Shown one piece after another: positions 1 through 64,000 of a stretch of 64,000 bases of DNA. Source of the DNA: Candidatus Pelearchaeum maunauluense (GTDB lineage Archaea > Thermoproteota > Nitrososphaeria_A > Caldarchaeales > Caldarchaeaceae); NCBI GenBank assembly GCA_030059675.1, contig JANVYQ010000001.1:224001-288000 (forward strand). Direction: 5' to 3'. The notes under the pieces are model-generated. The model was not told the origin of the DNA. It did not search any database and saw only the letters and a program-made list of their open reading frames with translations. The position numbers and the translations under genes were made by a program. How positions within the stretch are numbered: the first letter of the stretch is position 1; every line of letters starts with the position of its first letter.

Positions 1-1154
1 GACCTCAGCAGCGGTTGTTGGCTTACCGCCTGCGCGTAGCGTCTCGCCATAGGCGGCCATGCATTTATAGGCGATGTCGCTGAGCGTCTCCACACCGAAG
101 AGCCTCAGCGCATGCGCCTGAGGTATGCCAATCCTTATACGCGCATATAGGTTTCTAATCAGCGCGTTAAGCGGGCCATAGTCGCTGAGCATCATCATCT
201 TGGCCGCGCCAGCGGCCGAGCCTGTGACAGCTATGTAGTCGCCTAGGCTCTTGAAAACATCGGCATATACGCTTCTCTCTCCATAACCAGCCTAACCCAT
301 CGCCTGCCAGCTATTCCATGCATCAATAGGGGGGCTGAGGCTATGAGCATGGAGAGCGGGCCAGGTATCAACGACCTCATCAACAACCCAGCGTCGCTGG
401 GGGCTGGTAGCGTTAGTGGGAGTATGATAAGCACGGCCATGGAAGAGACTATGATGATGCGGGAGAGCTGCTCAAGTCTATGTAGTTTCTCAGGCCTATG
501 TGGCTCTTTGTGCATGAGCCTTCTGCGTATGTTGTTCCTTAGAAAGAGAAGCGTCATGCTGGCTAACGTTGCTATGACTGCCAGGATGGAGATGTTCAGG
601 ACGGTAGAAGAGTATTGTGAGCCGTAGATTATCGCCATGAGTAGGAACGCTACCGAGAGGAAGCCCATGGAGCTTAGGAGAGCTGAATACGACTCGGCAA
701 GCCTCTTAAGCTTCTCAACCATCTTCTCAAACTCGGCCTCAGGAGACGCCAGAAACTTCTGGAACTCTATCAGCGTAAAATCGCCAAGACCTACGCCAGC
801 CTGCGCGGCGTGGCTAAGCCTATTGAGAAGCTCGCGGTGGTTTTGGTCTATATTATCCGAGGCAGCAGCCCTAAGAGCGGCTGTCTGCAAGTACCCCCAC
901 TTCTCAACCATCACCTGTATTTTGGCGAATAGATACGAGACTGGTGTTAGGAGCTTTTCGCGGCCTAGAATCCGTAGAGCGGTTTTGAGCGGTATCCCTG
1001 AAGCTCCTAGGCTTGTTAGGTAGAGTAGTGTTATTGGGTAGAGTTCTGACAGCCTTCTGTTTAGGGAGAATCGCTTGAGGAGCCTTGTTTTGTGGTTTGT
1101 TCTCTTATTTCTGTCTGAGCCATACGCTCTCTCCCCGCTCAACGCGCTCGGCAA
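1..1154 (-). pseudogene. arlJ: Archaellum assembly membrane platform ArlJ/FlaJ, frameshifted near 255 and running off the window edge
   Basis: T2SS-F-like TM protein downstream of arlI. The ORF stops at MFSRA*, but another frame continues SLGDYIAVTGS...SDYGPL to position 1. Confidence 0.8.
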
Positions 1155-2817
1155 CCTTTGCCACGCCCTCGTCGTAGCAGAGCTTCACAACGTTCCAAAC
1201 CTGCTCGTAGTCGGTTATCCCCAGCTCCACTAGGCGCTGGAGAATCCACGCCCTCCTCTCCAGCTCGTCATAAACCCGCCGCGCATCGCGGCGCGAGAAA
1301 CCCATAAGAGTAAGTATCTTGGTCTCAAGAAGAAAGCTGTTTCCCTCACCCCTAAAACATGCACACCATCAACAGCATCCCAGCTGAAGAGCTCTATGAA
1401 GTCAAAACTATCCATGCTTGGGTCGTAGCCCGCCATCTCATTTACGCTCAGTATGCGGCGCTCAACCTTCCCTGTCCGCGGTATCCTTACCGCGCTCTGG
1501 ATTACTACGCAGTTGAGTATATCTATGTAGGTCTTGGGTATGTTTATCGGGTCTCCCGTGAGGCGTTGTATAACCTTCTCCACAGAGCCTGCGTGGAACG
1601 TTGCCAGCACTGGATGCCCTGTCTGCATGGCTTGGAATGCCACCGTGGCCTCGGCTCCGCGTATCTCGCCGACTATGATGAAGTTCGGCCTCTGCCTAAG
1701 CGCCGCCTTGAGCAGGTCAAAGAGCTCCACACTGGGTCCTCCCTGCTCGCCCTGCCTAGTAACCTCCCTAACCCAGTTGCCGTGGGGGACGATTATCTCA
1801 GGCGTGTCCTCTATGCTTATTATCTTGGCCTTTGGGTTGATGAAGACGCAGGCCGCTCTCAGGGCTGTTGTCTTCCCAGAGGCGGTCTCCCACAGAACCA
1901 TACACTAAAGCCATACTCAAGCAGTAGCCAGAGGTAGGCAGCCTCAAGGGCGCTGAGCGTGCCCCACTGTATCAGGCTGGTTATGCTCACAGGCTTCTCG
2001 GAGAACTTTCTTATCGTGAAGTTTGAGCCACACCTGCTAATATCGCTGCCGAACACTATGTTTATGCGCAAGCCGTCTGGGAGGGGGCGTCGACTATGGG
2101 CCGTCTATACGTTACAGGCCTCCCAGCCCTCTCCGAGAGCCTTAAGACAAAGCCATCAAGCTCCTCCGCGCCATTAAACCTAACGTTAGTCTCACAGCTT
2201 CCGAAGATTTTATGCTCAACAAACACGGGCCCGACGCCGTCGCATGGTATATCCTCTATGTATTGGTCGCGGATGAACGGCTCAAGCGGGCCTAGATAGA
2301 CCTTCTCCATGACCATCTCAAAGCGGAGCGCGTCAAACGTTTCCTGATTCACGTATATTGCGAGCAGCTTACCCTTACGTCTCGCTTCATTATATTCCCA
2401 GAGCTCTAGGCTGTCGTCAACTACTAGAATTTGGTCCAGCAGCTCCATGAGGAGCTGTTCATGCTCCTCTTTTGTCGCGAATGTTTTGGTAGCGTCTATG
2501 AGCGCCGCCATTCCTTCTTCAACCAGCATAAGCAGGTCCCGCGCCTCTGGAGGAGCTTGCGGCGTTACCGCGTTGTAATACGCGCGCTCACCCTCGCGCG
2601 AGTAGACGTGTATGAAGATTGGGACTCCCACTGGGTAGATTATGCTGAAGCTCTTCTGGTATCGTAGGTCTCTGGAGAGCTGTTCGCGGTACTCTATTGG
2701 CCTGCCTGTCCTGCGGCTCCATTCTATGATATACCTCTGTAGATGCGGGAAACGCGCGGCTATTCTTCTTATTTCTGCGCCGCCAGCGAGTTTTTGCTGG
2801 GAGACCTGAACCGACAT
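1105..2817 (-). pseudogene. arlI: Archaellum motor ATPase ArlI/FlaI, split by three single-base frameshifts (~2075, ~1890, ~1355)
   Basis: Four consecutive ORF pieces carry secretion-ATPase motifs: IEDIPCDG, RINIV..FTIRKF, GETASGKTT (Walker A), LRQRPNFIIVGEIRG (Walker B), TGH..TFHA. Confidence 0.9.
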
Positions 2818-2830
2818 GTATGGCGCCTCC

Positions 2831-3523
2831 TCATGCTTTGGCCTGTGAGAATGGGAGAACCTTTATCCCGAATGCTTGGTCAACCTCAAACGAGAGCGTA
2901 AGGCCTCCCTTGAGCTTCATGACTTGGAGAACGCGGACAAGCTTTTCGCCAACCTCCTTAACTGAGAGAACAAGATGTGCGTCAGATATTGAGCGGAGAC
3001 GCAGAAACATATCCTGGTCTACTGCGTATTGGTGGATTGTTATTATGACAGTTTTTCCATCCTCATCAACTACGTTTCTTATCCGCGTTAGGAAGTTTAG
3101 AATTTCCCTAGTATCGGCGTGTGTTAAGAGATATGTGAGCGAGTCCAGTATGAAGACGTCATGTTTCTTTTCCTGCTTCATGAATGAGGTTATAACGTTT
3201 AGCAGTATTGATGATATGTTATCAGCCCACTCAAGCGTCTTGACATGCAGCTCGCTTATCTTCAAGCTACCGTTAATGAAGTATGGCTTTACGTCCCAAG
3301 ATAGATTACTCATTCCATAGATTATTCCTTTGAGGCTTGTCTTGGTGGTTATGTAATATACTGTAAAGCCGCTTCTTAGAGCACCATAGCAATACTGCAT
3401 CGCGATTACTGATTTCCCGCTATCGTTGGCTCCTTCTATTAGGCAGAGGGGCGGGGTTGGTATTCCACCAACCTTCCTGTCCAGCTCGGGGTTGAAGCTC
3501 CGTATGACTGCGTCACCCGCCAA
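2831..3523 (-). CDS. arlH: Archaellum RecA/KaiC-like ATPase ArlH/FlaH (probable TTG start at 3523)
   Basis: ELDRKVGGIP, EGANDSGKS Walker A, ILDSLT Walker B; lies between arlF and arlI. Confidence 0.85.
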   Translation of the reverse strand: MAGDAVIRSFNPELDRKVGGIPTPPLCLIEGANDSGKSVIAMQYCYGALRSGFTVYYITTKTSLKGIIYGMSNLSWDVKPYFINGSLKISELHVKTLEWADNISSILLNVITSFMKQEKKHDVFILDSLTYLLTHADTREILNFLTRIRNVVDEDGKTVIITIHQYAVDQDMFLRLRSISDAHLVLSVKEVGEKLVRVLQVMKLKGGLTLSFEVDQAFGIKVLPFSQAKA

Positions 3524-4058
3524 CCCACTCAGCCCCCACAAAACGAACCAAGACTGGATACTGCCCGTCAATCAAATCATCGAGCCATGCCTCAACCTCT
3601 ATCGTTTCACGCACATTCCAGATACCAGAATAACCATCAACAAGGTCTATGTGGTCTAGTAGCTCGCCAGCAAAACCGTTGGTATATACAGCTATTATAC
3701 GCCATCCCTCTGGTTTCGCCCTACCTGGGTCGTAAGACAGCCATACACTACGTAAAGCGCCATCAGTCTTTCTTACGTATGTGATTATTACATCAACGTA
3801 TCTAAAGTTGGCCGCCCTATGCGCGTATGGCCCTTCGTTCTCCACGTAGAATTGGATAAGATGGGGCTGGACGACCGTTATGTTTAGTATTTTGTAGTGG
3901 TTTTGTCTTAATGCTATTTCTGCTGATTCTATCGTTGATTTCTGTAATTCTACCAGCAGGCTACCTGCTGCCGTGAATAGTAATAGGGCTGGGATAAGTG
4001 TCATGGCCGCAAGCCACGCAGCAGCTATCGTGGCGAAGCCCGACATGTCGGAACACAC
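3513..4058 (-). CDS. arlF: Archaellum stator protein ArlF/FlaF-like
   Basis: N-terminal MSGFATIAA hydrophobic helix, VENEG and GIWNVRETIEV archaellin-like motifs; operon position. Confidence 0.65.
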   Translation of the reverse strand: MCSDMSGFATIAAAWLAAMTLIPALLLFTAAGSLLVELQKSTIESAEIALRQNHYKILNITVVQPHLIQFYVENEGPYAHRAANFRYVDVIITYVRKTDGALRSVWLSYDPGRAKPEGWRIIAVYTNGFAGELLDHIDLVDGYSGIWNVRETIEVEAWLDDLIDGQYPVLVRFVGAEWVGG

Positions 4059-5233
4059 TATACTGAGAAGTAGTAATCAGACTTCTGGCCCAGATAGGCC
4101 ACGAACCTAACGAAGTACTCGCCAGCGCTCAACGTGAAGTTAAGCGTAATCGTTATGAGTAGTGTCTCGCCTGGGTCCCATCTTCCGTCGTTATCAACGT
4201 CGTTCATGGCTGTGTATGTCCAGCCCAGTGATGTTCCTTGGTATGGTATACTTACCAACATGCTTCGGTTCCCTAGGAAGATGTCGGATAGCTTAACCAG
4301 CTCTGGGTGTATGTCTGCGCTTCCCGTATTCTTTACCCATGCTCTTACCTCGCTGCTCCCAGAGGTTGATGTGGCGAATATTATCTCCGTATCTATTGAG
4401 AGCTCCTTTTTGAGCCGTTCTATTTTTTCGCGGTGCGCTTGGCCGAGGTCTCCCAGTGTGGTGAATACCGATGCAGAGAACGCCGACGCAGCCACTATAG
4501 CGGCTATCAGGATTATTGCCTCAGCTATCACGTAGCCCGTCGGCATACCCTTAGAACCCCCAGACTTTCCGTGAATATTGGACTGGCCTGAGAGGCCATG
4601 AAGCCTGTCAAACGCCGTGAGGAGAAGCAATAGTAGTGGGCCGTCTTCCTCATGCGCTACTTTTGATAGTAGATAGAGAACAACCAACACATTACCCAGA
4701 CCATAGTTCTTAGGAGCCAGCGACTCGTATTGAAGGCCAAAATCACTTCTGGCAGAGAGTTCCAGCGCTTCTTTAACGTCATCGGCTATATCCTTAGGCA
4801 ACAATCCTTTCCAGGCCATCATATTTACTATGTTTAAGACCTGCTCGCGGCCAACGAGACCTATCATAAGATACGTGGCAGCCATTATGTTTAGGAACCT
4901 ACCGAGACTTCTCCCCTCTGTTCTACGCGGTATTATTGATAACTGTTCATAATGCTGTTTTAAGGGCTCTATCTGCTGATGAGGCTCTTCTTTATGCTGT
5001 TCCATGTCGGACTTTTTACTCTGCTGGGTTTTTAGCTCAGGGATGTTTGAGCCTAGAAGCGCGCTAACATAGGTGAATGGGTTTTCAAGTGTTCCGAGAA
5101 TTTCACGCACATCTAGGAGTGTCTTCTCTAATGGCTCCTTGAGGCTCTTCACCTCTTCCTCAAGTTGCCGCAGTTTCTTTTCTAAAGGGTCGCGGGATGG
5201 AATCTCTTCGCCTGCCAATACCTCCACCTCCAA
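4058..5233 (-). CDS. arlG: In-frame fusion of an ArlC/D/E-like coiled-coil protein (5233..~4547) with ArlG/FlaG (from Met at 4546)
   Basis: N-terminal part is a coiled coil ending LENPF. C-terminal part has AEAIILIAAIVAA, WVKNTGS and GRWDPGETL, typical of ArlG. Confidence 0.65.
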   Translation of the reverse strand: MEVEVLAGEEIPSRDPLEKKLRQLEEEVKSLKEPLEKTLLDVREILGTLENPFTYVSALLGSNIPELKTQQSKKSDMEQHKEEPHQQIEPLKQHYEQLSIIPRRTEGRSLGRFLNIMAATYLMIGLVGREQVLNIVNMMAWKGLLPKDIADDVKEALELSARSDFGLQYESLAPKNYGLGNVLVVLYLLSKVAHEEDGPLLLLLLTAFDRLHGLSGQSNIHGKSGGSKGMPTGYVIAEAIILIAAIVAASAFSASVFTTLGDLGQAHREKIERLKKELSIDTEIIFATSTSGSSEVRAWVKNTGSADIHPELVKLSDIFLGNRSMLVSIPYQGTSLGWTYTAMNDVDNDGRWDPGETLLITITLNFTLSAGEYFVRFVAYLGQKSDYYFSV

Positions 5234-5242
5234 ACACCCCTA

Positions 5243-5776
5243 TCATTTTGGAATCACGACAAACTCGCAATATTCACCACCGTTGAGAATGCATGTACTC
5301 TCCCAAACCTCCGCACTGCTCTCCATGTATTTGTTGAAGAGCGCGCGAAGCAGCCCTTTTATGAAGCAGCAGCCAACACTTGTTCTCTTATGGCTATGCG
5401 GCAGATCATTTAGGAGGAATGAAATAGGTATCCAGCCGCTGAGGCGGACAAGTACTCCTGAGCGTTCTCCGACAAGGCTTCTGAAAACCGCCAGCTCACT
5501 TCCAAACTGGCCTTTAATCAGCATGTATTCCCGTAGTAATCTCTCTGAGACCGTTAGTATATCTCCCTCGGTTTCCTCAACCTCCTCCGAGCACTCATAC
5601 AGTCTCTCTGCCTCGTATTCGCCTAGTTGCTCCAGCAGGTTGGCCGCCGCGCGCACACCTATGGAGCGCGCGAGCGAGATTCCGATGAACTGAACAAACG
5701 ACCTATCAAACAGTATCCTCTCCCTACGCACAGCGGCTCCCTCTGTTTTGAAGGATTTAAAATGAATCGTATTCAT
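5243..5776 (-). CDS. V4R (4-vinyl reductase-like ligand-binding) domain protein
   Basis: C-terminal CCFIKGLL...ESTCILNGGEYCEFVV V4R signature. Confidence 0.7.
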   Translation of the reverse strand: MNTIHFKSFKTEGAAVRRERILFDRSFVQFIGISLARSIGVRAAANLLEQLGEYEAERLYECSEEVEETEGDILTVSERLLREYMLIKGQFGSELAVFRSLVGERSGVLVRLSGWIPISFLLNDLPHSHKRTSVGCCFIKGLLRALFNKYMESSAEVWESTCILNGGEYCEFVVIPK

Positions 5777-5846
5777 ATCTTATTAAAATAAGATTTGAGA
5801 TGTATAAAAATTCATAAACAAACTTATTTAGAATACTACTGAAATA

Positions 5847-6654
5847 ATGATAAAAATACAACAGGATAATTGGAAAAGCAAAAAGATGGAGACGGGGATT
5901 AACTGGGCTTGAGACAGCGATTATACTGATAGCCTTCGTCATCGTCGCCAGCGCCTTCGCCGTAGTCAGCAGTTTCAAGATAGATAGACTTCAGATGGAG
6001 GGGTTTTCCCCAGGCCTAAGGCTCTTCCAAGAGCTTATGGGGGCTTGGGGTGGGTTCACCCTGACAGGGGATGAGGCTGACGAGGGCTCCGATGAACTCA
6101 TGAGGAGCCCGAGGCTGATGAATCCCAAGACTTACGTATGTCTATGAAAGACTACGTAGGTCAGAACCCGTCCTAAATCTGGACATGTTCACGACGCAGA
6201 AGAGCTCAGAAGCCATGCAGGCTGGCTTGCAGGGGTCGCTCAGCTCTATAGAGATTGCGGGCGCGGTCATAGCCCAGGCCGACACAACTGTAACGCCAGC
6301 TAAGGTGAAGAATATCACCATACACATCAAGACGGCTGTCGGGAAGGCAGCCCCATAGACATGTCAAAGGATAAGCTCGTAATAGCCTACCGAGACCCCA
6401 ACACGTTCCTAGAGAACATCTACACAGATACGTACATTCTTAACAATAACATAACCGTAGCAGAAGTAACAGGCGATGGCGACTCTGTGCTGGAGTATGG
6501 TGAGGTCTGGAAAATCGTCATAGCCATACCAGAGCTGGCCAACCTAAACCCCAACGACATATTCGCGGTGGAGATAAAGCCACCTGTAGGCTCGCTACTG
6601 AAGGTTGAGCGAAGGCTACCACCCGCCTTCGACGCTGTTATGGACCTGACCTAA
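5847..6654 (+). pseudogene. arlB: Archaellin ArlB/FlaB, interrupted by a 202-bp insertion, with a frameshift at ~6350 and no in-frame ATG
   Basis: Class III signal RRG|LTGLETAIILIAFVIVASAFA (5890-5961) resumes as VLNLDMFTTQKS at 6170; C-terminal DGDSVLEYGE..EIKPPVGS archaellin motif in 6361..6654. Confidence 0.9.
5966..6167 (+). mobile_element. 202-bp non-autonomous element resembling the 3' end/right end of an IS200/IS605 (tnpB) element; junction ambiguous by 2 nt
   Basis: Its removal restores the archaellin frame (AFAVAVLN or AFAVVVLN) with no target duplication. It has several hairpins, including a subterminal stem 6131-6160 followed by TCAG, and its translation resembles archaeal TnpB C-terminal tails (recalled similarity, not searched). 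Confidence 0.65.
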
Positions 6655-6721
6655 CCCCAAAATCCCACACCATTTTTATGGCTAATACTAATATAGTGAG
6701 CCACGTCGCTGCACTACGTTT

Positions 6722-7702
6722 ATGACGCTGCTCACAGAACTGGCATACGCGGGGCTCATCATAATAGCCTCATTTGGCATTGCTTCATTATCTTGGGTTA
6801 TTCTAAAGAGATACGCGACCTCATGGGTTACGAAGACCAAAACACCGCTTGACGATATCATCATACAAGTAGTGAGGCTACCGCTCTACCTATCCATACT
6901 ACTGGTGGGCATTAACCTAGCTCTTAAGAGGATTGGCATTTTTGAGCCGTATCTACGCTACCTGGACATGGGATTCTATGCCATGTGGGCAGTCATCATC
7001 GGCCGCATATTTTACCGATTCACCGACTCGGCTGTTCCAGTACTGGCTAGGAAGGCCGATATACCGCTAACCCCCGCTGAAGTGATTAGAAAGACGATAA
7101 AGTGGATAATCATAATCGCCATCATAGTATCGCTCTTCGCTATAGTAGGAATAGAGATGAGCGGCGTCATCTCTGTGATAATGCTAGTCCTGGGCACCCT
7201 GATAATCCTAGCATTCGCAACGTGGAGCATAATGGGCAACATAACCGCTGGCGTAGTTCTAATGATATGGAGACCCATAGAGGTCGGAGACTATATAGAG
7301 ATAAGCCCAGACAACATACAAGGCCGCGTGGAAAACATCAACCTAATGTTCACACGCCTCCGTATGAAGACTGGTGAGACGATGAACATACCAAACACCA
7401 TGGTTCTCCAGAAGTATGTGCGAAACCTCAGCAAGTCAGGAACCTACCTGATACAGCTCTCCTACAAGTTCAACGTCTCGCAAGACCCTGAGACCGTGTC
7501 AGCTCTGCTTATAGACGCTGCCGAGAAGACCGAGGGAATCCTCAAGAACCCCAGGCCATTCGTCAAGGTTAAGAATATTGAAGACGACTCTGTGGTTTAC
7601 GAGCTGAATGCGTATATAAACAGGCCTGCCGACCACGAGGAGATAACCTCTACACTCAGGTTAAATGTGCTTAAAACACTCAAGTCATCTCAAGGACATT
7701 AG
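6722..7702 (+). CDS. mscS: Small-conductance mechanosensitive channel (MscS family)
   Basis: Multiple TM helices, then GNITAGVVL..RPIEVGDYI..GRVENINLMFT..IPN. Confidence 0.9.
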   Translation: MTLLTELAYAGLIIIASFGIASLSWVILKRYATSWVTKTKTPLDDIIIQVVRLPLYLSILLVGINLALKRIGIFEPYLRYLDMGFYAMWAVIIGRIFYRFTDSAVPVLARKADIPLTPAEVIRKTIKWIIIIAIIVSLFAIVGIEMSGVISVIMLVLGTLIILAFATWSIMGNITAGVVLMIWRPIEVGDYIEISPDNIQGRVENINLMFTRLRMKTGETMNIPNTMVLQKYVRNLSKSGTYLIQLSYKFNVSQDPETVSALLIDAAEKTEGILKNPRPFVKVKNIEDDSVVYELNAYINRPADHEEITSTLRLNVLKTLKSSQGH

Positions 7703-7704
7703 CC

Positions 7705-8686
7705 ATGCAGGGTATGGAGACTAGGGAGCACGCGTTAATAGGGCTTGTGATAATCTCGATAATAATAGCTACTGGCTCTATCTTATTCTCATTCATGAAG
7801 GGCATAAACATCTTTGACGCGTTCTACTGGACGATAACTGTATTGACAACGATTGGCTTTGGGAATATTGTACCAACGACTCCACAGGCTAAGATTCTGT
7901 ATATAGCGCTGGTAGTGTCGGGTATAGCGTTTTATGGCTATTTCGTAACCAGCATAAGCGAGTCAAAGCCGAAAACATCTTAGCAGCGTATTTGCCTGGG
8001 ATATACATGTCGCGTAGGTTGCAGAACCATACGATAATAATTGGCTGGAATAGGTTCTCTGAGGCTGCCTATGAATAGCTGGAGATAAACGGCAGAAATC
8101 CAGTCGTTGTTGTTGAGGATGAAGAGAGGGCGCGTATGCTCTCTAGGAGCGGTGTTAGGGTTATGTATGGCGACCCCGCAGATGAGAATATTCTAAAAGA
8201 AGCGGGGATAGGTGGATGTAGTTCTCTATAATCATAACTGATGTAAATACTGAGAAGAAGCTTATCTATATGCTCAAGACACGAAAGCTACGCGGGGGTG
8301 TTCCTATCATAGTTCTGAGCAGGAAGCGGGGGATGCGCGACATCTATAAACAAGCGGGAGCAACGCGCATAGTTGACGCATACGATATTGTTGGAAGGCT
8401 TCTGGCGGGAAGTGTCTTTGAGCCGCTAGCGAGTGAGGTTTTATATGATATGGCTGAATCCTCCAAGGATCTAGACATAACCGAGGCGGGGGTAGGAGTA
8501 GAAGCAACGATAGAAGAGCTGGAGCAGCAAGGATTCAAAGCACACATAATACTCGTAGAACGGAACAATGAGAGAATATACACGCCACCATATAATTTCA
8601 GGCTAAAACCTGGCGATAAGGTTGTTTTGGTTGGAAATGCCAGCGATATAGCTAGGGACTTGAGAATGCTCGGCGGTGGGTCATAG
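7705..8686 (+). pseudogene. Kch/MthK-type potassium channel with RCK (TrkA-N/C) domains, disrupted
   Basis: Pore DAFYWTITVLTTIGFGNIVP; frameshift ~7965; NHTIIIGW RCK start; in-frame TAG at 8076-8078; second frameshift ~8225; TrkA-C tail LKPGDKVVLVG. Confidence 0.85.
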
Positions 8687-8688
8687 GT

Positions 8689-8970
8689 TTAGGCCTGTGA
8701 GGAACGTATGGTTTCTAATATGCTTATGGCCATCCAGAGCTGTGTGCGTGTGAATGTCGGCATATTCGGGTCTGAGATTATCTCTTCAATCATTTCTATA
8801 GAGTTCGCAGCCCTTACTGCGGGTGAATATTTTTCGTTGAAAAGCTCTTCGGCGGCCTGTTTGGCTACTCTACGTATATTGCGCGGCGTACCCATATCGT
8901 TGGCGATTGTCTCAAGTATTTGGACAACATTCTGCCTCTTAGTTTCCCATTCCTGTTTAGCCTCAGCCAT
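8689..8970 (-). CDS. UPF0147 family archaeal protein
   Basis: D..TPRNIRR.A and ISDPNMP.FTRTQLW motifs. Confidence 0.85.
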   Translation of the reverse strand: MAEAKQEWETKRQNVVQILETIANDMGTPRNIRRVAKQAAEELFNEKYSPAVRAANSIEMIEEIISDPNMPTFTRTQLWMAISILETIRSSQA

Positions 8971-9129
8971 ATCTCAGCCGCCTCGGTCATCCTAACGCTA
9001 TATGAGCAACCATGCCTCCTACTTAAAAACATAACCCCAACACGATGGGTATAAAGAATCTTAGCAGAAAACAGTAGTTATACTCACGACATACCGACAG
9101 TAATAACGACAAGTGAAGAAATAATGAAG

Positions 9130-10809
9130 TTATTGTATCGTTGGCTTCGTTATAGCTCCTAGTGATGCAGAGGCTACTAGTGATGCATATTTTGCGAGGA
9201 GTCCGCTGGTATAGCGTGGTGGGCGCGGACGCCAACTCTCAAGTCGTTTCTTCAACTCGTTCTCAGAGACGAGCACGTCAAGCCTACCCTTCTCAGCGTC
9301 TATGACTATCTTATCACCTTCTTCCACCACCGCTATAGGGCCCCCCACAGCAGCCTCAGGCGATGTGTGCCCCACCATCATACCGCGTGTGGCGCCGCTA
9401 AACCTGCCATCAGTAACCATAGCGACATGCTCGCCCAGCCCAGCACCCACGATAGCCGCTGTTACGCGGAGCATCTCAGGCATGCCAGGACCGCCGCGCG
9501 GCCCTTCATACCTAATGACTACCACATCGCCTTCTTGTATCTCGTTACGTCTAAGGGCTTCAAAAACGCCCTCCTCGCCGTCAAAGGGTTTAGCCCTGCC
9601 CTCAAAGCGCGTAATTCCCGTTGCAGCGACCTTCAGTACGGCGCCTTCAGGCGCAAGTGTGCCGCGTAGTATCTTAATGCCGCCAGTCGGCTTGATGGGT
9701 TGGGAAACCTCCTTAACTATATGCGAGTGCTGAACTTCTGGGAATTTGTAGCTCTCCAAGCTCTCCTTGAGGGACTTCCCGCTTATGGTGAGGACATCGC
9801 CATTTAGAAGGCCTGCCTTCATGAGCTTCCGCAGGATTATGGGGACACCACCAACCTGGTCTAGGTCGGACATCACGTAGAGGCCGCCAGGCCTCAGGCT
9901 GGCTATGTAGGGGGTCTTGCTGGATATTCTCTCAAAGTCTTCCAGCGAGAGCTTTACACCAGCCTCGTAAGCTATGGCGAGCAGGTGAAGGATAGCGTTG
10001 GTAGAGCCGCCCATAGCCATCAACACCGCTATGGCATTTTCAAACGCTTCAAAGGTCATGATGTCGCGTGGCTTGAGGCCAGTTTCTATAGCCTTGGCAA
10101 GCGCCATACCAGTCTCATACGCGTACGCTGCTCTCCGCGCTGATGTCGCAGGCGGGGATGCGCTGCCTAGTAGAGCTATGCCCAGGGCCTCGGAGAGGGA
10201 GGCCATAGTATTGGCCGTGAAGAGGCCAGCACATGTTCCATACGTTGGATGGGCGAAACGCTCAACCATCAAGAGCTCTTCCTCGCTAACAATCCCCTTG
10301 ACATAGCCGCCCAGCGACTCATACACATCCTCAATAGTCAGCTTCCTATCGCCGCAGAAGCCAGGCTCCGCAGTTCCACCGTATAGATATGCGGCAGGCC
10401 TGTTGATGCGCGCCATGGCCATCATAAGCCCAGGCTCAGTCTTATCACAGCCTCCTATACCTACGAAACCATCAAACGCGTGAGCCATCACCTGCGCTTC
10501 AGCCGTGTCTGCGATTAGCTCGCGGCTCACCAAACTATAACGCATACCCTCAGTTCCCATGCTTATGTTATCATTCACCACTATCGTAGGCATGGCGAGG
10601 GCTGAGGCACCCATACTTCTAATCCCCTCCTTAACGTATCTGACGAGGTTGAGAGTGTGGAAGTTGCATGGCCCAGCCTCGCTCCAGGCAACCACGACGG
10701 CGGCGAGAGGCTTGCCCACATCCTCGTCCGTCAGCCCTACAGAGCGCAGAAAAGCACGATGGGGAGCATTAACAATACCAACATAACGCTCAACGCTAGG
10801 CCTATCCAT
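9130..10809 (-). CDS. ilvD: Dihydroxy-acid dehydratase
   Basis: [55 protein letters not shown] motifs. Confidence 0.97.
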
Positions 10810-10940
10810 AACGCCATCAACAGCCCAGACAGTTAATAAGCATTACTTACATGATGCTTCTTGCTCTGAGCCTTTCTGCTGGTTTCATTTGAGTTATATA
10901 TGGCTTTGGCGCGCAGCTATTAAGCGGGGCTGCTGCGGGT

Positions 10941-11903
10941 TTGGCTGCCAAACTAATGGCACGCGGAATCTACTCAACCGCCCTAGTCAACCTAGCTTTA
11001 AAAGACGGGAAGTTTGAGCTCGTCCAACCCACAGAGTCTCAGAAAAGACGCTTCAACATCCAGGCAGTCGAAGACGAGCCAGACATAACAATCAACGACG
11101 CAAACGATAGGCACGCCGTCAAGATAGCAGGCCGTGAGGATGAGGTTAGAGAGTTCATAAGTCTTCTAAGAGCTTATGACGATAGCTCGGCAATATGGTG
11201 GAAGACCACAGGCAGCACAGCGTTATGCGTGGTTTCGTTCTCTCTAGATTCTAAGGTGAAGCTTGACAAGCTAAGGAGTGAGGTTACATATACTGTTCCC
11301 TGGCACCATTACTGTAGGTCTGGTAGTGAGGGGCTGTCTCTTATGGTTTCTATGGCTGAGAGGTTGGTTGAGGAGGGGCTGGCTGGACCAGAGCAGGTAA
11401 ATCAAGTTTTCCAGGAGGAAATTAACCGCCTCACGCCCCGCGTAGGCACGCGCATACACATAACACACACCAAACTAAATGGCAGGCTAATATCCCTCTC
11501 CCCAGGCAAGGTGATATGGCGACGCAGCGGCGACCTAAAGATAACCCGCACAATAATGAGCAGTGGACTATACGATGGCCTCAGAGTACCTAGAACGCTG
11601 GGAGACACAGCCGTCATGTACATCAAGAGAGGCCAGCCATACACGACAACAAAATACTACAGCCAAGACGGAACGCTCAAAGGAGAATACTACAACATAT
11701 GCACACCCGTTGAAGTATTTGATAGCTACATACGTTATATAGACCTTGGGGTTGATGTTGTACGCCGCCCAAATAGCGAGCCTGAGATTATAGATGCGGA
11801 GGAGCTGGAGGAGGCGTTGGCTAGGGGCGTAATCTCTGAGAGGATTTACCGCGAGGCCATGGATATTGCCAAGAAGCTCTATGATTCGCTCTGCGGCTCA
11901 TAG
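10941..11903 (+). CDS. FAU-1-like RNA-binding protein/ribonuclease with C-terminal DUF402 domain (compact form)
   Basis: N-terminal RGIYSTAL; C-terminal YYNICTPVE..YIDLGVDVV..IIDAEEL DUF402 motif. Confidence 0.75.
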   Translation: MAAKLMARGIYSTALVNLALKDGKFELVQPTESQKRRFNIQAVEDEPDITINDANDRHAVKIAGREDEVREFISLLRAYDDSSAIWWKTTGSTALCVVSFSLDSKVKLDKLRSEVTYTVPWHHYCRSGSEGLSLMVSMAERLVEEGLAGPEQVNQVFQEEINRLTPRVGTRIHITHTKLNGRLISLSPGKVIWRRSGDLKITRTIMSSGLYDGLRVPRTLGDTAVMYIKRGQPYTTTKYYSQDGTLKGEYYNICTPVEVFDSYIRYIDLGVDVVRRPNSEPEIIDAEELEEALARGVISERIYREAMDIAKKLYDSLCGS

Positions 11904-12522
11904 CGTGTTGGTGGTGTTTTTGGCTGGTGTCTTAATAGCTGTTGAGGGAATTGATGGGGCAGGCAAAACCACGCAAGCAAAGCGTCTAGTTCGTCTTCTT
12001 AATAGGATGGGAGTTAGGGCGGTCTATACGCGCGAGCCTACAGGCGGCAGCATAGGCAAGCTAGTGAGACGCCATCTATCTGGTAGGAAAACATACTCAG
12101 AAGAGACCGTAACGCTGCTCTTTGCAGCAGATAGGCTAGACCACATACAGCGCTTCATAGAGCCACAGCTAAAACGTGGAATAACAATAGTGGCAGACCG
12201 CTACGTTCATTCATCAATAGCATATCAAGCAGCAGCCACAGGTATGCGCGAGTGGGTGATTTCCGTAAATAGCCTCGCGCGGCGGCCTGACATTTCTATA
12301 TTTGTTGACGTGAATCCTAGGGAGGCGCTGGAGAGATTGAGTAGTAGAAGGAAGTATGTTTATGAGCGTTTGGAGTTTCTGGAAAGGGTGAGGAGCGAAT
12401 ATATTCGTCTCGTAGAGAGTGGTGAGATGATAGTGGTTGATGGTTCGGGAACACGCGGAGAGGTGGCTCAACGTATATCAACGGTTGTTGAGCCTCTTCT
12501 AAGAGAGCGGGGCTTGATATGA
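11866..12522 (+). CDS. tmk: Thymidylate kinase (true start probably ~11919)
   Basis: EGIDGAGKTT, TREPT, LLFAADR, DRYVHSSIAYQ. Confidence 0.95.
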   Translation: MPRSSMIRSAAHSVLVVFLAGVLIAVEGIDGAGKTTQAKRLVRLLNRMGVRAVYTREPTGGSIGKLVRRHLSGRKTYSEETVTLLFAADRLDHIQRFIEPQLKRGITIVADRYVHSSIAYQAAATGMREWVISVNSLARRPDISIFVDVNPREALERLSSRRKYVYERLEFLERVRSEYIRLVESGEMIVVDGSGTRGEVAQRISTVVEPLLRERGLI

Positions 12523-13712
12523 AGGTCAAGCTCATCAAAGACCCCATACACGGCTACATAGAGCTTAATGAGCATGAGGTAAGGATTATAGACACAGCCG
12601 CGTTTCAGCGTCTTAGGAGGATAATACAGCTACCCCTGGCGTATCTAGTCTATCCTGGGGCTAGACACTCAAGATTTGACCACTCGCTAGGTAGTTTTCA
12701 CCTAGCCAAAGAGTTTGCCACACATCTGGGGCTCGAAGAGTATAGACGCCGCGTCCTAACAGTTGCGGCTCTCTTACACGACATAGGCCACACACCGTAC
12801 TCACATCTCTTGGAGGCAATTCTGTTAGAGAATAGCATGACCCACGAGGATATGAGCATACGGTTAATTAAAGAAGAGACAGAGTTGGCCTCCGCTATTG
12901 AGAGCTACGACATAAGAATACGTGATGTTGTTGATGTTTTGGAGAAACGGCTCCCAGAGAGCGCTGTAATAATAGGCCCCATGGATGTGGATAAGATGGA
13001 TTTTCTGGTTCGCGATTCTTACTTTACTGGAGCCATGTACGGGATGATTGATACTCGCAGGATTATTCGCCTGAGCGCTTTTGTTGAGGGTAGGCTTGCG
13101 GTCAATATAAGGGGGCTTGGGGCTATTGAGGAGATGGCCATAGCGCGTCTTCAGTCATTTCTCAACATCTATTTCCACCACGCAACACGCGGAGCGCAGC
13201 AGCTACTACTTAACGCAGCACGCCAACTATCTGAAGAGCTAGACTTCCCAAGAATGACGGTAGAGGAGTATCTGGAACACGACGATATATCGGTGTGGTC
13301 TCTTCTCAAAAGAAACGAAAAGACACGCGGAGTTATAAAACGGCTTGAGCGCCGTATCTTACCCAAACGGGTTTATGAGACCCGCCTCATAGGTGGTAAA
13401 ACTCCCGCCAGGCTATTGAGCGATAAGGAGCTTCAACATAGCATCGCTACTTCCATAGCGTCGCGCGCTGGCCTACGACGCGAGCTTGTATGGATAGACA
13501 CTCCCTACGTCCCGCCTCTGCCGATGGAGGAACCTTCAGCAGTCATCTTCTTCTCTGAAGATGATGGAGAACGCCGTATAGTTAATGTATCATCACCATT
13601 CCTCCAGCAGGTATCAGAGATTTACAATATAGTCCGCGTATATACGGATTCTCATGAGAGGGAGAAAGTAGCGCGAGCTGCTGCGGAGATTTTCGGCCAG
13701 CCCCAGCTCTAG
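12519..13712 (+). CDS. HD-domain phosphohydrolase (dNTP triphosphohydrolase/SAMHD1-like)
   Basis: DPIHG, FQRLRRI.QL, HSRFDHSLG, LLHDIGH.PYSH, DVDKMDFLVRD. Confidence 0.9.
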   Translation: MKVKLIKDPIHGYIELNEHEVRIIDTAAFQRLRRIIQLPLAYLVYPGARHSRFDHSLGSFHLAKEFATHLGLEEYRRRVLTVAALLHDIGHTPYSHLLEAILLENSMTHEDMSIRLIKEETELASAIESYDIRIRDVVDVLEKRLPESAVIIGPMDVDKMDFLVRDSYFTGAMYGMIDTRRIIRLSAFVEGRLAVNIRGLGAIEEMAIARLQSFLNIYFHHATRGAQQLLLNAARQLSEELDFPRMTVEEYLEHDDISVWSLLKRNEKTRGVIKRLERRILPKRVYETRLIGGKTPARLLSDKELQHSIATSIASRAGLRRELVWIDTPYVPPLPMEEPSAVIFFSEDDGERRIVNVSSPFLQQVSEIYNIVRVYTDSHEREKVARAAAEIFGQPQL

Positions 13713-14125
13713 TCATGAGACTCTCCAAACCCCTCTTCCACATCAAGCTTCTTCCCAAGATAACCATATATCGCAGCCTTGAGGGCTTTTAACGAGAGGA
13801 GAGCACACTTAACACGCGCAGGCCCCACCTCAACCCCCAGCATGTTAAAAATATCCTGCTTACCCAGCCGCGTTATCTCATCAACATGCTTATTCTGAAT
13901 ACTCTCTATAAGCATGGATGCGGAAGCCTGGCTTATAGCGCAGCCCTGGCCTCGGAAAGTAGCCTTCTCAATCCTACCATCCTCACCAATCTTCAGATAA
14001 ACCTCAATCATATCACCGCATAGTGGGTTGGAGTCCTTAACCTTCACAGTAGCGTTTTCAAGAACGCCGAAATTACGCGGATTCCGATAATGGTCCAAGA
14101 TTATCTCAAACTGAATATCAGACAA
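13709..14125 (-). CDS. SufU/IscU-type Fe-S cluster scaffold
   Basis: ILDHYRNPRNFG, NPLCGD, GCAISQASAS, RVKCALL. Confidence 0.92.
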   Translation of the reverse strand: MSDIQFEIILDHYRNPRNFGVLENATVKVKDSNPLCGDMIEVYLKIGEDGRIEKATFRGQGCAISQASASMLIESIQNKHVDEITRLGKQDIFNMLGVEVGPARVKCALLSLKALKAAIYGYLGKKLDVEEGFGESHD

Positions 14126-14216
14126 AATCTCCCCTCTACCTAGAGCGTTTCATCCTAGGATATAACCATGTCTCGGATTAAAACTAGAATTGTAAAACAA
14201 TTAATTATGTCAAGAA

Positions 14217-14876
14217 TCAGAGTTGCTGTAGTTCGGCCTTAACCTCCTCACCCTCTATTATTATTGACGCACAGTAGTTATTCCTTGCCGGGCCGGCGTT
14301 TATTACTGTTGTTTTCTCCAGCTTGGAGATTGAACGAGCCTCGTGTATGTGTCCGCATGATACTAGGATTGGCGCGGTTTTCTCCACATATTCGCGTATT
14401 GCCATGCTTCCTACGTGTCTTCCTCCTACGTGGTCTGCTTCCGCTCCATGTGGCGGTGTGTGGCTGAGGAGTATAAATCTACCGCTGGGCGGCTTTAATT
14501 CACTAAGCATAGAGCTGAACTGCTCCTCGTTAAACTCAATTATGGTACCTACAGATTTAGGCCCTCCTCCGCCTAGGCCTACGATTCCCAGCTCGCCGAG
14601 CATGGCCGATTTGAGATGCAGGTTGGTTATCTTCTCCGTCGCGGGCTGCCAGTTGAGCAGCGCCTCTGGGTCGCAGTTACCCGCCACAAAGAAGACACGC
14701 GGACAGTGCTCGGCAATCTTTGATAATATCATCTCGGCCTGAGCTATCGTTCCGAAATTCGTTACATCACCCGCCACAAAAACTACATCATAACCCTCAT
14801 CCGCCTTAGCTGCTATCTTCTCAACCGCCACCATGCTTCCATGTATGTCTGAGACTTGGAGAATTTTCACCGCCAT
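14217..14876 (-). CDS. Calcineurin-like metallophosphoesterase
   Basis: SDIHG, AGDV, GNCD, HTPP, CGHIHE motifs. Confidence 0.9.
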   Translation of the reverse strand: MAVKILQVSDIHGSMVAVEKIAAKADEGYDVVFVAGDVTNFGTIAQAEMILSKIAEHCPRVFFVAGNCDPEALLNWQPATEKITNLHLKSAMLGELGIVGLGGGGPKSVGTIIEFNEEQFSSMLSELKPPSGRFILLSHTPPHGAEADHVGGRHVGSMAIREYVEKTAPILVSCGHIHEARSISKLEKTTVINAGPARNNYCASIIIEGEEVKAELQQL

Positions 14877-14933
14877 ACGACTATCTCAAAAAAGGAGGTA
14901 AAAATAAATCTTGACCCCCTCAACAGGGCCAGC

Positions 14934-15350
14934 TCAGGTTTTTTGTTGCCCAGACTCGTAGCCGACTAGCTTTAGTATCCAGTAAAGGAGGTCTCGCTCC
15001 GTTACCATGCCGACCAGCTTCCCCTCATCAACTACGGGTAGGCGTCTAATCCTATTCTCATGCATTATGATAAATGCTCTTAGTATGGGTGTGTCTGGAG
15101 GGCATGTTATGAGCTTCTTGGACATTATTCGGGAGACCGGCTGGTCTGGGAGGTTTTCGTATAAGACAATACCACTTAGTATGTCGCGTTCCGTGATTAT
15201 TCCTACTGGCTCATCACCACTGACAACGACTACCGCTCCGATATTCTTTTTATGCATTGTGAGTAAAGCGTCGCGCACAGTTGTATCAGAGTTTACAGTA
15301 ATCACTGGAGAAGACATTATTTCGCCAATATTCTTAGGTATTTCTTTCAT
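14934..15350 (-). CDS. CBS-pair domain protein
   Basis: Two CBS repeats (IMSSPVITV..GIITERD; IRRLPVV..GMVTERD). Confidence 0.9.
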   Translation of the reverse strand: MKEIPKNIGEIMSSPVITVNSDTTVRDALLTMHKKNIGAVVVVSGDEPVGIITERDILSGIVLYENLPDQPVSRIMSKKLITCPPDTPILRAFIIMHENRIRRLPVVDEGKLVGMVTERDLLYWILKLVGYESGQQKT

Positions 15351-15417
15351 TATATCATGATTCTGGGATTATGCTGGATATATAATTATTACCCTACAAT
15401 CTTTACAAGCAGGAGTA

Positions 15418-16389
15418 TTATCTTAGCAGGCGTAGAAATACTTTAAGCCTGCTTAGTGTTTTGTCTATACGTATCTCGTCTGCTATTTTTGTGATGCGCT
15501 CAATATCCTCTCCAGCTAGTTTGAACTCTCCTGCTCCCGCGTTATCACGTGCTTGTTGGGGGTTTTTTACACCAGCTATTGCCACTACTTCAGGCTTTTT
15601 GATGAGCCAGTTAAGTGCCACTTGTGCTGGGGTTCTCTCATACTTATCAGCTATTTCTCGGAGCATCGTAATCAGAGATTGGAGCTTTGTAATGTTATTT
15701 TTGTCAAACAAGATGTTGATTTTTCTTACCGCGTCGCGCGGTAGATTGTTAGGGTCGTATTTTCCCGTGAGAAGCCCCTGAGCCAGTGGGCTGTATGCTA
15801 TTATCGTTATCTTCTCACGCTCAGCATAAGGCAGCAACTCCCGCTCAACATCACGCTCAACTATATTGTATTTAACTTGGTTTGAAACTACCTGCTCGCT
15901 CTTCAGAGCCTCCTGCGCTTTTATCAACTGTTTTAGCGAGAAATTACTAACACCTATGTAGCTTATCTTCCCCTCCCTGACCAGCCTCTCCATAGCACGC
16001 ATAGTCTGGCCTATCGGCACTATTGGGTTAGGCCAGTGAACCTGGTATAGGTCTATCATCTTTATTCTAAGTCTCTTGAGACTCCTTTCACATGCTTTGA
16101 TTACGCCATTATAGGTTGCGTGTGTTGGCCAGACTTTTGTAGCTATAACTACTTGTTCGCGTATATTTCGGATTGCTTTCCCCACTACTTGTTCTGATAT
16201 TCCCTTCCCATAGATTTCTGCCGTGTCTATGAAATTTACACCATGCGCTACTGCTTCTTTAATCGCCGTTATAGCTTCCTCCTCTCCGTAGCCTCGTCCC
16301 CATCCCCACCACTTATCGCCGAACTGCCATGTTCCTACACCAATCTGGGAGATGCGTAATCCTGTGGTGCCGAGCTGTGAGTATAGCAT
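15418..16389 (-). CDS. Aldo/keto reductase
   Basis: FIDTAEIYG, ATKV, DLYQVHWP, IGVSNF, AYSPLAQGLLTGKY. Confidence 0.93.
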   Translation of the reverse strand: MLYSQLGTTGLRISQIGVGTWQFGDKWWGWGRGYGEEEAITAIKEAVAHGVNFIDTAEIYGKGISEQVVGKAIRNIREQVVIATKVWPTHATYNGVIKACERSLKRLRIKMIDLYQVHWPNPIVPIGQTMRAMERLVREGKISYIGVSNFSLKQLIKAQEALKSEQVVSNQVKYNIVERDVERELLPYAEREKITIIAYSPLAQGLLTGKYDPNNLPRDAVRKINILFDKNNITKLQSLITMLREIADKYERTPAQVALNWLIKKPEVVAIAGVKNPQQARDNAGAGEFKLAGEDIERITKIADEIRIDKTLSRLKVFLRLLR

Positions 16390-16464
16390 AGCTTGTTCTT
16401 CAGCATAGTAGACGCATATTAATTCTATGCGGTTTGAGTTTCAGAAAAATAATATAGGGGTTTA

Positions 16465-16848
16465 TTATGCTTTCCATGTTATTGCCAATATTCCTCCTAT
16501 GATTCCGAGTATTGCTCCGATTATGAATCCTCCGCCTGCGGTGATTAGGCTTAGTGCTGAGAGGACTAGTATTAGGGTGCCCCAGGTCTGGGCTTGGTCT
16601 GGCTTACTATTGAGCATCACCGCTCCCACTAGTATGAGTATTCCGAAGACCAGTCCAAGTATCGGGAGGAATATGGGGAACCACATCCATCCTCCACCTA
16701 TCATACCCATCATGCCGCCGCCCATCATACCTATAGGCTGTCCAAACATGCCCCACATAGCGAAGGTGAATGAACTGCCTATGAGTATGAGGAGTCCTCC
16801 CGTTAGGGAGAGAGCAAATGCTGCCGTTGGTTTATTCTCACTACTCAA
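16465..16848 (-). CDS. Small 4-TM membrane protein with a Met/Gly-rich loop
   Basis: Hydrophobic helices; loop GMMGGGMMGMIGGG; C-terminal GGGFIIGAILGIIGG. Confidence 0.7.
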   Translation of the reverse strand: MSSENKPTAAFALSLTGGLLILIGSSFTFAMWGMFGQPIGMMGGGMMGMIGGGWMWFPIFLPILGLVFGILILVGAVMLNSKPDQAQTWGTLILVLSALSLITAGGGFIIGAILGIIGGILAITWKA

Positions 16849-16886
16849 TCACGATCGCCTCACTAAAATAATGAAAGTGTTGTTAA

Positions 16887-17633
16887 TTAATACTCTTCTT
16901 CTGGCTCAACTTCTTGTATGAATTGACCATGCCATGTGTGCGGCCATACAGCGCCGTTATAGCCGTTGACGCTTAACATCCCATACATCTCGCCATCTAG
17001 CATGTAGTCTATCGTGTAGTAGCCGTAGAACATTATCGGCTCCTCCACCTCAACTTCCTGGCCGAGGCGCTGCTCTAAGTAGGTGAGAGCTATCTGGACG
17101 GCTTCCTCTGGAGAAACACTCATCTCACCAGACGGAGCGGATGACGGCCACATACTTTGGTGATGACCATACTTAGTATTCCACATCATGTTAGGGCCTG
17201 GTTCTGGTGTTATGTATCCCGTGTATGGGTTTACTAGAACCTCAAACGCTCCTATGCCAGTGTCGCGCTCGTAGATTACTGCATAGAAGTTGTTGGTGAA
17301 CTCCATTACTTCCAAGATTCCATAGTTATCGCCAAGCTCATCTATGTAGGCTTCAAGCCTTTGTATTACCTCGTCTATTGTGAGGCGTTGTCTTGTCTGT
17401 GTCTCGGAGCTCCACATGCCCCAGCCTCCCATCATTCCGCCCATGCCAGCCCCCGCATAGGGGCAGGCGCCGCCCATGCCGCCCATCCACCAGCTACGCT
17501 GGTCAGGGGAGACGCTTGAAGACCATCCATAAACACCCCAAGGTGAGGAAGCCCAAGCATAAGCAGCTAAAACACCCACTAGAACCGCAGCCAAGGCCGC
17601 TGCAAAGACAACAACAATAATCTTACCATCCAA
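16887..17633 (-). CDS. Secreted or membrane-anchored Met/Gly/His-rich protein with PepSY-like repeats (putative metal-binding)
   Basis: N-terminal signal/TM; MGGMGGACP..GMGGMMGG; EPGPNMMWNTKYGHH; SVNGYNGAVWPHTWHG. Confidence 0.65.
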   Translation of the reverse strand: MDGKIIVVVFAAALAAVLVGVLAAYAWASSPWGVYGWSSSVSPDQRSWWMGGMGGACPYAGAGMGGMMGGWGMWSSETQTRQRLTIDEVIQRLEAYIDELGDNYGILEVMEFTNNFYAVIYERDTGIGAFEVLVNPYTGYITPEPGPNMMWNTKYGHHQSMWPSSAPSGEMSVSPEEAVQIALTYLEQRLGQEVEVEEPIMFYGYYTIDYMLDGEMYGMLSVNGYNGAVWPHTWHGQFIQEVEPEEEY

Positions 17634-17685
17634 CGACCTATCACCTCGTAGATATATGATAATTAGGCAACTCTTAGAATTATTG

Positions 17686-17724
17686 TGAAACAGCTTTGAA
17701 ACGACCTGATGAAACTGGTTTCAT
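17686..17724. promoter_or_regulatory. Putative operator: three TGAAAC direct repeats plus the palindrome ATGAAAC-TG-GTTTCAT
   Basis: TGAAAC at 17686, 17697 and 17710; palindrome 17709-17724; located in a divergent intergenic region. Confidence 0.6.
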
Positions 17725-17813
17725 GCATCACCTATGAGTAGGTGCGTTTATATGAGTAAGTTTTAGGAAGCATTTATTACGGTGATACTTGAGAAATCTA
17801 TTGGAGCAGGGCT

Positions 17814-18263
17814 TTGGATTCTGGGCGGCTGCTAGGCTGGATTCTAGTAATCCTCTCAGCATTCCTGGCCGTGCTTACCGTAGCGGCTTGGAATCTAGCC
17901 TGGCAGCACAGAGACATGATGATGAGGATGATGCCAGGCGTACCTGTGCAGTGGTGGATAGGCCCCACAATCGTTCTTACAATAACCATAATGACCACAA
18001 CATTAGCGCTCTATCTAACAGTATTCAGAGAACGGCAACCACGCCATTATGCCATAGGCCTTACCGCCGAGGAGCAGCAGATAGTTAATTTCCTAGAGCA
18101 ACAGGGCGGTAAAGCTCTACAGAAGGAAATCGCGCGGGAGCTTAATCTCTCTAGGCTTAAAACCCATAGGCTAGTATCCTCTCTTAGAAGGCGTGGAGTG
18201 GTTGAGGTTGAGAGGTGGGGTAATACAAACCTGGTTAAGCTGGTCTCTAGGACGGAGCAATAG
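17814..18263 (+). CDS. Membrane-tethered winged-HTH transcription regulator (2 TM + MarR-like HTH)
   Basis: Two TM helices flank HRDMMMRMMPG; C-terminal LTAEEQQIV..QKEIARELNLSRLKTHRLVSSL..GVVEVERWG. Confidence 0.8.
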   Translation: MDSGRLLGWILVILSAFLAVLTVAAWNLAWQHRDMMMRMMPGVPVQWWIGPTIVLTITIMTTTLALYLTVFRERQPRHYAIGLTAEEQQIVNFLEQQGGKALQKEIARELNLSRLKTHRLVSSLRRRGVVEVERWGNTNLVKLVSRTEQ

Positions 18264-19296
18264 CTAAAGAACGGAGAGACTCAGGCTTTTCAGACGGCTT
18301 ATCATAACTAGGCGGCCATCGTGGTGGGTTTTTCCTATCCAGCTCAGCAAGCCTAGCCTCTATAGCCTCGCGCGACCGCTCAAGCCACGGTGGTAGAATA
18401 AGCCGCGAACCCAGTTCCTCAAGAGACTCATCACGCGTATATCCAGGCCCACGTGTGGCAACCTCCAGCAAGTTTCCATCAGGGTCGCGGAAATATAATG
18501 ACTTGAACCAGAAGCGGTCTATTATTCCCGAATTAGGTATGCGCGCCATGTTAAGCCTGCGCATTATCATACGCTGTTCCTCCTCACCATCAACGCAGAA
18601 CGCTATATGGTGTATGTTTCCCACCCCTACCCAGCCATCGGTAGCCGAGCTGGAAACCAGATATATTAGATAATCTTCTTCATCACCTAAGCCTAAGAGA
18701 AGACTCTCACTATCGTCGGGATTTTGCATCTTGTATAGAGGTTTAACATTTAGAAACTTCTCAAAGAAACGCGCGGTAAGCTCGTGGTCGGAGCTTATAG
18801 GCGTTGCATGGTTAAGAAACGACAGCCTCATATCACTATTTACGCCATCAACCTCCATCTGTGTAGAAATCAGCTCATCAAGATAATCCTCTGCAACACC
18901 TTCTTTCTCTGCTGTTATCTCAATTAAAGCTCCATCCGGGTCGCGGAAATATATTGAGACCCTATCGCCGCGTGCATATGGACCTATTACGTGGATACCG
19001 TTCTTCCTGAGCCAAGACACCCATAGTGGTATGGCCTCAGGCCTCTTTACCGAGTATGCGAGGTGGTGGGGAGAGCCTAAGCCCACTAAGCCTCGTGGAA
19101 GATGCGGCCACTCAAAGAACGTAATAACACTACCAGTAGAGCCTCGCTCATCACCATAAAAGAGATGCCTATGAAAAACATCGTCCTGATTAACTGTGAG
19201 CTTAACAAGTCTAAGCCCAAGAACCTCTGAGTAGAACTTGCGATTAACAACACTATTGCTAGTAACCAGTGTTATATGATGAAGCCCTCTCAGCAT
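18247..19296 (-). CDS. VOC/glyoxalase-family ring-cleaving dioxygenase (MhqO/MhqA-like)
   Basis: GLHHITL, LVKLTVNQDD..HLFYGD, TFFEWP, HHIAF, DRFWFKSLYFRDPDG.LLEVAT.GPG. Confidence 0.88.
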   Translation of the reverse strand: MLRGLHHITLVTSNSVVNRKFYSEVLGLRLVKLTVNQDDVFHRHLFYGDERGSTGSVITFFEWPHLPRGLVGLGSPHHLAYSVKRPEAIPLWVSWLRKNGIHVIGPYARGDRVSIYFRDPDGALIEITAEKEGVAEDYLDELISTQMEVDGVNSDMRLSFLNHATPISSDHELTARFFEKFLNVKPLYKMQNPDDSESLLLGLGDEEDYLIYLVSSSATDGWVGVGNIHHIAFCVDGEEEQRMIMRRLNMARIPNSGIIDRFWFKSLYFRDPDGNLLEVATRGPGYTRDESLEELGSRLILPPWLERSREAIEARLAELDRKNPPRWPPSYDKPSEKPESLRSLAIAPS

Positions 19297-19450
19297 AGCT
19301 GGTTATCACGATACTGTCAATTGACTAAAATAGATAGGTCATTTACGCACTCGTTTGTTCCTTCATCTTAAATCTTCATTTATAGATGGTTGGTTGCTTA
19401 AGATTCATTACAGGAGGCTTAATATGCCGTAATTTCACCATAACTGTTGT

Positions 19451-20353
19451 ATGGTTGTTGTTGGGTTTATCGGTCTAGGTCTGATGGGTAAGCCGATGGC
19501 GAAGCGCATATTATCCGCAGGCTATAGGATGGTCGTCCATAGCAGAAGCAGCCCACCCGTTGAGGAACTGGCAAACCTAGGCGCGGAGAAAGCCTCATCA
19601 CCAAAGGAAGTGGCAGAGAAGGCCGAGATAATAATTATGATGCTCCCAGACTCCCCTGATGTCAGGAAAGTCGTGTTAGGCGAGAACGGTATAGCTGAGG
19701 GAGCGAGCCCTGGAAGCATAGTAATTGATATGTCCACCGTCTCGCCCATCGTTGAGGTGGAGATAGCGGAAGAGCTGCGGAAGAAGGGGGTGGAATACCT
19801 TGACGCTCCAGTAACAGGGAGCACCATGGGAGCCGAGTCAGGAACTCTCACAATAATGGTCGGAGGCAGTAAAGAAGCGTTTGAACGCGCTCTACCAGTA
19901 CTAAAGACCATGGGGAAGAACATAGTCCATATGGGAGGGAACGGCATGGGCCAGATGACGAAAATGTGCAATCAGGTAGCCGTGTCGCTTAACCTTCTGG
20001 GAACCTGCGAAGCCATACTTCTAGCTTCCAAAGCAGGACTAGACCCCAAGAAAGTTATTGAGGTCATAGGCTCAGGTGCTGCTGGCTCATGGCAGCTCAA
20101 CAATCTTGGCCCACGCATGGTAGACCGCGACTTCAGGCCAGGTTTCAAGGTAGAGCATCTAGTAAAGGACCTCCGCATAGTGAGAGAGGTAACATCGCGG
20201 CTTAACCTGCCCCTTCTAGGCGTTAACATGGTGGCAGAGCTCGTGAAGGCATTAGAGCAGCACGGCTACGGCTCTGAGGGGACACAAGCACTCATAACAG
20301 TCTTAGAAAAACTAGCAACACACCAAGTAGGCTCAAGTAGCCGTACAAAATAA
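19451..20353 (+). CDS. 3-hydroxyisobutyrate dehydrogenase family / 2-hydroxy-3-oxopropionate reductase (GlxR/GarR-like)
   Basis: GFIGLGLMGKPMA, DMSTVSP, LDAPVTG, LTIMVGG, KMCNQ, F.PGF..KDL. Confidence 0.88.
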   Translation: MVVVGFIGLGLMGKPMAKRILSAGYRMVVHSRSSPPVEELANLGAEKASSPKEVAEKAEIIIMMLPDSPDVRKVVLGENGIAEGASPGSIVIDMSTVSPIVEVEIAEELRKKGVEYLDAPVTGSTMGAESGTLTIMVGGSKEAFERALPVLKTMGKNIVHMGGNGMGQMTKMCNQVAVSLNLLGTCEAILLASKAGLDPKKVIEVIGSGAAGSWQLNNLGPRMVDRDFRPGFKVEHLVKDLRIVREVTSRLNLPLLGVNMVAELVKALEQHGYGSEGTQALITVLEKLATHQVGSSSRTK

Positions 20354-20532
20354 AAATCTCGTCAAGAAGATACTCAACTGAGTAATTTCTACATCACTAT
20401 AAGTGAGGGTATATGAAAAGGGAATGTCAAAACGCTTAAACATCACGTAGGTGTCTTAGCATGTTGAAACGCGGTAGGCGAGGTTCTACTTCCAAAAATT
20501 TTTATAGGATTTAAAAATGAGGCTACCCCGCT

Positions 20533-20660
20533 ATGCAAGCGCAGTACTCTAAAGTTGATGACAAGGTCATCAACGAGCTTGCTGGTGTCGTTGGTGAGAC
20601 AAACGTAAGGACAGAGCTGCATCAACGCGCTATCAGGGCGGCGATTCCCGTTCCGTTCCC
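20533..20660 (+). pseudogene. N-terminal stub of a probable FAD-linked oxidase (GlcD-like)
   Basis: YSKVDDKVINELAGVVGETNVRT resembles GlcD N-termini; it ends abruptly at the permease fragment. Confidence 0.45.
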
Positions 20661-21676
20661 GGGCATTCCTAGCAACGACAGTGGGCGCATACCTAGCGTT
20701 CCACGGGCCGAATGCCCTGAAGTGGGCGATGAGAATCGGAGCAGCCTTCCTGATAATAGTTCTACTCTACTTCATAGCGGTCGTCTTCCTAGTCCATGGT
20801 GTAGAGAAGACCTTTGCGGCGCCTCCTCCAGAGCCGTTTGAAGACCCGCGATGGAGCATAGCCTCAGCTATTGAGTGGAACGTTGGTCTAGGATTCTCAT
20901 GGGCGTTCTGGTATGGCCAGTGGACGAGACTCGCTAAAACGGAGAGGACAGCCTACCACGGTACGCTGTGGGGCTGGGGCATACTTTCATGCACCGCGGG
21001 AATCTTTGCAGCGCTCACAGCAATAATAGTAGGCTCCTTCGACCCGACAGACTGGCTAGTCGCATCTCAGATAGCTGCTGTGCCAGTTATAGATCTGGCG
21101 ATGATAATCGTCGCTAACGTCAGCTCAATTGCGCTACTCATATACCCGATGTCAATAACGTTTAGGAGCAGGTTCCCCAATATCAAGTGGGGGTATGTCG
21201 TTGGCATAATGACACTCGGCGGTGTCTTGCTGGAGTTAATACCAGGTGTCTTTGACAGCTATGGCGTATACCTAGCGTACATAGCTCTGTTGACAGGAAT
21301 ATACGGCGGCGTAATGATAGGCGACTACCTACTCACACGCGGAACATACAAGCTTAGGGCACTGTACAATAGGTCTATAGGCTACAGATACGTTGGCGGC
21401 TTTAACCTCAACGCATTAATAGCTACAGTCGTAGCGGTTGCATTCTACCTATGGACTCTTGACCCACTGTCTTGGACGAGCGCGAACGGGCTATTCCCAC
21501 TCATAACAGCGGGAATACCGAGCTATTTCCTCGCTATGGTCCTCTATATCCTGCTGACTAAATCTGGAATCTTTGGCAAAGCAGGCGCATACATGCCAGG
21601 CAAGACGATTCCAACACCAGCCGCCGTAGCTGCGGTCAAAACACCAGACGCATCAATAGATGTAAAACGCTCCTAA
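20660..21676 (+). pseudogene. NCS1 (nucleobase:cation symporter-1, cytosine/allantoin/hydantoin permease), N-terminally truncated
   Basis: About 9 TM helices with WTRLAK, ANVSS, GVMIGDY and Y.Y.GGFN..AL; only ~335 aa, with the first helices absent. Confidence 0.7.
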
Positions 21677-21734
21677 AACCCTTTCTAAACCCCCTCCATA
21701 AATTTCCATATTTTTAGAAGACTATCCTATCATG

Positions 21735-22568
21735 TTAATAGAGTTCGGTTTTCGCCTTTGGATAAGAACCGAGAACCTTTAGAAATATTGCTTTCTTAGC
21801 AAGGGCCGATAATGCATCTTTGTAGGGCTCATCATCTTTATGGCCTTCAAAGTCTAGGAAGAAGTAGTACTCCCATGGTCTTTGGCGTGTTGGTCTTGAC
21901 TCTATCTTTGTTAGGTTTATTCCCCGTTTGGCGAACTCTTCTAGGGCGTGGTATAGTGAGCCTGGCGTATGGGGTAGTGAGAAGATTATCGACGTTTTAC
22001 AGTCGTTTTTAGTATCCGCATCACGCCTAGATATTACGAAGAAGCGTGTATAGTTTCTCCCATAGTCCTCTATCCCCTTAGCCAGTATCTTCATACCATA
22101 CATTTGTGCGGCTTTCTCACTGGCGATAGCGGCGGCATCTTTGAGTTGTTTTTCTTTAATTAGCTTCACGCTCCCAGCGGTGTCGTATGTTATCATTGTC
22201 TCCACTCCTAGTGATGCTAGAAAGCCTTTACACTGCGCTAGGGCCTGCGGATGCGAATATACTATTTTCACATCTCTCAGCTCTGTTGAGGGTAGGGCTA
22301 TGAGGCAGTGAATTATCCTTAGAGACACCTCGCCCACTACCTTTACGCTTGACGTTAGGAGCAGGTCATAGGTCTCGTATATGCTGCCCTCTATGGAGTT
22401 TTCAACTGGCACTACGCCATATTCTACTTCTTCCACCTCTGCCAGGTTAAAGACCTCGCGTATAGTTTTGCATGGTATCGTCTCTACTTCGGCTCCGAGG
22501 TATTGATGAACCGCCTCCTCGCTATAAGCGCCATGCTCCCCCTGGAAGGCTACGCGAGTTCTTTTCAA
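21735..22568 (-). CDS. pheA: Prephenate dehydratase with ACT domain
   Basis: AFQGEHGAYSE, PVENSIEGSI, SHPQALAQC, NYTRF, INLTKIESRP, LGSYP. Confidence 0.96.
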   Translation of the reverse strand: MKRTRVAFQGEHGAYSEEAVHQYLGAEVETIPCKTIREVFNLAEVEEVEYGVVPVENSIEGSIYETYDLLLTSSVKVVGEVSLRIIHCLIALPSTELRDVKIVYSHPQALAQCKGFLASLGVETMITYDTAGSVKLIKEKQLKDAAAIASEKAAQMYGMKILAKGIEDYGRNYTRFFVISRRDADTKNDCKTSIIFSLPHTPGSLYHALEEFAKRGINLTKIESRPTRQRPWEYYFFLDFEGHKDDEPYKDALSALAKKAIFLKVLGSYPKAKTELY

Positions 22569-22674
22569 CGCCTTTTCCCACCTAGTTGGGTTACGTCCTG
22601 TTTAATAATATGAAGAAGGCTGGAAAGCTATATAACTTGACTTACGCGGCGTATGAGAATACGTTTCGCTGGTC

Positions 22675-22926
22675 TTGGGGTGCTACGTGATGGTGAAGAA
22701 TGATCAACAGGAATATTCATGCGACCCTGAAACTGCTCTTGATTTGCTAATAGCTGAGCGTGGTAGGGTGTTGGAGGAGTATGGCGGCTTTATAATAGAG
22801 GTGATAGACCAGCGTGGCTTTCCCTGGCCTGATGTCATACGGATACTCCTGAGGATTAACCATGAGGTTTGGATTGAGGAGCGTGAGGGGAAGCTCTACA
22901 TAATCTCTAAGCCGAAGGCAGATTAG
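22675..22926 (+). CDS. Small hypothetical protein
   Basis: Clean 83-aa ORF filling the intergenic gap, preceded by a TATA-like tatataa. Confidence 0.55.
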   Translation: MGCYVMVKNDQQEYSCDPETALDLLIAERGRVLEEYGGFIIEVIDQRGFPWPDVIRILLRINHEVWIEEREGKLYIISKPKAD

Positions 22927-24320
22927 CCAGCCATTAGGGGGACCTGTAGATATAGTAGGATGAGGGCTACCGAGAATGTTGGTATTGCTACAATAGAGCC
23001 GACTTTAACCCATTCCAGTAGTGATATATGCCCCATACGCTGTCTCTCTATAAGCCCTACAGCAACGATGCCAGCCGTGCTCCCTATGTACGTGAGCGTT
23101 CCTGTGAATGTCCCCCCGAAGAGGAGAACCCACCATAGGGGATGGATGTTCATCCCAGCGTCACCCATCCCCTCAACTATGGGGATCCAGAGCGTTACTG
23201 CGAGGACGTTATCCATGAAGGCTGACATGAATCCCATAGTCCAGCCTGTGAAGAGGAAGGTTGTCAGGAAGTCTCCCCCGCCTATCGCTACTAATGTGTT
23301 GGAGAATACATCGGTTACTCCCGTGAATTGGAGAGCGCCGACAGACGCGAAGAGGAGTAGGAAGAAGCTTAGGGTCCACCAATCCACGCGGCGCTCAAGT
23401 AGTTCGCGCGCCTTTCCACGCTCCATCAACAGAGCTATGCCAGCCGCTATTACGGCGACACCTATGAGCATGGTGTTCTTCTCAAGCCCCAGTATAGCTT
23501 CTATCTGGGTGTGAAATATAAGCCCGGCCAGAGTTCCTAGGAAGAGGAGCGTGGGGCCAAGCCCAAGCTTTGATCTCTGCGCCGAGCCGCTCTCAACACC
23601 CGCGATAGCTACCTGCGCTTTCATCTTGGCGTCCATCTCAGCAAGGTAGCGGCGGAAATAGAGCTGGGTGATTGCCATGCACATCAAAAGACCAATTATT
23701 GATATTGGGGTTGCCCAGCGGAGAAAGTCAAAGAAGCTGAGCTTGGCCTTAAGCGCTATGATTACTCCTATCGGATTGCCCACTACTGTGGCGCTACTTC
23801 CTATTATCGTGGCGAATACACTCATCATAATTAGGGGTATTATTGATATGCCCAGTCTAGTAGCTAGGTGTATTGCGGCTGAGCTTATGAAGAGGATTGA
23901 AGTAACCTCATCCACCAACGCCGCCGAGAGTGCTGCCATAGCCATGAGCAGCACGACAGTCTTTCTAGCACTACCGCCAGCTAGACGCAGTATCTTGTCC
24001 AGTATAGCTTCAAAGAAACGCCGCTCCTCAAGAAAACCAACCACCGTCATCATGCTTATTAGGAATATGATTATGTCAAGCCCCGCGGATTTTATGAACT
24101 GCTCAATATCCATAACCCCTGCCGCAAAGAGCGCTCCAAGCCCTAGCAATGTGAAGACTACCCTAAATCTCCAGTAGAGTAGCGCTCCTAGTATGATCGC
24201 TGTGAATATGGTGATGGAGAAGATTTGCTCCCGCGCGAAGCCTGCTACAAATGACGCTGTAGCCGTGAATGCCAGAATAGCTACGTATGCAACTGCGCGC
24301 GGAGCTTGAGCCATTCCCAA
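22923..24320 (-). CDS. ArsB/NhaD (IT superfamily) ion transporter, paralogue 1
   Basis: About 12 TM helices; LVDEVTSI, GSSATVVGNPIG, VDWWTL.FF, SAFMDNV, IGSTAG. Confidence 0.85.
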   Translation of the reverse strand: MGMAQAPRAVAYVAILAFTATASFVAGFAREQIFSITIFTAIILGALLYWRFRVVFTLLGLGALFAAGVMDIEQFIKSAGLDIIIFLISMMTVVGFLEERRFFEAILDKILRLAGGSARKTVVLLMAMAALSAALVDEVTSILFISSAAIHLATRLGISIIPLIMMSVFATIIGSSATVVGNPIGVIIALKAKLSFFDFLRWATPISIIGLLMCMAITQLYFRRYLAEMDAKMKAQVAIAGVESGSAQRSKLGLGPTLLFLGTLAGLIFHTQIEAILGLEKNTMLIGVAVIAAGIALLMERGKARELLERRVDWWTLSFFLLLFASVGALQFTGVTDVFSNTLVAIGGGDFLTTFLFTGWTMGFMSAFMDNVLAVTLWIPIVEGMGDAGMNIHPLWWVLLFGGTFTGTLTYIGSTAGIVAVGLIERQRMGHISLLEWVKVGSIVAIPTFSVALILLYLQVPLMAG

Positions 24321-24429
24321 TACACCTCATATATTCCATAGCCATCAGGAGGAACGCTTCCCCTCCAAAGGAGGAGGAAGAGAGGACGTAGTACTCCGCT
24401 ATTCCACTAGGATATGAGTCTTACTACGC

Positions 24430-25824
24430 TTAGGGCATGAGCGGTATCTGGATGTAGAGTAGGATTAGCGAGAGTAGGAAGGTCGTGAAGGAGACCAAAG
24501 CGCCGACGACAATCCAGTCGCGCATGGTTACGTGGGCTACTCTCTCGCGCTCCACCATGCCTACAGCCACGATGTTGGCCGTGCTGCCTATTATCGTGAG
24601 ATTCCCCATCAGCGTTCTAGCGAAGAGCATAGCCCACCATAACGGGAAGACATTGAAGCCAAACTCTCCAATTGACTTGACTATCGGAATCCATAGAGCC
24701 ACAGCGAGCACGTTATCCATGAACGCCGTCATGAATCCAACAGTCCATCCGACAAGCATGTAAGTGCTGAAGAACTCTCCCCCGCTGAGGCTGAAGATTG
24801 ACTCTGACATTAGCTGCGCTACTCCCGTGAATTCCAGTGTCCCTACGGTGGCGAAGAAGAGGAAGAAGAAGCTTAGGGTCCACCAATCCACGCGGCGCTC
24901 AGTAAATTCGCGCGCCCTATCCTTGAGTAGGAAGAGCACTATCCCAGCGAATATTACTGGAACGCCTACGAGCATAGTGTCCCGCTCCAGTCCTAGAGCA
25001 TCTTCCAACGGGCTGTGCATCACAAGCCCAGCAACCATACCGCCAAAGATTAGGAGGGAGAGCCAGTCAATCTTGTTTGGATTCTCGCTGGAGGCCGTCT
25101 TTTTCACAATCTTCTCAGCATGATACTGTTTAAGCCTCTCATCCATCTCGCGGATATAGCCGCGGTAGTATAGTAGGCAGAGTAATATCGTAAGCGCTAG
25201 CGTCGCGGCTGATATTGGTGCTGCCCAACGTATGAAGTCTAGGAACGTTAGGCCTGCTCTCAGCGCTATTAAGACTCCTATCGGGTTGCCGATTACTGTG
25301 GCGTTGCTCCCTACGTTGGTTGCGAAGACGGACATAATGAGGAGCGGGACTACAGGAAGCCTAAGCCTCCCCGTTAAGTGTATAACTGTTGCCATGACGA
25401 ATAATATGGACGTTACCTCGCCCACCAAGGCTGACGCGACAGCCGCCATGACCATGAGTAAGGCGATAAGCTTCCTCGCGTTTGCGCCAGCAACAACTAT
25501 AAGCTTCTCCAAGAGGGCTTCAAAGAAACGCCGCTCCTCCAGGAAGCCTATGACCATCATCATGGCTATCAGGAAGAGTATTATGTCAAAGCCCGCGGAT
25601 TCTATGAAGTGTTCTATGTCAAGTAGGCCTGCTCCGAATAGTATTCCTATCCCCACCAAAGCGAATGCTACGCGGAATCTCCAGTAGAGTAGGGCGCCCA
25701 TTATTATTGCCACGAATGCTGTTAGTGCGATTGACTGACGCGGGATTACTCCAAGACCTGTTGAAACTAGGCCGACCAGCGCTACGACAGCCATGTATGC
25801 TGCTACCTTCCTGACATCAGCCAA
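24430..25824 (-). CDS. ArsB/NhaD (IT superfamily) ion transporter, paralogue 2
   Basis: Same motifs as 22923..24320: GSNATVIGNPIG, VDWWTL, MDNV, GNLTIIGSTANIV. Confidence 0.85.
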   Translation of the reverse strand: MADVRKVAAYMAVVALVGLVSTGLGVIPRQSIALTAFVAIIMGALLYWRFRVAFALVGIGILFGAGLLDIEHFIESAGFDIILFLIAMMMVIGFLEERRFFEALLEKLIVVAGANARKLIALLMVMAAVASALVGEVTSILFVMATVIHLTGRLRLPVVPLLIMSVFATNVGSNATVIGNPIGVLIALRAGLTFLDFIRWAAPISAATLALTILLCLLYYRGYIREMDERLKQYHAEKIVKKTASSENPNKIDWLSLLIFGGMVAGLVMHSPLEDALGLERDTMLVGVPVIFAGIVLFLLKDRAREFTERRVDWWTLSFFFLFFATVGTLEFTGVAQLMSESIFSLSGGEFFSTYMLVGWTVGFMTAFMDNVLAVALWIPIVKSIGEFGFNVFPLWWAMLFARTLMGNLTIIGSTANIVAVGMVERERVAHVTMRDWIVVGALVSFTTFLLSLILLYIQIPLMP

Positions 25825-25900
25825 GGCGTATGTACACCACTAGTTTTTGGATACCTGCAAATCGCGTTTATACGATAAGATAAGTTTACCTAATAGCATG

Positions 25901-27997
25901 TCAGCGTATCTGTATTCTGGCGAAGTCCGTCTCCTCAAGTATCTTCCTGAATGGCCTTCCAGCTCCGTCATAGAACTTTGTAAAGAACTCGTAGAGGTGA
26001 AGCCTGAGAGCCTGGATGAAGGCTAGGAGCCCTTCTAGGAGCATTATCCCGATATTGCCCAGTATTAGCGCAGGTATTGAGGCTGGCCCCAGAGCTTCCC
26101 ACGCGTTGTTGAGGAGCAGGAGCAACGCTATATGGACTATCAGCAGTATCGTAAGTCGTGCATAGGAGATTGTATTGGAGAGGAACTGTATGACGTTCTC
26201 CATAAGCTCCAGCATTCCCTGGCCCATCGCAGCGCTGAATGAGATTTTATGAGCCTTGTCGGCGAGGCCATATAGATACCTGCCAAACATTATTACGAAC
26301 ATGCAGGCAGCTGCGCCTACAACTCCCATCGTGCCTACTATGTATGTTGGTACTCCTATGAACGGGGCTGGCTCTGTGCTGCTCATTATTCCTTCAATCC
26401 TACCACCAGCGCCGAAGAATGCCAGGGCGAAGAATATCCCGAAGACATACATTATTAGTGTTGGAAGCCTTGAGGTGAGAGCCTCAACCTTCTCCCCAGC
26501 TTTGAGGAACTTCACCACGCTAAGGGCGTAGCCTACCATTAGATGGACTACGCCTAGCACTATTGTGAAGAGCAGTAGGCGTTGGACTTCGGTTATGCTG
26601 AACTGCTTCGCTCCCTCCGCCTCTTCTACTAGGTGTAGTATCTGGGGGGAGCCTATGTATTTGCCGAGAGGGAATCCAAATACCTCGCCTATGAGAAAGC
26701 CGCCCACAGCCGCAGACGCTCCCAGAAGGGTTAGGAGCTGGCCCCAGAGCCTTATCCTACCGCGTGTTCTACTAGCCATGAATAGGCCGAAGAGCAGCAA
26801 GACAAGCCCCTGTCCAAAATCTGCAAACATAATGCCGTAGAAGATTGAGAAGAATATCGCCACGAAAGGGGTTGGGTCAACCTCAAAGTATCCTGGCAAT
26901 CCCTGGATTAATGTGATGTTCTCAAACGGCTTCTGTGGTGCTGGGTATTTTACGAGTGAGGGTGGGTCTTCTTCTGTTTCGTGGCTTTTATGTCCGTCGT
27001 GATGGTGGTGATGTGCTCCTGGCTCGCGTGAGAATACGGGATAGCGGCTGCTGAAGGTATTGATGAACTGCTCATATCTGTTTTTGGGTATGTAGCCTTT
27101 GATAACAGCGAATCGTTTGAGCGGGCCTCCCCCACCTAGGCTATGCACCGCATTCTTAAGAGTGTAGTAGCTATCCCGTAGCGAGATTATCCTAACAGCC
27201 TCCTTCTCAGAGACCTCACGAAGACGGGCTTCTATCTTGTTTAACTCCTCCTCAAGCTTAGCCACTTCATCGGATACGCGCTTATACGCTTCTGCTGGTT
27301 TTCGGGGAAAGTCTGGTGGGAGCGTGAATGGACTAATACCAAGCCCGCGTAGCGTTTTTTCTATCTTCTCACCCAGCTTCTTACTACATACTATGAGGAC
27401 CGCGCTCTGCGTTGGGGTGAGCGGGAACTCAAGCACGGCAGCCTCCTGCAAGGCGCGTGAAAGCTCAGCAACATCCTTTGACGGGGCTAGAGCAAAGACC
27501 GCATAGAAGCGGCGCATACGAGCCAGAGAATCAAGGTCTACATCAACATTAGAGAGAAAACTGAGGGCAGCGAGAAGTGTCTTAAGCTCGCCTAACCTCT
27601 CATTAATCTGCTTTCTCCTGCTTACAAGCATGTTAAGCTCCTCTATGAGCGGCTTAGCTTCTGCGTCAAGCTTTTCAAGGAGCTTCCTAATGTCATCTGC
27701 CGTGTATTCGCGTTGTTCTATACGCGTCTTGCCCATGAGCTGGTTTATTACCCCGAGCCCCTCGCGGAGACCCAGCTCTTGGATTAGGACCTCCAGCGGT
27801 ATGTAGCCCCTCTCGGCTGCCTGCTCAAGCTCGCGGAGAACAGGGTCTCCAGCGCCCTCTATTCTTATTGGATGGAACTCCTCAAAGCGGTAAAGCTCCC
27901 TAAGAGCATCTTCCAGCTCGCGGCGCGGGACGATGAGCGTAACCTCGGTGACAGGTATTAGCCCCAAGACCTTCTGCCCCGCAACTGAATTACTCAC
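25901..27997 (-). CDS. atpI: A/V-type ATP synthase subunit I (a)
   Basis: P.Y.EVDPTP, YGIMFADFGQG, SNTISYARL (essential Arg), IQALRLHLYEFFTKFY.G.GRPF. Confidence 0.95.
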   Translation of the reverse strand: MSNSVAGQKVLGLIPVTEVTLIVPRRELEDALRELYRFEEFHPIRIEGAGDPVLRELEQAAERGYIPLEVLIQELGLREGLGVINQLMGKTRIEQREYTADDIRKLLEKLDAEAKPLIEELNMLVSRRKQINERLGELKTLLAALSFLSNVDVDLDSLARMRRFYAVFALAPSKDVAELSRALQEAAVLEFPLTPTQSAVLIVCSKKLGEKIEKTLRGLGISPFTLPPDFPRKPAEAYKRVSDEVAKLEEELNKIEARLREVSEKEAVRIISLRDSYYTLKNAVHSLGGGGPLKRFAVIKGYIPKNRYEQFINTFSSRYPVFSREPGAHHHHHDGHKSHETEEDPPSLVKYPAPQKPFENITLIQGLPGYFEVDPTPFVAIFFSIFYGIMFADFGQGLVLLLFGLFMASRTRGRIRLWGQLLTLLGASAAVGGFLIGEVFGFPLGKYIGSPQILHLVEEAEGAKQFSITEVQRLLLFTIVLGVVHLMVGYALSVVKFLKAGEKVEALTSRLPTLIMYVFGIFFALAFFGAGGRIEGIMSSTEPAPFIGVPTYIVGTMGVVGAAACMFVIMFGRYLYGLADKAHKISFSAAMGQGMLELMENVIQFLSNTISYARLTILLIVHIALLLLLNNAWEALGPASIPALILGNIGIMLLEGLLAFIQALRLHLYEFFTKFYDGAGRPFRKILEETDFARIQIR

Positions 27998-28018
27998 GAT
28001 ATAAATCCATCTCAGTTC

Positions 28019-28975
28019 CTATACGTAGTCGGAGCGGCTTACTATGTTGTGTGGTGTCTCGCCCTTGAGGAAGCGTACAACATTCTCGGCGGCAAGCCTG
28101 AGCATGGTAAACCAGACTTCATCATTACCCAAGCCCCCAGCAACCCAGGGCGTTCCTATGACGTTCTTGAAGCGCGTTATCTCGGCATCCTCGGCGAATC
28201 GCTCCTTGTGATGCCACCAAACATCACTCGCAAACCTAAACTCTGGATTGGCTCTCAAGAATTCTATAAGGTCATCCCGTTTAACCAGGTCTGCGCGCGC
28301 TATATTGACAAGTATAGCGTCCTTCTTCATCAGCTCAAGCCTCCGCTTATCTATCATCCAGCGTGTATGCTTCGTTAATGGGGCGGCCAGAACTACAATA
28401 TCACTCTCGCTCAACACCTTGTCTATTGCTTCTGGGCCTCCTACAAAGTCGCATTCAAGCGAGGATTTGCCAGAGCGCGTGGTAGCCATTACCCGCATCT
28501 TGAACGCTCTAGCCACCTCCGCTATCCGCCTGCCTATAGAGCCCATGCCGATTATCCCTATAGTAAGCCCCGCGAGGCTGCGTACTCCAGGGCTTGAGTC
28601 GTAAATCCCCTTCCGCATATTAGCGGCGTGTATGTGGAGGTTCTTCATCTCGGCCAAGATGAGCGCCCAGGCATGCTCTGCAACAGCATCAGAGTTGGAG
28701 CCAGCGTTGCTGCATACCATCACGTTCTCAGGAATCTCGCCCCAGGGAAGGGCATCAACACCAGCAGCTACAGACTGTATCAGCCTAAGCTTCTTCATCT
28801 TACGAAGATGCTCGGCATTAAGATAGAAGCAGAGTACGATATCAACCTCTGGGAGAATCTTCTCAAGCTCTGGTGAGTCTTTTTGATAAACGCTGCCATG
28901 CTTGCTGAGTAGCGCCTCAACATCGTCGTGGAGCTTAACATAAGATAGGATTACAGGCTTCTCCATAATCCACAT
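28019..28975 (-). CDS. D-isomer-specific 2-hydroxyacid dehydrogenase
   Basis: AGVD, AVAEHA, GIIGMGSIG, PLTKHT, LVNIARA, TPWVAG. Confidence 0.9.
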   Translation of the reverse strand: MWIMEKPVILSYVKLHDDVEALLSKHGSVYQKDSPELEKILPEVDIVLCFYLNAEHLRKMKKLRLIQSVAAGVDALPWGEIPENVMVCSNAGSNSDAVAEHAWALILAEMKNLHIHAANMRKGIYDSSPGVRSLAGLTIGIIGMGSIGRRIAEVARAFKMRVMATTRSGKSSLECDFVGGPEAIDKVLSESDIVVLAAPLTKHTRWMIDKRRLELMKKDAILVNIARADLVKRDDLIEFLRANPEFRFASDVWWHHKERFAEDAEITRFKNVIGTPWVAGGLGNDEVWFTMLRLAAENVVRFLKGETPHNIVSRSDYV

Positions 28976-29014
28976 GAGGGGGAGAATACGCGGATTATTA
29001 AATCTCCCCCGCGC

Positions 29015-29593
29015 CTAGCCGCCCATTGTTTCAGAGGGCTCTGGGTAGATTACCTCGGTAACAAGCTTAGAGCTGCAGAAGACGCAGTACACGACGACCT
29101 TGGCGCAGTCTATATGGTAGCGCGCGCCACAGCTGCATTCCACGTACATATCAGCCTCTTCCTGCGGTCTTGAGGGGAGGCGCGGCCTTATCGCCTTGCT
29201 GCAGTAGCCGCATATCCTATGTAGAGCCAGTATGTCGCGCTGGGTGAATATTCCGATGACCTTACCAGCTTCGGTAGCTATGAGGCGGCGTATCTTCTTC
29301 CTACTCATCAGCTCTGCAGCCTCCTCTAGCGTTGCGTTGGCGTCTATGGTGATTAGGGGGCTACTCATTATATCGCGTACCTTCACGCTACCTGGTGAGA
29401 GCCCCCTAGCGGTAACTTTCTTGAGCATATCACGTTCAGTAACCACTCCTACGGGCTTGCCCTTCTCCGTAACGAGAAGCCCGCCTATGTCATTCTCAAC
29501 CATAAGCTTGGCAGCCTTCTCAACGGAGGCATCAACATCCACACTAACTACTTCGCGGACAACCACATCCCTTACGCGAGCATTTATCCACAT
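29015..29593 (-). CDS. CBS-pair protein with C-terminal Cys/His zinc-finger-like domain
   Basis: Two CBS repeats, then CGYC..CSC..YHIDC..CVFC; start placed at ATG 29593. Confidence 0.8.
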   Translation of the reverse strand: MWINARVRDVVVREVVSVDVDASVEKAAKLMVENDIGGLLVTEKGKPVGVVTERDMLKKVTARGLSPGSVKVRDIMSSPLITIDANATLEEAAELMSRKKIRRLIATEAGKVIGIFTQRDILALHRICGYCSKAIRPRLPSRPQEEADMYVECSCGARYHIDCAKVVVYCVFCSSKLVTEVIYPEPSETMGG

Positions 29594-29679
29594 GATTGTG
29601 GAAAACCCCAGCGGAGTTAAGATATAAAACATTTCCGAAGAATAATCAATCAAAACCATCAATCACCCGAAAATTATGA

Positions 29680-30374
29680 ATGTTTAAGAACGGCCAAGAG
29701 ATGGATTGGTTGAGAGCCTGTATAATGAGCATAGATATTGAAGACATAATTAAGAGAGCTGTCACCGCCGCGAGAACCGAAGAGCTCCGCATGATGGCTG
29801 AAGCCGTTAAGTCATTAGCCGAGTATATGCGCGACGGCTTCCAAAAGATTAACCAACGATTAGAGGAGAACTCAAAGATACTCGCAGAACACTCAAACAG
29901 CTAGAGGTTCATTCAAGACAGTTAGAGGCCCATTCAAGGTATCTTGAGAGACTCGTCAACGAGGTGGGTGGATTGAAGACCATGTTAGGCTCCTTTACGT
30001 CTAGGTCTGGTGTCCATATGGAGAGAATGGTGCTGGAGCTTCTTAGAAAAACGCTCCTAGAACGTGTGGCTATTGATGTGGATAGTATTGAAAAGCGGAG
30101 CTTCGTAGATGAGCGTGGTGAGCTTGTTCAAGAATGCCACAAGATAGAGATAGATATCTACATGACGGACAAGCAAGCTTATGCGCTGGAAGTTAAAACG
30201 CTTGTCGAGAGCAAGGATGTGGATTGGATTGTAGCTAAAAAGAGGTTCTTGGAGCGTAGTTATAATATGCGCGCTAGGTGGCTTATTGTGGCTTCGGCGA
30301 TAACGCAAGAAGCGTATATGAAGGCTATTAAGGGGGGTATTGAGGTTGTCTGCAGGAGTATAGTGGGCGAGTAG
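29680..30374 (+). pseudogene. Archaeal coiled-coil (heptad repeat) + PD-(D/E)XK-like protein, frameshifted at ~29897
   Basis: 21-bp repeats cagctagaggttcattcaaga / cagttagaggcccattcaagg; C-terminal IEIDIY...ALEVKT motif. Confidence 0.75.
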
Positions 30375-30419
30375 GGCGCGTCGAATATTAATATATGGAA
30401 ACGCTTTCTGGTTGTCGCT

Positions 30420-31229
30420 ATGGATTGGAGTAAGATTGTTGATTGGTCTAATGTCAGGGTTTACGACCTTTCCCAGCCAACTAGCTGGAGGCAGCCACCC
30501 TTTATGTGGTATCCGCCGATGAAGGTTTATTGGATTAAGCATCTGGGCGAGCATGGAGTTAACGCACAATTCATAGAGACCTCCCTCCACTTCGGAACAC
30601 ATTTCGACGGCCAAGCACACTTCGTTACAGGCGGTAGGGACATAGCCAGCCTACCTCTCGAAGATTACCTAGTCGGCGAGGGTGTTGTTGTGGATATAAG
30701 CCCATACGTGGGTGATTACGACATCTATACTGTTGATACGCTCAAGCAGGCTGCGAAGGATGGAGGTGTGGAGATAAAGAAGGGAGACATCCTCATAATA
30801 CATACTGGCTATCACCGCTATGCTTGGTGTGGTGAGGAGCCTGATGAGGTGCGCTACATGGTTAAGCACCCAGGCCCAGATGTGCGCTTCGCCAAGTGGT
30901 GTCTGGAGATGAAGTTTAAGTGGCTTGGTGTGGATGCAATCTCACAAGACCACCCGCTTAACACCGTGATAAGGAGAGCCCGCCCAGACCTGGTAGCTGA
31001 GGCTGAGAAGAAGTGGGGCAAGAAGATAGATGAGCTTATGCCCTGGCCAGAGAACTACCAAGTAATGCACACTATGCTCTTCCCACACCTCATACTCCAC
31101 GCCGAGAACCTAGGCGGCGATATAAAGAAGGTTCTCAACAGACGTGCAATAATAGGGGCTTTCCCCTTCAAGTTCCAAGACGGGGAATCGGCATTCGCGC
31201 GTATCGTCGCATTTGTCAGCGAAAAATAA
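30420..31229 (+). CDS. Cyclase / kynurenine formamidase-family metal hydrolase
   Basis: HFGTHFDGQAHF, GDILIIHTG, GVDAIS.DH, HAENL. Confidence 0.9.
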   Translation: MDWSKIVDWSNVRVYDLSQPTSWRQPPFMWYPPMKVYWIKHLGEHGVNAQFIETSLHFGTHFDGQAHFVTGGRDIASLPLEDYLVGEGVVVDISPYVGDYDIYTVDTLKQAAKDGGVEIKKGDILIIHTGYHRYAWCGEEPDEVRYMVKHPGPDVRFAKWCLEMKFKWLGVDAISQDHPLNTVIRRARPDLVAEAEKKWGKKIDELMPWPENYQVMHTMLFPHLILHAENLGGDIKKVLNRRAIIGAFPFKFQDGESAFARIVAFVSEK

Positions 31230-31231
31230 CA

Positions 31232-32104
31232 TCAACAATTTATTTGACGTAGAACTCTCTCTATTAGATTCTCCCGCCTACTCAGCGCCGCCAGGGCTGT
31301 CAAAACCCCTAGTGAGATGTCTATCCCAGAGTTGTGTCCGCGCTGCGCCAAAGCTAGAATACAATCCATAAATCCCTCACCATCTTCATCATGTATTGAT
31401 ATTAGCAGACTGGCCAGCGTCTCATCAACAATCCCGTGTTGGGCATAGTCTATGAGTAGGGCGCTGGCCCAGCTGGTATATTTTAGGAGAGTGTTTCTAT
31501 CTATTGTTATCTTATGTTTTGTTAGTGCGTTTATTGTGGTGAGGAAGCCTGCTATGAAGTCGTCGCCTGATGGTGTGAATCCCCCTCCAAGCCCAAGTAG
31601 AGGTGTGTAGTTGTCCAGTTTGCTGGCTGTTTGGGTATTTCCGCGTGAGAGTGGAGTGATTACATTCTGTATGAATTGCTTAAACTCGTGTGTTGCTGGT
31701 AGCTGTATGGGGTTTTGTGATGTTTCGTAAAGTAGGCTGAGCATAAAGGCTGCTTCCGTGATATAATCTTCCAACGACGTAAAGCTTGGCTCACCACTAA
31801 AAATGGGAATGCTCGGCTCATACACGTAAGCCCCACGCAGCTCAATCTCCACATTACCTAGGAAGAGCTTGTCATCTATCCTCTTTAGAGAATCACCAAC
31901 ATTTACCCACGCTTTGAGAGACGCCTGCAACTCTCGCAGGCCTATGTTTATGGGTGCTCGCGGACTTTTCCGCGATATTACCAGAAGCTCGCTGTCTTTC
32001 TCTATGTAGATTGTGTTTTTGAATACGTGCTTAACTATTCCAGTTTCTCCGTTTTGTAGGTTTTTGAGGGCTAGTGAGCCTATATAGCTGGCGGCTAGCC
32101 TCAT
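31232..32104 (-). CDS. DUF2877 protein (AllH/YlbF-like oxamate transcarbamylase subunit)
   Basis: LLGLGGGFTPSGDDFIAG and GHNSG.D..LG signature. Confidence 0.85.
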   Translation of the reverse strand: MRLAASYIGSLALKNLQNGETGIVKHVFKNTIYIEKDSELLVISRKSPRAPINIGLRELQASLKAWVNVGDSLKRIDDKLFLGNVEIELRGAYVYEPSIPIFSGEPSFTSLEDYITEAAFMLSLLYETSQNPIQLPATHEFKQFIQNVITPLSRGNTQTASKLDNYTPLLGLGGGFTPSGDDFIAGFLTTINALTKHKITIDRNTLLKYTSWASALLIDYAQHGIVDETLASLLISIHDEDGEGFMDCILALAQRGHNSGIDISLGVLTALAALSRRENLIERVLRQINC

Positions 32105-33363
32105 AGTTTGTACTTCTCCGCGTAGCTGCGGAGAGCGTCGCGGAACATCTCTATTGGGAGGCTCACTATGCCAGCGCCTATCTGGCCAACTCCAGCCTGC
32201 TTATGCGCTATCCCAGTGTTAATCGTGGGCGTAATCCCAGTCTTCAAAACCTTCCTAATATCAACACCTGTGGGTGTTCCCTGGAAGTTGAGGTAGGGTA
32301 TCTGGAAATACTTGTGCTTTGTGTATGTTATCTCGTACATTTTTTGAGTTGTCTCTATTGCTAGCTTCACGCTCCCGCCTACCCACGAGACTATCGCTGG
32401 CGCCGCGGCCATCGCGAAGCCTCCGAAGCCTGCTGTCTCGGTTATCGCGCTGTCGCCCAAATCTGGGTTCGCATCGGCGTCACTGAAGCCTGGGAACAAT
32501 ACGCCGCGCGGTATGGGCGCTGGGGCGGTGAACCACTTATCACCAAGCCCGCTCACCCAAATACCTGTATCAGTACCATTACGCGACATAACCGTAACTA
32601 TTGTGCTGTGCTCTATGTTGTGCGCTGCTAGCGTCATGGCTTTCGCCGCTGCCATGCCTAGATTGAGCGCTGTGAAGTTGTTAGCATTCATGAAGCTGTA
32701 TGCTTCCCTCACCATGTTTGTATCCACTCCACAGCGCATCATGTAGGGCGTTATCTCGCGTAGTAGTAGTGATGTGGCCGCAACATAGCGGTTGTGGCAG
32801 TCATCACCCATCTGGAGAGCCTGCGCTATTATAGGCTTGAGAGCAACACCACCCCTATCGCTAACCACCTCGCGTATAGTAGCTTCAAGAACTGGATAAA
32901 GCACGTCGGACATCCACCTAAGCCTATCCAGAACCTCTTTATCATAAGCGCCGTACCTGAGGACCTTACCTATTCCTTCGTTGAGGTTTGAGTATGTTTT
33001 GTTTCCCCAGCGGCGGTCGTGTATCTCATAAACGGGCATGCTGGGTGAGATTATGCCGCACATGGGGCCGACTGCGTTGTGGTGGTGTGTGGGCTCCAGC
33101 TTGACCTGGCCGTTCTTCACCAGCTTCTCAGCCTCTTCCTGCGTTGTTGCCCAGCCCTCGTAGATTATCGCTCCTATAACGGCGCCGCGCATGGGGCCGC
33201 TGGCGCGCTCCCACTCAAGCGGAGGCCCAGCATGAAGAAGCAAATACTCGCGCATCCCAGGAATCTTATCACGCGCAAGTCCAACCCCAACCCACACAGG
33301 GTCGGACTCCATCATCCGCTCAACAGCCTCGCCGTTGGCCTTCTCAACCTCCTCCCTAACCAT
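32101..33363 (-). CDS. DUF1116 protein (AllG/YlbE-like oxamate transcarbamylase subunit)
   Basis: LLHAGPP, NEGIGKVLRYGA, MGDDCHNR, MSRNGT, DLGDSAITET.GFGG, INTGIAHK.AGVGQIGAG. Confidence 0.92.
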   Translation of the reverse strand: MVREEVEKANGEAVERMMESDPVWVGVGLARDKIPGMREYLLLHAGPPLEWERASGPMRGAVIGAIIYEGWATTQEEAEKLVKNGQVKLEPTHHHNAVGPMCGIISPSMPVYEIHDRRWGNKTYSNLNEGIGKVLRYGAYDKEVLDRLRWMSDVLYPVLEATIREVVSDRGGVALKPIIAQALQMGDDCHNRYVAATSLLLREITPYMMRCGVDTNMVREAYSFMNANNFTALNLGMAAAKAMTLAAHNIEHSTIVTVMSRNGTDTGIWVSGLGDKWFTAPAPIPRGVLFPGFSDADANPDLGDSAITETAGFGGFAMAAAPAIVSWVGGSVKLAIETTQKMYEITYTKHKYFQIPYLNFQGTPTGVDIRKVLKTGITPTINTGIAHKQAGVGQIGAGIVSLPIEMFRDALRSYAEKYKL

Positions 33364-33436
33364 ATCCCAAAATCCACGAATGTCCTACACTATTAAGTTG
33401 ATTACCAGCCAGAAAACACTCTATCAGGAGAAGCTT

Positions 33437-34060
33437 ATGGCAGCAAGGCATAAAGACCCACATTATCTATTTCTGCTTTTCCTAAGCATTCCCATGTTTA
33501 TCTGGTATGATAAACAGGCTCTAACAGCCCTCCAAAACATGGCCATCGACAAATCGGGTAATGCTGTATTTCTGAGTGAAAATCAGGTTATTTATCCATT
33601 CACCTATGCTGGCGCTCTCCTAACGATATTAGGCATTACCAGCCTGATGGCGCGTAGGTATGGTTTCAGCATAAGTAATTTGATTGTAAGTCTACTCTTG
33701 GGTAGGGCTGTTGCGGGTGCTCTAATCGTGGTTTATGAGCAAATATTCACTCTGTTGGGCAGTATCGTGTGGAAGGAGAACGTATGGCTGCTATATTATG
33801 GGGATATTGAGACTTTACTATGGAATGCGGCGAAGGTAGGTTTTCTAATAACACTATTACCCCACATAAACCCAAACATGAAATACTACACCACACTCAT
33901 ACTAGCTACATACTTCATACTCATGATTTCATGGATGGCTTTGGGAATGAGGCCACCACATCAAGACGCCCTGAACTATGCATTAAATGCGACAACACGG
34001 CTCTTGCTACATGCTGTGCCTTTAACATTATTACTACGGGGGCGGGGATTCCAAGCTTAG
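33437..34060 (+). CDS. Hypothetical multi-pass membrane protein
   Basis: About 6 hydrophobic segments; AT-richer than neighbours; start placed at ATG 33437, after GGAG. Confidence 0.6.
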   Translation: MAARHKDPHYLFLLFLSIPMFIWYDKQALTALQNMAIDKSGNAVFLSENQVIYPFTYAGALLTILGITSLMARRYGFSISNLIVSLLLGRAVAGALIVVYEQIFTLLGSIVWKENVWLLYYGDIETLLWNAAKVGFLITLLPHINPNMKYYTTLILATYFILMISWMALGMRPPHQDALNYALNATTRLLLHAVPLTLLLRGRGFQA

Positions 34061-34131
34061 GAGTCTATTCTCATGACGTTTTATGCTCTTATTGGAGACT
34101 ATATAAGTTGTTGCATACTTCTGACTAGCTG

Positions 34132-35754
34132 ATGTTTACTCGTAACGTTGTGAAGAGGAATTTCTTTAGGGATTCTCTCCAGCTTATGCGCATCTCTGAG
34201 GAGGCTAGGAAGATTCCAGGCGTGTTGGATGCGGCTGTTGTTATGGGGACTTGGACGAATAAGGAGGTTCTCCGTCGTCTTGGCATGCTCACAGGCGAGG
34301 GTGAGGCTGCTTCTGAGAATGATATGATACTCGCTCTGAAGGTGGAGGACGAGTCTAGGCTTGGCGACGCTATCTCGGCTGTTGAGGAGATGCTGCTTAA
34401 GACGGTTGAGGTGTCTGGGGAGCAGGAGCAGCGCTACTTCAGCGTTGAGTCAGCGCTTGAAGCCATGCCAGACGCCAACCTGGCGGTGGTCTCGGTTCCA
34501 GGCGAGTATGCCCGCGAGGTTGCTATGCGCTTCCTAGAGCGCGGGGTTCATGTGCATCTCTTCAGCGACCACGTGCCTATAGAGCACGAGGTTGAGCTTA
34601 AGCGCTACGCCGCTGAGTGCGGTCTTCTCGTCCTAGGGCCTGGTGCTGGGACCTCAATAATCAACGGCAGGGCTATAGCGTTTGCTAATGTTGTGAGGCG
34701 TGGGGAGGTTGGTATCGTTGCCGCCGCTGGGACTGGCCTGCAGGAGGTTAGCGTGTTGCTAGATAGAATTGGGCTTGGTGTTTCACAGGGGCTTGGGATA
34801 GGTGGGAACGATGTTAAGAGCGCCGTGGGTGGTATAATGGCTGTTGAGTGTATAAAGGCGTTGGAGGCTGATGCCGAGACGAGGCTGATTATGCTGGTCT
34901 CAAAGCCTCCCGATAGGGATGTTATGGAGAGGATAACGCGCTTCATAGCTGAGGAGACCCGTAAGCCATTCGTAGTCTGTTTTCTAGGCGAAACTGAGTA
35001 TAAGCCGCTAAAACGAATAGCGCGGCGCGTAAGCTCTGCTCGCGGCCTGCATGCCGCAGTCCTAGACGCGGCGAGGAAGCTAAACCCCAAATCATTCAAC
35101 GCTGCGCGTAGGAAAATCACAATAAGCCAGACGGAGCTATCAAAGCTAGCTGCACGTCTGGCCAAGAACCTCAAGCCTGGCCAGCGCCACGTAAGGGCGC
35201 TCTACACAGGTGGGACACTCATGTACGAGGCACTGCTAATCTACCGCGAGCTGATAGGCGACGTTTATAGCAACGCCCCCCTCAACGAGGAGATGAGGCT
35301 CCCAGACCCCTACAAGAGCGTGGGCGACGCTGTGATAGATTTGGGCGAGGAGGAGTTTACGGCTGGCCGTGCCCATCCCATGATTGACCCGACGATTAGG
35401 AGGTTGAGGCTTGTTGATGAGGCCCGCGACCCTTCTGTTGCTGTTGTTTTGATGGATTTTATGCTTGGCTATGGCGCTCACCGCGACCCTGCTGGGGCTA
35501 TGCTTGAGGCCATTCGCGAGGCTCGCGGGATAGCTTCCGCGGAGGGTAGGGAGCTGGTGGTTATGGGGCATGTGTGCGGCACAGAAGCAGACCCGCAGGG
35601 GCTGCGTGAGCAAGAGGAGAAGCTACGCAGCGTGGGCGTGGAGATATTCCCAACAAACGCCCTCATGGTTATCGCCTCCGCTCTAGTTGCGCGGCGCGGG
35701 AAAATCAATAAAACAAAGCTCCGAAAAGTATGCCGGAGCTTCCTACGGATGTGA
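34132..35754 (+). CDS. fdrA: FdrA (AllF-like) acyl-CoA synthetase-like protein
   Basis: FRDSLQLM, ANLAVVSVPGEYA, HLFSDHV, GTGLQEV, LYTGGTL, DLGEEEFT.GRAHPMIDP, VCGTEADPQ. Confidence 0.92.
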   Translation: MFTRNVVKRNFFRDSLQLMRISEEARKIPGVLDAAVVMGTWTNKEVLRRLGMLTGEGEAASENDMILALKVEDESRLGDAISAVEEMLLKTVEVSGEQEQRYFSVESALEAMPDANLAVVSVPGEYAREVAMRFLERGVHVHLFSDHVPIEHEVELKRYAAECGLLVLGPGAGTSIINGRAIAFANVVRRGEVGIVAAAGTGLQEVSVLLDRIGLGVSQGLGIGGNDVKSAVGGIMAVECIKALEADAETRLIMLVSKPPDRDVMERITRFIAEETRKPFVVCFLGETEYKPLKRIARRVSSARGLHAAVLDAARKLNPKSFNAARRKITISQTELSKLAARLAKNLKPGQRHVRALYTGGTLMYEALLIYRELIGDVYSNAPLNEEMRLPDPYKSVGDAVIDLGEEEFTAGRAHPMIDPTIRRLRLVDEARDPSVAVVLMDFMLGYGAHRDPAGAMLEAIREARGIASAEGRELVVMGHVCGTEADPQGLREQEEKLRSVGVEIFPTNALMVIASALVARRGKINKTKLRKVCRSFLRM

Positions 35755-35762
35755 AAAAGGCC

Positions 35763-35939
35763 ATGAAGGAGAGTAAAACTCTGAAGCTGTTCCGCTCAGA
35801 GCTTAAGGTAATCAATGTGGGGCTTGAGACGTTTTACGAGGCGTTGAAAGCGCAGGATGTAGCTGCTATTCATGTGAGCTGGCAACCACCGCCAAAGCTG
35901 GAGAAAGAGCTGCGCGATGTGCTGGACAAACTAATCTAA
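35763..35939 (+). CDS. Small FdrA C-terminal-like protein (split subunit)
   Basis: VINVGLETFYEALKAQ...VSWQPP matches the FdrA C-terminal module. Confidence 0.75.
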   Translation: MKESKTLKLFRSELKVINVGLETFYEALKAQDVAAIHVSWQPPPKLEKELRDVLDKLI

Positions 35940-37352
35940 AGCTGGCGGCGCCATGTCTAGGTTTAGACTCTTCTCCAAACCATAAGCAAGCTGGAGGACC
36001 GTCTGCTCATCAAAGGGACGACCTGCCAGCTGCACCGCTACGGGGAGATTACCATCCGCGAGCCCTGCGGGCAGGGTGATTGCTGGGACTCCCGTGATGT
36101 TGTATAGTATTGTAAGGTTTGTGAGCGCCGTGTATATGTCGATGGTCTCCCCGTTTAGCTTTACTTCGGTCTCGCCTATCTTCGGCGCTGGTATGGCTGT
36201 TGTGGGCGAGATTATGGCATGGTGCCTGTCTAGTATTCTCAGCAGCTCTTCGCGAATCTCTATGCGGAGGCGCTGCGCCTTGACATAATCCACTAAGCTC
36301 ATAGACCTGCCCCGCTCCAGCATTCTGCGCACATCCTCGCCATAGTCGGCGGCTCTCTCACGGAGCCACTCATCATGAAACACGGCTGCCTCGCCAAGCC
36401 TAATCGGCGCCCAGCACCACCTCACCCTATCAGCATAGCGGAAATCCAGCTCCACACACTCCACACCAAGCCCCCCAAGCACATCAATAGCACGTGAAAA
36501 CGCCCTAGCAACGCTCCTATGCAGGTTGTCTAGGTATAGGTTCCTCAGAACGCACACCCTATATCCCTTCAAGTCTCTTTCTAGATTTGCTGGGTAGTCT
36601 GGCAGGTCTGCAAAGACACTTGCGTCATCCCTCTGGTCATAGCCAGCTATTGCTTTTAGGACTATGGCGGCGTCTTCCACGCTTCTGGTGATGGGGCCTA
36701 CGTGGTCTAGGCTCCAGCTCAGCGGTATTACACCATGCTTGCTCACCCTCCCATAGCTTGGCTTAAGCCCAACCACGCCGCAGAGAGCTGCGGGTATCCT
36801 TATGGAGCCGCTGGTATCAGTTCCAAGCGATGCCCAGACCATAAACGCAGAAACCGAAGCGGCAGAACCGCCGCTTGAGCCGCCAGCGATACGCTCCAAA
36901 TCCCATGGATTACGAACAGCGCCAAAATGCGGATTCACGCTAGTAACACCAGAGGCAAACTCGTGTAGGTTGTTTGTTCCTATGATTATCGCTCCCGCTT
37001 CACGGAGTTTCTCAACAACAGCCGCATCCTGCTCCGCTATGTTGTTGCTCAAGATTTTTGAGCCAGCAGTACATTTAACGCCCCGTACCTGGATAATATC
37101 TTTAACCGATACTGGGACTCCATGAAGACTACCGCGGTAGATGCTATTCTTCAGCTCCCTCTCCAAAACCTCAGCCTGCTGTATAGCGTCTTCCTCAACG
37201 ACCGTGATGAACGAGTTTATCCTCTTGTCTATGCGCCTGATTCTCTCAAGAGATTTTGCAACCAGCTCGGTTGGTGTTATCTCTTGTGAGCGGATTCTCT
37301 CGGATAGCTGCGCTATGGATAGTCTGGTTATGTCTTGTGGCAACCCGACCAA
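35931..37352 (-). CDS. Amidase signature family enzyme (GatA/AtzE-like)
   Basis: LHGVPVSVKD, AGGSSGGSAA, GTDTSGSIRIPAALCGVVGLKPSYGRVS. Confidence 0.92.
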   Translation of the reverse strand: MVGLPQDITRLSIAQLSERIRSQEITPTELVAKSLERIRRIDKRINSFITVVEEDAIQQAEVLERELKNSIYRGSLHGVPVSVKDIIQVRGVKCTAGSKILSNNIAEQDAAVVEKLREAGAIIIGTNNLHEFASGVTSVNPHFGAVRNPWDLERIAGGSSGGSAASVSAFMVWASLGTDTSGSIRIPAALCGVVGLKPSYGRVSKHGVIPLSWSLDHVGPITRSVEDAAIVLKAIAGYDQRDDASVFADLPDYPANLERDLKGYRVCVLRNLYLDNLHRSVARAFSRAIDVLGGLGVECVELDFRYADRVRWCWAPIRLGEAAVFHDEWLRERAADYGEDVRRMLERGRSMSLVDYVKAQRLRIEIREELLRILDRHHAIISPTTAIPAPKIGETEVKLNGETIDIYTALTNLTILYNITGVPAITLPAGLADGNLPVAVQLAGRPFDEQTVLQLAYGLEKSLNLDMAPPALD

Positions 37353-37372
37353 CCGAAGTCTTATGGGGAATC

Positions 37373-38434
37373 TTAAACATTTGTCCTAACAAGCATAACC
37401 TCTTCATCTGGCGCGAGCATCCTGTTGGCAGCTATGTCTGCAATAGCGACGCAGTGTCCAGCCATCCTACGCATCTCACGCACAATCATCATAAGCGTAA
37501 CAGCCTTATTCACATCACCGACACTCTGCAAGGTTCTAACATTAATAGACTCCTCAAGCCCCTTCACCTTCACCATCATATCAGTAACCTGTAAAACTTT
37601 GTTGAAGTTCTTCTCAAGAAATGATTCAACCGCTAGCGACTGCATACGGTATACCTGCTCCGAGAGCGTTTCTATTAGGCGCAGCATGTCCTTGTCTTCT
37701 ATCTTTCTGCCATAGCGGTTGAAGTGTCTCGCTACGTACATGGCGTGGTAGATGAGGCGGCTGAGGTCGCGGGCAAATACCGCGTATGTGAGTAGCTCGC
37801 GTGTGTTGCTTACGCCGCTGCGGTATGCTGTCTCTGGGTTCATGCTGCACTGTGCTATATGTCTTATGATGCTTCTGTATATTCGTAATACTTCTGGCTC
37901 GCGGCTCACAACCTCTGCGGCGGCCTCAACATTCCCCTCAACAAGAGCCTTCACAGCATCGCGGTGAATCGTGAGCGCAACGTTATGTAAGCTGGTTATC
38001 ATATCATCAAGCTTTTTTTCCTCCTGCTGCTCAGACACTATGAAGACTACAGTCCTATCATCTTCCCGCGCAATATCTATGCCAGGGAGGTCCATACGTA
38101 CTTCTCTGAGCTGCCTCTTCCTATCTGCTGCTAGTGGTTCTGAAGACATTACAACTATCTCGTCTGCTCCCTGCATGTAGTATGTCCAGATGGCGTATCT
38201 TACTGAGCGCATGTTTCCGAGCTTGTCAAGGTCTATCTCCACCTTCCTCCTCTTCCCTATCACATCGCGCGCAACTATCTTCAACGCTGCGCCGTCCTCT
38301 GACATGAAGAGCTTAGAGCCCTTCCGAAGCCTCTGCTTCAAAACCCACCAACGCGGCAACGTTATAGTATAGCTCCCACCCTTAATCGCCTGCAAGTTCC
38401 TAACGCTCGGCCTAGATGGCACCGACTTACCCAC
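37373..38434 (-). CDS. AbrB-PhoU domain regulator (archaeal phosphate-uptake-regulator family)
   Basis: N-terminal GGSYTITLPRWWV AbrB motif, followed by two PhoU-like helical repeats. Confidence 0.82.
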   Translation of the reverse strand: MGKSVPSRPSVRNLQAIKGGSYTITLPRWWVLKQRLRKGSKLFMSEDGAALKIVARDVIGKRRKVEIDLDKLGNMRSVRYAIWTYYMQGADEIVVMSSEPLAADRKRQLREVRMDLPGIDIAREDDRTVVFIVSEQQEEKKLDDMITSLHNVALTIHRDAVKALVEGNVEAAAEVVSREPEVLRIYRSIIRHIAQCSMNPETAYRSGVSNTRELLTYAVFARDLSRLIYHAMYVARHFNRYGRKIEDKDMLRLIETLSEQVYRMQSLAVESFLEKNFNKVLQVTDMMVKVKGLEESINVRTLQSVGDVNKAVTLMMIVREMRRMAGHCVAIADIAANRMLAPDEEVMLVRTNV

Positions 38435-38717
38435 AGCGTCCTCCCAAACGAATACCCATAAACGAGCTAAATAAGCCTAGAACCATTTAGCCGATTACTA
38501 AATTATATTTTTAAATCATTACTTATAAAATACTTCAACAAAAACTATACATAAACTCCTGGAAAACACCCGTACAATTGTTAGGAACAGATTAGGTGAA
38601 AGTGGTTTCTTTTTGTGTTGGTTTTAATTTATATAATTAGCATATTATATGTATAGATTAACTCAAAACAATACATACCGAATAAAATTTATATACGTCC
38701 GTGAAGAACGGGAAATC

Positions 38718-39713
38718 ATGCAAATAGACCGAGAGGGTTCGGCTCCTAACATATTCCCTGGCAACTGGGATGTAGTTACTCAGGAGCTACTGAAGACCTA
38801 TGAGGCTTGGTTTAAGCAGAACTGGGGGCCTGTTGAGCTTCCCTGGGACGAGCTGGACAGGAAGAACTTTGACGACAACGAGGCTGTGGCGCAGGCTTAC
38901 TGGATGGCCAAGCTCGCGCTCTTTGAGAAGTCTGGGATAGGTGCTTTTAGCCTCGCCACGCTACAAGCTGCGCGCTACAACATGGAGGACCCGACCAAGA
39001 AGTTCCTCGCAGGAGTAACGTATGACGAGTGTAGGCATGATGAGATATGCCGCCGCGCATGTAGCAGGCTCTGCCCAGGCTTCCCATACAAGTTCAAGCC
39101 CAAGAACACCCTTGAGGAGAAGGCTCTCAGGAACATTCAAATACTATACGATAATGCGCGCCGATATTGGAGCGCCTTTGAGCAGGCATGGCAGAAGTAC
39201 CCGCTTGAGCTGATATTCTCAAGCTTCTTCTTCGCCGAGATAGGTGCTCAGCTAATCTTCAAGCAGGTTGCGGAGAAGTCTAGGCTCTCAGTCTATAGGC
39301 AGGCTTTCTCCAACATAACGAAGGATGAGTCGCGGCATCTGGCTGGAACTTTGGCGCTTCTTGAGAGGCTGGCTAGTGAAATGCCGAAGGAGCAGAAGCT
39401 CATGATAACACGCCAGATGAAGCATGGTTTCATCTACCTCTCGCCGCTCCTATACCGCCCCATGCACGAGTTCTGGCGACTTCCAGACGACTTCTATGAA
39501 TGGGACAGGAAGCTAGAAGAGATAGCCGCTGACGCTGGTCTCGGAGTCCCCACACTTGAGGAGAAGAGCGAGAAATGGTATCAGGCTATACAGCTGCATA
39601 GAAAGAGGCTCGAAGACCTAGGCATCCCAGTGCCAGCAATCAAAGAAGTAGGTGTTGACGGCGTTGAGATATCCGTGAAGAAGGACGACAACATCATAGC
39701 CACACCACTATAA
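38718..39713 (+). CDS. Ferritin-like di-iron protein (AurF/oxygenase-like)
   Basis: Ligand pattern E(LFEKS)..DECRH..E(FAEIG)..DESRH; start placed at ATG 38718 (the ORF opens at 38649). Confidence 0.75.
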   Translation: MQIDREGSAPNIFPGNWDVVTQELLKTYEAWFKQNWGPVELPWDELDRKNFDDNEAVAQAYWMAKLALFEKSGIGAFSLATLQAARYNMEDPTKKFLAGVTYDECRHDEICRRACSRLCPGFPYKFKPKNTLEEKALRNIQILYDNARRYWSAFEQAWQKYPLELIFSSFFFAEIGAQLIFKQVAEKSRLSVYRQAFSNITKDESRHLAGTLALLERLASEMPKEQKLMITRQMKHGFIYLSPLLYRPMHEFWRLPDDFYEWDRKLEEIAADAGLGVPTLEEKSEKWYQAIQLHRKRLEDLGIPVPAIKEVGVDGVEISVKKDDNIIATPL

Positions 39714-39826
39714 TCCATTAATTCCAGCGTCTTTCAAATATATTTGGTATGATTTTTTACGTCAAAAAATCGTGTAGGAGCGGGTCGTTATTATAACTTA
39801 TATTGTACAGCTAGGCATTATAGCTT

Positions 39827-40252
39827 TTGGTATTTATGGTATTGCTTAGTCTTCCCCACTATTTACGCGAGATTATGTCATCACCAGTTATTTGTGTTGA
39901 TGAAGATTCTGCTGTTGGTGAGGCTCTTCAAGTTATGAATGGGCATAATATTGGTTCTGTTGTGGTTTTGCGTATTGGTGTGCCTGTTGGGATGCTGACT
40001 GAGCGCGATATACTCAGAGGGCTGGTAATCTATAAGGGCTTGCCAGAGCTGAAAGTGAGTAAGCTTATGTCAAGCCCCTTGATAACATGCTCACCCGAAA
40101 CACCTATACTCAAAGCATTTGCGCTAATGCATGAACACCATATAAGGCGGCTTCCCGTAATGGATGGAGATAAGCTGGTGGGCATAGTAACCGAGAGGGA
40201 CATAATATACTGGATGCTTAAGCTGGTAGGCTATGGTGAGAAGAGACATTAG
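39827..40252 (+). CDS. CBS-pair domain protein, paralogue of 14934..15350
   Basis: Shares IMSSPVI, LITC.P.TPIL.AF..MHE..IRRLPV and YW.LKLVGY with the earlier gene. Confidence 0.88.
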   Translation: MVFMVLLSLPHYLREIMSSPVICVDEDSAVGEALQVMNGHNIGSVVVLRIGVPVGMLTERDILRGLVIYKGLPELKVSKLMSSPLITCSPETPILKAFALMHEHHIRRLPVMDGDKLVGIVTERDIIYWMLKLVGYGEKRH

Positions 40253-41484
40253 GGCTCCAGCCCGTATCTATGTTGTGCCAGTATTGTTGGCTTTGTGCCG
40301 CTTATCAAGACTACGTCTTCCAGTCTAACGCCTCCTATCTCAGGATAGTAAAGCCCAGGCTCTACTGTCGTTATCATGTTCTTTTCTAGTTTTTGCCGCT
40401 CGTTGAGGGTTAGGTATGGTTCTTCTCCTATTGTGAGGCCTACTCCATGGCCTAGGCTGTGTATGAAGCCCCTTGTCTCTGCTTCGCGGTTTCCTTGGTA
40501 GAGGTCAAGTATTGTGAGCCTCCCACGTGATTTGAAGAGCTTGCATGTTGCTTGCATGGGCTCCATACATGGAGCCCCTTCGCGTAGCGTGTCCATCGCC
40601 TCGCTGTGAGCAGCTAGAACGTCCTCAAACATCGTGATAAGCTCCCTTGATGGTCTTCCAACCGCGTATGTGCGTGTAAAGTCAAACCAGTAGCCCGTGC
40701 TGTCTTGTGGGAAGATGTCAAAGACTATCGGCTCTCCCTCGCGTATTGGTTCGTGTTCAAGCCCCTTCTCATGTGGATCTGCTGATGATGGGCCAGCAGC
40801 TAGGATATGGTCTTCTGGGAGGGATAGTCCCTCCTCAGCGCACCATACGCGGATGAGCCGCTTAACCCAGCCTATCCTGACAACCTCACCCCCATACGTC
40901 GCAACCCCCTCACGAATCTCCATGCTGCGCAGAAGCTCCTCCAAGCGTCTAACCACGTTTAGCGTCTTCTCACCAGCGCGTTTTATGGCGCCAACCTCCC
41001 AATCGTCCTTTGTTCTTCGCGCGATGTCAAGTATTGTGGGCCGCTCCTCACCGACTACTGCTATACGCTTCCTGCGCAGACCGTTGAACACGTTTATTAT
41101 GCTGCTAGCCTCGTTTCTCCCGTGTAGGGCTACCCTGCCCCTCACGCGGCTCTCCCTGACAATCCTAGCCAGTAGCTCTACGAAGGCCTTGCGCCTTCCA
41201 TGGCGTTTAACCAGCTTAGGATAGTCGTAGTCGTTGTATGTCTTCACGTTTTTTACAATACCCTTCTTGGCGCTTCCCACATCAAGGGCGCTCACAACGA
41301 GCAGGGGCTCGTCGCCGCGTTTCTTCAGATAAACACCCCCTCGCGGCAGCTCGCAGCGGGTTAGATAGGCCAGCTCAGGATTCCCTAGGGTAGAGTCGCC
41401 GTAGCAGAGAAGAGCAGCTATACCGCGCTTCCTCATCAAAGAATCAAGCTCGCCAATCATATCTCCCCATGTAAGGAACGACAA
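40249..41484 (-). CDS. M24-family Xaa-Pro aminopeptidase
   Basis: DIFP..GYWFDFTRT, HSLGHGVGL, TVEPGLY, GGVRLED. Confidence 0.92.
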   Translation of the reverse strand: MSFLTWGDMIGELDSLMRKRGIAALLCYGDSTLGNPELAYLTRCELPRGGVYLKKRGDEPLLVVSALDVGSAKKGIVKNVKTYNDYDYPKLVKRHGRRKAFVELLARIVRESRVRGRVALHGRNEASSIINVFNGLRRKRIAVVGEERPTILDIARRTKDDWEVGAIKRAGEKTLNVVRRLEELLRSMEIREGVATYGGEVVRIGWVKRLIRVWCAEEGLSLPEDHILAAGPSSADPHEKGLEHEPIREGEPIVFDIFPQDSTGYWFDFTRTYAVGRPSRELITMFEDVLAAHSEAMDTLREGAPCMEPMQATCKLFKSRGRLTILDLYQGNREAETRGFIHSLGHGVGLTIGEEPYLTLNERQKLEKNMITTVEPGLYYPEIGGVRLEDVVLISGTKPTILAQHRYGLEP

Positions 41485-41657
41485 GCACTATATACCTGCT
41501 GGGCTATACTCAGCGCGTCCTCAGCGTCAAGACGTGTATAAGGCTCCTCTGGCGGTGTTCCTGTCTTCATACATACTAAGCTCTCTTTCGCGTCTGCATG
41601 TATTAATCGTTCCTCAACCTGCCTTAGGTATGAGCGCACCATGTAAAGGTTATTCAA
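41457..41657 (-). pseudogene. HEPN-domain toxin with large internal deletion
   Basis: HEPN N-terminal helix (SYLRQVEERL.HA) is joined directly to the C-terminal TPPEE.YT..DAEDAL; only 66 aa; downstream of MNT. Confidence 0.7.
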
Positions 41658-42158
41658 TCTCTATCACCTCTCCAAACCTATAGTCTGGCTTCAAATCCCA
41701 ATACCAGCGCCTACCTACATGCACGCGCCTGGCACCAAGTTCCCGCAGTCTCTCGTTAAGTCTATCTAGGATTTTTCTGAAGAAGCCTCCCTTAACATAG
41801 AGTATTTTCGCGTCTTTAACCATGTCAAGGTAGAGCGGCCTTATTCTATTCGCTTCTTCTGGAGTTAGTAGCATCGGTGAGAAGTCGGTGTATATTCCCC
41901 TACTCCAGAGCTCGTCTAGAAGCTCCTTTACAGACCGCTCTGCCTGCATGAATAGTTCCTGCCTCCTTAGCCTACTTGATGGCAGGCCTTCAACAATTAC
42001 GAGCAAGTCCACGTCGCTGTCATCTCTCGCATCACCCCTAGCCACGCTGCCGCGTAGACGACGAGAGATACTAGGCGCTCACCGAAGAACTCTTTGAGAG
42101 CCCTGAGGAGCGCGTTGAGTAGTTCTTCGTATTCCTGCCGCAACTCTCTAATAGCCAT
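41650..42158 (-). pseudogene. Minimal nucleotidyltransferase (MNT) antitoxin, frameshifted at ~42050
   Basis: MAIREL..RLVSLVVY then a 2-nt insertion before GSVARGDARDDSDVDLL. Confidence 0.8.
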
Positions 42159-42215
42159 AGAGTAGCCTGGGTTAAAAGAACTCCCTCTTCAAGCTTTTAA
42201 GACTCTTGGTCTTTT

Positions 42216-43040
42216 GTGATTGGTATGGCGAGTGTGGTGGAGCTTAGGGAGAGGTTGTTGGCGATTGATTATGAGCACACTGCTGGGGCTATAGAGTCGT
42301 TTATCGCCGAGAAGGTTGGTGAGAGCGGCGCGCGTGGTGTTGTCGTGGGGCTTAGCGGTGGTGTTGATTCATCTGTTACAGCTACTCTATGCGTACGCGC
42401 ACTCGGTAGTGAGCGCGTTTTAGGCCTGGTTATGCCGACCAGCTTTACACCAAAGCAAGACGTTGAAGACGCTGAGTGGCTAGCTAGCTGGCTTGGAATT
42501 AGATGGCGGAAGATTATGATAGACCCGATAGTTGATGCCTTCGCCGCGCAGATGGGTAAGCATACCCAGAGCCAGGAGCTTAAGATACCCTTCGCAAACC
42601 TCCGCGCCCGTATAAGGATGGCGCTATTATATTTCCACGCCAACGAGGAGAATCTAATTGTGGTTGGTACTGGTGATAGGAGCGAGGCGCTCATAGGCTA
42701 TTATACGAAATACGGCGATGGGGGTGTTGACCTTCTCCCCATAGGTGGTTTGTATAAGTCTCAGGTTAGGCGGCTGGCGGTTCATCTTGGTATTCCTGAT
42801 AGGATAGCGTTTAAGCCCAGTAGCCCGCAGCTCTATCCTGGTCATAGGGCTGTTGATGAGATTCCGCTGGACTATGATTTGTTGGATGTTGTTCTTGCGT
42901 TGTTGTTTGATGAGCGCCGTGATGTGGGTGAGGTGAGCCGCGAGGCTGGGGTGCCCCGCGAGGTGGTTGAGCGTGTCTTGGTGATGCATAACAGGTCCCA
43001 GCATAAGCGGAGCATGCCTCCTATAGCGCCTATCTCCTAA
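42216..43040 (+). CDS. nadE: NH3-dependent NAD+ synthetase
   Basis: GLSGGVDSS, NLRARIRM, GTGDRSE..IGYYTKYGDG, LYKSQV. Confidence 0.96.
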   Translation: MIGMASVVELRERLLAIDYEHTAGAIESFIAEKVGESGARGVVVGLSGGVDSSVTATLCVRALGSERVLGLVMPTSFTPKQDVEDAEWLASWLGIRWRKIMIDPIVDAFAAQMGKHTQSQELKIPFANLRARIRMALLYFHANEENLIVVGTGDRSEALIGYYTKYGDGGVDLLPIGGLYKSQVRRLAVHLGIPDRIAFKPSSPQLYPGHRAVDEIPLDYDLLDVVLALLFDERRDVGEVSREAGVPREVVERVLVMHNRSQHKRSMPPIAPIS

Positions 43041-43080
43041 GCATCTCCCTATATATCAGGCCGACATCAGCTTCTAAGGC

Positions 43081-43455
43081 ATGTCCAAAGGCGCGGAGGA
43101 CTATATCAAGCGGATGTCTGACGCCCTCCGCTCAGGGGCTAGGATGCTCTCTGAGACCTGCCCCGTATGCAGTAGCCCGCTCTTCAGCCTAAGCGGGGAG
43201 CTATGGTGCCTAAAATGCAACCGCCGCGTAGTGAGGGTTCGGGAGGAGACAGAAGCAACAGCAGCGACAGTCCCCTACATACTCTCAAGCCTCAACAACA
43301 CCCTAACAGCCAAGATAGAGGAGCTCAACATCCTACTACAGCGCGAGGTAGACCCTGAGAAGATTCACAAGCTAACACAAACGCTTGACAGCCTCCTCAG
43401 GGTTCTCCGTGAGAGCCGCCGACTAGAGGCTGAGAGCAGGAAACAGGAGCAGTAG
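43081..43455 (+). CDS. UPF0148 / autoantigen-p27-like zinc-ribbon protein
   Basis: GARMLSETCPVCSSPLF...WCLKC. Confidence 0.85.
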   Translation: MSKGAEDYIKRMSDALRSGARMLSETCPVCSSPLFSLSGELWCLKCNRRVVRVREETEATAATVPYILSSLNNTLTAKIEELNILLQREVDPEKIHKLTQTLDSLLRVLRESRRLEAESRKQEQ

Positions 43456-43593
43456 CTTCACAGCCGTTTTGTGAATATCCTTTACAGTGAATAGACAATT
43501 ATGTAGTGATGGGATACGCTAATGATATAGAATAATATCTATTGATATTCTAGAGTTAATACTCTTGTATCATGTGAAGCCCTTATAATTATT

Positions 43594-43615
43594 CTCCATC
43601 CGTTTCGGCTGGAAC
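43594..43615 (-). promoter_or_regulatory. ORB element 1 (GTTCCAGCCGAAACGGATGGAG)
   Basis: Matches the TTCCA-N3-GAAA ORB core. Confidence 0.7.
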
Positions 43616-43787
43616 CCTAGTAGCCAATAATTGAGTATTATGGTAAAAATTTTCTCATCTAAGCTCATTTCTTGAACAAGAATAAGCTGTACGGTATCTC
43701 TCCATAACTAGCTCCTGCTTCTCGTGAAGATTCACAGAGCATCTACAGCCTGTGGAGCACTTTCTCCACATTTCTACCCTTTTGCTG

Positions 43788-43809
43788 GTTCCATAGGAAA
43801 TGAAGGGGT
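43788..43809 (+). promoter_or_regulatory. ORB element 2 (GTTCCATAGGAAATGAAGGGGT)
   Basis: ORB core plus G-string. Confidence 0.85.
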
Positions 43810-43963
43810 CGTTATGGCTGTCTCAACAGGTGAAGAAGTCATATAGCCCAGCCTCAACTCACGCTGGGCTGAATAGCTTACTTTCCTGTCTGGCTGGCCG
43901 TTTGCTGGTCTTATATTGCTGGCCTTCATCTCCCATGGCCAAAACACCAAACAAGCCACCGCC

Positions 43964-43985
43964 ACCCCAACATTTCCTATGGAAC
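43964..43985 (-). promoter_or_regulatory. ORB element 3 (GTTCCATAGGAAATGTTGGGGT), inverted relative to ORB2
   Basis: 20/22 identical to ORB2, on the opposite strand. Confidence 0.85.
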
Positions 43986-44104
43986 GCCAATCAACAAACA
44001 ACAGCCAAAAACCAGAATAAATGAAAATACATTTGACAACTTGATACAATTTTCTATTCTTTTAGTCTTAAGTCTTCTATGGATTACGAAGCTATGGAGC
44101 ATAC

Positions 44105-45406
44105 TTGTCGTCAAGAGATAAGATAAGAAACGTTGCTCATCAGGAGCTGTCTCAATTACAGTGGAAAGCTGGGGGTGGGGATCCTCTTGGTGATATTTTG
44201 GCTAGGCTGGAGTCTGGTCGGCGGATTATTTTGAGCCGTGATGTTCTGAGGGCTGATTATCTTCCAGAATCTTTGCCGCACCGCTGGGAGCATATACGTA
44301 GGATGGGTGAGGTTTTGGCGCCCTGCCTCATCGGCGGAAGGCCGTCAAACCTGTTCATCTATGGGAAGACGGGGACTGGCAAGACTGCGGTGGCCAAGCA
44401 TGTTTTGAAGCGGTTCTCTGCAGAAGCTTCCCACCGCGATGCGAGGGCGAGGTTTGTCTATGTGAATTGCCGTATTGCTGGGACGGAGTATCGTGTTTTG
44501 GCCGAGATATGCGCCAGCCTAGATGTTAGGATTCCCTTTACGGGGCTCTCTAAGGCTGAGGTCTGCAGCAGGATGAGGAACGGACTCAACAGGCTGGGCG
44601 GCATGCTGGTAATATGCTTGGACGAGGTTGATGTGCTGGTGAAGAGCTTTGGCGACGGGCTTCTCTACGAGCTGACGCGAAGCAATGACCAGGGCTCTTC
44701 GGGGCATGTGGCCATTATCGGGATTTCAAACGACCTGATGTTTAAGGAGCAGCTTGACCCGCGTGTGTTGAGTAGCCTTAGTGAGGAGGAGCTGGTCTTT
44801 CACCCCTATACCGCTAATGAGCTCGCTGATATACTGAGGGAGCGCGCTGGTATGTCGCTTAGTGAGGGCTCTTATGATGAGAGCGTGATTAGGCTCTGTG
44901 CTGCTCTAGCTGCTGCCGAGCATGGTGATGCGCGTAGAGCTCTTGACCTTCTCCGCGTGGCTGCCGAGGTTGCTGAGCGCGAGGGGGCTGAGCGGATAGA
45001 AGAGAGACACGTCAGGGCTGCCCAAGGCCTTATTGAGCGCGGCCGCGTCTATGAAGCATTATCATCGCTCCCGCTGCATAGCAGGATAGTCCTCCTAGCC
45101 GTGTTGGTGGCGAGTAGGGAGGTGGGTAATGGGATTGCAACCTCCGGAGCGATATACTCAACTTATAAGGCTCTCTGCGTTGAGGCTGGTGTTGAGCCGC
45201 TCACAGACAGGAGAGTGAGCACGCTCATCTCGGAGCTTGATATGCTGGGTGTTGTGAGCTGCGACCTCGTGAGCTTCGGTAGGCATGGGCGGACTAGGAG
45301 GATAAAGCTGGCTATAAACAGCGACGAGGTTATGAGCGTGTTTGAGCGCGATGAGCTCCTATCCCCACTAGCCTCTAAAATACTGAGGAACGCTCCCCAG
45401 AACTAG
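44105..45406 (+). CDS. cdc6: Orc1/Cdc6 replication initiator
   Basis: YLPESLPHR, GKTGTGKT, LDEVD, PYTANELADIL, HGDARRALDLLR, C-terminal wHTH GRHGRTR. Confidence 0.96.
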   Translation: MSSRDKIRNVAHQELSQLQWKAGGGDPLGDILARLESGRRIILSRDVLRADYLPESLPHRWEHIRRMGEVLAPCLIGGRPSNLFIYGKTGTGKTAVAKHVLKRFSAEASHRDARARFVYVNCRIAGTEYRVLAEICASLDVRIPFTGLSKAEVCSRMRNGLNRLGGMLVICLDEVDVLVKSFGDGLLYELTRSNDQGSSGHVAIIGISNDLMFKEQLDPRVLSSLSEEELVFHPYTANELADILRERAGMSLSEGSYDESVIRLCAALAAAEHGDARRALDLLRVAAEVAEREGAERIEERHVRAAQGLIERGRVYEALSSLPLHSRIVLLAVLVASREVGNGIATSGAIYSTYKALCVEAGVEPLTDRRVSTLISELDMLGVVSCDLVSFGRHGRTRRIKLAINSDEVMSVFERDELLSPLASKILRNAPQN

Positions 45407-46059
45407 GTGAGCGTCGAGCGCGCTAGCTTATCAGCCTCGCGGAGAGGCTCTGGATACTCATAGTTAAAAACAGCAACCAACGCTGGTACGTCTTCAAGCC
45501 TAACACCATAGCCAGGGCTTATGTAGTAGCTCTTTCCAGAGCGGGGCTTGACGGCATAGCCCACAGTCTTGTTGTTTAGTATTATGGGCGCCATACTGTC
45601 AGTGAATTCACCCGCAACGCCAGCCAGTAGTTTCTTCGCTATCCCTACTGTTGGTTTTCTGAGAGCCGCGCCTAGGAAGGTGGCCATACCAGCCTCGCGG
45701 GGATGCGCTCTCCCGTGAGCATCCACTAGCAAGACATCCCAGGAGGAGCTAAGTAGCTCAACCGCCGCGAAGAGCGCTGGGGCTTCGCGGAGAAAGAGTA
45801 GGCCTGGAACATAGGGGAAGGGAGGCTCACAGAGGTAGGTTCTACCCTCCAACACGCGGCGCTCTCCAACGCTCCACACAACCGCAGCGCCAGCCATGAC
45901 GTCATCGCCATAAGCAGCATCAACCGCGCATACACGCCTCACATGGCCTAGAGGCGCGTCATAGCCGCGCACAGCATCACTAACCCAGCTCTGAAGCTCC
46001 TCAAAAAACCTCAAAACCTCACGCGCGCACATGTAGCAATAAGAAGAGAACATAGTCAT
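45403..46059 (-). CDS. nfi: Endonuclease V
   Basis: AVDAAY, FPYVPGLLFLRE, LVDAHGRAHPR..GMA, PTVGIAK, PEPLR.AD. Confidence 0.9.
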   Translation of the reverse strand: MTMFSSYCYMCAREVLRFFEELQSWVSDAVRGYDAPLGHVRRVCAVDAAYGDDVMAGAAVVWSVGERRVLEGRTYLCEPPFPYVPGLLFLREAPALFAAVELLSSSWDVLLVDAHGRAHPREAGMATFLGAALRKPTVGIAKKLLAGVAGEFTDSMAPIILNNKTVGYAVKPRSGKSYYISPGYGVRLEDVPALVAVFNYEYPEPLREADKLARSTLT

Positions 46060-46082
46060 AGAATAAACTATCTACCAACGCC

Positions 46083-46625
46083 TCATAGCAGGTGGAGGTC
46101 GTCGCTGGATAACATGCCGACAAGCTTGGAGACGCGAGGAAGCCTGCACCCGAGCCTCCTGTGCCGCGATACTACTATAGGCCCGCGCACAGCGCGCACA
46201 AGCTCACCTAACGCTCTCTCAGCTTCCAAGTGGTGTATAACGGTGAACATGAATGCCTGGTCTAGGGTTTTGTCTCTTATGGGTAGGTGGTGTATGTCGG
46301 CTTGGATTAGGTGCGCCTCCCCGCGTAGTTTTGGGAGTGCTTGCCGTAGCATCCCAGCGGACTTGTCTATCCCTATGTACGCCTCGTATGGTATGTTGTT
46401 GGAGTGTAGGTATTCTAGGAGTAGTGCTGTTCCACACCCAGCGTCTAGAACCTTTCCGAGGCATGTGATTCGGAGAAGCCTGAAACACTCGCGGTATTTC
46501 TCCATCTGCTCCTGCCCGTATAGCTCGTCATAGCCAGGGCTGAGGGCGTCGTAGTCCAGCGAGGCCATGACAGCCCGCAGACCCCAGGCATGAGAGAGGC
46601 CTGGTAGATAATTAAATTCACCCAA
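46083..46625 (-). CDS. Class I SAM-dependent methyltransferase (true start probably ~46568)
   Basis: YDELYGQEQ..KY, VLDAGCGT, GIDKSAGML, QADIHHLP. Confidence 0.85.
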   Translation of the reverse strand: MGEFNYLPGLSHAWGLRAVMASLDYDALSPGYDELYGQEQMEKYRECFRLLRITCLGKVLDAGCGTALLLEYLHSNNIPYEAYIGIDKSAGMLRQALPKLRGEAHLIQADIHHLPIRDKTLDQAFMFTVIHHLEAERALGELVRAVRGPIVVSRHRRLGCRLPRVSKLVGMLSSDDLHLL

Positions 46626-46661
46626 TCACGCGGCTTATGTTAAGGGAGGCTTCCCAGCCCC

Positions 46662-47264
46662 TTGCCCCGCGTTGTTGGAATAGACCTGGCAGGCTCCCCC
46701 AGGAGACCAACAGGCTACTGCGCCGTTTGGGGCGAGCCTATACGCTGCGAGGCTGGCGTGGTCTATCAAGACAGGGAAATCATAGACCTCATTACACGCT
46801 TCTCCCCTGATGTAGTAGCGATAGACGCGCCTCTCACACTACCGCGCGGTAGGAAGAGCCTAGACCGCCGCGAGCGCGCTCACTTTAGGGAATGCGACCT
46901 AGAGCTGCGTAGGCGTGGGATAAGGTTCTTCCCGATAACCCTAGGCCCCATGCGCAGCCTGACGCGGCGCGGAATCACGCTGCGCGGCCTGCTGGTGGAG
47001 AGGGGCCTCAACGTGATAGAGGTCTATCCAGGTGGCGCGCAGGACGTTCTCGGCCTTCCGAGAAAGCATCGCGACATTCGCGGCCTGCTCGCTGGTCTGA
47101 GGAGGATGGGGTTTAGATGCCTCAAGAGAGACGCCTCAGGAGACGAGGCCGACGCCGCTACATGCGCGCTAGTCGGACTACTATACCTCCGCAACAGCTA
47201 CGAAGCGCTAGGAGACGTGGAAGAGGGAGTGATAATAATGCCTAGGAGAGAGTCTGGGCTATAG
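46662..47264 (+). CDS. DUF429 (RNase H-like fold) protein
   Basis: VGIDLA, VAIDAPL, FRECD, IEVYP, DEADA. Confidence 0.85.
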   Translation: MPRVVGIDLAGSPRRPTGYCAVWGEPIRCEAGVVYQDREIIDLITRFSPDVVAIDAPLTLPRGRKSLDRRERAHFRECDLELRRRGIRFFPITLGPMRSLTRRGITLRGLLVERGLNVIEVYPGGAQDVLGLPRKHRDIRGLLAGLRRMGFRCLKRDASGDEADAATCALVGLLYLRNSYEALGDVEEGVIIMPRRESGL

Positions 47265-47770
47265 ATACCTGCTCGCTACTATGCTCCCCACAGCTATACA
47301 CGCCAGCGTGTATAGTATCATGTAGCCCGCGTGTATCTGGAGGGGACTTGGGCTGCTTATCCCAAGGAGGAAGTAGCGCGAGAGCGATGTTGAGTGCGTG
47401 AGGGGGTTTAGAGATGCCGCCAGCTTCAGCCAATCTGGCATCTGCCGCAGGGGGAAGATAGCATTACTGGTGAAGAGCAGCGGTAGATTAACCAAGTTGG
47501 CTACTGAGATAACTAGGTCGTGGCTGGTTATCCTGATCGCTATAGCCGTGAATATAGCCGCGAGCGCCAGTATGAGCGAGGCCATCACAACATAAACTGC
47601 CAGTATATCCAGTATTGTTATCCCCTGCCTGGGTGTGAAGCCCACGACAAAGACGAAGAGGAGCATGAAGCTGAACTGGAGCAATCCTTTCGCGAGTGTT
47701 GAGAGGGCTTTAGCCAGGCAGATGCTCACACGCGGTATAGGCGCTGCGCGCATACGCTCAAGATAGCCTA
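47259..47770 (-). pseudogene. C-terminal fragment of an ABC-2 type exporter permease
   Basis: GYLERMRAAP, LLFTSNAIFP..MPDWL...NPLT; the N-terminal helices and the ATPase partner are absent. Confidence 0.7.
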
Positions 47771-47819
47771 GACGCTATCCACCCACTTAAAGCTCCTACC
47801 GGCAAATATGTATGTGTGT

Positions 47820-49133
47820 TTAGGAGGCGGCTATCTCCAGCTCCTCAACAGACCTGCCCGCGCTCTCAACTCCCCTCACACGCCACGCTAGGGCTGCGAG
47901 GAGGCCAGCGAGCCATATAACAGAGGCTAACAGCAGGAATGTATGAGCTGCTATCTGTGCCTCGTACAACGCCACCAGAGCTCCCGAAACGCCTGTGAGG
48001 CTTGTTAGGAAGCCCACGAGGGATGCTCTGACGCCTGTGGGGAACAGCTCGCTCTGCATGGTGCTGAGCGACGCCCACGCCCATTCGGAGAAGATGAGAG
48101 TTATGAAGAGCGCCGTGTAGAATGCTGCCGCTATCGCCGCTGTGTGAGCCAGCATAACCGCGAGTGAGCCTGCAAAGCCTCCCGCAAACGCCAGGAGAAC
48201 TGCGAGCCGCCTAGCGCGGTCTATCAACGGTATGAGCAGAAAAGCACCAATCGAAGCGCCTAGATTGGCCGTGAATATAACCAGCGGCGCCGACTCAACA
48301 CCAAAAGCAAAGCCAGAAGCATAGGGAGCATAATAGGCCATCATACCATAGGTAACGTACTGCGCTACCGTTATCACGGCTAGGATGATGAGTCTAAACC
48401 AATACCTAGCTATCGCCTCGCCTAGGCTTACTTCGCGCGCTGCAGCTGTGGGGAGCCTCGCCTCGCCTATGGCTCCAGCGACACGCTCAACTATCCTCAC
48501 CGCCTCACTCTCCCTGCCCTTGAGGAGAAGCCACCTGGGAGACTCTGGAAACCCCACCCTAGTCAAGCCCACAACCACCAGCGTCCCAAGAGCAGAGGCA
48601 AGCAGATACTCAACCTGTATGAACGCATCCTCGTATATCGCCGCAAAGACAAGAGCCAAGCCAGCAATCATAGCGGCACCAACATTCCAGAAGTTGGTAG
48701 CCAGCATCAACGCCTTACCGCGATGGTGCTTCGGAGAAAACTCCGCAATAGCAGAATACGCGGCGCCAAACTCACCCCCAATACCGAACGTCATAAGCGA
48801 GGTGAGCACAGCGAGGGCTATGGTGTTGGTGTATAGGAAGAAGAGGAGAGTGAGAGCCGCAACCTCTATCACCAACGCGGCGGTGAACATAGGCCTCCTA
48901 CCAACCCTATCAGCGAGCATACCAAGAACTATAGCGCCGAGAGTCTCCGCGAGCAGGTTAGCCGCGAATATGACTGGATAGTATTCTGGTGATATTATGA
49001 ACACTACAAGCGGCGCTATTGAGAACATCACGCCATCAAGCAGGTAGGTTAGCGAGACTATGGAGAAGAGCCTCCAGTGGCCGCCGCGCCATGCCGCGTG
49101 GTCTAGAGCCTCCACGATGCTCTGGCTACTCAT
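47820..49133 (-). CDS. MFS transporter (sugar porter / aromatic acid type)
   Basis: LADRVGRR, GIGGEF, EFSPKHHRG, PESPRWL, SELFPTGVRA. Confidence 0.9.
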   Translation of the reverse strand: MSSQSIVEALDHAAWRGGHWRLFSIVSLTYLLDGVMFSIAPLVVFIISPEYYPVIFAANLLAETLGAIVLGMLADRVGRRPMFTAALVIEVAALTLLFFLYTNTIALAVLTSLMTFGIGGEFGAAYSAIAEFSPKHHRGKALMLATNFWNVGAAMIAGLALVFAAIYEDAFIQVEYLLASALGTLVVVGLTRVGFPESPRWLLLKGRESEAVRIVERVAGAIGEARLPTAAAREVSLGEAIARYWFRLIILAVITVAQYVTYGMMAYYAPYASGFAFGVESAPLVIFTANLGASIGAFLLIPLIDRARRLAVLLAFAGGFAGSLAVMLAHTAAIAAAFYTALFITLIFSEWAWASLSTMQSELFPTGVRASLVGFLTSLTGVSGALVALYEAQIAAHTFLLLASVIWLAGLLAALAWRVRGVESAGRSVEELEIAAS

Positions 49134-49199
49134 AACCCTTGGAAGTCTGCGCCACTAGGATTACCTTATAAACCATGTTATAACCAGCTTATAGAAGTC

Positions 49200-49988
49200 C
49201 TAAGCTAAAAGAGAAGGAGGCTGAGTAATGTCCTCAGTAGCCCTAACAACCCAAACACTCTCACGCCTAGCCCTCTCCACAAGCTCAGGCATAGCCAGAG
49301 AGCAGTAAACCAGCAACAGGCGCCTAGGTCTGAGATAAGCTGGATACCTCTCCTCTAGTATGTGGAGCTTGGAATAGAGCTCGTCAAGGACGCCTACGCC
49401 AGCCCTTACAGAGGTCTCACCCACAACACAGAGGTCGTCGGAAACCCCGTAAATATCCACCTCAAGGTCAGGAAGCTGAAGCCGCCCCAGCTCAACATTA
49501 ACACCCATCTCACGAAGCCTATGCCTCACAACAGACCTACCCTCATCCTCAATATCAAGAGTAAGCTTCTCAAGAGTTCTCTCAACCCTACCAAGCCTAA
49601 CATCCATACGGCTAAAATCAAGCCGCAACAGCCTCATCTCCTCCAAAATCTTAATTTGCTCACCACGCAAACTTCTCATCTCCTCCAAAATCTTAATTTG
49701 CTCACCACGCAAACTTCTCATCTCCTCCCATACCTTAGCCTGCTCTTCGCGAAGTCTCTCAATCTCCTTCCATATTTTGGTCTGCTCTTCTCTGAATTTC
49801 CTTATCTCCTCCCATGTTTTTTCAATTTCCTTCCATATTCTTCCCTGTTCTTTGCGTAGCTCTTTCTGCTCTTCTGCTATGCTGTCAAGTCTCTTTAGAA
49901 CATCGGCTATCCCTAGGTAGCCTAGGACTGTGTATCTGAATTCTTCGTCTTCCTTGAGTAGTTTTAGGAATTCTCCGCGTATCCCCAA
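49200..49988 (-). CDS. Archaeal coiled-coil repeat protein with C-terminal PD-(D/E)XK-like domain
   Basis: LLKEDEEFRY.V.G.LG N-terminus, heptad repeats, EVDIYG...VGETS. Confidence 0.8.
   Translation of the reverse strand: MGIRGEFLKLLKEDEEFRYTVLGYLGIADVLKRLDSIAEEQKELRKEQGRIWKEIEKTWEEIRKFREEQTKIWKEIERLREEQAKVWEEMRSLRGEQIKILEEMRSLRGEQIKILEEMRLLRLDFSRMDVRLGRVERTLEKLTLDIEDEGRSVVRHRLREMGVNVELGRLQLPDLEVDIYGVSDDLCVVGETSVRAGVGVLDELYSKLHILEERYPAYLRPRRLLLVYCSLAMPELVERARRESVWVVRATEDITQPPSLLA
49633..49728. repeat. Perfect 42-bp tandem repeat, ~2.3 copies, coding (EEMRSLRGEQIKIL)
   Basis: ctcatctcctccaaaatcttaatttgctcaccacgcaaactt at 49633 and 49675, partial copy at 49717. Confidence 0.92.
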
Positions 49989-50041
49989 AGCCTGTATATA
50001 GCTTGCTTTGTGTTGGATTTAAGATGCGCGGCTCCTCTTTC

Positions 50042-50716
50042 TTATGGTTTAAATGGCCATTCCTCGTGCTTGTATGCGGCGTCCCAGAACAGGTATTCGT
50101 ATATTGTGGATGTTCTGAAGTGCCGCTTCATGGCTTTCTTCTCTTCTTCGCCAACCTTGGTGTATGTCTCCTCGGTTAGCCTTATGACGCGCTCAACTGC
50201 GCGTGCGTACTCTTTTGAGGAGTATGTGTCTATCCACCTCCTATACGCCTCGTTGGGTGAGCCATGTTCTAGGAGATGCTTACCAACCTCCCAGTAAACC
50301 CAGAAGCAGGGTAGTATCGCCGCAATCCCCTCGTGGAATGGTCTGGAATATGCTACTGCTGTAAGGTAGTTTGTGTATGCTGTGTCGGTCATGTTCATGG
50401 GTGTGTCGTATATCTTCTCTAGGTTCATGCCCCACTCTGATAGTAGGAACTCGTGGAGTGATGCGCGCTCTACTGTGAGAGCATCGAGGGCGCTTGTGAG
50501 GAGTATGGTGGCCGAGTCGTCGTCGGGAGCCTTAACCCCTACTAGAGCAACAGCCCGCGCAAACTGGCTCAGATACAACGCGTCTTGGATTACGTAGTCC
50601 TTGAAGGTTTCCATGGGTAGTGCGCCTGAGACGAGTCCCTGTATGAATGGATGCTCCAGTATGCCTTCATAAACATCGCTTATTAGCCTCCAAAGCTCCT
50701 CGCGTGGTTTGACCAT
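50042..50716 (-). CDS. tenA: Thiaminase II / TenA
   Basis: HPFIQGL, YVIQDALYL, ILPCFWVY, YRRWIDTY, YEYLFWD. Confidence 0.92.
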   Translation of the reverse strand: MVKPREELWRLISDVYEGILEHPFIQGLVSGALPMETFKDYVIQDALYLSQFARAVALVGVKAPDDDSATILLTSALDALTVERASLHEFLLSEWGMNLEKIYDTPMNMTDTAYTNYLTAVAYSRPFHEGIAAILPCFWVYWEVGKHLLEHGSPNEAYRRWIDTYSSKEYARAVERVIRLTEETYTKVGEEEKKAMKRHFRTSTIYEYLFWDAAYKHEEWPFKP

Positions 50717-50791
50717 GCTATAGTAGGTTGGAGTATCTCTAGATAAAACCTGCTGAGCGACGCGCAGACTGGAATATGTTGCTTGGCTGCT

Positions 50792-51109
50792 TTAGGGAGA
50801 TATTCTCCTGATGGCGAATGCCAGGTCCATCGGTATATCCTCGCTAAGCAGCCTGCTCAACTCAACAAGTATATCATGTACAAGAATGCGCGAGCCTGCG
50901 CCAAACAGATTCTCCAAAGCCTCTATGAACGCTTCAGGCTTCTTCACTATATCCTCCCGTTGTATCTGGTAGCTGTTCTCCAGGTGCCAGTAGATTATTC
51001 TCTTCGCATTCTCGCCTAGCCTGCCGAAGGCGCTGTCTACGGCGTTTAGCATCACAGCCTGCCCTGCTGAGGCTTCCATCATGTCCTCCCAATGATATCC
51101 CCGATTCAA
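50792..51109 (-). CDS. Small DUF3227/NitrOD5-like archaeal domain protein
   Basis: LGENAKRIIYWHLE...I..KPE.F..ALE.LFG.G pattern. Confidence 0.6.
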   Translation of the reverse strand: MNRGYHWEDMMEASAGQAVMLNAVDSAFGRLGENAKRIIYWHLENSYQIQREDIVKKPEAFIEALENLFGAGSRILVHDILVELSRLLSEDIPMDLAFAIRRISP

Positions 51110-51184
51110 GCCTATTCTAATTGATATTTCACAATAATATATATGTATAAGGCAGGTAAACCATATTAAAGATGGAAAACGGCG

Positions 51185-52228
51185 GTGAATGAGGTGAAGC
51201 TAGGCTCTACACCAACGGAAGAGGCGGTAGCTAGGGTAGTTGCGGCCGCCATGAAGTGGGGACCAACAAAGGTAGCTAGGATAGCTACCGAGTGCGGAAT
51301 CCCAACAGAGACTTGCCGCCACTACATTAAGACGCTCTTCAAGAAAGGCTACACTTTCACAGCCGTCGTTGACTATCATGCTCTTGGGCTACAGCAGTGT
51401 ATGGCGTTGCTGAGGCTAAGCCGCGAGTGGCGGCGTGGCTTGCGTGAGAATAATCTAGTCAGGTGGCTGGAGAGGATATATGCGGTATACCGCGCTGGCT
51501 TGGCTCAGGGTGGGGAGTATTTGTTCCACGTAGCGGTGCCGCAGGGTGAGGAGAGGGAGTATGTCAAGCTCCTTGAAGACCTTGTGGAGAAGGAGGTCAT
51601 AGAGCGGTATGAGTTCTACATGGTTAAGGACGGCTACTACGCGCCGCGCTGGATAAAGATGTACAGCCTCCTCCGCGACGCGTGGAGAAGCACGCCACTG
51701 GAGACCGAGATACAGAAAACCCCAATAACCTACAACAACGGAACAACAGACGTAGATAAGCTAGACCTCGCGATAATCCTCAGGCTGGAGATAGACCCAA
51801 GAAAACACAACCGCGAGATAGCCAAAGAAACAGGATACTCGGCGCAGCTCATAAGCTACCATAGACAGAAACATGTAGAAGGACAACGGCTCATAACGGG
51901 ATTTGTAGCAGAGCTAACTAGGGAGTCTCACGAGAGAAAGCTGCTGATTATAGCAACAAAGAGAGAAGAGCTCATAGACGAGGCTCTGTTGAATTATATG
52001 CATTTGAGGATTGAAACACCAGATAGTTATGTTATCTATCGTCTGCATCTTCCATTTCAACTACATACCAAGCTAACCCCAGATATTCAATCGCTCTTGT
52101 TGCATCATGATAAAATCATACGTTTCGGAATACCTCTGGAGCATTATAATGCTGATGGAGAGTGGACTAGCATTAGGCTATTCTTACAGAATGTTGATGA
52201 GGTTGTCGCTACAATTCGGCGAGAATAA
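51185..52228 (+). CDS. Large regulator with duplicated Lrp/AsnC-like HTH modules
   Basis: N-terminal HTH (KVARIATECGIPTETCRHYI..VDYHALGL) and a second HTH (VDKLDLAIILRLE.DPR..REIAKETGYS.QLISYH). Confidence 0.75.
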   Translation: MNEVKLGSTPTEEAVARVVAAAMKWGPTKVARIATECGIPTETCRHYIKTLFKKGYTFTAVVDYHALGLQQCMALLRLSREWRRGLRENNLVRWLERIYAVYRAGLAQGGEYLFHVAVPQGEEREYVKLLEDLVEKEVIERYEFYMVKDGYYAPRWIKMYSLLRDAWRSTPLETEIQKTPITYNNGTTDVDKLDLAIILRLEIDPRKHNREIAKETGYSAQLISYHRQKHVEGQRLITGFVAELTRESHERKLLIIATKREELIDEALLNYMHLRIETPDSYVIYRLHLPFQLHTKLTPDIQSLLLHHDKIIRFGIPLEHYNADGEWTSIRLFLQNVDEVVATIRRE

Positions 52229-52278
52229 CAAAAGAGGTAGAAGGTTGAGAAAATAGAGGAGGGTGGAGATAGCTTTAG

Positions 52279-52431
52279 CTAGCTTAAATCCCATCCTGGT
52301 AGTGGTGGTCCTGCGTTAGCTGATATTATGAGCTGTAGCGCTAGTAGGGCTGTTAGGGTTGCTAGGCCTAGGACTGTCCATTTTGACGGCTTTGTTGCGA
52401 AAAGGCTTCGTATCGCGAATATGCGTATCAT
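52279..52431 (-). CDS. Unannotated 50-aa precursor: signal peptide + 10-aa C-terminal peptide GPPLPGWDLS
   Basis: MIRIFAIRSLFATKPSKWTVLGLATLTALLALQLIISANA|GPPLPGWDLS*; upstream AAGGAG and TTTATATA (52502-52509); downstream pyrimidine-rich tract. Confidence 0.65.
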   Translation of the reverse strand: MIRIFAIRSLFATKPSKWTVLGLATLTALLALQLIISANAGPPLPGWDLS

Positions 52432-52586
52432 ACTCCTTATACACCGCTATTTTCTAGACTTAGGTTGGAGATAACTTTTTCGTTTTGATTTCTCATGATA
52501 GTATATAAAGCTTTAGCAGATTATAAACCATAAAACAAAACAACCAAAGTAAGGATGTTTGAAAAAGGAAAGAGAGTTTTCGGGGT

Positions 52587-53279
52587 TTAACGCCTCTTCC
52601 TCTGGTATTCGTAGGACTCTCCTGGGTTTAGGACTACCACTTTAACGCCCTTGGCTTTTCTCTTGACTAGGCGGGCAAACTCGTTGGGGTCTTGTTTTAT
52701 CGCGTCAAAGGTGTTGTAGTGCATGGGTATCGCTACTTTTGGTTTTATGAGCGCCGCTGCTACCGCTGCTTCTGTCGGGCTCATGGTGAATAGGCTTCCT
52801 ATCGGTAGTAGTGCTATGTCTGGCTTGTAGAGCTGTCCTATCAGCTTCATGTCGCCGAAGAGTCCTGTGTCGCCTGCGTGGTAAATTGTTGCTTCTTCGC
52901 CTCGTATGATTATGCCGCATGGGTTTCCTGAGTGGTGTGCTGGTGTGAGCGCCGCTCTTATCCCCTCAACATCAAAGAAGCCGCCTATGTTAGCGCCTAG
53001 GGTTTTCTCCACACCCGCGTCGCTGGCCTTGACGGTCAGCTCATACATGCCAACAACGGTGGCGCCCAGCCTCTTAGCAAGCTCAAAAGCATCACCCACA
53101 TGGTCAAAATGCTCGTGGGAGACGAAGACGATGTCAGCCCTGTCTATCTCCTCAGGCTTCACAGAGGCAACAGGGTTCTGCGACAGGAATGGGTCTATGA
53201 GAATCACCTTACCGTCCAGCTCAATACGCCACGCGGCATGACCGAGCCACTCAAGACGCGCCATACAAAACACCAGCAA
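52587..53279 (-). CDS. UPF0173 metallo-beta-lactamase-fold hydrolase
   Basis: WLGHAA, IDPF, SHEHFDH, YHAGDT, LLPIG, PMHYNTF. Confidence 0.92.
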   Translation of the reverse strand: MLVFCMARLEWLGHAAWRIELDGKVILIDPFLSQNPVASVKPEEIDRADIVFVSHEHFDHVGDAFELAKRLGATVVGMYELTVKASDAGVEKTLGANIGGFFDVEGIRAALTPAHHSGNPCGIIIRGEEATIYHAGDTGLFGDMKLIGQLYKPDIALLPIGSLFTMSPTEAAVAAALIKPKVAIPMHYNTFDAIKQDPNEFARLVKRKAKGVKVVVLNPGESYEYQRKRR

Positions 53280-53349
53280 TAACGGGGTGTGCTGACACTA
53301 TTTAAACAGAAGGAGCATTATTGTAGAGATTTAAGAGAGAGACGAATGC

Positions 53350-53736
53350 TTGGATAATGTTGGGATGGGTCTCGTCTATGTGAATGGCTCAGTAGCCTAT
53401 GGCGGGAAGAGGGTTAGGGTCAGCTTCTTAGTGGATTCATGCGCCACCTATACTGTCTTGAAGAAAGCTGTCTGGGCTGAGCTGGGCTTAAAGCCTATGA
53501 GGGAGTCCGAGTTCATACTGGCTGACGGCACGGTGATAAAGAGAGCGTTATCAGAGGCCTTGATAGAGCTTCCAGGCTATGGAGAGTATCACAGCCCAGT
53601 AGTCTTAGGCGAGGAGGAAGACGAAAACATGCTGGGAGCGGTAACTCTTGAGATATTCGGGCTGGTTTTAGACCCGTTTAAACGCGAGCTAAGGCCTATA
53701 AGGTCTTTGATGAAGCTTCTAGCCGCTAAGCTCTAG
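53350..53736 (+). CDS. Clan AA retroviral-like aspartyl protease (DSG motif altered to DSC)
   Basis: FLVDSCATYTVL, LADG, LGAVTLEIFGLVLDP. Confidence 0.8.
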   Translation: MDNVGMGLVYVNGSVAYGGKRVRVSFLVDSCATYTVLKKAVWAELGLKPMRESEFILADGTVIKRALSEALIELPGYGEYHSPVVLGEEEDENMLGAVTLEIFGLVLDPFKRELRPIRSLMKLLAAKL

Positions 53737-54115
53737 GTAGAGCTTCACGGCAAGCTCGGCGAATCTTGGGTCGTTAATGTCGGTGCCCAACTCCTCTATG
53801 GCTACGTTTCTGCCTAGCTGTTGTTTTAGGCGTTCTACGAAGAGCTTATTGCTCCCAGGCTCGTATAGCTCTCCGCCCTCTACGTCTAGGACTGACCAGC
53901 CCCTCGTGGGTATTACGAATGCTATCCCCCTTTTGAATTGGTTTAGCTTCTGGGCTAGCGTGTCGCATACCTGCATGAGCTCCTCGCGGATTAGCCTGAC
54001 GTTGAGGTTGTATGGGTTGTGGGTGGATTTTACATCCCTCCCTGAAGCGTTGGGGTATGCTCTCAAGGGGGCCGAAGACAAGGTAGTTGATGCTCCCTGG
54101 AGCAGCGACTAGCGG
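53719..54115 (-). pseudogene. C-terminal fragment of a Tm-1-like/UPF0261 ATP-binding protein, frameshifted
   Basis: APGS..FGPLESIPQRF, then HNP..R, IPTRGWS.LD.EG, DINDPRFA in another frame. Confidence 0.7.
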
Positions 54116-54290
54116 CGGTACGCGCTCAGCAAGCGCGAACGCAGTAGAGTAGGACGGATGACCATGAATAACAGCGTTCAACTCAGGCCTAGCCTTGTAA
54201 ATCCCTAGGTGGAAGCGATACTCCTTAGAGGGCTGCCCCTCCCCCAAAGCTTACGCCCCTCAAGGTCTATAACGCTCATCATGACGAGCA
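54116..54290 (-). pseudogene. Internal fragment of a class II aldolase/adducin protein
   Basis: IDLEG..PSKEYRFHLGIYKARPELNAVIHGHP.YSTAFA. Confidence 0.75.
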
Positions 54291-54299
54291 TCCTATCGC

Positions 54300-54650
54300 T
54301 GTGGTAGTTACCCCCCTCTTGGGCAGCCCCACTCCTAGGCCTCCTCCCCAACCTCCTTATCAAATCCCTATACCTCTTGCCTTTGAGGCCTGCCGTTATG
54401 AAGTCTCCGTCCGCCTCGATCACGCCTGACAGCCTAGCCACGTCCGTCTGACTAGATAGGATGGGTAGAATCTTATACACGGTGCCACATCCTATCTTGA
54501 GGGGTAGGCCGTGATGGAGGTGTTCACGAAGAGAAGGACGAACTCTACTAGGCTTAGCCTAGAGTAGTGCAGCAATGTTCCAGTCTTGTCGTTAAAGCTC
54601 CCACCACATCCCCTGCAGAGATACCTACCCCACCTCTTAAACAACCCCTT
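54300..54650 (-). mobile_element. IS1595 (ISXO2-like) transposase remnant
   Basis: RYLCRGCGGSFNDKTGT Zn-ribbon and LSGVIEAD..ITAGLKG catalytic start; broken frames. Confidence 0.7.
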
Positions 54651-54741
54651 ATCCAGACACTATTGTTAAAGTTTAAAAATAACTTAATCGAATAGTATGA
54701 ATGGATAAGACAAGCCGCAGGGCCCTCGAATGGGGGCTCTG

Positions 54742-55254
54742 CTATAATCGTGTCTCTTCTATTATGTCGTATATATAGGTTACTTTATCTGCTAGTAGTT
54801 TCAAGTCTCTTCCTAGAGCGTCTTTAAACGAGGCTATCTCCACTCGTTTTCCTTGGTCTTTTACAGTCTTCACGGCTTCTATGTAATCCGAGTCCCCACT
54901 AACCAGTATAGCCGTATCGTATGCATTCCTAAATGCAAGCGTTATCAGTTTAGTTACTAACGCAACATCGACGCCCTTTTCTATTCTTATCGATTGTCCT
55001 TGAAACTGTCTCTCCCTTAGAGGCCTTGCGAACACCTCTATCCCGTTGAGGCTTAGGTTATCGTAGAACTTCTGAGGCTTCTTATCAGGATGGTATGAGC
55101 CGAAGAATTAACTCCTAACAAGATACCTATCCCCGCAGAGTGATTTAACAAGCTTAAGATAGTCAATCCTTAGTTGTTTCTTGTTTCTAGCACTCCACCG
55201 ATTAGCCGAGTGCAAAACATTAGAACCATCTATGAAAATCATTACCCGCTCCAA
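54742..55254 (-). pseudogene. NYN (LabA/DUF88 PIN-like) ribonuclease with premature TAA at 55108-55110
   Basis: IFIDGSN..RS*FFG..EKGVDVAL..LVSGDSDY..GKRVE, all in one frame. Confidence 0.85.
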
Positions 55255-55255
55255 A

Positions 55256-56350
55256 TCAATCACTCAACCCAAGCTCCTTAAGCAGTCGTGGGTTTTTCTT
55301 CGCTATTAACTCTGTTAACCGTTCGTAAAATTCGACAGCTTCTTCTAATGCTTTAACCTTCTCTGATTCTAGCGGAGTATATAATGCGCCGAATATCCTC
55401 ATCGCCTTATCGGCCTTCTCCATCTCGGCTTTTATCATCTCAGGCTGCGGCAAATAATACACCTTCTCAACCATACCAGTGTTATGCTCCATCCAAAGGT
55501 CTATCAACTGCTTATTCACCCCTGCGCCTTCTAGCTGTGTCCGAAACCAATTCCGAAAAACATGTGGATGCAAAACATAGGCCGAGCCGTCAGGCGTCTT
55601 CATATCTAAACCTAATCGCTTGAGCAAAGCACCATACTCCTCGTAGAAACGGTTCTTCGGTATTGGTTTCTCAGGATCGCCATTAACGTGAAACACATAT
55701 CCCCTGTTTAGTTTCGCTTCATGAATGTAGCGCTCAAGCTCGGCTTTCAGCTCAGAGAATATAGGAACATCACGGGGGTATCCGCTCTTTGTAATCTCCC
55801 CAGGTAGGTGAATCGTGTTATTTTCAAGGTCAATATATTCAACTCGCAGTTTCAAAGCCTCGCCTAAACGTAATCCTGTCAGAGGCAGGAGATGAAGCAA
55901 CAACCTCATACGTCTAGACCGTGTAGCCATTATTAGCCGCTGCAGCTCGCTTAATGAAGGGATGCGGTCTATCCTGCGCGGTGATTTCTTAGGTAGCTTA
56001 ACCTTCCGCTCAGGTATGCTGATCTCATAATAGTCAAGGAAGGATCGTAGTAGGTAGAGGCGAAACCTTATGCTCTTCGGAGATAACCCCTTCTCAACCA
56101 GCTGGTTTACGAATAGTTGCAGGCCATCCAGTAGTTTACGCCTATTTCCCCTGCCTAACTCGATAAGTTCAGAAATACTAAATACGCCAAGAATATCTCT
56201 AAGCTCCTCCAAGCTCTTAACAAGGGTAGAGTCCTGTCGACGCTTAACCAACTGCGGATTCAGCCTTAAATACGGTTCAATACATTCCTCAACTGATGAC
56301 TCCCCACCACCACGCCCATACCACGACATCAACAGAAATAGGGAGAGCAA
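55256..56350 (-). CDS. Tyrosine recombinase / site-specific integrase
   Basis: TGLRLGE (R), ITKSG (K), HVFR (HxxR), WMEH, VYY (Y); adjacent to a tRNA; AT-richer than neighbours. Confidence 0.9.
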   Translation of the reverse strand: MLSLFLLMSWYGRGGGESSVEECIEPYLRLNPQLVKRRQDSTLVKSLEELRDILGVFSISELIELGRGNRRKLLDGLQLFVNQLVEKGLSPKSIRFRLYLLRSFLDYYEISIPERKVKLPKKSPRRIDRIPSLSELQRLIMATRSRRMRLLLHLLPLTGLRLGEALKLRVEYIDLENNTIHLPGEITKSGYPRDVPIFSELKAELERYIHEAKLNRGYVFHVNGDPEKPIPKNRFYEEYGALLKRLGLDMKTPDGSAYVLHPHVFRNWFRTQLEGAGVNKQLIDLWMEHNTGMVEKVYYLPQPEMIKAEMEKADKAMRIFGALYTPLESEKVKALEEAVEFYERLTELIAKKNPRLLKELGLSD

Positions 56351-56382
56351 AATATTTAAAAATAGTGTTTAGCACCGAACAT

Positions 56383-56457
56383 GGGCCCGTAGCTCAGCCA
56401 GGATAGAGCACCGGGCTTTTAACCCGGGGGTCGCGGGTTCAAAGCCCGCCGGGCCCG
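56383..56457 (+). tRNA. tRNA-Lys (anticodon UUU), intronless, CCA not encoded
   Basis: Cloverleaf: GGGCCCG/CGGGCCC acceptor, GCTC/GAGC D-stem, CCGGG-CTTTTAA-CCCGG anticodon arm, GCGGG-TTCAAAG-CCCGC T-arm; TATA-like tttaaa ~25 nt upstream. Confidence 0.97.
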
Positions 56458-56461
56458 GTTG

Positions 56462-56623
56462 TTATCTTGTTTTTAGTATGAGGAGGAGTAGTGCCATGCC
56501 TATTATGAAGAGGATTAGGCCTGTGAGTTCTATTATTAGTCTCCAGCTTAGTGCTGCTCCTATTATTATGAGGAGTAGGGCTAGTATGAGGAGGAGTGGT
56601 TTTGCTGTTTTTAGTTGTGGCAC
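56462..56623 (-). CDS. Unannotated 53-aa two-helix membrane protein
   Basis: GTG start; MPQLKTAKPLLLILALLLIIIGAALSWRLIIELTGLILFIIGMALLLLILKTR*; downstream of the hydantoinase on the same strand. Confidence 0.55.
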   Translation of the reverse strand: MPQLKTAKPLLLILALLLIIIGAALSWRLIIELTGLILFIIGMALLLLILKTR

Positions 56624-56671
56624 TTCTGGTCGTTTTCTTTGTTTGTTTTGTTGATATAATGTTTTTGGTTG

Positions 56672-58255
56672 TTACATGGAGAGGGCTCCTGCTGCCTTTA
56701 CTCTTATTCTTATGGCGTTTCCTGGTAGGTATGCTAGTGGTATCTCGTCAACTTCTACGACTTGTACTGTGTCTGGTTTGGCTCCTGCTCTTATTGCTTC
56801 TTGTATTGCCATTTCTTTTGCCTGTTTTATCGCTTCGTCGCGACTCATGTGATCTAGTGTGAATATTCTGTCTATCTCTCCGCTTACCTGTGCTATTGCT
56901 GCTCCTATTGCGTTGGCGAACTGGAAGTGTTCTGGCCTTATTACGCGTGAGACTCCCTTCAGCTTGTCGTAGTGTGATGGTGGTATGATTATTCCGCCTC
57001 CACCCACTAGGACGACTGGGAGGGGCTCTGGGCTTGTCTTCATCTTGTCTATTGAGTTCTCCACTAGGCTTATGATTTTGCTTACCGCGCGTGTTAGGAA
57101 GTTGCCGTCAAGGTTCTTGAGTCTGTTTAGGTCTATTCTTGGGTCTTCTATCTTGGCGTAGCCCAATGCCAGTGCTACGTCTGTTGTTGTTATAGTATCT
57201 CCTCCCCATGCGAGGCCTTTTCTAACGATGTCGTAGCCTACGCTCTGCGGGCCTATCTCCACGTCTGAGTCTGTTTTTCTTACTATTGTTCCTCCACCGC
57301 AGCCTATCGCTATTAGGTCTGGCATTCTGAAGTTTGTGCGCACACCGCCTATCTCCACCGCGACCGCCGACTCGCGTGGGAAGCCTCTCACAAGAGCGCC
57401 TACTAGGGTTGTTGTCCCGCCTATGTCTACGACTATTCCGTCTTGTAGCTGTGTTAGGTGTGCTGCTCCCCTTATGCTGTTTGTGGGGCCTGAGGCTACT
57501 GTTCTTATTGGATACTTTCGCGCGTAGTCTGCTGACATTAGTGTGCCGTCGTTTTGGGTGAGGTAGAGCTTGGCCTTGTTGAGGCCTGCTTCGCGCATCG
57601 CGTTTTCAAACGCGCTTATCGCTGCTTCTGCGATGCTTATCACCGCGGCGTTGAGTATAGCCGCGCTCTCCCGCTCAAGGAGCCCTATGCTCCCAATCTC
57701 ATGTGAGAGCGTTACGGGGAAGTTCTGTCCAAGCTCTTCCGCTATTATCTCTGCTGCTCTTTTCTCGTGGTCTGTTGAGACTGGTGAGAAGACTGAGCAT
57801 ATGGCTATTGTCTCGGCTTTCTGTTCGCGCATTTTGCGCGCCGCTTCTCTCAGCTCCTTCTCGTCTAGTGGCGCTATCTCGCGGCCATCGTATTCGTGGC
57901 CGCCTGATATGATTGTCCATAGGTTTCCCACAGCTTCGCGTAGGTCTGCTGGGAATGCGCGTAGGGGCTTTATCGCTAGTGTGGCTGGCTTCGCTATTCG
58001 TATGACGCCAACCCTGTTGAGCCGTTTCCGCTCAACTATCGCGTTGGTGCAGTGCGTGGTTCCCAGCATGGCTGCCTGAATCTCCTCTGGGTCTACGTCG
58101 CTTCCCTTCAGTACATCCCGTAATGCGTTGAGGATTCCCGTTGTTACGTCTGGTGTTGTCTGCGTCTTGACAGCATATACGAGGTTGTTCTTCTCGTCTA
58201 GGATTACGGCGTCGGTGTGTGTTCCGCCTACGTCTATCCCTATTCTGAGCGGCAT
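56672..58255 (-). CDS. Hydantoinase/oxoprolinase family protein (HyuA-like, short form)
   Basis: IGIDVGGTHTDAV, GTTHCTNA, GGHEYDG, SGPTNSIRGA, VDIGGTT, GFPRES. Confidence 0.92.
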   Translation of the reverse strand: MPLRIGIDVGGTHTDAVILDEKNNLVYAVKTQTTPDVTTGILNALRDVLKGSDVDPEEIQAAMLGTTHCTNAIVERKRLNRVGVIRIAKPATLAIKPLRAFPADLREAVGNLWTIISGGHEYDGREIAPLDEKELREAARKMREQKAETIAICSVFSPVSTDHEKRAAEIIAEELGQNFPVTLSHEIGSIGLLERESAAILNAAVISIAEAAISAFENAMREAGLNKAKLYLTQNDGTLMSADYARKYPIRTVASGPTNSIRGAAHLTQLQDGIVVDIGGTTTLVGALVRGFPRESAVAVEIGGVRTNFRMPDLIAIGCGGGTIVRKTDSDVEIGPQSVGYDIVRKGLAWGGDTITTTDVALALGYAKIEDPRIDLNRLKNLDGNFLTRAVSKIISLVENSIDKMKTSPEPLPVVLVGGGGIIIPPSHYDKLKGVSRVIRPEHFQFANAIGAAIAQVSGEIDRIFTLDHMSRDEAIKQAKEMAIQEAIRAGAKPDTVQVVEVDEIPLAYLPGNAIRIRVKAAGALSM

Positions 58256-58265
58256 CTTCCTTTCT

Positions 58266-59342
58266 TCACCTCTTGCACATCCTCTCCTCTATTGGTATGT
58301 AATCTATGTCGTAGCCGAAGTATCTGGGGCCTACTACCTCTAGTGCTTTTGGTGTTCGCCACTTGGGGTTGCATGGGATTCCCACGACTACCGCCCTGTA
58401 TCCGTATCTCAGTCCCTCAGTTGTTATTGGCTGGCCTGTCTCCGCCTCCAATACTGTTATCAGGTCTGGGACGCTCGCGACTATCTCTCCATCCCTTATC
58501 GCTACGAGGTTCTCGTTTTGGAATCTTATCAAAAGCTCGTGGCCTGAGTATTCGTCTATCCCCTCAAACCTGGCCTCCCCTCTGGCGAAGCCAGCGACGG
58601 TTCTGCGCATCACATCAACTATCTTTCCCCTGAATATCTCGTAGCCCTTAACGTATTCAAGCATGGCTTGTATTGGGTTCTTCTTGTTCTCTCTCAGTAT
58701 CCTGCCTATGGTCTCGGCCATCGTGATTGAGCCATGAACGGTTGCTTCCTTGATTTGTTTGCCTGTCATGGTGTATAGCGCTATTACGGCTGAGCCACCC
58801 ATCACCACCGTTGCTGCTCTTGAGATACGCTCCGTCCATATGTTGTCTATAGTGTCTAGCATGACGAGATTCCCCTTCTCATCAACCATTATCATGGGTG
58901 TGGCTTTGACGCCGTAGAGATGGGGGACGACCATCTGTATCTCTGGGAACGCTCTCCCCATGCCGTCGCAATCAACTATAGGCACGCCCAGCCGCGCGGC
59001 TACCGCGAGCGGTATGGTTGAGTTTATGCCACCTGCCTCTATAGACATGGTTGCAACAGCCTTCTTACCAAAGCGCTTCTCAAGTATTCTGAATGCTTCA
59101 AGAGCCTCGTCCCCGCGTGGTATCTTCTCTATGATTACTGTAGGAGCGCCCATCATGGCTGTCGGTATAACGAGGTCATCATCGCTCACCTCTTCTGGGC
59201 TCAGGAGCTTGATGGGGCCATGCTCACTTATCGCGTCTATCGCCATTAGCTTGCCGATATACGGGTCTCCACCGCCTCCTGTTCCGAGAACAGCCGCGCC
59301 TATCGCTATATCCTCCACAGCACGCTCATCCAGCAAGCGCAT
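58266..59342 (-). CDS. DUF917 family protein
   Basis: GAAVLGTGGGGDP, MMGAP, EAGGINS, DCDGMGRAFPEIQM, FQNEN, VPDLI, VGPRYFG. Confidence 0.92.
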   Translation of the reverse strand: MRLLDERAVEDIAIGAAVLGTGGGGDPYIGKLMAIDAISEHGPIKLLSPEEVSDDDLVIPTAMMGAPTVIIEKIPRGDEALEAFRILEKRFGKKAVATMSIEAGGINSTIPLAVAARLGVPIVDCDGMGRAFPEIQMVVPHLYGVKATPMIMVDEKGNLVMLDTIDNIWTERISRAATVVMGGSAVIALYTMTGKQIKEATVHGSITMAETIGRILRENKKNPIQAMLEYVKGYEIFRGKIVDVMRRTVAGFARGEARFEGIDEYSGHELLIRFQNENLVAIRDGEIVASVPDLITVLEAETGQPITTEGLRYGYRAVVVGIPCNPKWRTPKALEVVGPRYFGYDIDYIPIEERMCKR

Positions 59343-59478
59343 AGGCTTTCGGCTACGTGGAATATTAGATAATTAATTAGCATTAATTAGTGTTGGTTAA
59401 ATATACGATAATTGTTGGGGTTTTTGTTCTGAGAAACTTTAGTAAAGTTTATATAACTCCTATAAAGTTTTTCCGCGC

Positions 59479-60885
59479 ATGTCGTCTCAAAAGGTCTCTA
59501 GGAGGAAGTTCATCGCCATCGCTGGCGGTGCTGTAATAGTAGCGGCGGCGGCAGGACTTGCCTACACGACCCTCACGACACCGCAGCAGAGAACGCTCAG
59601 ATACTCCACGCACCCATTCTACTTCCCGCAGGACGCGGAGCAGAAGTTTGAGGAGGGGAACCAGAATCTGAATGTGGAAGTAACTTATGAGGAGTTCTTC
59701 GTCATGACGCAGAAGCAGCTGGCCAATCCCCAGACCTGGGATGTGGCCAGCTCTGGCAGGTATAGGATTATCATAGACGCTGGTATTGTTAGGCCTATAC
59801 CTGTTGAGAAGATTCCGCGCTGGCAGCCTGACAAGGTCTTGAGAATCTTCCAAGAGCCGCAGCGCTTCCTAAAGGATGGCGACCTTGAGGAGACCGTCAA
59901 ACGGTTTAACAAGCTAATATGGTTTGAGCCGAACAAGGTGTTTAGCGCCGTTCCGATTATGTGGAACTTTGACTCGCTGACCTATCTTCCTGAGATGCTA
60001 CCATATCAAGAGCGCGGCGCCCAGTATCGTGATGTAGAGTATGGGGAGCTCTGGAACCCAGAGTGGAAGGGACACACAGCGATGCAGGACGAGGCCTTCA
60101 CAGTCTTCACAGAGGTGGCCAACTACCTAGACGCGACAAAGCAGATTACCATAACGAGCGCCATCACAAACCTGAGCCAGCAGGAGGTTGACCAAATATA
60201 CGACTACCTACTCCCAATAGTTAAGGACGGTTTCATCAAGACCTTCTGGTTCAAATACGGTGATATAGTCTCGCTTATGTCCACGCGTGAGATATGGATA
60301 GCGAGTACTTGGCAGCCTGTTAGTTTTGACACGCGTAAGGCTGGGACTCCAGCATACTATGCTGCGCTCAAGCATGGGCCGTTCTTCTGGTATAACTCAA
60401 CATATGTGTCCAAGATGATAGACGACGCTACCGCTGAGGAGGCTATGAAGCTGGTTAACTGGCAGCTCAGCCTCTTTACGCAGCTCCTCTACACTAGGCA
60501 GGGTTATCCAACACCCGCTTATGGGTGGGATGACTATAAAAATGCTATGGGAGACGAGTTTTATGACTGGTTCTATAATGGGAAGGCTACATACCTGCCT
60601 ATTGACGAGGTTCTTAAGATAACGTTCCCAGACAAGCCTGACTTGGCTGAGCTTCCAGAGAGGTTGCAGCAGGCTCTCTTCGTCCCAGACCTATACTTCA
60701 AGCACTTCTGGGTTGGTGAGCCACCTAGGACAGGCTCCCCGCATCCGAAGGGGAACATAAGAGACCTGGGCTCTGTCCAGGAGAAGGAGGAGATGACGCG
60801 CTACTTCCTCTCACCAGACCTGCCAGACAACAACGACTACTATGTCAAGAAGTATGAGGAGCTGAAGGCCCTGGTTCCCAAGTAA
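59479..60885 (+). CDS. Tat-exported ABC substrate-binding protein (PotD/PotF-like fold)
   Basis: SRRKFI twin-arginine plus TM helix; VPIMWN, LWNPEWKG motifs; PotB/C-like permeases nearby. Confidence 0.75.
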   Translation: MSSQKVSRRKFIAIAGGAVIVAAAAGLAYTTLTTPQQRTLRYSTHPFYFPQDAEQKFEEGNQNLNVEVTYEEFFVMTQKQLANPQTWDVASSGRYRIIIDAGIVRPIPVEKIPRWQPDKVLRIFQEPQRFLKDGDLEETVKRFNKLIWFEPNKVFSAVPIMWNFDSLTYLPEMLPYQERGAQYRDVEYGELWNPEWKGHTAMQDEAFTVFTEVANYLDATKQITITSAITNLSQQEVDQIYDYLLPIVKDGFIKTFWFKYGDIVSLMSTREIWIASTWQPVSFDTRKAGTPAYYAALKHGPFFWYNSTYVSKMIDDATAEEAMKLVNWQLSLFTQLLYTRQGYPTPAYGWDDYKNAMGDEFYDWFYNGKATYLPIDEVLKITFPDKPDLAELPERLQQALFVPDLYFKHFWVGEPPRTGSPHPKGNIRDLGSVQEKEEMTRYFLSPDLPDNNDYYVKKYEELKALVPK

Positions 60886-60902
60886 AGCATCCCTATCTTT
60901 CT

Positions 60903-62735
60903 TCATATCTCCAGCGTCTCCAAACCATAGTCTCGTCTCATCTCCTTTTTTCTTTCTTCAGCCTTGCGTGTCCGCTTGAGGTAGTAGTATTCTTGTTCCG
61001 ATAGTTTTCTTCCCCTGATTCCAGCGTCTAGCCGTAGGATTGTGTATGCCGCTGTTAGAGCGTTTTCTATTGCTGCTTTCTTTGTCTGGCTGTGGTCTAT
61101 TATCAGCTCACTCCACGTGTCGCTGATTTCCTGGCGCTCTGCGTTGAAGCCGTGTGAAACACCCCCCGTATTGTGTTCCCGCCTAACAGCGGTGAGCGTG
61201 TTAATCGGGTCTGCGCCAGCGTTCTGGGCTAGGAAGCTTATCAGCTCCTCAAACGCCCCAGTAATCCATATGAGGGCCAGCTGAACCCTTGACGGTAGTT
61301 TTAGCGCATATTCCATGAGTGCTTTACTTATCTCCTCCTCGGTGGCGCCTCCCCCAGGTACGAAGCGCGGAGAGCTACGTACCGCGTGGATGAACGTGGT
61401 TGCGCTCTTTATCTTCTCCTCAAAGTCCATCAACCCACGCTCATCGGGGCTCGCGAGGATTACTGTTAGCTGATGCCTGTTCTTACAGCCCCTGAAGAAC
61501 ATCCACTCCTTGTTGATTATCTTCTTGGACTCAACCAGCTCGGCATAGCCGAGGTCTTCCTGTGAGAGCTTGTTAAATGCTTTTGTGGGTTTTGCTCCTG
61601 TTGCCTCTGCTAGGCTTCTAATCTCTGGTGGTGAGAAGCGGCGTATTATCATGGCCTTGTTCTCTATGAATGTGGGGAATACTGCCTCGTCTACGCCTTT
61701 CTCCACCACGACGACGTTGGCCCCGCTCTCCAGTATCTCCCTGGCGTAGTTGATGAGTAGCGCCCTACGCGATGCATGTCCCCTCGCCACCTCGCCTGGC
61801 TCTTCCCACTCATGGCTTATTCTAAGGCTACGCCCAACCTTCTGCGGCATCACCAGCCCGCCCAGTAGGATGGCAATCCGCGCGCCGTGTATGGTCTTGG
61901 TTATCTCTGGGTGCGGTAGCTCCTTCGGATACGCGACGCCGTTAATCAGCACCGAGTCGGATATTGAGGAGCTTTTCATGGTTCTGAAGTCTATGAGCTC
62001 GCGTATGGGCTTCACAGCGGTGTGGCTGGGCGTTATGTGCTCCAGTATCTCGCGGGTTATCTTGGCCGCCTTCTCGGCGTGAGATGGAGAAACCCAGCTC
62101 TTGGCCCTTCTTATGAGCGTCTCCTCAACATGCGGGCTTAGTGTAATCTCTTTTGAGAGTCTATCCACCACCTCGCCAGCTATGCGCAGCGCCTCGCTCA
62201 CAGCGCTTAGGCAGTCCATCCTGCTCACGTATCCACGCGCTATCAGCTCGCTACAGTTCCTCACCACCAGCGCCGCCAGGAGACTAGTATATACGCTGTG
62301 GTCCCCATACTCGCGCTCCAGCGAGAGGCCAGCACCCAGCAAAATCTGAGCGAGAGGATTAATTATCTTCACATGCCGCATAACCAGGCTAAGGCTGTTG
62401 GAAGTTATGACGAGACCACGCTGGTCTGTCATCATCTTATACATCTTATACGGCCCCAGCATGGTCTTGAGAAAATCAACAACCCATGAGGCGGTTATGC
62501 GCACATGGTCGGTGAACTCGCCGCCAGCTAGATATGCGGCATCTAGGCTCAAGACAGCAGAGGGGAAGCCGTGCTTGTATATCGTCGGCTGTGGGACTCT
62601 CTCATGCGGTAGTGGTAAGAGCGTGGAGTCGCGCTCAGACACCTTACGATAGCCAGCATCAAGGCGCTTCAGCAGCTCGCGCTGGACAACATCTGGGATG
62701 AAGTCGCGTCCATGCCTTTCGTCTGCCACGCTCAT
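60903..62735 (-). CDS. Divergent group II chaperonin (thermosome/TCP-1)-like protein with degenerate ATP-binding motifs
   Basis: KTMLGPYKMYKM, GANVVVVEKGVDE, LAEATGA, DLGYAELVE, VPGGGATE, LAQNAGADP, TILRLD; the GDGTT motif is replaced by GDHSV. Confidence 0.8.
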   Translation of the reverse strand: MSVADERHGRDFIPDVVQRELLKRLDAGYRKVSERDSTLLPLPHERVPQPTIYKHGFPSAVLSLDAAYLAGGEFTDHVRITASWVVDFLKTMLGPYKMYKMMTDQRGLVITSNSLSLVMRHVKIINPLAQILLGAGLSLEREYGDHSVYTSLLAALVVRNCSELIARGYVSRMDCLSAVSEALRIAGEVVDRLSKEITLSPHVEETLIRRAKSWVSPSHAEKAAKITREILEHITPSHTAVKPIRELIDFRTMKSSSISDSVLINGVAYPKELPHPEITKTIHGARIAILLGGLVMPQKVGRSLRISHEWEEPGEVARGHASRRALLINYAREILESGANVVVVEKGVDEAVFPTFIENKAMIIRRFSPPEIRSLAEATGAKPTKAFNKLSQEDLGYAELVESKKIINKEWMFFRGCKNRHQLTVILASPDERGLMDFEEKIKSATTFIHAVRSSPRFVPGGGATEEEISKALMEYALKLPSRVQLALIWITGAFEELISFLAQNAGADPINTLTAVRREHNTGGVSHGFNAERQEISDTWSELIIDHSQTKKAAIENALTAAYTILRLDAGIRGRKLSEQEYYYLKRTRKAEERKKEMRRDYGLETLEI

Positions 62736-62760
62736 GGCTCCGCGAGCTGGAGTGTCAGGC

Positions 62761-63576
62761 CTACTGCCTCACGGTCCTGGTCAGGAGGTAGGCGAAGACT
62801 AGGAAGCCGAGGAATGACACGGCTGAGATTAGGGTTCCAGCAGCATACCACTTGGGCGTCAGCGGATTAACGCCGAGCTGTGTGTTGATAAATGTTGAGA
62901 GCGTCCCTATCCCTTTCATCGCGAACTGAGTCCTAATCACCTCGCCCCACGAGAGCAGAAAACCGAGAATCGCCGCCGAGATTACCTCGTAGATTATGAG
63001 GGGCAGGGTTATCCTCCTGAAAATCATCAGCGGAGGAGCCTTAAGCACAGCCGCGGCCTGCTCGTAGAACAGCAGGTTGGGGTCAAAGCGCGCCATCATC
63101 AGTATAAGGCCGAACGGGACAACGTAGATTACGTTTATCAGCGCCGCGCTCCAGAAGGAGAACGGAAGGTTGAGCAGCCTGAAGAGGAAGTTAACGCCCA
63201 GGCCGACGGTTACGCCTGGCGTGAGGAATCCCAGGAGGAAGAGGTAGAAGAGGAAGTTGCGGCCTGCCATTCTACGTCTAAACGCTAGTGCGGTGATTGT
63301 AACCAGCGCCATCGCCATAAGCGCTACTACTATTGAAACCGTGAAGGAGTTCCGTAGCGCTGCGAAGAACTGCCTATCGTGGAAGAGCGAGACATACGCG
63401 GCGTATTCGTACCCTGTCGGCGGCTTAAGATACCAGTCAAGGGTGAAGCGCTCTATCGGGAAGCTGATGTTGGCGCCTGACTTGAATGAGAGGAGGACGA
63501 CGAAGACTAGAGGTAGGTAGATTATCAGTATTATGATGGCGATGTACGTCTTTACCAGGAAGTCTGGTATCTTCAT
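62761..63576 (-). CDS. ABC transporter permease (PotC-like)
   Basis: YLPL..LSF, FTLDWY, EAA loop EQAAAVLKA..RRITLP, FLLSW.E. Confidence 0.88.
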   Translation of the reverse strand: MKIPDFLVKTYIAIIILIIYLPLVFVVLLSFKSGANISFPIERFTLDWYLKPPTGYEYAAYVSLFHDRQFFAALRNSFTVSIVVALMAMALVTITALAFRRRMAGRNFLFYLFLLGFLTPGVTVGLGVNFLFRLLNLPFSFWSAALINVIYVVPFGLILMMARFDPNLLFYEQAAAVLKAPPLMIFRRITLPLIIYEVISAAILGFLLSWGEVIRTQFAMKGIGTLSTFINTQLGVNPLTPKWYAAGTLISAVSFLGFLVFAYLLTRTVRQ

Positions 63577-63577
63577 T

Positions 63578-64000
63578 CTACTCCACCAGCTTCTTTATAT
63601 CAACTATCTTGAAGAGTATGACCAGCACCGCCAGCGAGATTAGTATGAGTACCGTTGACTGCGTCGCCGCGTATGGCCAGACGAAGTTGGCCGCGAAGTT
63701 GGCTACCGAGAGTCCGAGAACCTGTATCCCACCAGCCCATAGCGAGGGCGTGATATAGTCTCCCAGAGTGTTGACGAAGACGAAGGTCAGCCCCACTATC
63801 ACGCCTGGAAGCGAGAGCTTGAAGATAATCTCATAGAAGACCCTATGCGGCGGAGACTTCAACACACGGGCAGCGTTTATCAGGTCTGGGTCTATCCTAC
63901 TCAGGGCAAGGTATATCGGGAATATCATGAAGAGGAGGTTTGACTGAAGCCAGATAATTATCAGCGTCCAGCGCGAGAAGAGGAGCGAGACAGGCTGATG
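63578..64000 (-). CDS. ABC transporter permease (PotB-like), 5' end outside the window
   Basis: FMIFPIY.AL.RID..LINAA..L, SLPGV..G..FVF..LGDY.TP...GG. Confidence 0.85.
   Translation of the reverse strand, partial: HQPVSLLFSRWTLIIIWLQSNLLFMIFPIYLALSRIDPDLINAARVLKSPPHRVFYEIIFKLSLPGVIVGLTFVFVNTLGDYITPSLWAGGIQVLGLSVANFAANFVWPYAATQSTVLILISLAVLVILFKIVDIKKLVE

Follow-up and report, generated by a model that had tools for sequence, protein, structure and literature searches.

Lrp-type regulators are the most abundant transcription factors of archaea, and to our knowledge few conserved archaeal membrane micro-proteins with a known switch are understood. The locus considered here sets a regulator with Lrp/AsnC-like modules beside a hydrophobic open reading frame (ORF) of only 50 residues, and raises the question of what so small a product is made for in such company. 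It lies in a stretch of 64,000 nucleotides of the Candidatus Pelearchaeum maunauluense genome (contig JANVYQ010000001.1, positions 224,001 to 288,000; hereafter the window). According to one account (PMC10075063), the RRNPP pairs of Bacillota and phages, including Rap-Phr, PlcR-PapR and AimR-AimP, place a small ORF with an export signal beside a cytoplasmic regulator, and an earlier note on this DNA had suggested an analogous pheromone module. In our assessment there is about an even chance that the locus is a self-contained accessory two-gene module of the Caldarchaeales (Aigarchaeota) in which a dedicated regulator controls a membrane-inserted micro-protein, and we consider a regulator with its own membrane effector more likely than a peptide-signalling system. 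The two-gene unit, carried by hot-spring Caldarchaeales, appears to be previously undescribed; a literature search, with supplements outside its reach, returned no description of a fused single-chain Lrp form locked to a micro-protein gene. The pair makes a compact, sharply bounded test case: a single regulator, a DNA element near-unique in each genome, and a product of 50 aa. The order includes a cultivated member, Wolframiiraptor gerlachensis (as reported in PMC9246946). Feedback of the peptide on the regulator, if it occurs, would make the pair the first case of peptide-based signalling between cells in archaea, with a new receptor class; if it does not occur, there would still be a conserved archaeal membrane micro-protein with a candidate switch.

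The locus and its micro-protein gene

The arrangement of the two genes is as follows.

51110-51184, + strand: promoter region of the regulator gene, including the AT-rich stretch ATAATATATATGTATAA
51185-52228, + strand: regulator ORF, 347 aa counted from GTG 51185 (ORF listing)
52229-52278: spacer of 50 bp between the convergent stops (sequence)
52279-52431, - strand: micro-protein gene, 50 aa (ORF, orthologue alignment and dN/dS)
52467-52491, - strand: conserved promoter element AAATCAAAACGAAAAAGTTATCTCC of the micro-protein gene (orthologue comparison)
52502-52509, - strand: TATA box TTTATATA of the micro-protein gene, 78 nt 5' of its ATG

Each sequence feature originally reported here is present at its coordinates, and the distance of 50 bp between the two stops is exact. 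The orthologues of the regulator begin MKLSS... where it has GTG 51194 (MKLGS...), which is the likelier start, over GTG 51185. The micro-protein gene had been credited with its own TATA-like box and AAGGAG motif. Both exist, and the TATA box lines up with a TTTA[AT]ATA conserved among orthologues, but AAGGAG (52438-52433, - strand) sits 1 nt from the ATG, too close for a typical Shine-Dalgarno sequence. Past the micro-protein stop, TTTT runs occur on the - strand at 26-29 and 46-49 nt. Because the spacer has no T-run on the + strand and the first one after the regulator stop comes at 52381, the regulator transcript probably runs antisense into the micro-protein ORF, within which a terminator-like hairpin and T-run are found at 52374-52389 (+). 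The public sequencing runs matching the locus were three DNA runs from one study, each with 5-9% of words matched, and included no RNA run.

The product, MIRIFAIRSLFATKPSKWTVLGLATLTALLALQLIISANAGPPLPGWDLS, comprises a conserved N-terminal segment of 20 aa, in which M1 I2 and P15 S16 K17 stand out, then a hydrophobic helix, about 20 aa long, that holds Q33, the residues A-N-A at 38-40, an invariant A40-G41, and a 10-aa tail, GPPLPGWDLS. The ORF is under purifying selection, with dN/dS of 0.05-0.5, far under 1, at a synonymous divergence (pS) that reaches saturation. These values, together with synteny at 33 of 33 regulator loci, uphold the proposal that it is a genuine gene. Nor is it a 5' remnant of some longer protein, a concern raised at the outset: all 105 database clusters of the micro-protein measure 30-80 aa, and orthologues share the position of the stop. 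The clusters are labelled 'hypothetical' or nameless and none has a Pfam domain, while the look-alikes in the ESM Atlas were nameless clusters whose best score, 0.81, is under the meaningful level.

All three regions of the micro-protein are constrained, the N-terminal 17-20 aa most of all (pN/pS 0.17, vs 0.37 for the tail). In 86 sequences of the larger subfamily, the N-terminal segment is nearly invariant; full invariance is seen at G11, E15, A26 and the Pro before the last residue, and near-invariance at K14, G34 and a Lys of the tail. The tail is likewise nearly constant over these sequences, with no diversification among them. The hydrophobic stretch and c-region together span about 23 aa and include a Gln or Glu that is conserved. 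Each of the 24 aligned orthologues has a hydrophobic core as well as a small-x-small site (-3 A/V/G, -1 A/G, then the short tail, a pattern that recurs in the database set), and every subfamily has such a site before the tail: VHA|G, ANA|G, GIG|E, VPA|E, GIG|K, VMA|D and GIA|G. Flank charges predict opposite topologies, the N-terminal flank being net positive in the f1 group, to which the window's element belongs, and the C-terminal tail being the more positive flank in the other subfamily. Charged residues in the h-region are disfavoured in cleaved signal peptides. Of the original description of the ORF as almost entirely a signal peptide, membrane or Sec targeting stands, whereas the conserved N-terminus and the h+c stretch of about 23 aa with its Gln or Glu are atypical of a cleaved one. 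Class III (pilin-type) signals and double-glycine leaders were also considered for the N-terminus, and both were rejected by eye on defining positions that do not fit.

Pairing of the two genes across Caldarchaeales

When the flanks of regulator homologues were scanned for small ORFs, as the earlier note's pairing idea implied, 33 of 33 distinct Caldarchaeales orthologues had a hydrophobic ORF of 37-51 aa convergent on their 3' end (29 by an automatic filter and four by inspection), the two 3' ends overlapping by up to 48 bp or standing up to 90 bp apart. Among control genes of these loci, a signal-peptide-like small ORF was nearby in only 4 of 61, and on three contigs from the genome of the window in 55 of 441 genes. 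Given these controls, the synteny and the conservation of the ORF, the pairing is far above chance.

The same association is seen in gene content. Among 76 genomes, 36 have the micro-protein, 36 have neither gene, and four have a regulator match only, in each case with the regulator cut on its 3' side by a contig end. The 37 micro-protein matches in these genomes (E <= 1e-6) each adjoin a regulator match on the opposite strand. One genome with two copies has both regulators paired, and a second has one paired and the other cut by a contig end. Presence and absence thus match over the 76 genomes while the flanking genes differ by genus, in keeping with the proposed link between the genes: both are real, strictly co-occurring and always convergent. 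The module is accessory in distribution (11 of 17 f1 genomes and 0 of 7 in genus g7) and single-copy in the window's genome and most carriers; a search for related loci with a 9-sequence f1 alignment gave 11 loci. No further conserved component was found among the inspected flanks. Two neighbours had been tried as core parts and were dropped: a 463-aa V4R-domain protein of Ca. Caldarchaeum, which was not found in the window's genome, and a radical-SAM protein, considered in connection with a RiPP idea, which among the inspected loci occurred only in those of genus g11 and in one of g13.

The regulator and a candidate operator

By its predicted structure, the regulator is a fused tandem Lrp/AsnC protein with two HTH+RAM modules. 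Pfam sees a clear HTH only at aa 191-226, where PF13412 (HTH_24) scores 33.3 bits (cut-off 21.9; E 3.5e-8) and PF13404 (HTH_AsnC-type) 27.3 bits (cut-off 27; E 3.1e-6), with a second HTH_24 stretch besides. The duplication of HTH modules that had been read from the sequence is recovered in the AF2 model (pLDDT 91, pTM 0.88; orthologue alignment of 24 sequences), which has two HTH+RAM halves with three-helix bundles at 11-53 and 192-232 and RAM-like beta-alpha-beta-beta-alpha-beta domains at 56-146 and 237-313; the RAM domains are assigned by fold only, Pfam AsnC_trans_reg giving no match. Database names of the homologues are 'DNA-binding Lrp family transcriptional regulator', 'hypothetical protein' or none. 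No TPR family was found in Pfam at E <= 1, which, with the tandem fold, agrees with the suggestion that this is not an RRNPP receptor. PADLOC returned only weak matches, at E 1e-4 to 1e-6, to Csa3/CasR/CARF models in their wHTH part, and no defence-system signature.

Each half resembles the Lrp/AsnC (FFRP) regulators, such as P. furiosus LrpA, Pyrococcus FL11/PH1519, S. tokodaii ST1022 and E. coli Lrp/AsnC, in having a three-helix HTH followed by a RAM domain. Unlike these, the regulator joins two units in one chain of 335-380 aa with non-identical HTHs and RAM domains, its first half is too diverged for the Pfam AsnC model, and its gene is always paired with that of the micro-protein. Whole Lrp/AsnC chains matched it in a Foldseek search of the PDB at TMt 0.46-0.63. 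They ranked behind NirDL, a siroheme decarboxylase, and an enzyme of that fused kind (AhbA/B or NirDL) would also combine two Lrp-like HTH+RAM units, in one chain or as a heterodimer; the small ORF would then have no functional relation to it. Over its full length the regulator is indeed matched best by the NirDL structures 4ch7 and 4czc (E 4e-9), with the same fused two-module architecture, but at a TM of only 0.47-0.54 and an identity of 11-12%. Moreover, AsnC_trans_reg2 (PF17805) is absent from the regulator's Pfam matches at E <= 1, while another open frame of the genome, 150 aa long and on contig C5, passes its cut-off; the regulator's profile matches only Lrp-type regulators among PDB sequences; the distribution is accessory; and the strict pairing with a micro-protein would go unexplained. 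We regard a decarboxylase as extremely improbable.

A further conserved feature of the locus lies where such a regulator might act. The element at 52467-52491 (-) is located 36-60 nt 5' of the ATG and 11-35 nt 3' of the TATA box, so as to span the predicted transcription start of the micro-protein gene. It is more conserved than the ORF itself, AAATCAAAACGAAAAAGTTATCTCC being nearly invariant in 11 of 11 f1 loci with upstream DNA despite saturated synonymous sites. It occurs once in the window, and a scan of the whole genome (<= 4 mismatches of 20) gave, beyond its own site, four matches, all at exactly 4 mismatches. In the other subfamily an analogous element with the core AAAAATGTTA holds the same position in 16 of 16 loci and is again near-unique per genome. 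Archaeal repressors commonly bind at or just 3' of the TATA box or the transcription start, and we take the element, by its position and conservation, as a candidate operator. Lrp-type dimers are described as binding (semi-)palindromic sites of about 13 bp (in PMC2995911), whereas the element here is asymmetric. The idea of a structured leader or riboswitch was dropped because RNAalifold on 11 leaders gave 0 pairs; Rfam likewise gave 0 matches over 50700-53000 at E <= 1. No convincing operator common to the regulator and micro-protein promoters was found. A 7-mer, TCAAAAC/GTTTTGA, is common to both promoters only in Ca. Caldarchaeum genomes, and was not taken as significant.

What the module may do

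In the mechanism that we infer, from the binding of the element and the ligand to the topology, lack of cleavage and target of the micro-protein, the regulator would be a cytoplasmic 'dimer' in one chain, built of Lrp/AsnC units whose two HTHs differ and whose two RAM domains sense a ligand. It would bind the asymmetric, strictly conserved element over the transcription start, and a small ligand sensed by the RAM domains would have it switch that one gene. The micro-protein would be the output: a bitopic protein of 45-50 aa that stays in the membrane as an uncleaved signal-anchor, exposes its conserved tail of 8-11 aa on one membrane face, and uses its conserved Gln/Glu-bearing helix to act either on itself or on a different protein of the membrane. 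Overlapping 3' ends might add antisense or collision coupling of both genes. In bacteria, MgrB, AcrZ and MgtS are small membrane proteins under a dedicated regulator, and the likeness is that of a single-helix protein of < 50 aa, conserved in helix and flanks alike, that a sensor regulator probably controls at the level of transcription. They differ in that there is no sequence relationship, that the host here is an archaeon, and that here the genes of regulator and micro-protein are physically linked, convergent and often overlapping. Several observations sit uneasily with a membrane-resident product: convergence is an unusual orientation for a regulator and its target, the small-x-small site before the tail fits cleavage by signal peptidase to a free peptide rather than an anchor, loci of distant homologues have small ORFs with classical cleavable signal peptides, and the flank charges of the two subfamilies imply opposite topologies.

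The pairing could also be read as physical contact, the conserved cytoplasmic segment of the micro-protein binding the regulator and holding it at the membrane, so that its activity reports the state of the membrane or envelope, a logic that resembles anti-sigma factors or SdpI-SdpR. The strict one-to-one co-occurrence, which includes duplicated copies, would suit such an arrangement, as would a module without another conserved component and a most constrained part that is, in f1, a short flank predicted to be cytoplasmic (the candidate segments being the N-terminal MIGIxNEVRTLxTIRPSKYT in f1 and ALKxGLSKE in the other subfamily). Contact between the two proteins gained no positive support; co-folding, which scored 0.01 against a mark of 0.32 with the micro-protein's own fold uncertain, speaks neither for it nor against it. 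Sequestration would also give no other output if the micro-protein gene is the regulator's only target, and convergent rather than operonic genes offer no stoichiometric coupling; we consider this reading unlikely. The 3' ends, which abut or overlap by up to 48 nt, bring to mind a type I toxin instead, that is, a membrane-damaging peptide whose mRNA is checked by the antisense 3' end of the regulator transcript. A small hydrophobic single-helix protein, a + strand without a T-run before the micro-protein ORF and an accessory distribution all accord with this. Type I toxins typically occur in several copies and show little conservation, whereas the module is single-copy in most carriers, including the window's genome, and is conserved across the order down to a motif in the predicted extracytoplasmic tail; its 5' leader has no conserved structure, and its partner is always a protein-coding regulator and not a small RNA. 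We consider such a toxin a very slim prospect.

The peptide-signalling reading has more to recommend it, and we place it at roughly one chance in five. Signal peptidase would cut after the small-x-small site and free a peptide of 8-11 aa, which would build up outside the cell, be re-imported, bind the RAM domains and feed back on the promoter of its own pro-peptide. In its wider form, an exported pro-peptide would yield a G-x-P-hydrophobic-D-type peptide of 8-11 residues for the tandem-Lrp RAM domains, an archaeal autoinducer with a new receptor class that would have counterparts scattered over Thermoproteota, their signal peptides classical and their pro-regions longer; this we think rather doubtful. 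As in the RRNPP pairs, an ORF of about 40-60 aa, its putative export signal N-terminal and its C-terminal part short, adjoins the gene of a cytoplasmic regulator. The pattern of A/V/G at -3 and A/G at -1 before a short tail is what cleavage would call for, and a near-unique promoter element with a seemingly dedicated regulator is what an autoinduction loop would show. Farther afield, 9 of 52 distant Thermoproteota homologues of the regulator adjoin a small ORF that begins with a hydrophobic stretch and ends in one rich in G/P/D (such as ...GDPVDDVKPH, ...GDPIDDPLIAS, ...DTVPGGGIPK and ...GPINSPAPL), although the association is patchy and its motif was defined after the data were seen. At least 50% G+P+D in the last 12 residues was found in 6 of 23 small ORFs flanking distant homologues, against 1 of 64 background small ORFs in the window's genome, that one being the present micro-protein ORF, and the distant and f1 tails have a G-[DER]-P-[IVL]-D-like core in common. 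One orthologous pair of 75-aa ORFs keeps its signal peptide and C-terminus around a variable middle, in a Phr-like manner, and in the two closest genome pairs the amino-acid changes cluster in the tail. Against this stand the micro-protein's own features: its N-terminal 17-20 aa are the most constrained, unlike a generic n-region, and in the larger subfamily the n-region is net neutral or negative; the polar residue within the h+c stretch is conserved, again unlike RRNPP precursors; and the tail is under purifying selection, without pherotype-like diversification. The regulator has an Lrp/RAM fold and not the TPR fold of RRNPP receptors, the genes are convergent and the host is an archaeon. 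No peptide importer is conserved in the inspected flanks. Lrp/RAM domains bind amino acids, and we know of none that binds a peptide. What endures of the original proposal is a real, regulator-coupled gene with a membrane or Sec target, a small-x-small site and signal-peptide ORFs at some distant loci; the constrained N-terminus, the conserved tail and the receptor class tell against the signalling role itself. The peptides that cleavage would be predicted to release are GPPLPGWDLS here, and GRPIDSSH, EKIGKVPL and similar ones in relatives.

The locus and the micro-protein gene

The two genes considered here converge in a genome of 1.79 Mb (completeness 94%) in which each occurs as a single copy, their stop codons being separated by 50 bp. 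The genome belongs to the Caldarchaeales (formerly Aigarchaeota), with Candidatus Caldarchaeum as the neighbouring genus. The features of the locus are as follows:

49200-49988, minus strand: coiled-coil ORF, 262 aa, with a perfect 14-aa tandem duplication
50792-51109, minus strand: 105-aa ORF, divergent from the regulator across a gap of 75 bp
51185-52228, plus strand: regulator ORF, 347 aa
52431-52279, minus strand: micro-protein ORF, 50 aa
52467-52509, minus strand: TATA box and promoter element
52587-53279, minus strand: metallo-beta-lactamase-fold gene, 230 aa (Lactamase_B_3, E 4e-24)

The listed GTG start of the regulator (51185) yields MNEVKLGS, and a second in-frame GTG at 51194 yields MKLGS. 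The latter lines up with MKLSS, with which 10 regulator orthologues begin; the true start is probably 51194, giving a protein of 344 aa. The 105-aa ORF matches NitrOD5 ("Nitrosopumilus output domain 5") below threshold, at 25.0 bits against a cut-off of 27; it is kept in the same-genus relative and does not adjoin the regulator in other genera. In the coiled-coil ORF, EEMRSLRGEQIKIL occurs twice and is followed by a diverged third copy.

A translated search of 60 relatives detected the small ORF (E 1e-9 to 3e-4) in the window's family, f1, where 11 of 17 other genomes have it. The same 11, and no others of the 17, have a full-length regulator orthologue (35-40% identity; 93% for the same-genus one), and in all of them the ORF lies on the opposite strand, directly past the regulator stop. 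The 12 f1 micro-proteins are 48-50 aa long and share M1, I2, P15, S16, L23, L30, L34, A40 and G41 without exception. In Nei-Gojobori comparisons pS is 0.5-0.9, often saturated, and pN 0.13-0.44, with dN/dS of 0.05-0.5; judged by this conservation, the small ORF is a real gene, as the earlier note had supposed. A profile search of 5.8 billion proteins matched 105 clusters, all labelled "hypothetical" or without a name and none carrying a Pfam domain. Every cluster falls between 30 and 80 aa, so the ORF is not the truncated head of a longer secreted protein, a possibility that had been raised against it.

Pairing across the Caldarchaeales

Profiles of 24 aligned regulator orthologues (A3) and of the micro-protein (A6) were searched separately against every one of the class's 76 genomes, which span four families. 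The micro-protein is present in 36 of these and gives 37 matches (E <= 1e-6), none of them more than about 200 bp away from the 3' end of a regulator match on the other strand. Four more genomes hold a regulator fragment alone, its 3' side cut off by a contig end, and 36 of the 76 lack both genes, including seven of seven in genus g7 and two Ca. Caldarchaeum genomes that are 99% complete. A convergent small ORF adjoins 33 of 33 distinct orthologous regulators in these related, and hence non-independent, genomes (29 found by an automatic filter and four by eye, with a 48-nt overlap between ORF and regulator in one of the four). In two genomes the regulator is present twice: one of them has a micro-protein partner at both copies, the other at a single copy, its second copy being cut off by a contig end. 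As a control, any signal-peptide-like small ORF was found near a gene in 4 of 61 cases in the same loci and in 55 of 441 in the window's own genome.

The genes flanking the pair vary from genus to genus: a NitrOD5-like gene, TenA and the metallo-beta-lactamase-fold gene in the window's genus; an ABC ATPase and a nitroreductase, a NuoM-like gene and a V4R protein, Lhr and a ParA-like gene, a radical-SAM gene and a 226-aa membrane protein, a THUMP-SPOUT gene, or a phosphoribosyltransferase in others. It is these changing flanks, together with conservation at saturated synonymous divergence, that carry the main weight of the argument for pairing. The pairing is strict across the Caldarchaeales, and the two-gene arrangement is confirmed and extended to a conserved accessory module: a single-chain tandem Lrp regulator, a convergent micro-protein gene and a dedicated promoter element. 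A literature search, largely at the level of abstracts, found no prior description of such a module.

Some neighbourhoods are of separate interest. At L052, a Ca. Caldarchaeum locus (880-6010), the pair and a 463-aa protein with a C-terminal V4R domain sit between a NuoM/N-like gene and an opposite-strand NuoL-like membrane-subunit gene; the V4R gene is divergent from the micro-protein gene, and the conserved promoter element lies inside their common intergenic region. Among six loci from genus g11 and one g13 genome (L041, L043, L044, L047, L048, L050), a radical-SAM gene of about 350 aa (CxxxCxxC; Pfam Radical_SAM E 1e-6, slightly below cut-off) is divergent from the regulator in four, and a gene for a 178-233-aa membrane protein comes after the micro-protein gene in five. 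These neighbours may extend the module in this lineage alone, or may supply a peptide-modifying enzyme.

The regulator and the promoter element

Pfam recognises HTH_24/HTH_AsnC clearly only at aa 191-226 of the regulator. An AlphaFold2 model from the 24-row alignment (pLDDT 91, pTM 0.88) predicts two successive modules, each a three-helix HTH followed by a beta-alpha-beta-beta-alpha-beta domain, which bears out the two HTH modules originally proposed. The sole full-length Foldseek matches in the PDB are to NirDL, a siroheme decarboxylase that is likewise fused (E 4e-9, TM 0.47-0.54), at 11-12% identity; many single Lrp/AsnC regulators rank after it (TMt 0.46-0.63). An enzyme of the NirDL type was considered and rejected: we file the modelled protein as a fused tandem Lrp/AsnC regulator because its sequence profile matches only Lrp-type regulators in the PDB, the AsnC_trans_reg2 signature is absent from it in Pfam, and a different open frame of the genome carries that signature. 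Database names of its relatives are "DNA-binding Lrp family transcriptional regulator", "hypothetical" or none. Family f2 has a paralogous tandem-Lrp clade of 375-415 aa (L014-L023, L026-L029) with no micro-protein partner at these loci; in at least six, the next gene on the same strand encodes a membrane protein that starts ...GLPxDFWILxxSLxIxNMFxLGFSPF.. and by eye looks MFS-like.

The metallo-beta-lactamase-fold gene ends 155 nt upstream of the micro-protein ATG on the same strand, and the gap holds the conserved TATA box and element, which points to a promoter of the micro-protein gene's own rather than a distal place in an operon. Both signals claimed for the small ORF are present, a TATA box (TTTATATA) 78 nt before the ATG and an AAGGAG 1 nt before it, but the latter spacing is too short for a typical ribosome-binding site. 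In f1, where upstream DNA is available for 11 loci, the pattern TTTA[AT]ATA - 12-13 nt - AAATCAAAAC[GA]AAAAACTTTTCTTC is conserved more strongly than the coding sequence; the A-rich element begins 11 nt past the TATA box and so lies across the expected start of transcription. The geometry is identical in the other subfamily but the core differs: it is GCAAAAATGTTA[AT]ATAA, with the AAAAATGTTA at its centre unchanged at 16 of 16 loci. The f1 element occurs once in the window, and genome-wide only four other matches fall within 4 mismatches of 20, each having exactly 4. With the other core (<=1 mismatch, five genomes), the small-gene promoter was matched in three genomes and missed in two, and two genomes gave one additional match each. 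Neither a conserved RNA structure nor an Rfam match was found at the element. We read it as a candidate protein-binding site, for which the adjacent regulator would be the obvious candidate binder; an asymmetric site would go well with a protein whose two HTHs differ.

Membrane helix or exported peptide

The earlier note proposed that the micro-protein is a secreted pro-peptide whose tail signals to the regulator. Counting toward cleavage, all subfamilies have a small-x-small motif immediately before the tail (f1, ANA|G and VHA|G; family f4, GIG|E, VPA|E and GIG|K; family f3, VMA|D and GIA|G). The remaining features are more in keeping with a functional membrane helix than with a signal peptide that is discarded: the N-terminus is conserved, the hydrophobic stretch with its c-region runs to about 23 aa, a polar residue is kept within it (Gln in f1 and genus g10, Glu in g11), and the n-region of the larger subfamily has no positive charge. 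In 86 sequences of that subfamily, G11 and E15 of an ALKxGLSKE motif are invariant and K14 nearly so; the penultimate Pro is likewise invariant. Close comparisons give pN/pS of 0.17 for the N-terminal 17-20 aa, 0.24 for the helix and 0.37 for the tail, which is under constraint and not diversifying. Cleavage at the small-x-small site is best called possible if somewhat doubtful.

The most likely mechanism, to which we would give about an even chance, is that the regulator exerts ligand-dependent control over the micro-protein as a membrane effector. Peptide signalling by the pair appears unlikely: the cleavage-like site and the distant loci described below speak for it, but the conserved N-terminus, the Gln or Glu in the core and the constrained tail speak against it. 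That the regulator would instead be tethered to the membrane we consider slightly less likely still.

Outside the order, the regulator profile matches 132 of 401 sampled Thermoproteota genomes (E <= 1e-8), frequently with several paralogues per genome. Among 52 distinct non-orthologous homologues, which are the best-scoring matches and not a random sample, nine adjoin a small ORF that is hydrophobic at the N-terminus and rich in G/P/D at its end, a patchy association with a motif defined after the data were seen. Two of the nine are convergent, 44 aa long and end in GPINSPAPL; seven are co-directional and upstream, measure 42-75 aa, have in most cases a short basic n-region, and end in GDPVDDVKPH, GDEVDDVRPH, GDPIDDPLIAS, DTVPGGGIPK, GDEGGTAKPG, GDPRDGDWPQ and GIPIADPDPS. 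At least 50% G+P+D over the last 12 residues was found in 6 of 23 small ORFs flanking distant homologues, against a background of 1 of 64 in the window's genome, namely the micro-protein itself. As a lead, these ORFs are the best support for the idea that an exported C-terminus is the functional part. The distant-homologue loci with such ORFs of 42-75 aa, signal-peptide-like at the N-terminus, are L103/L120, L105, L108, L110, L122, L125 and L100/L117; in the L103/L120 pair, conservation covers the signal peptide, a lipobox-like YGC site and the last 12 residues, and the middle is variable.
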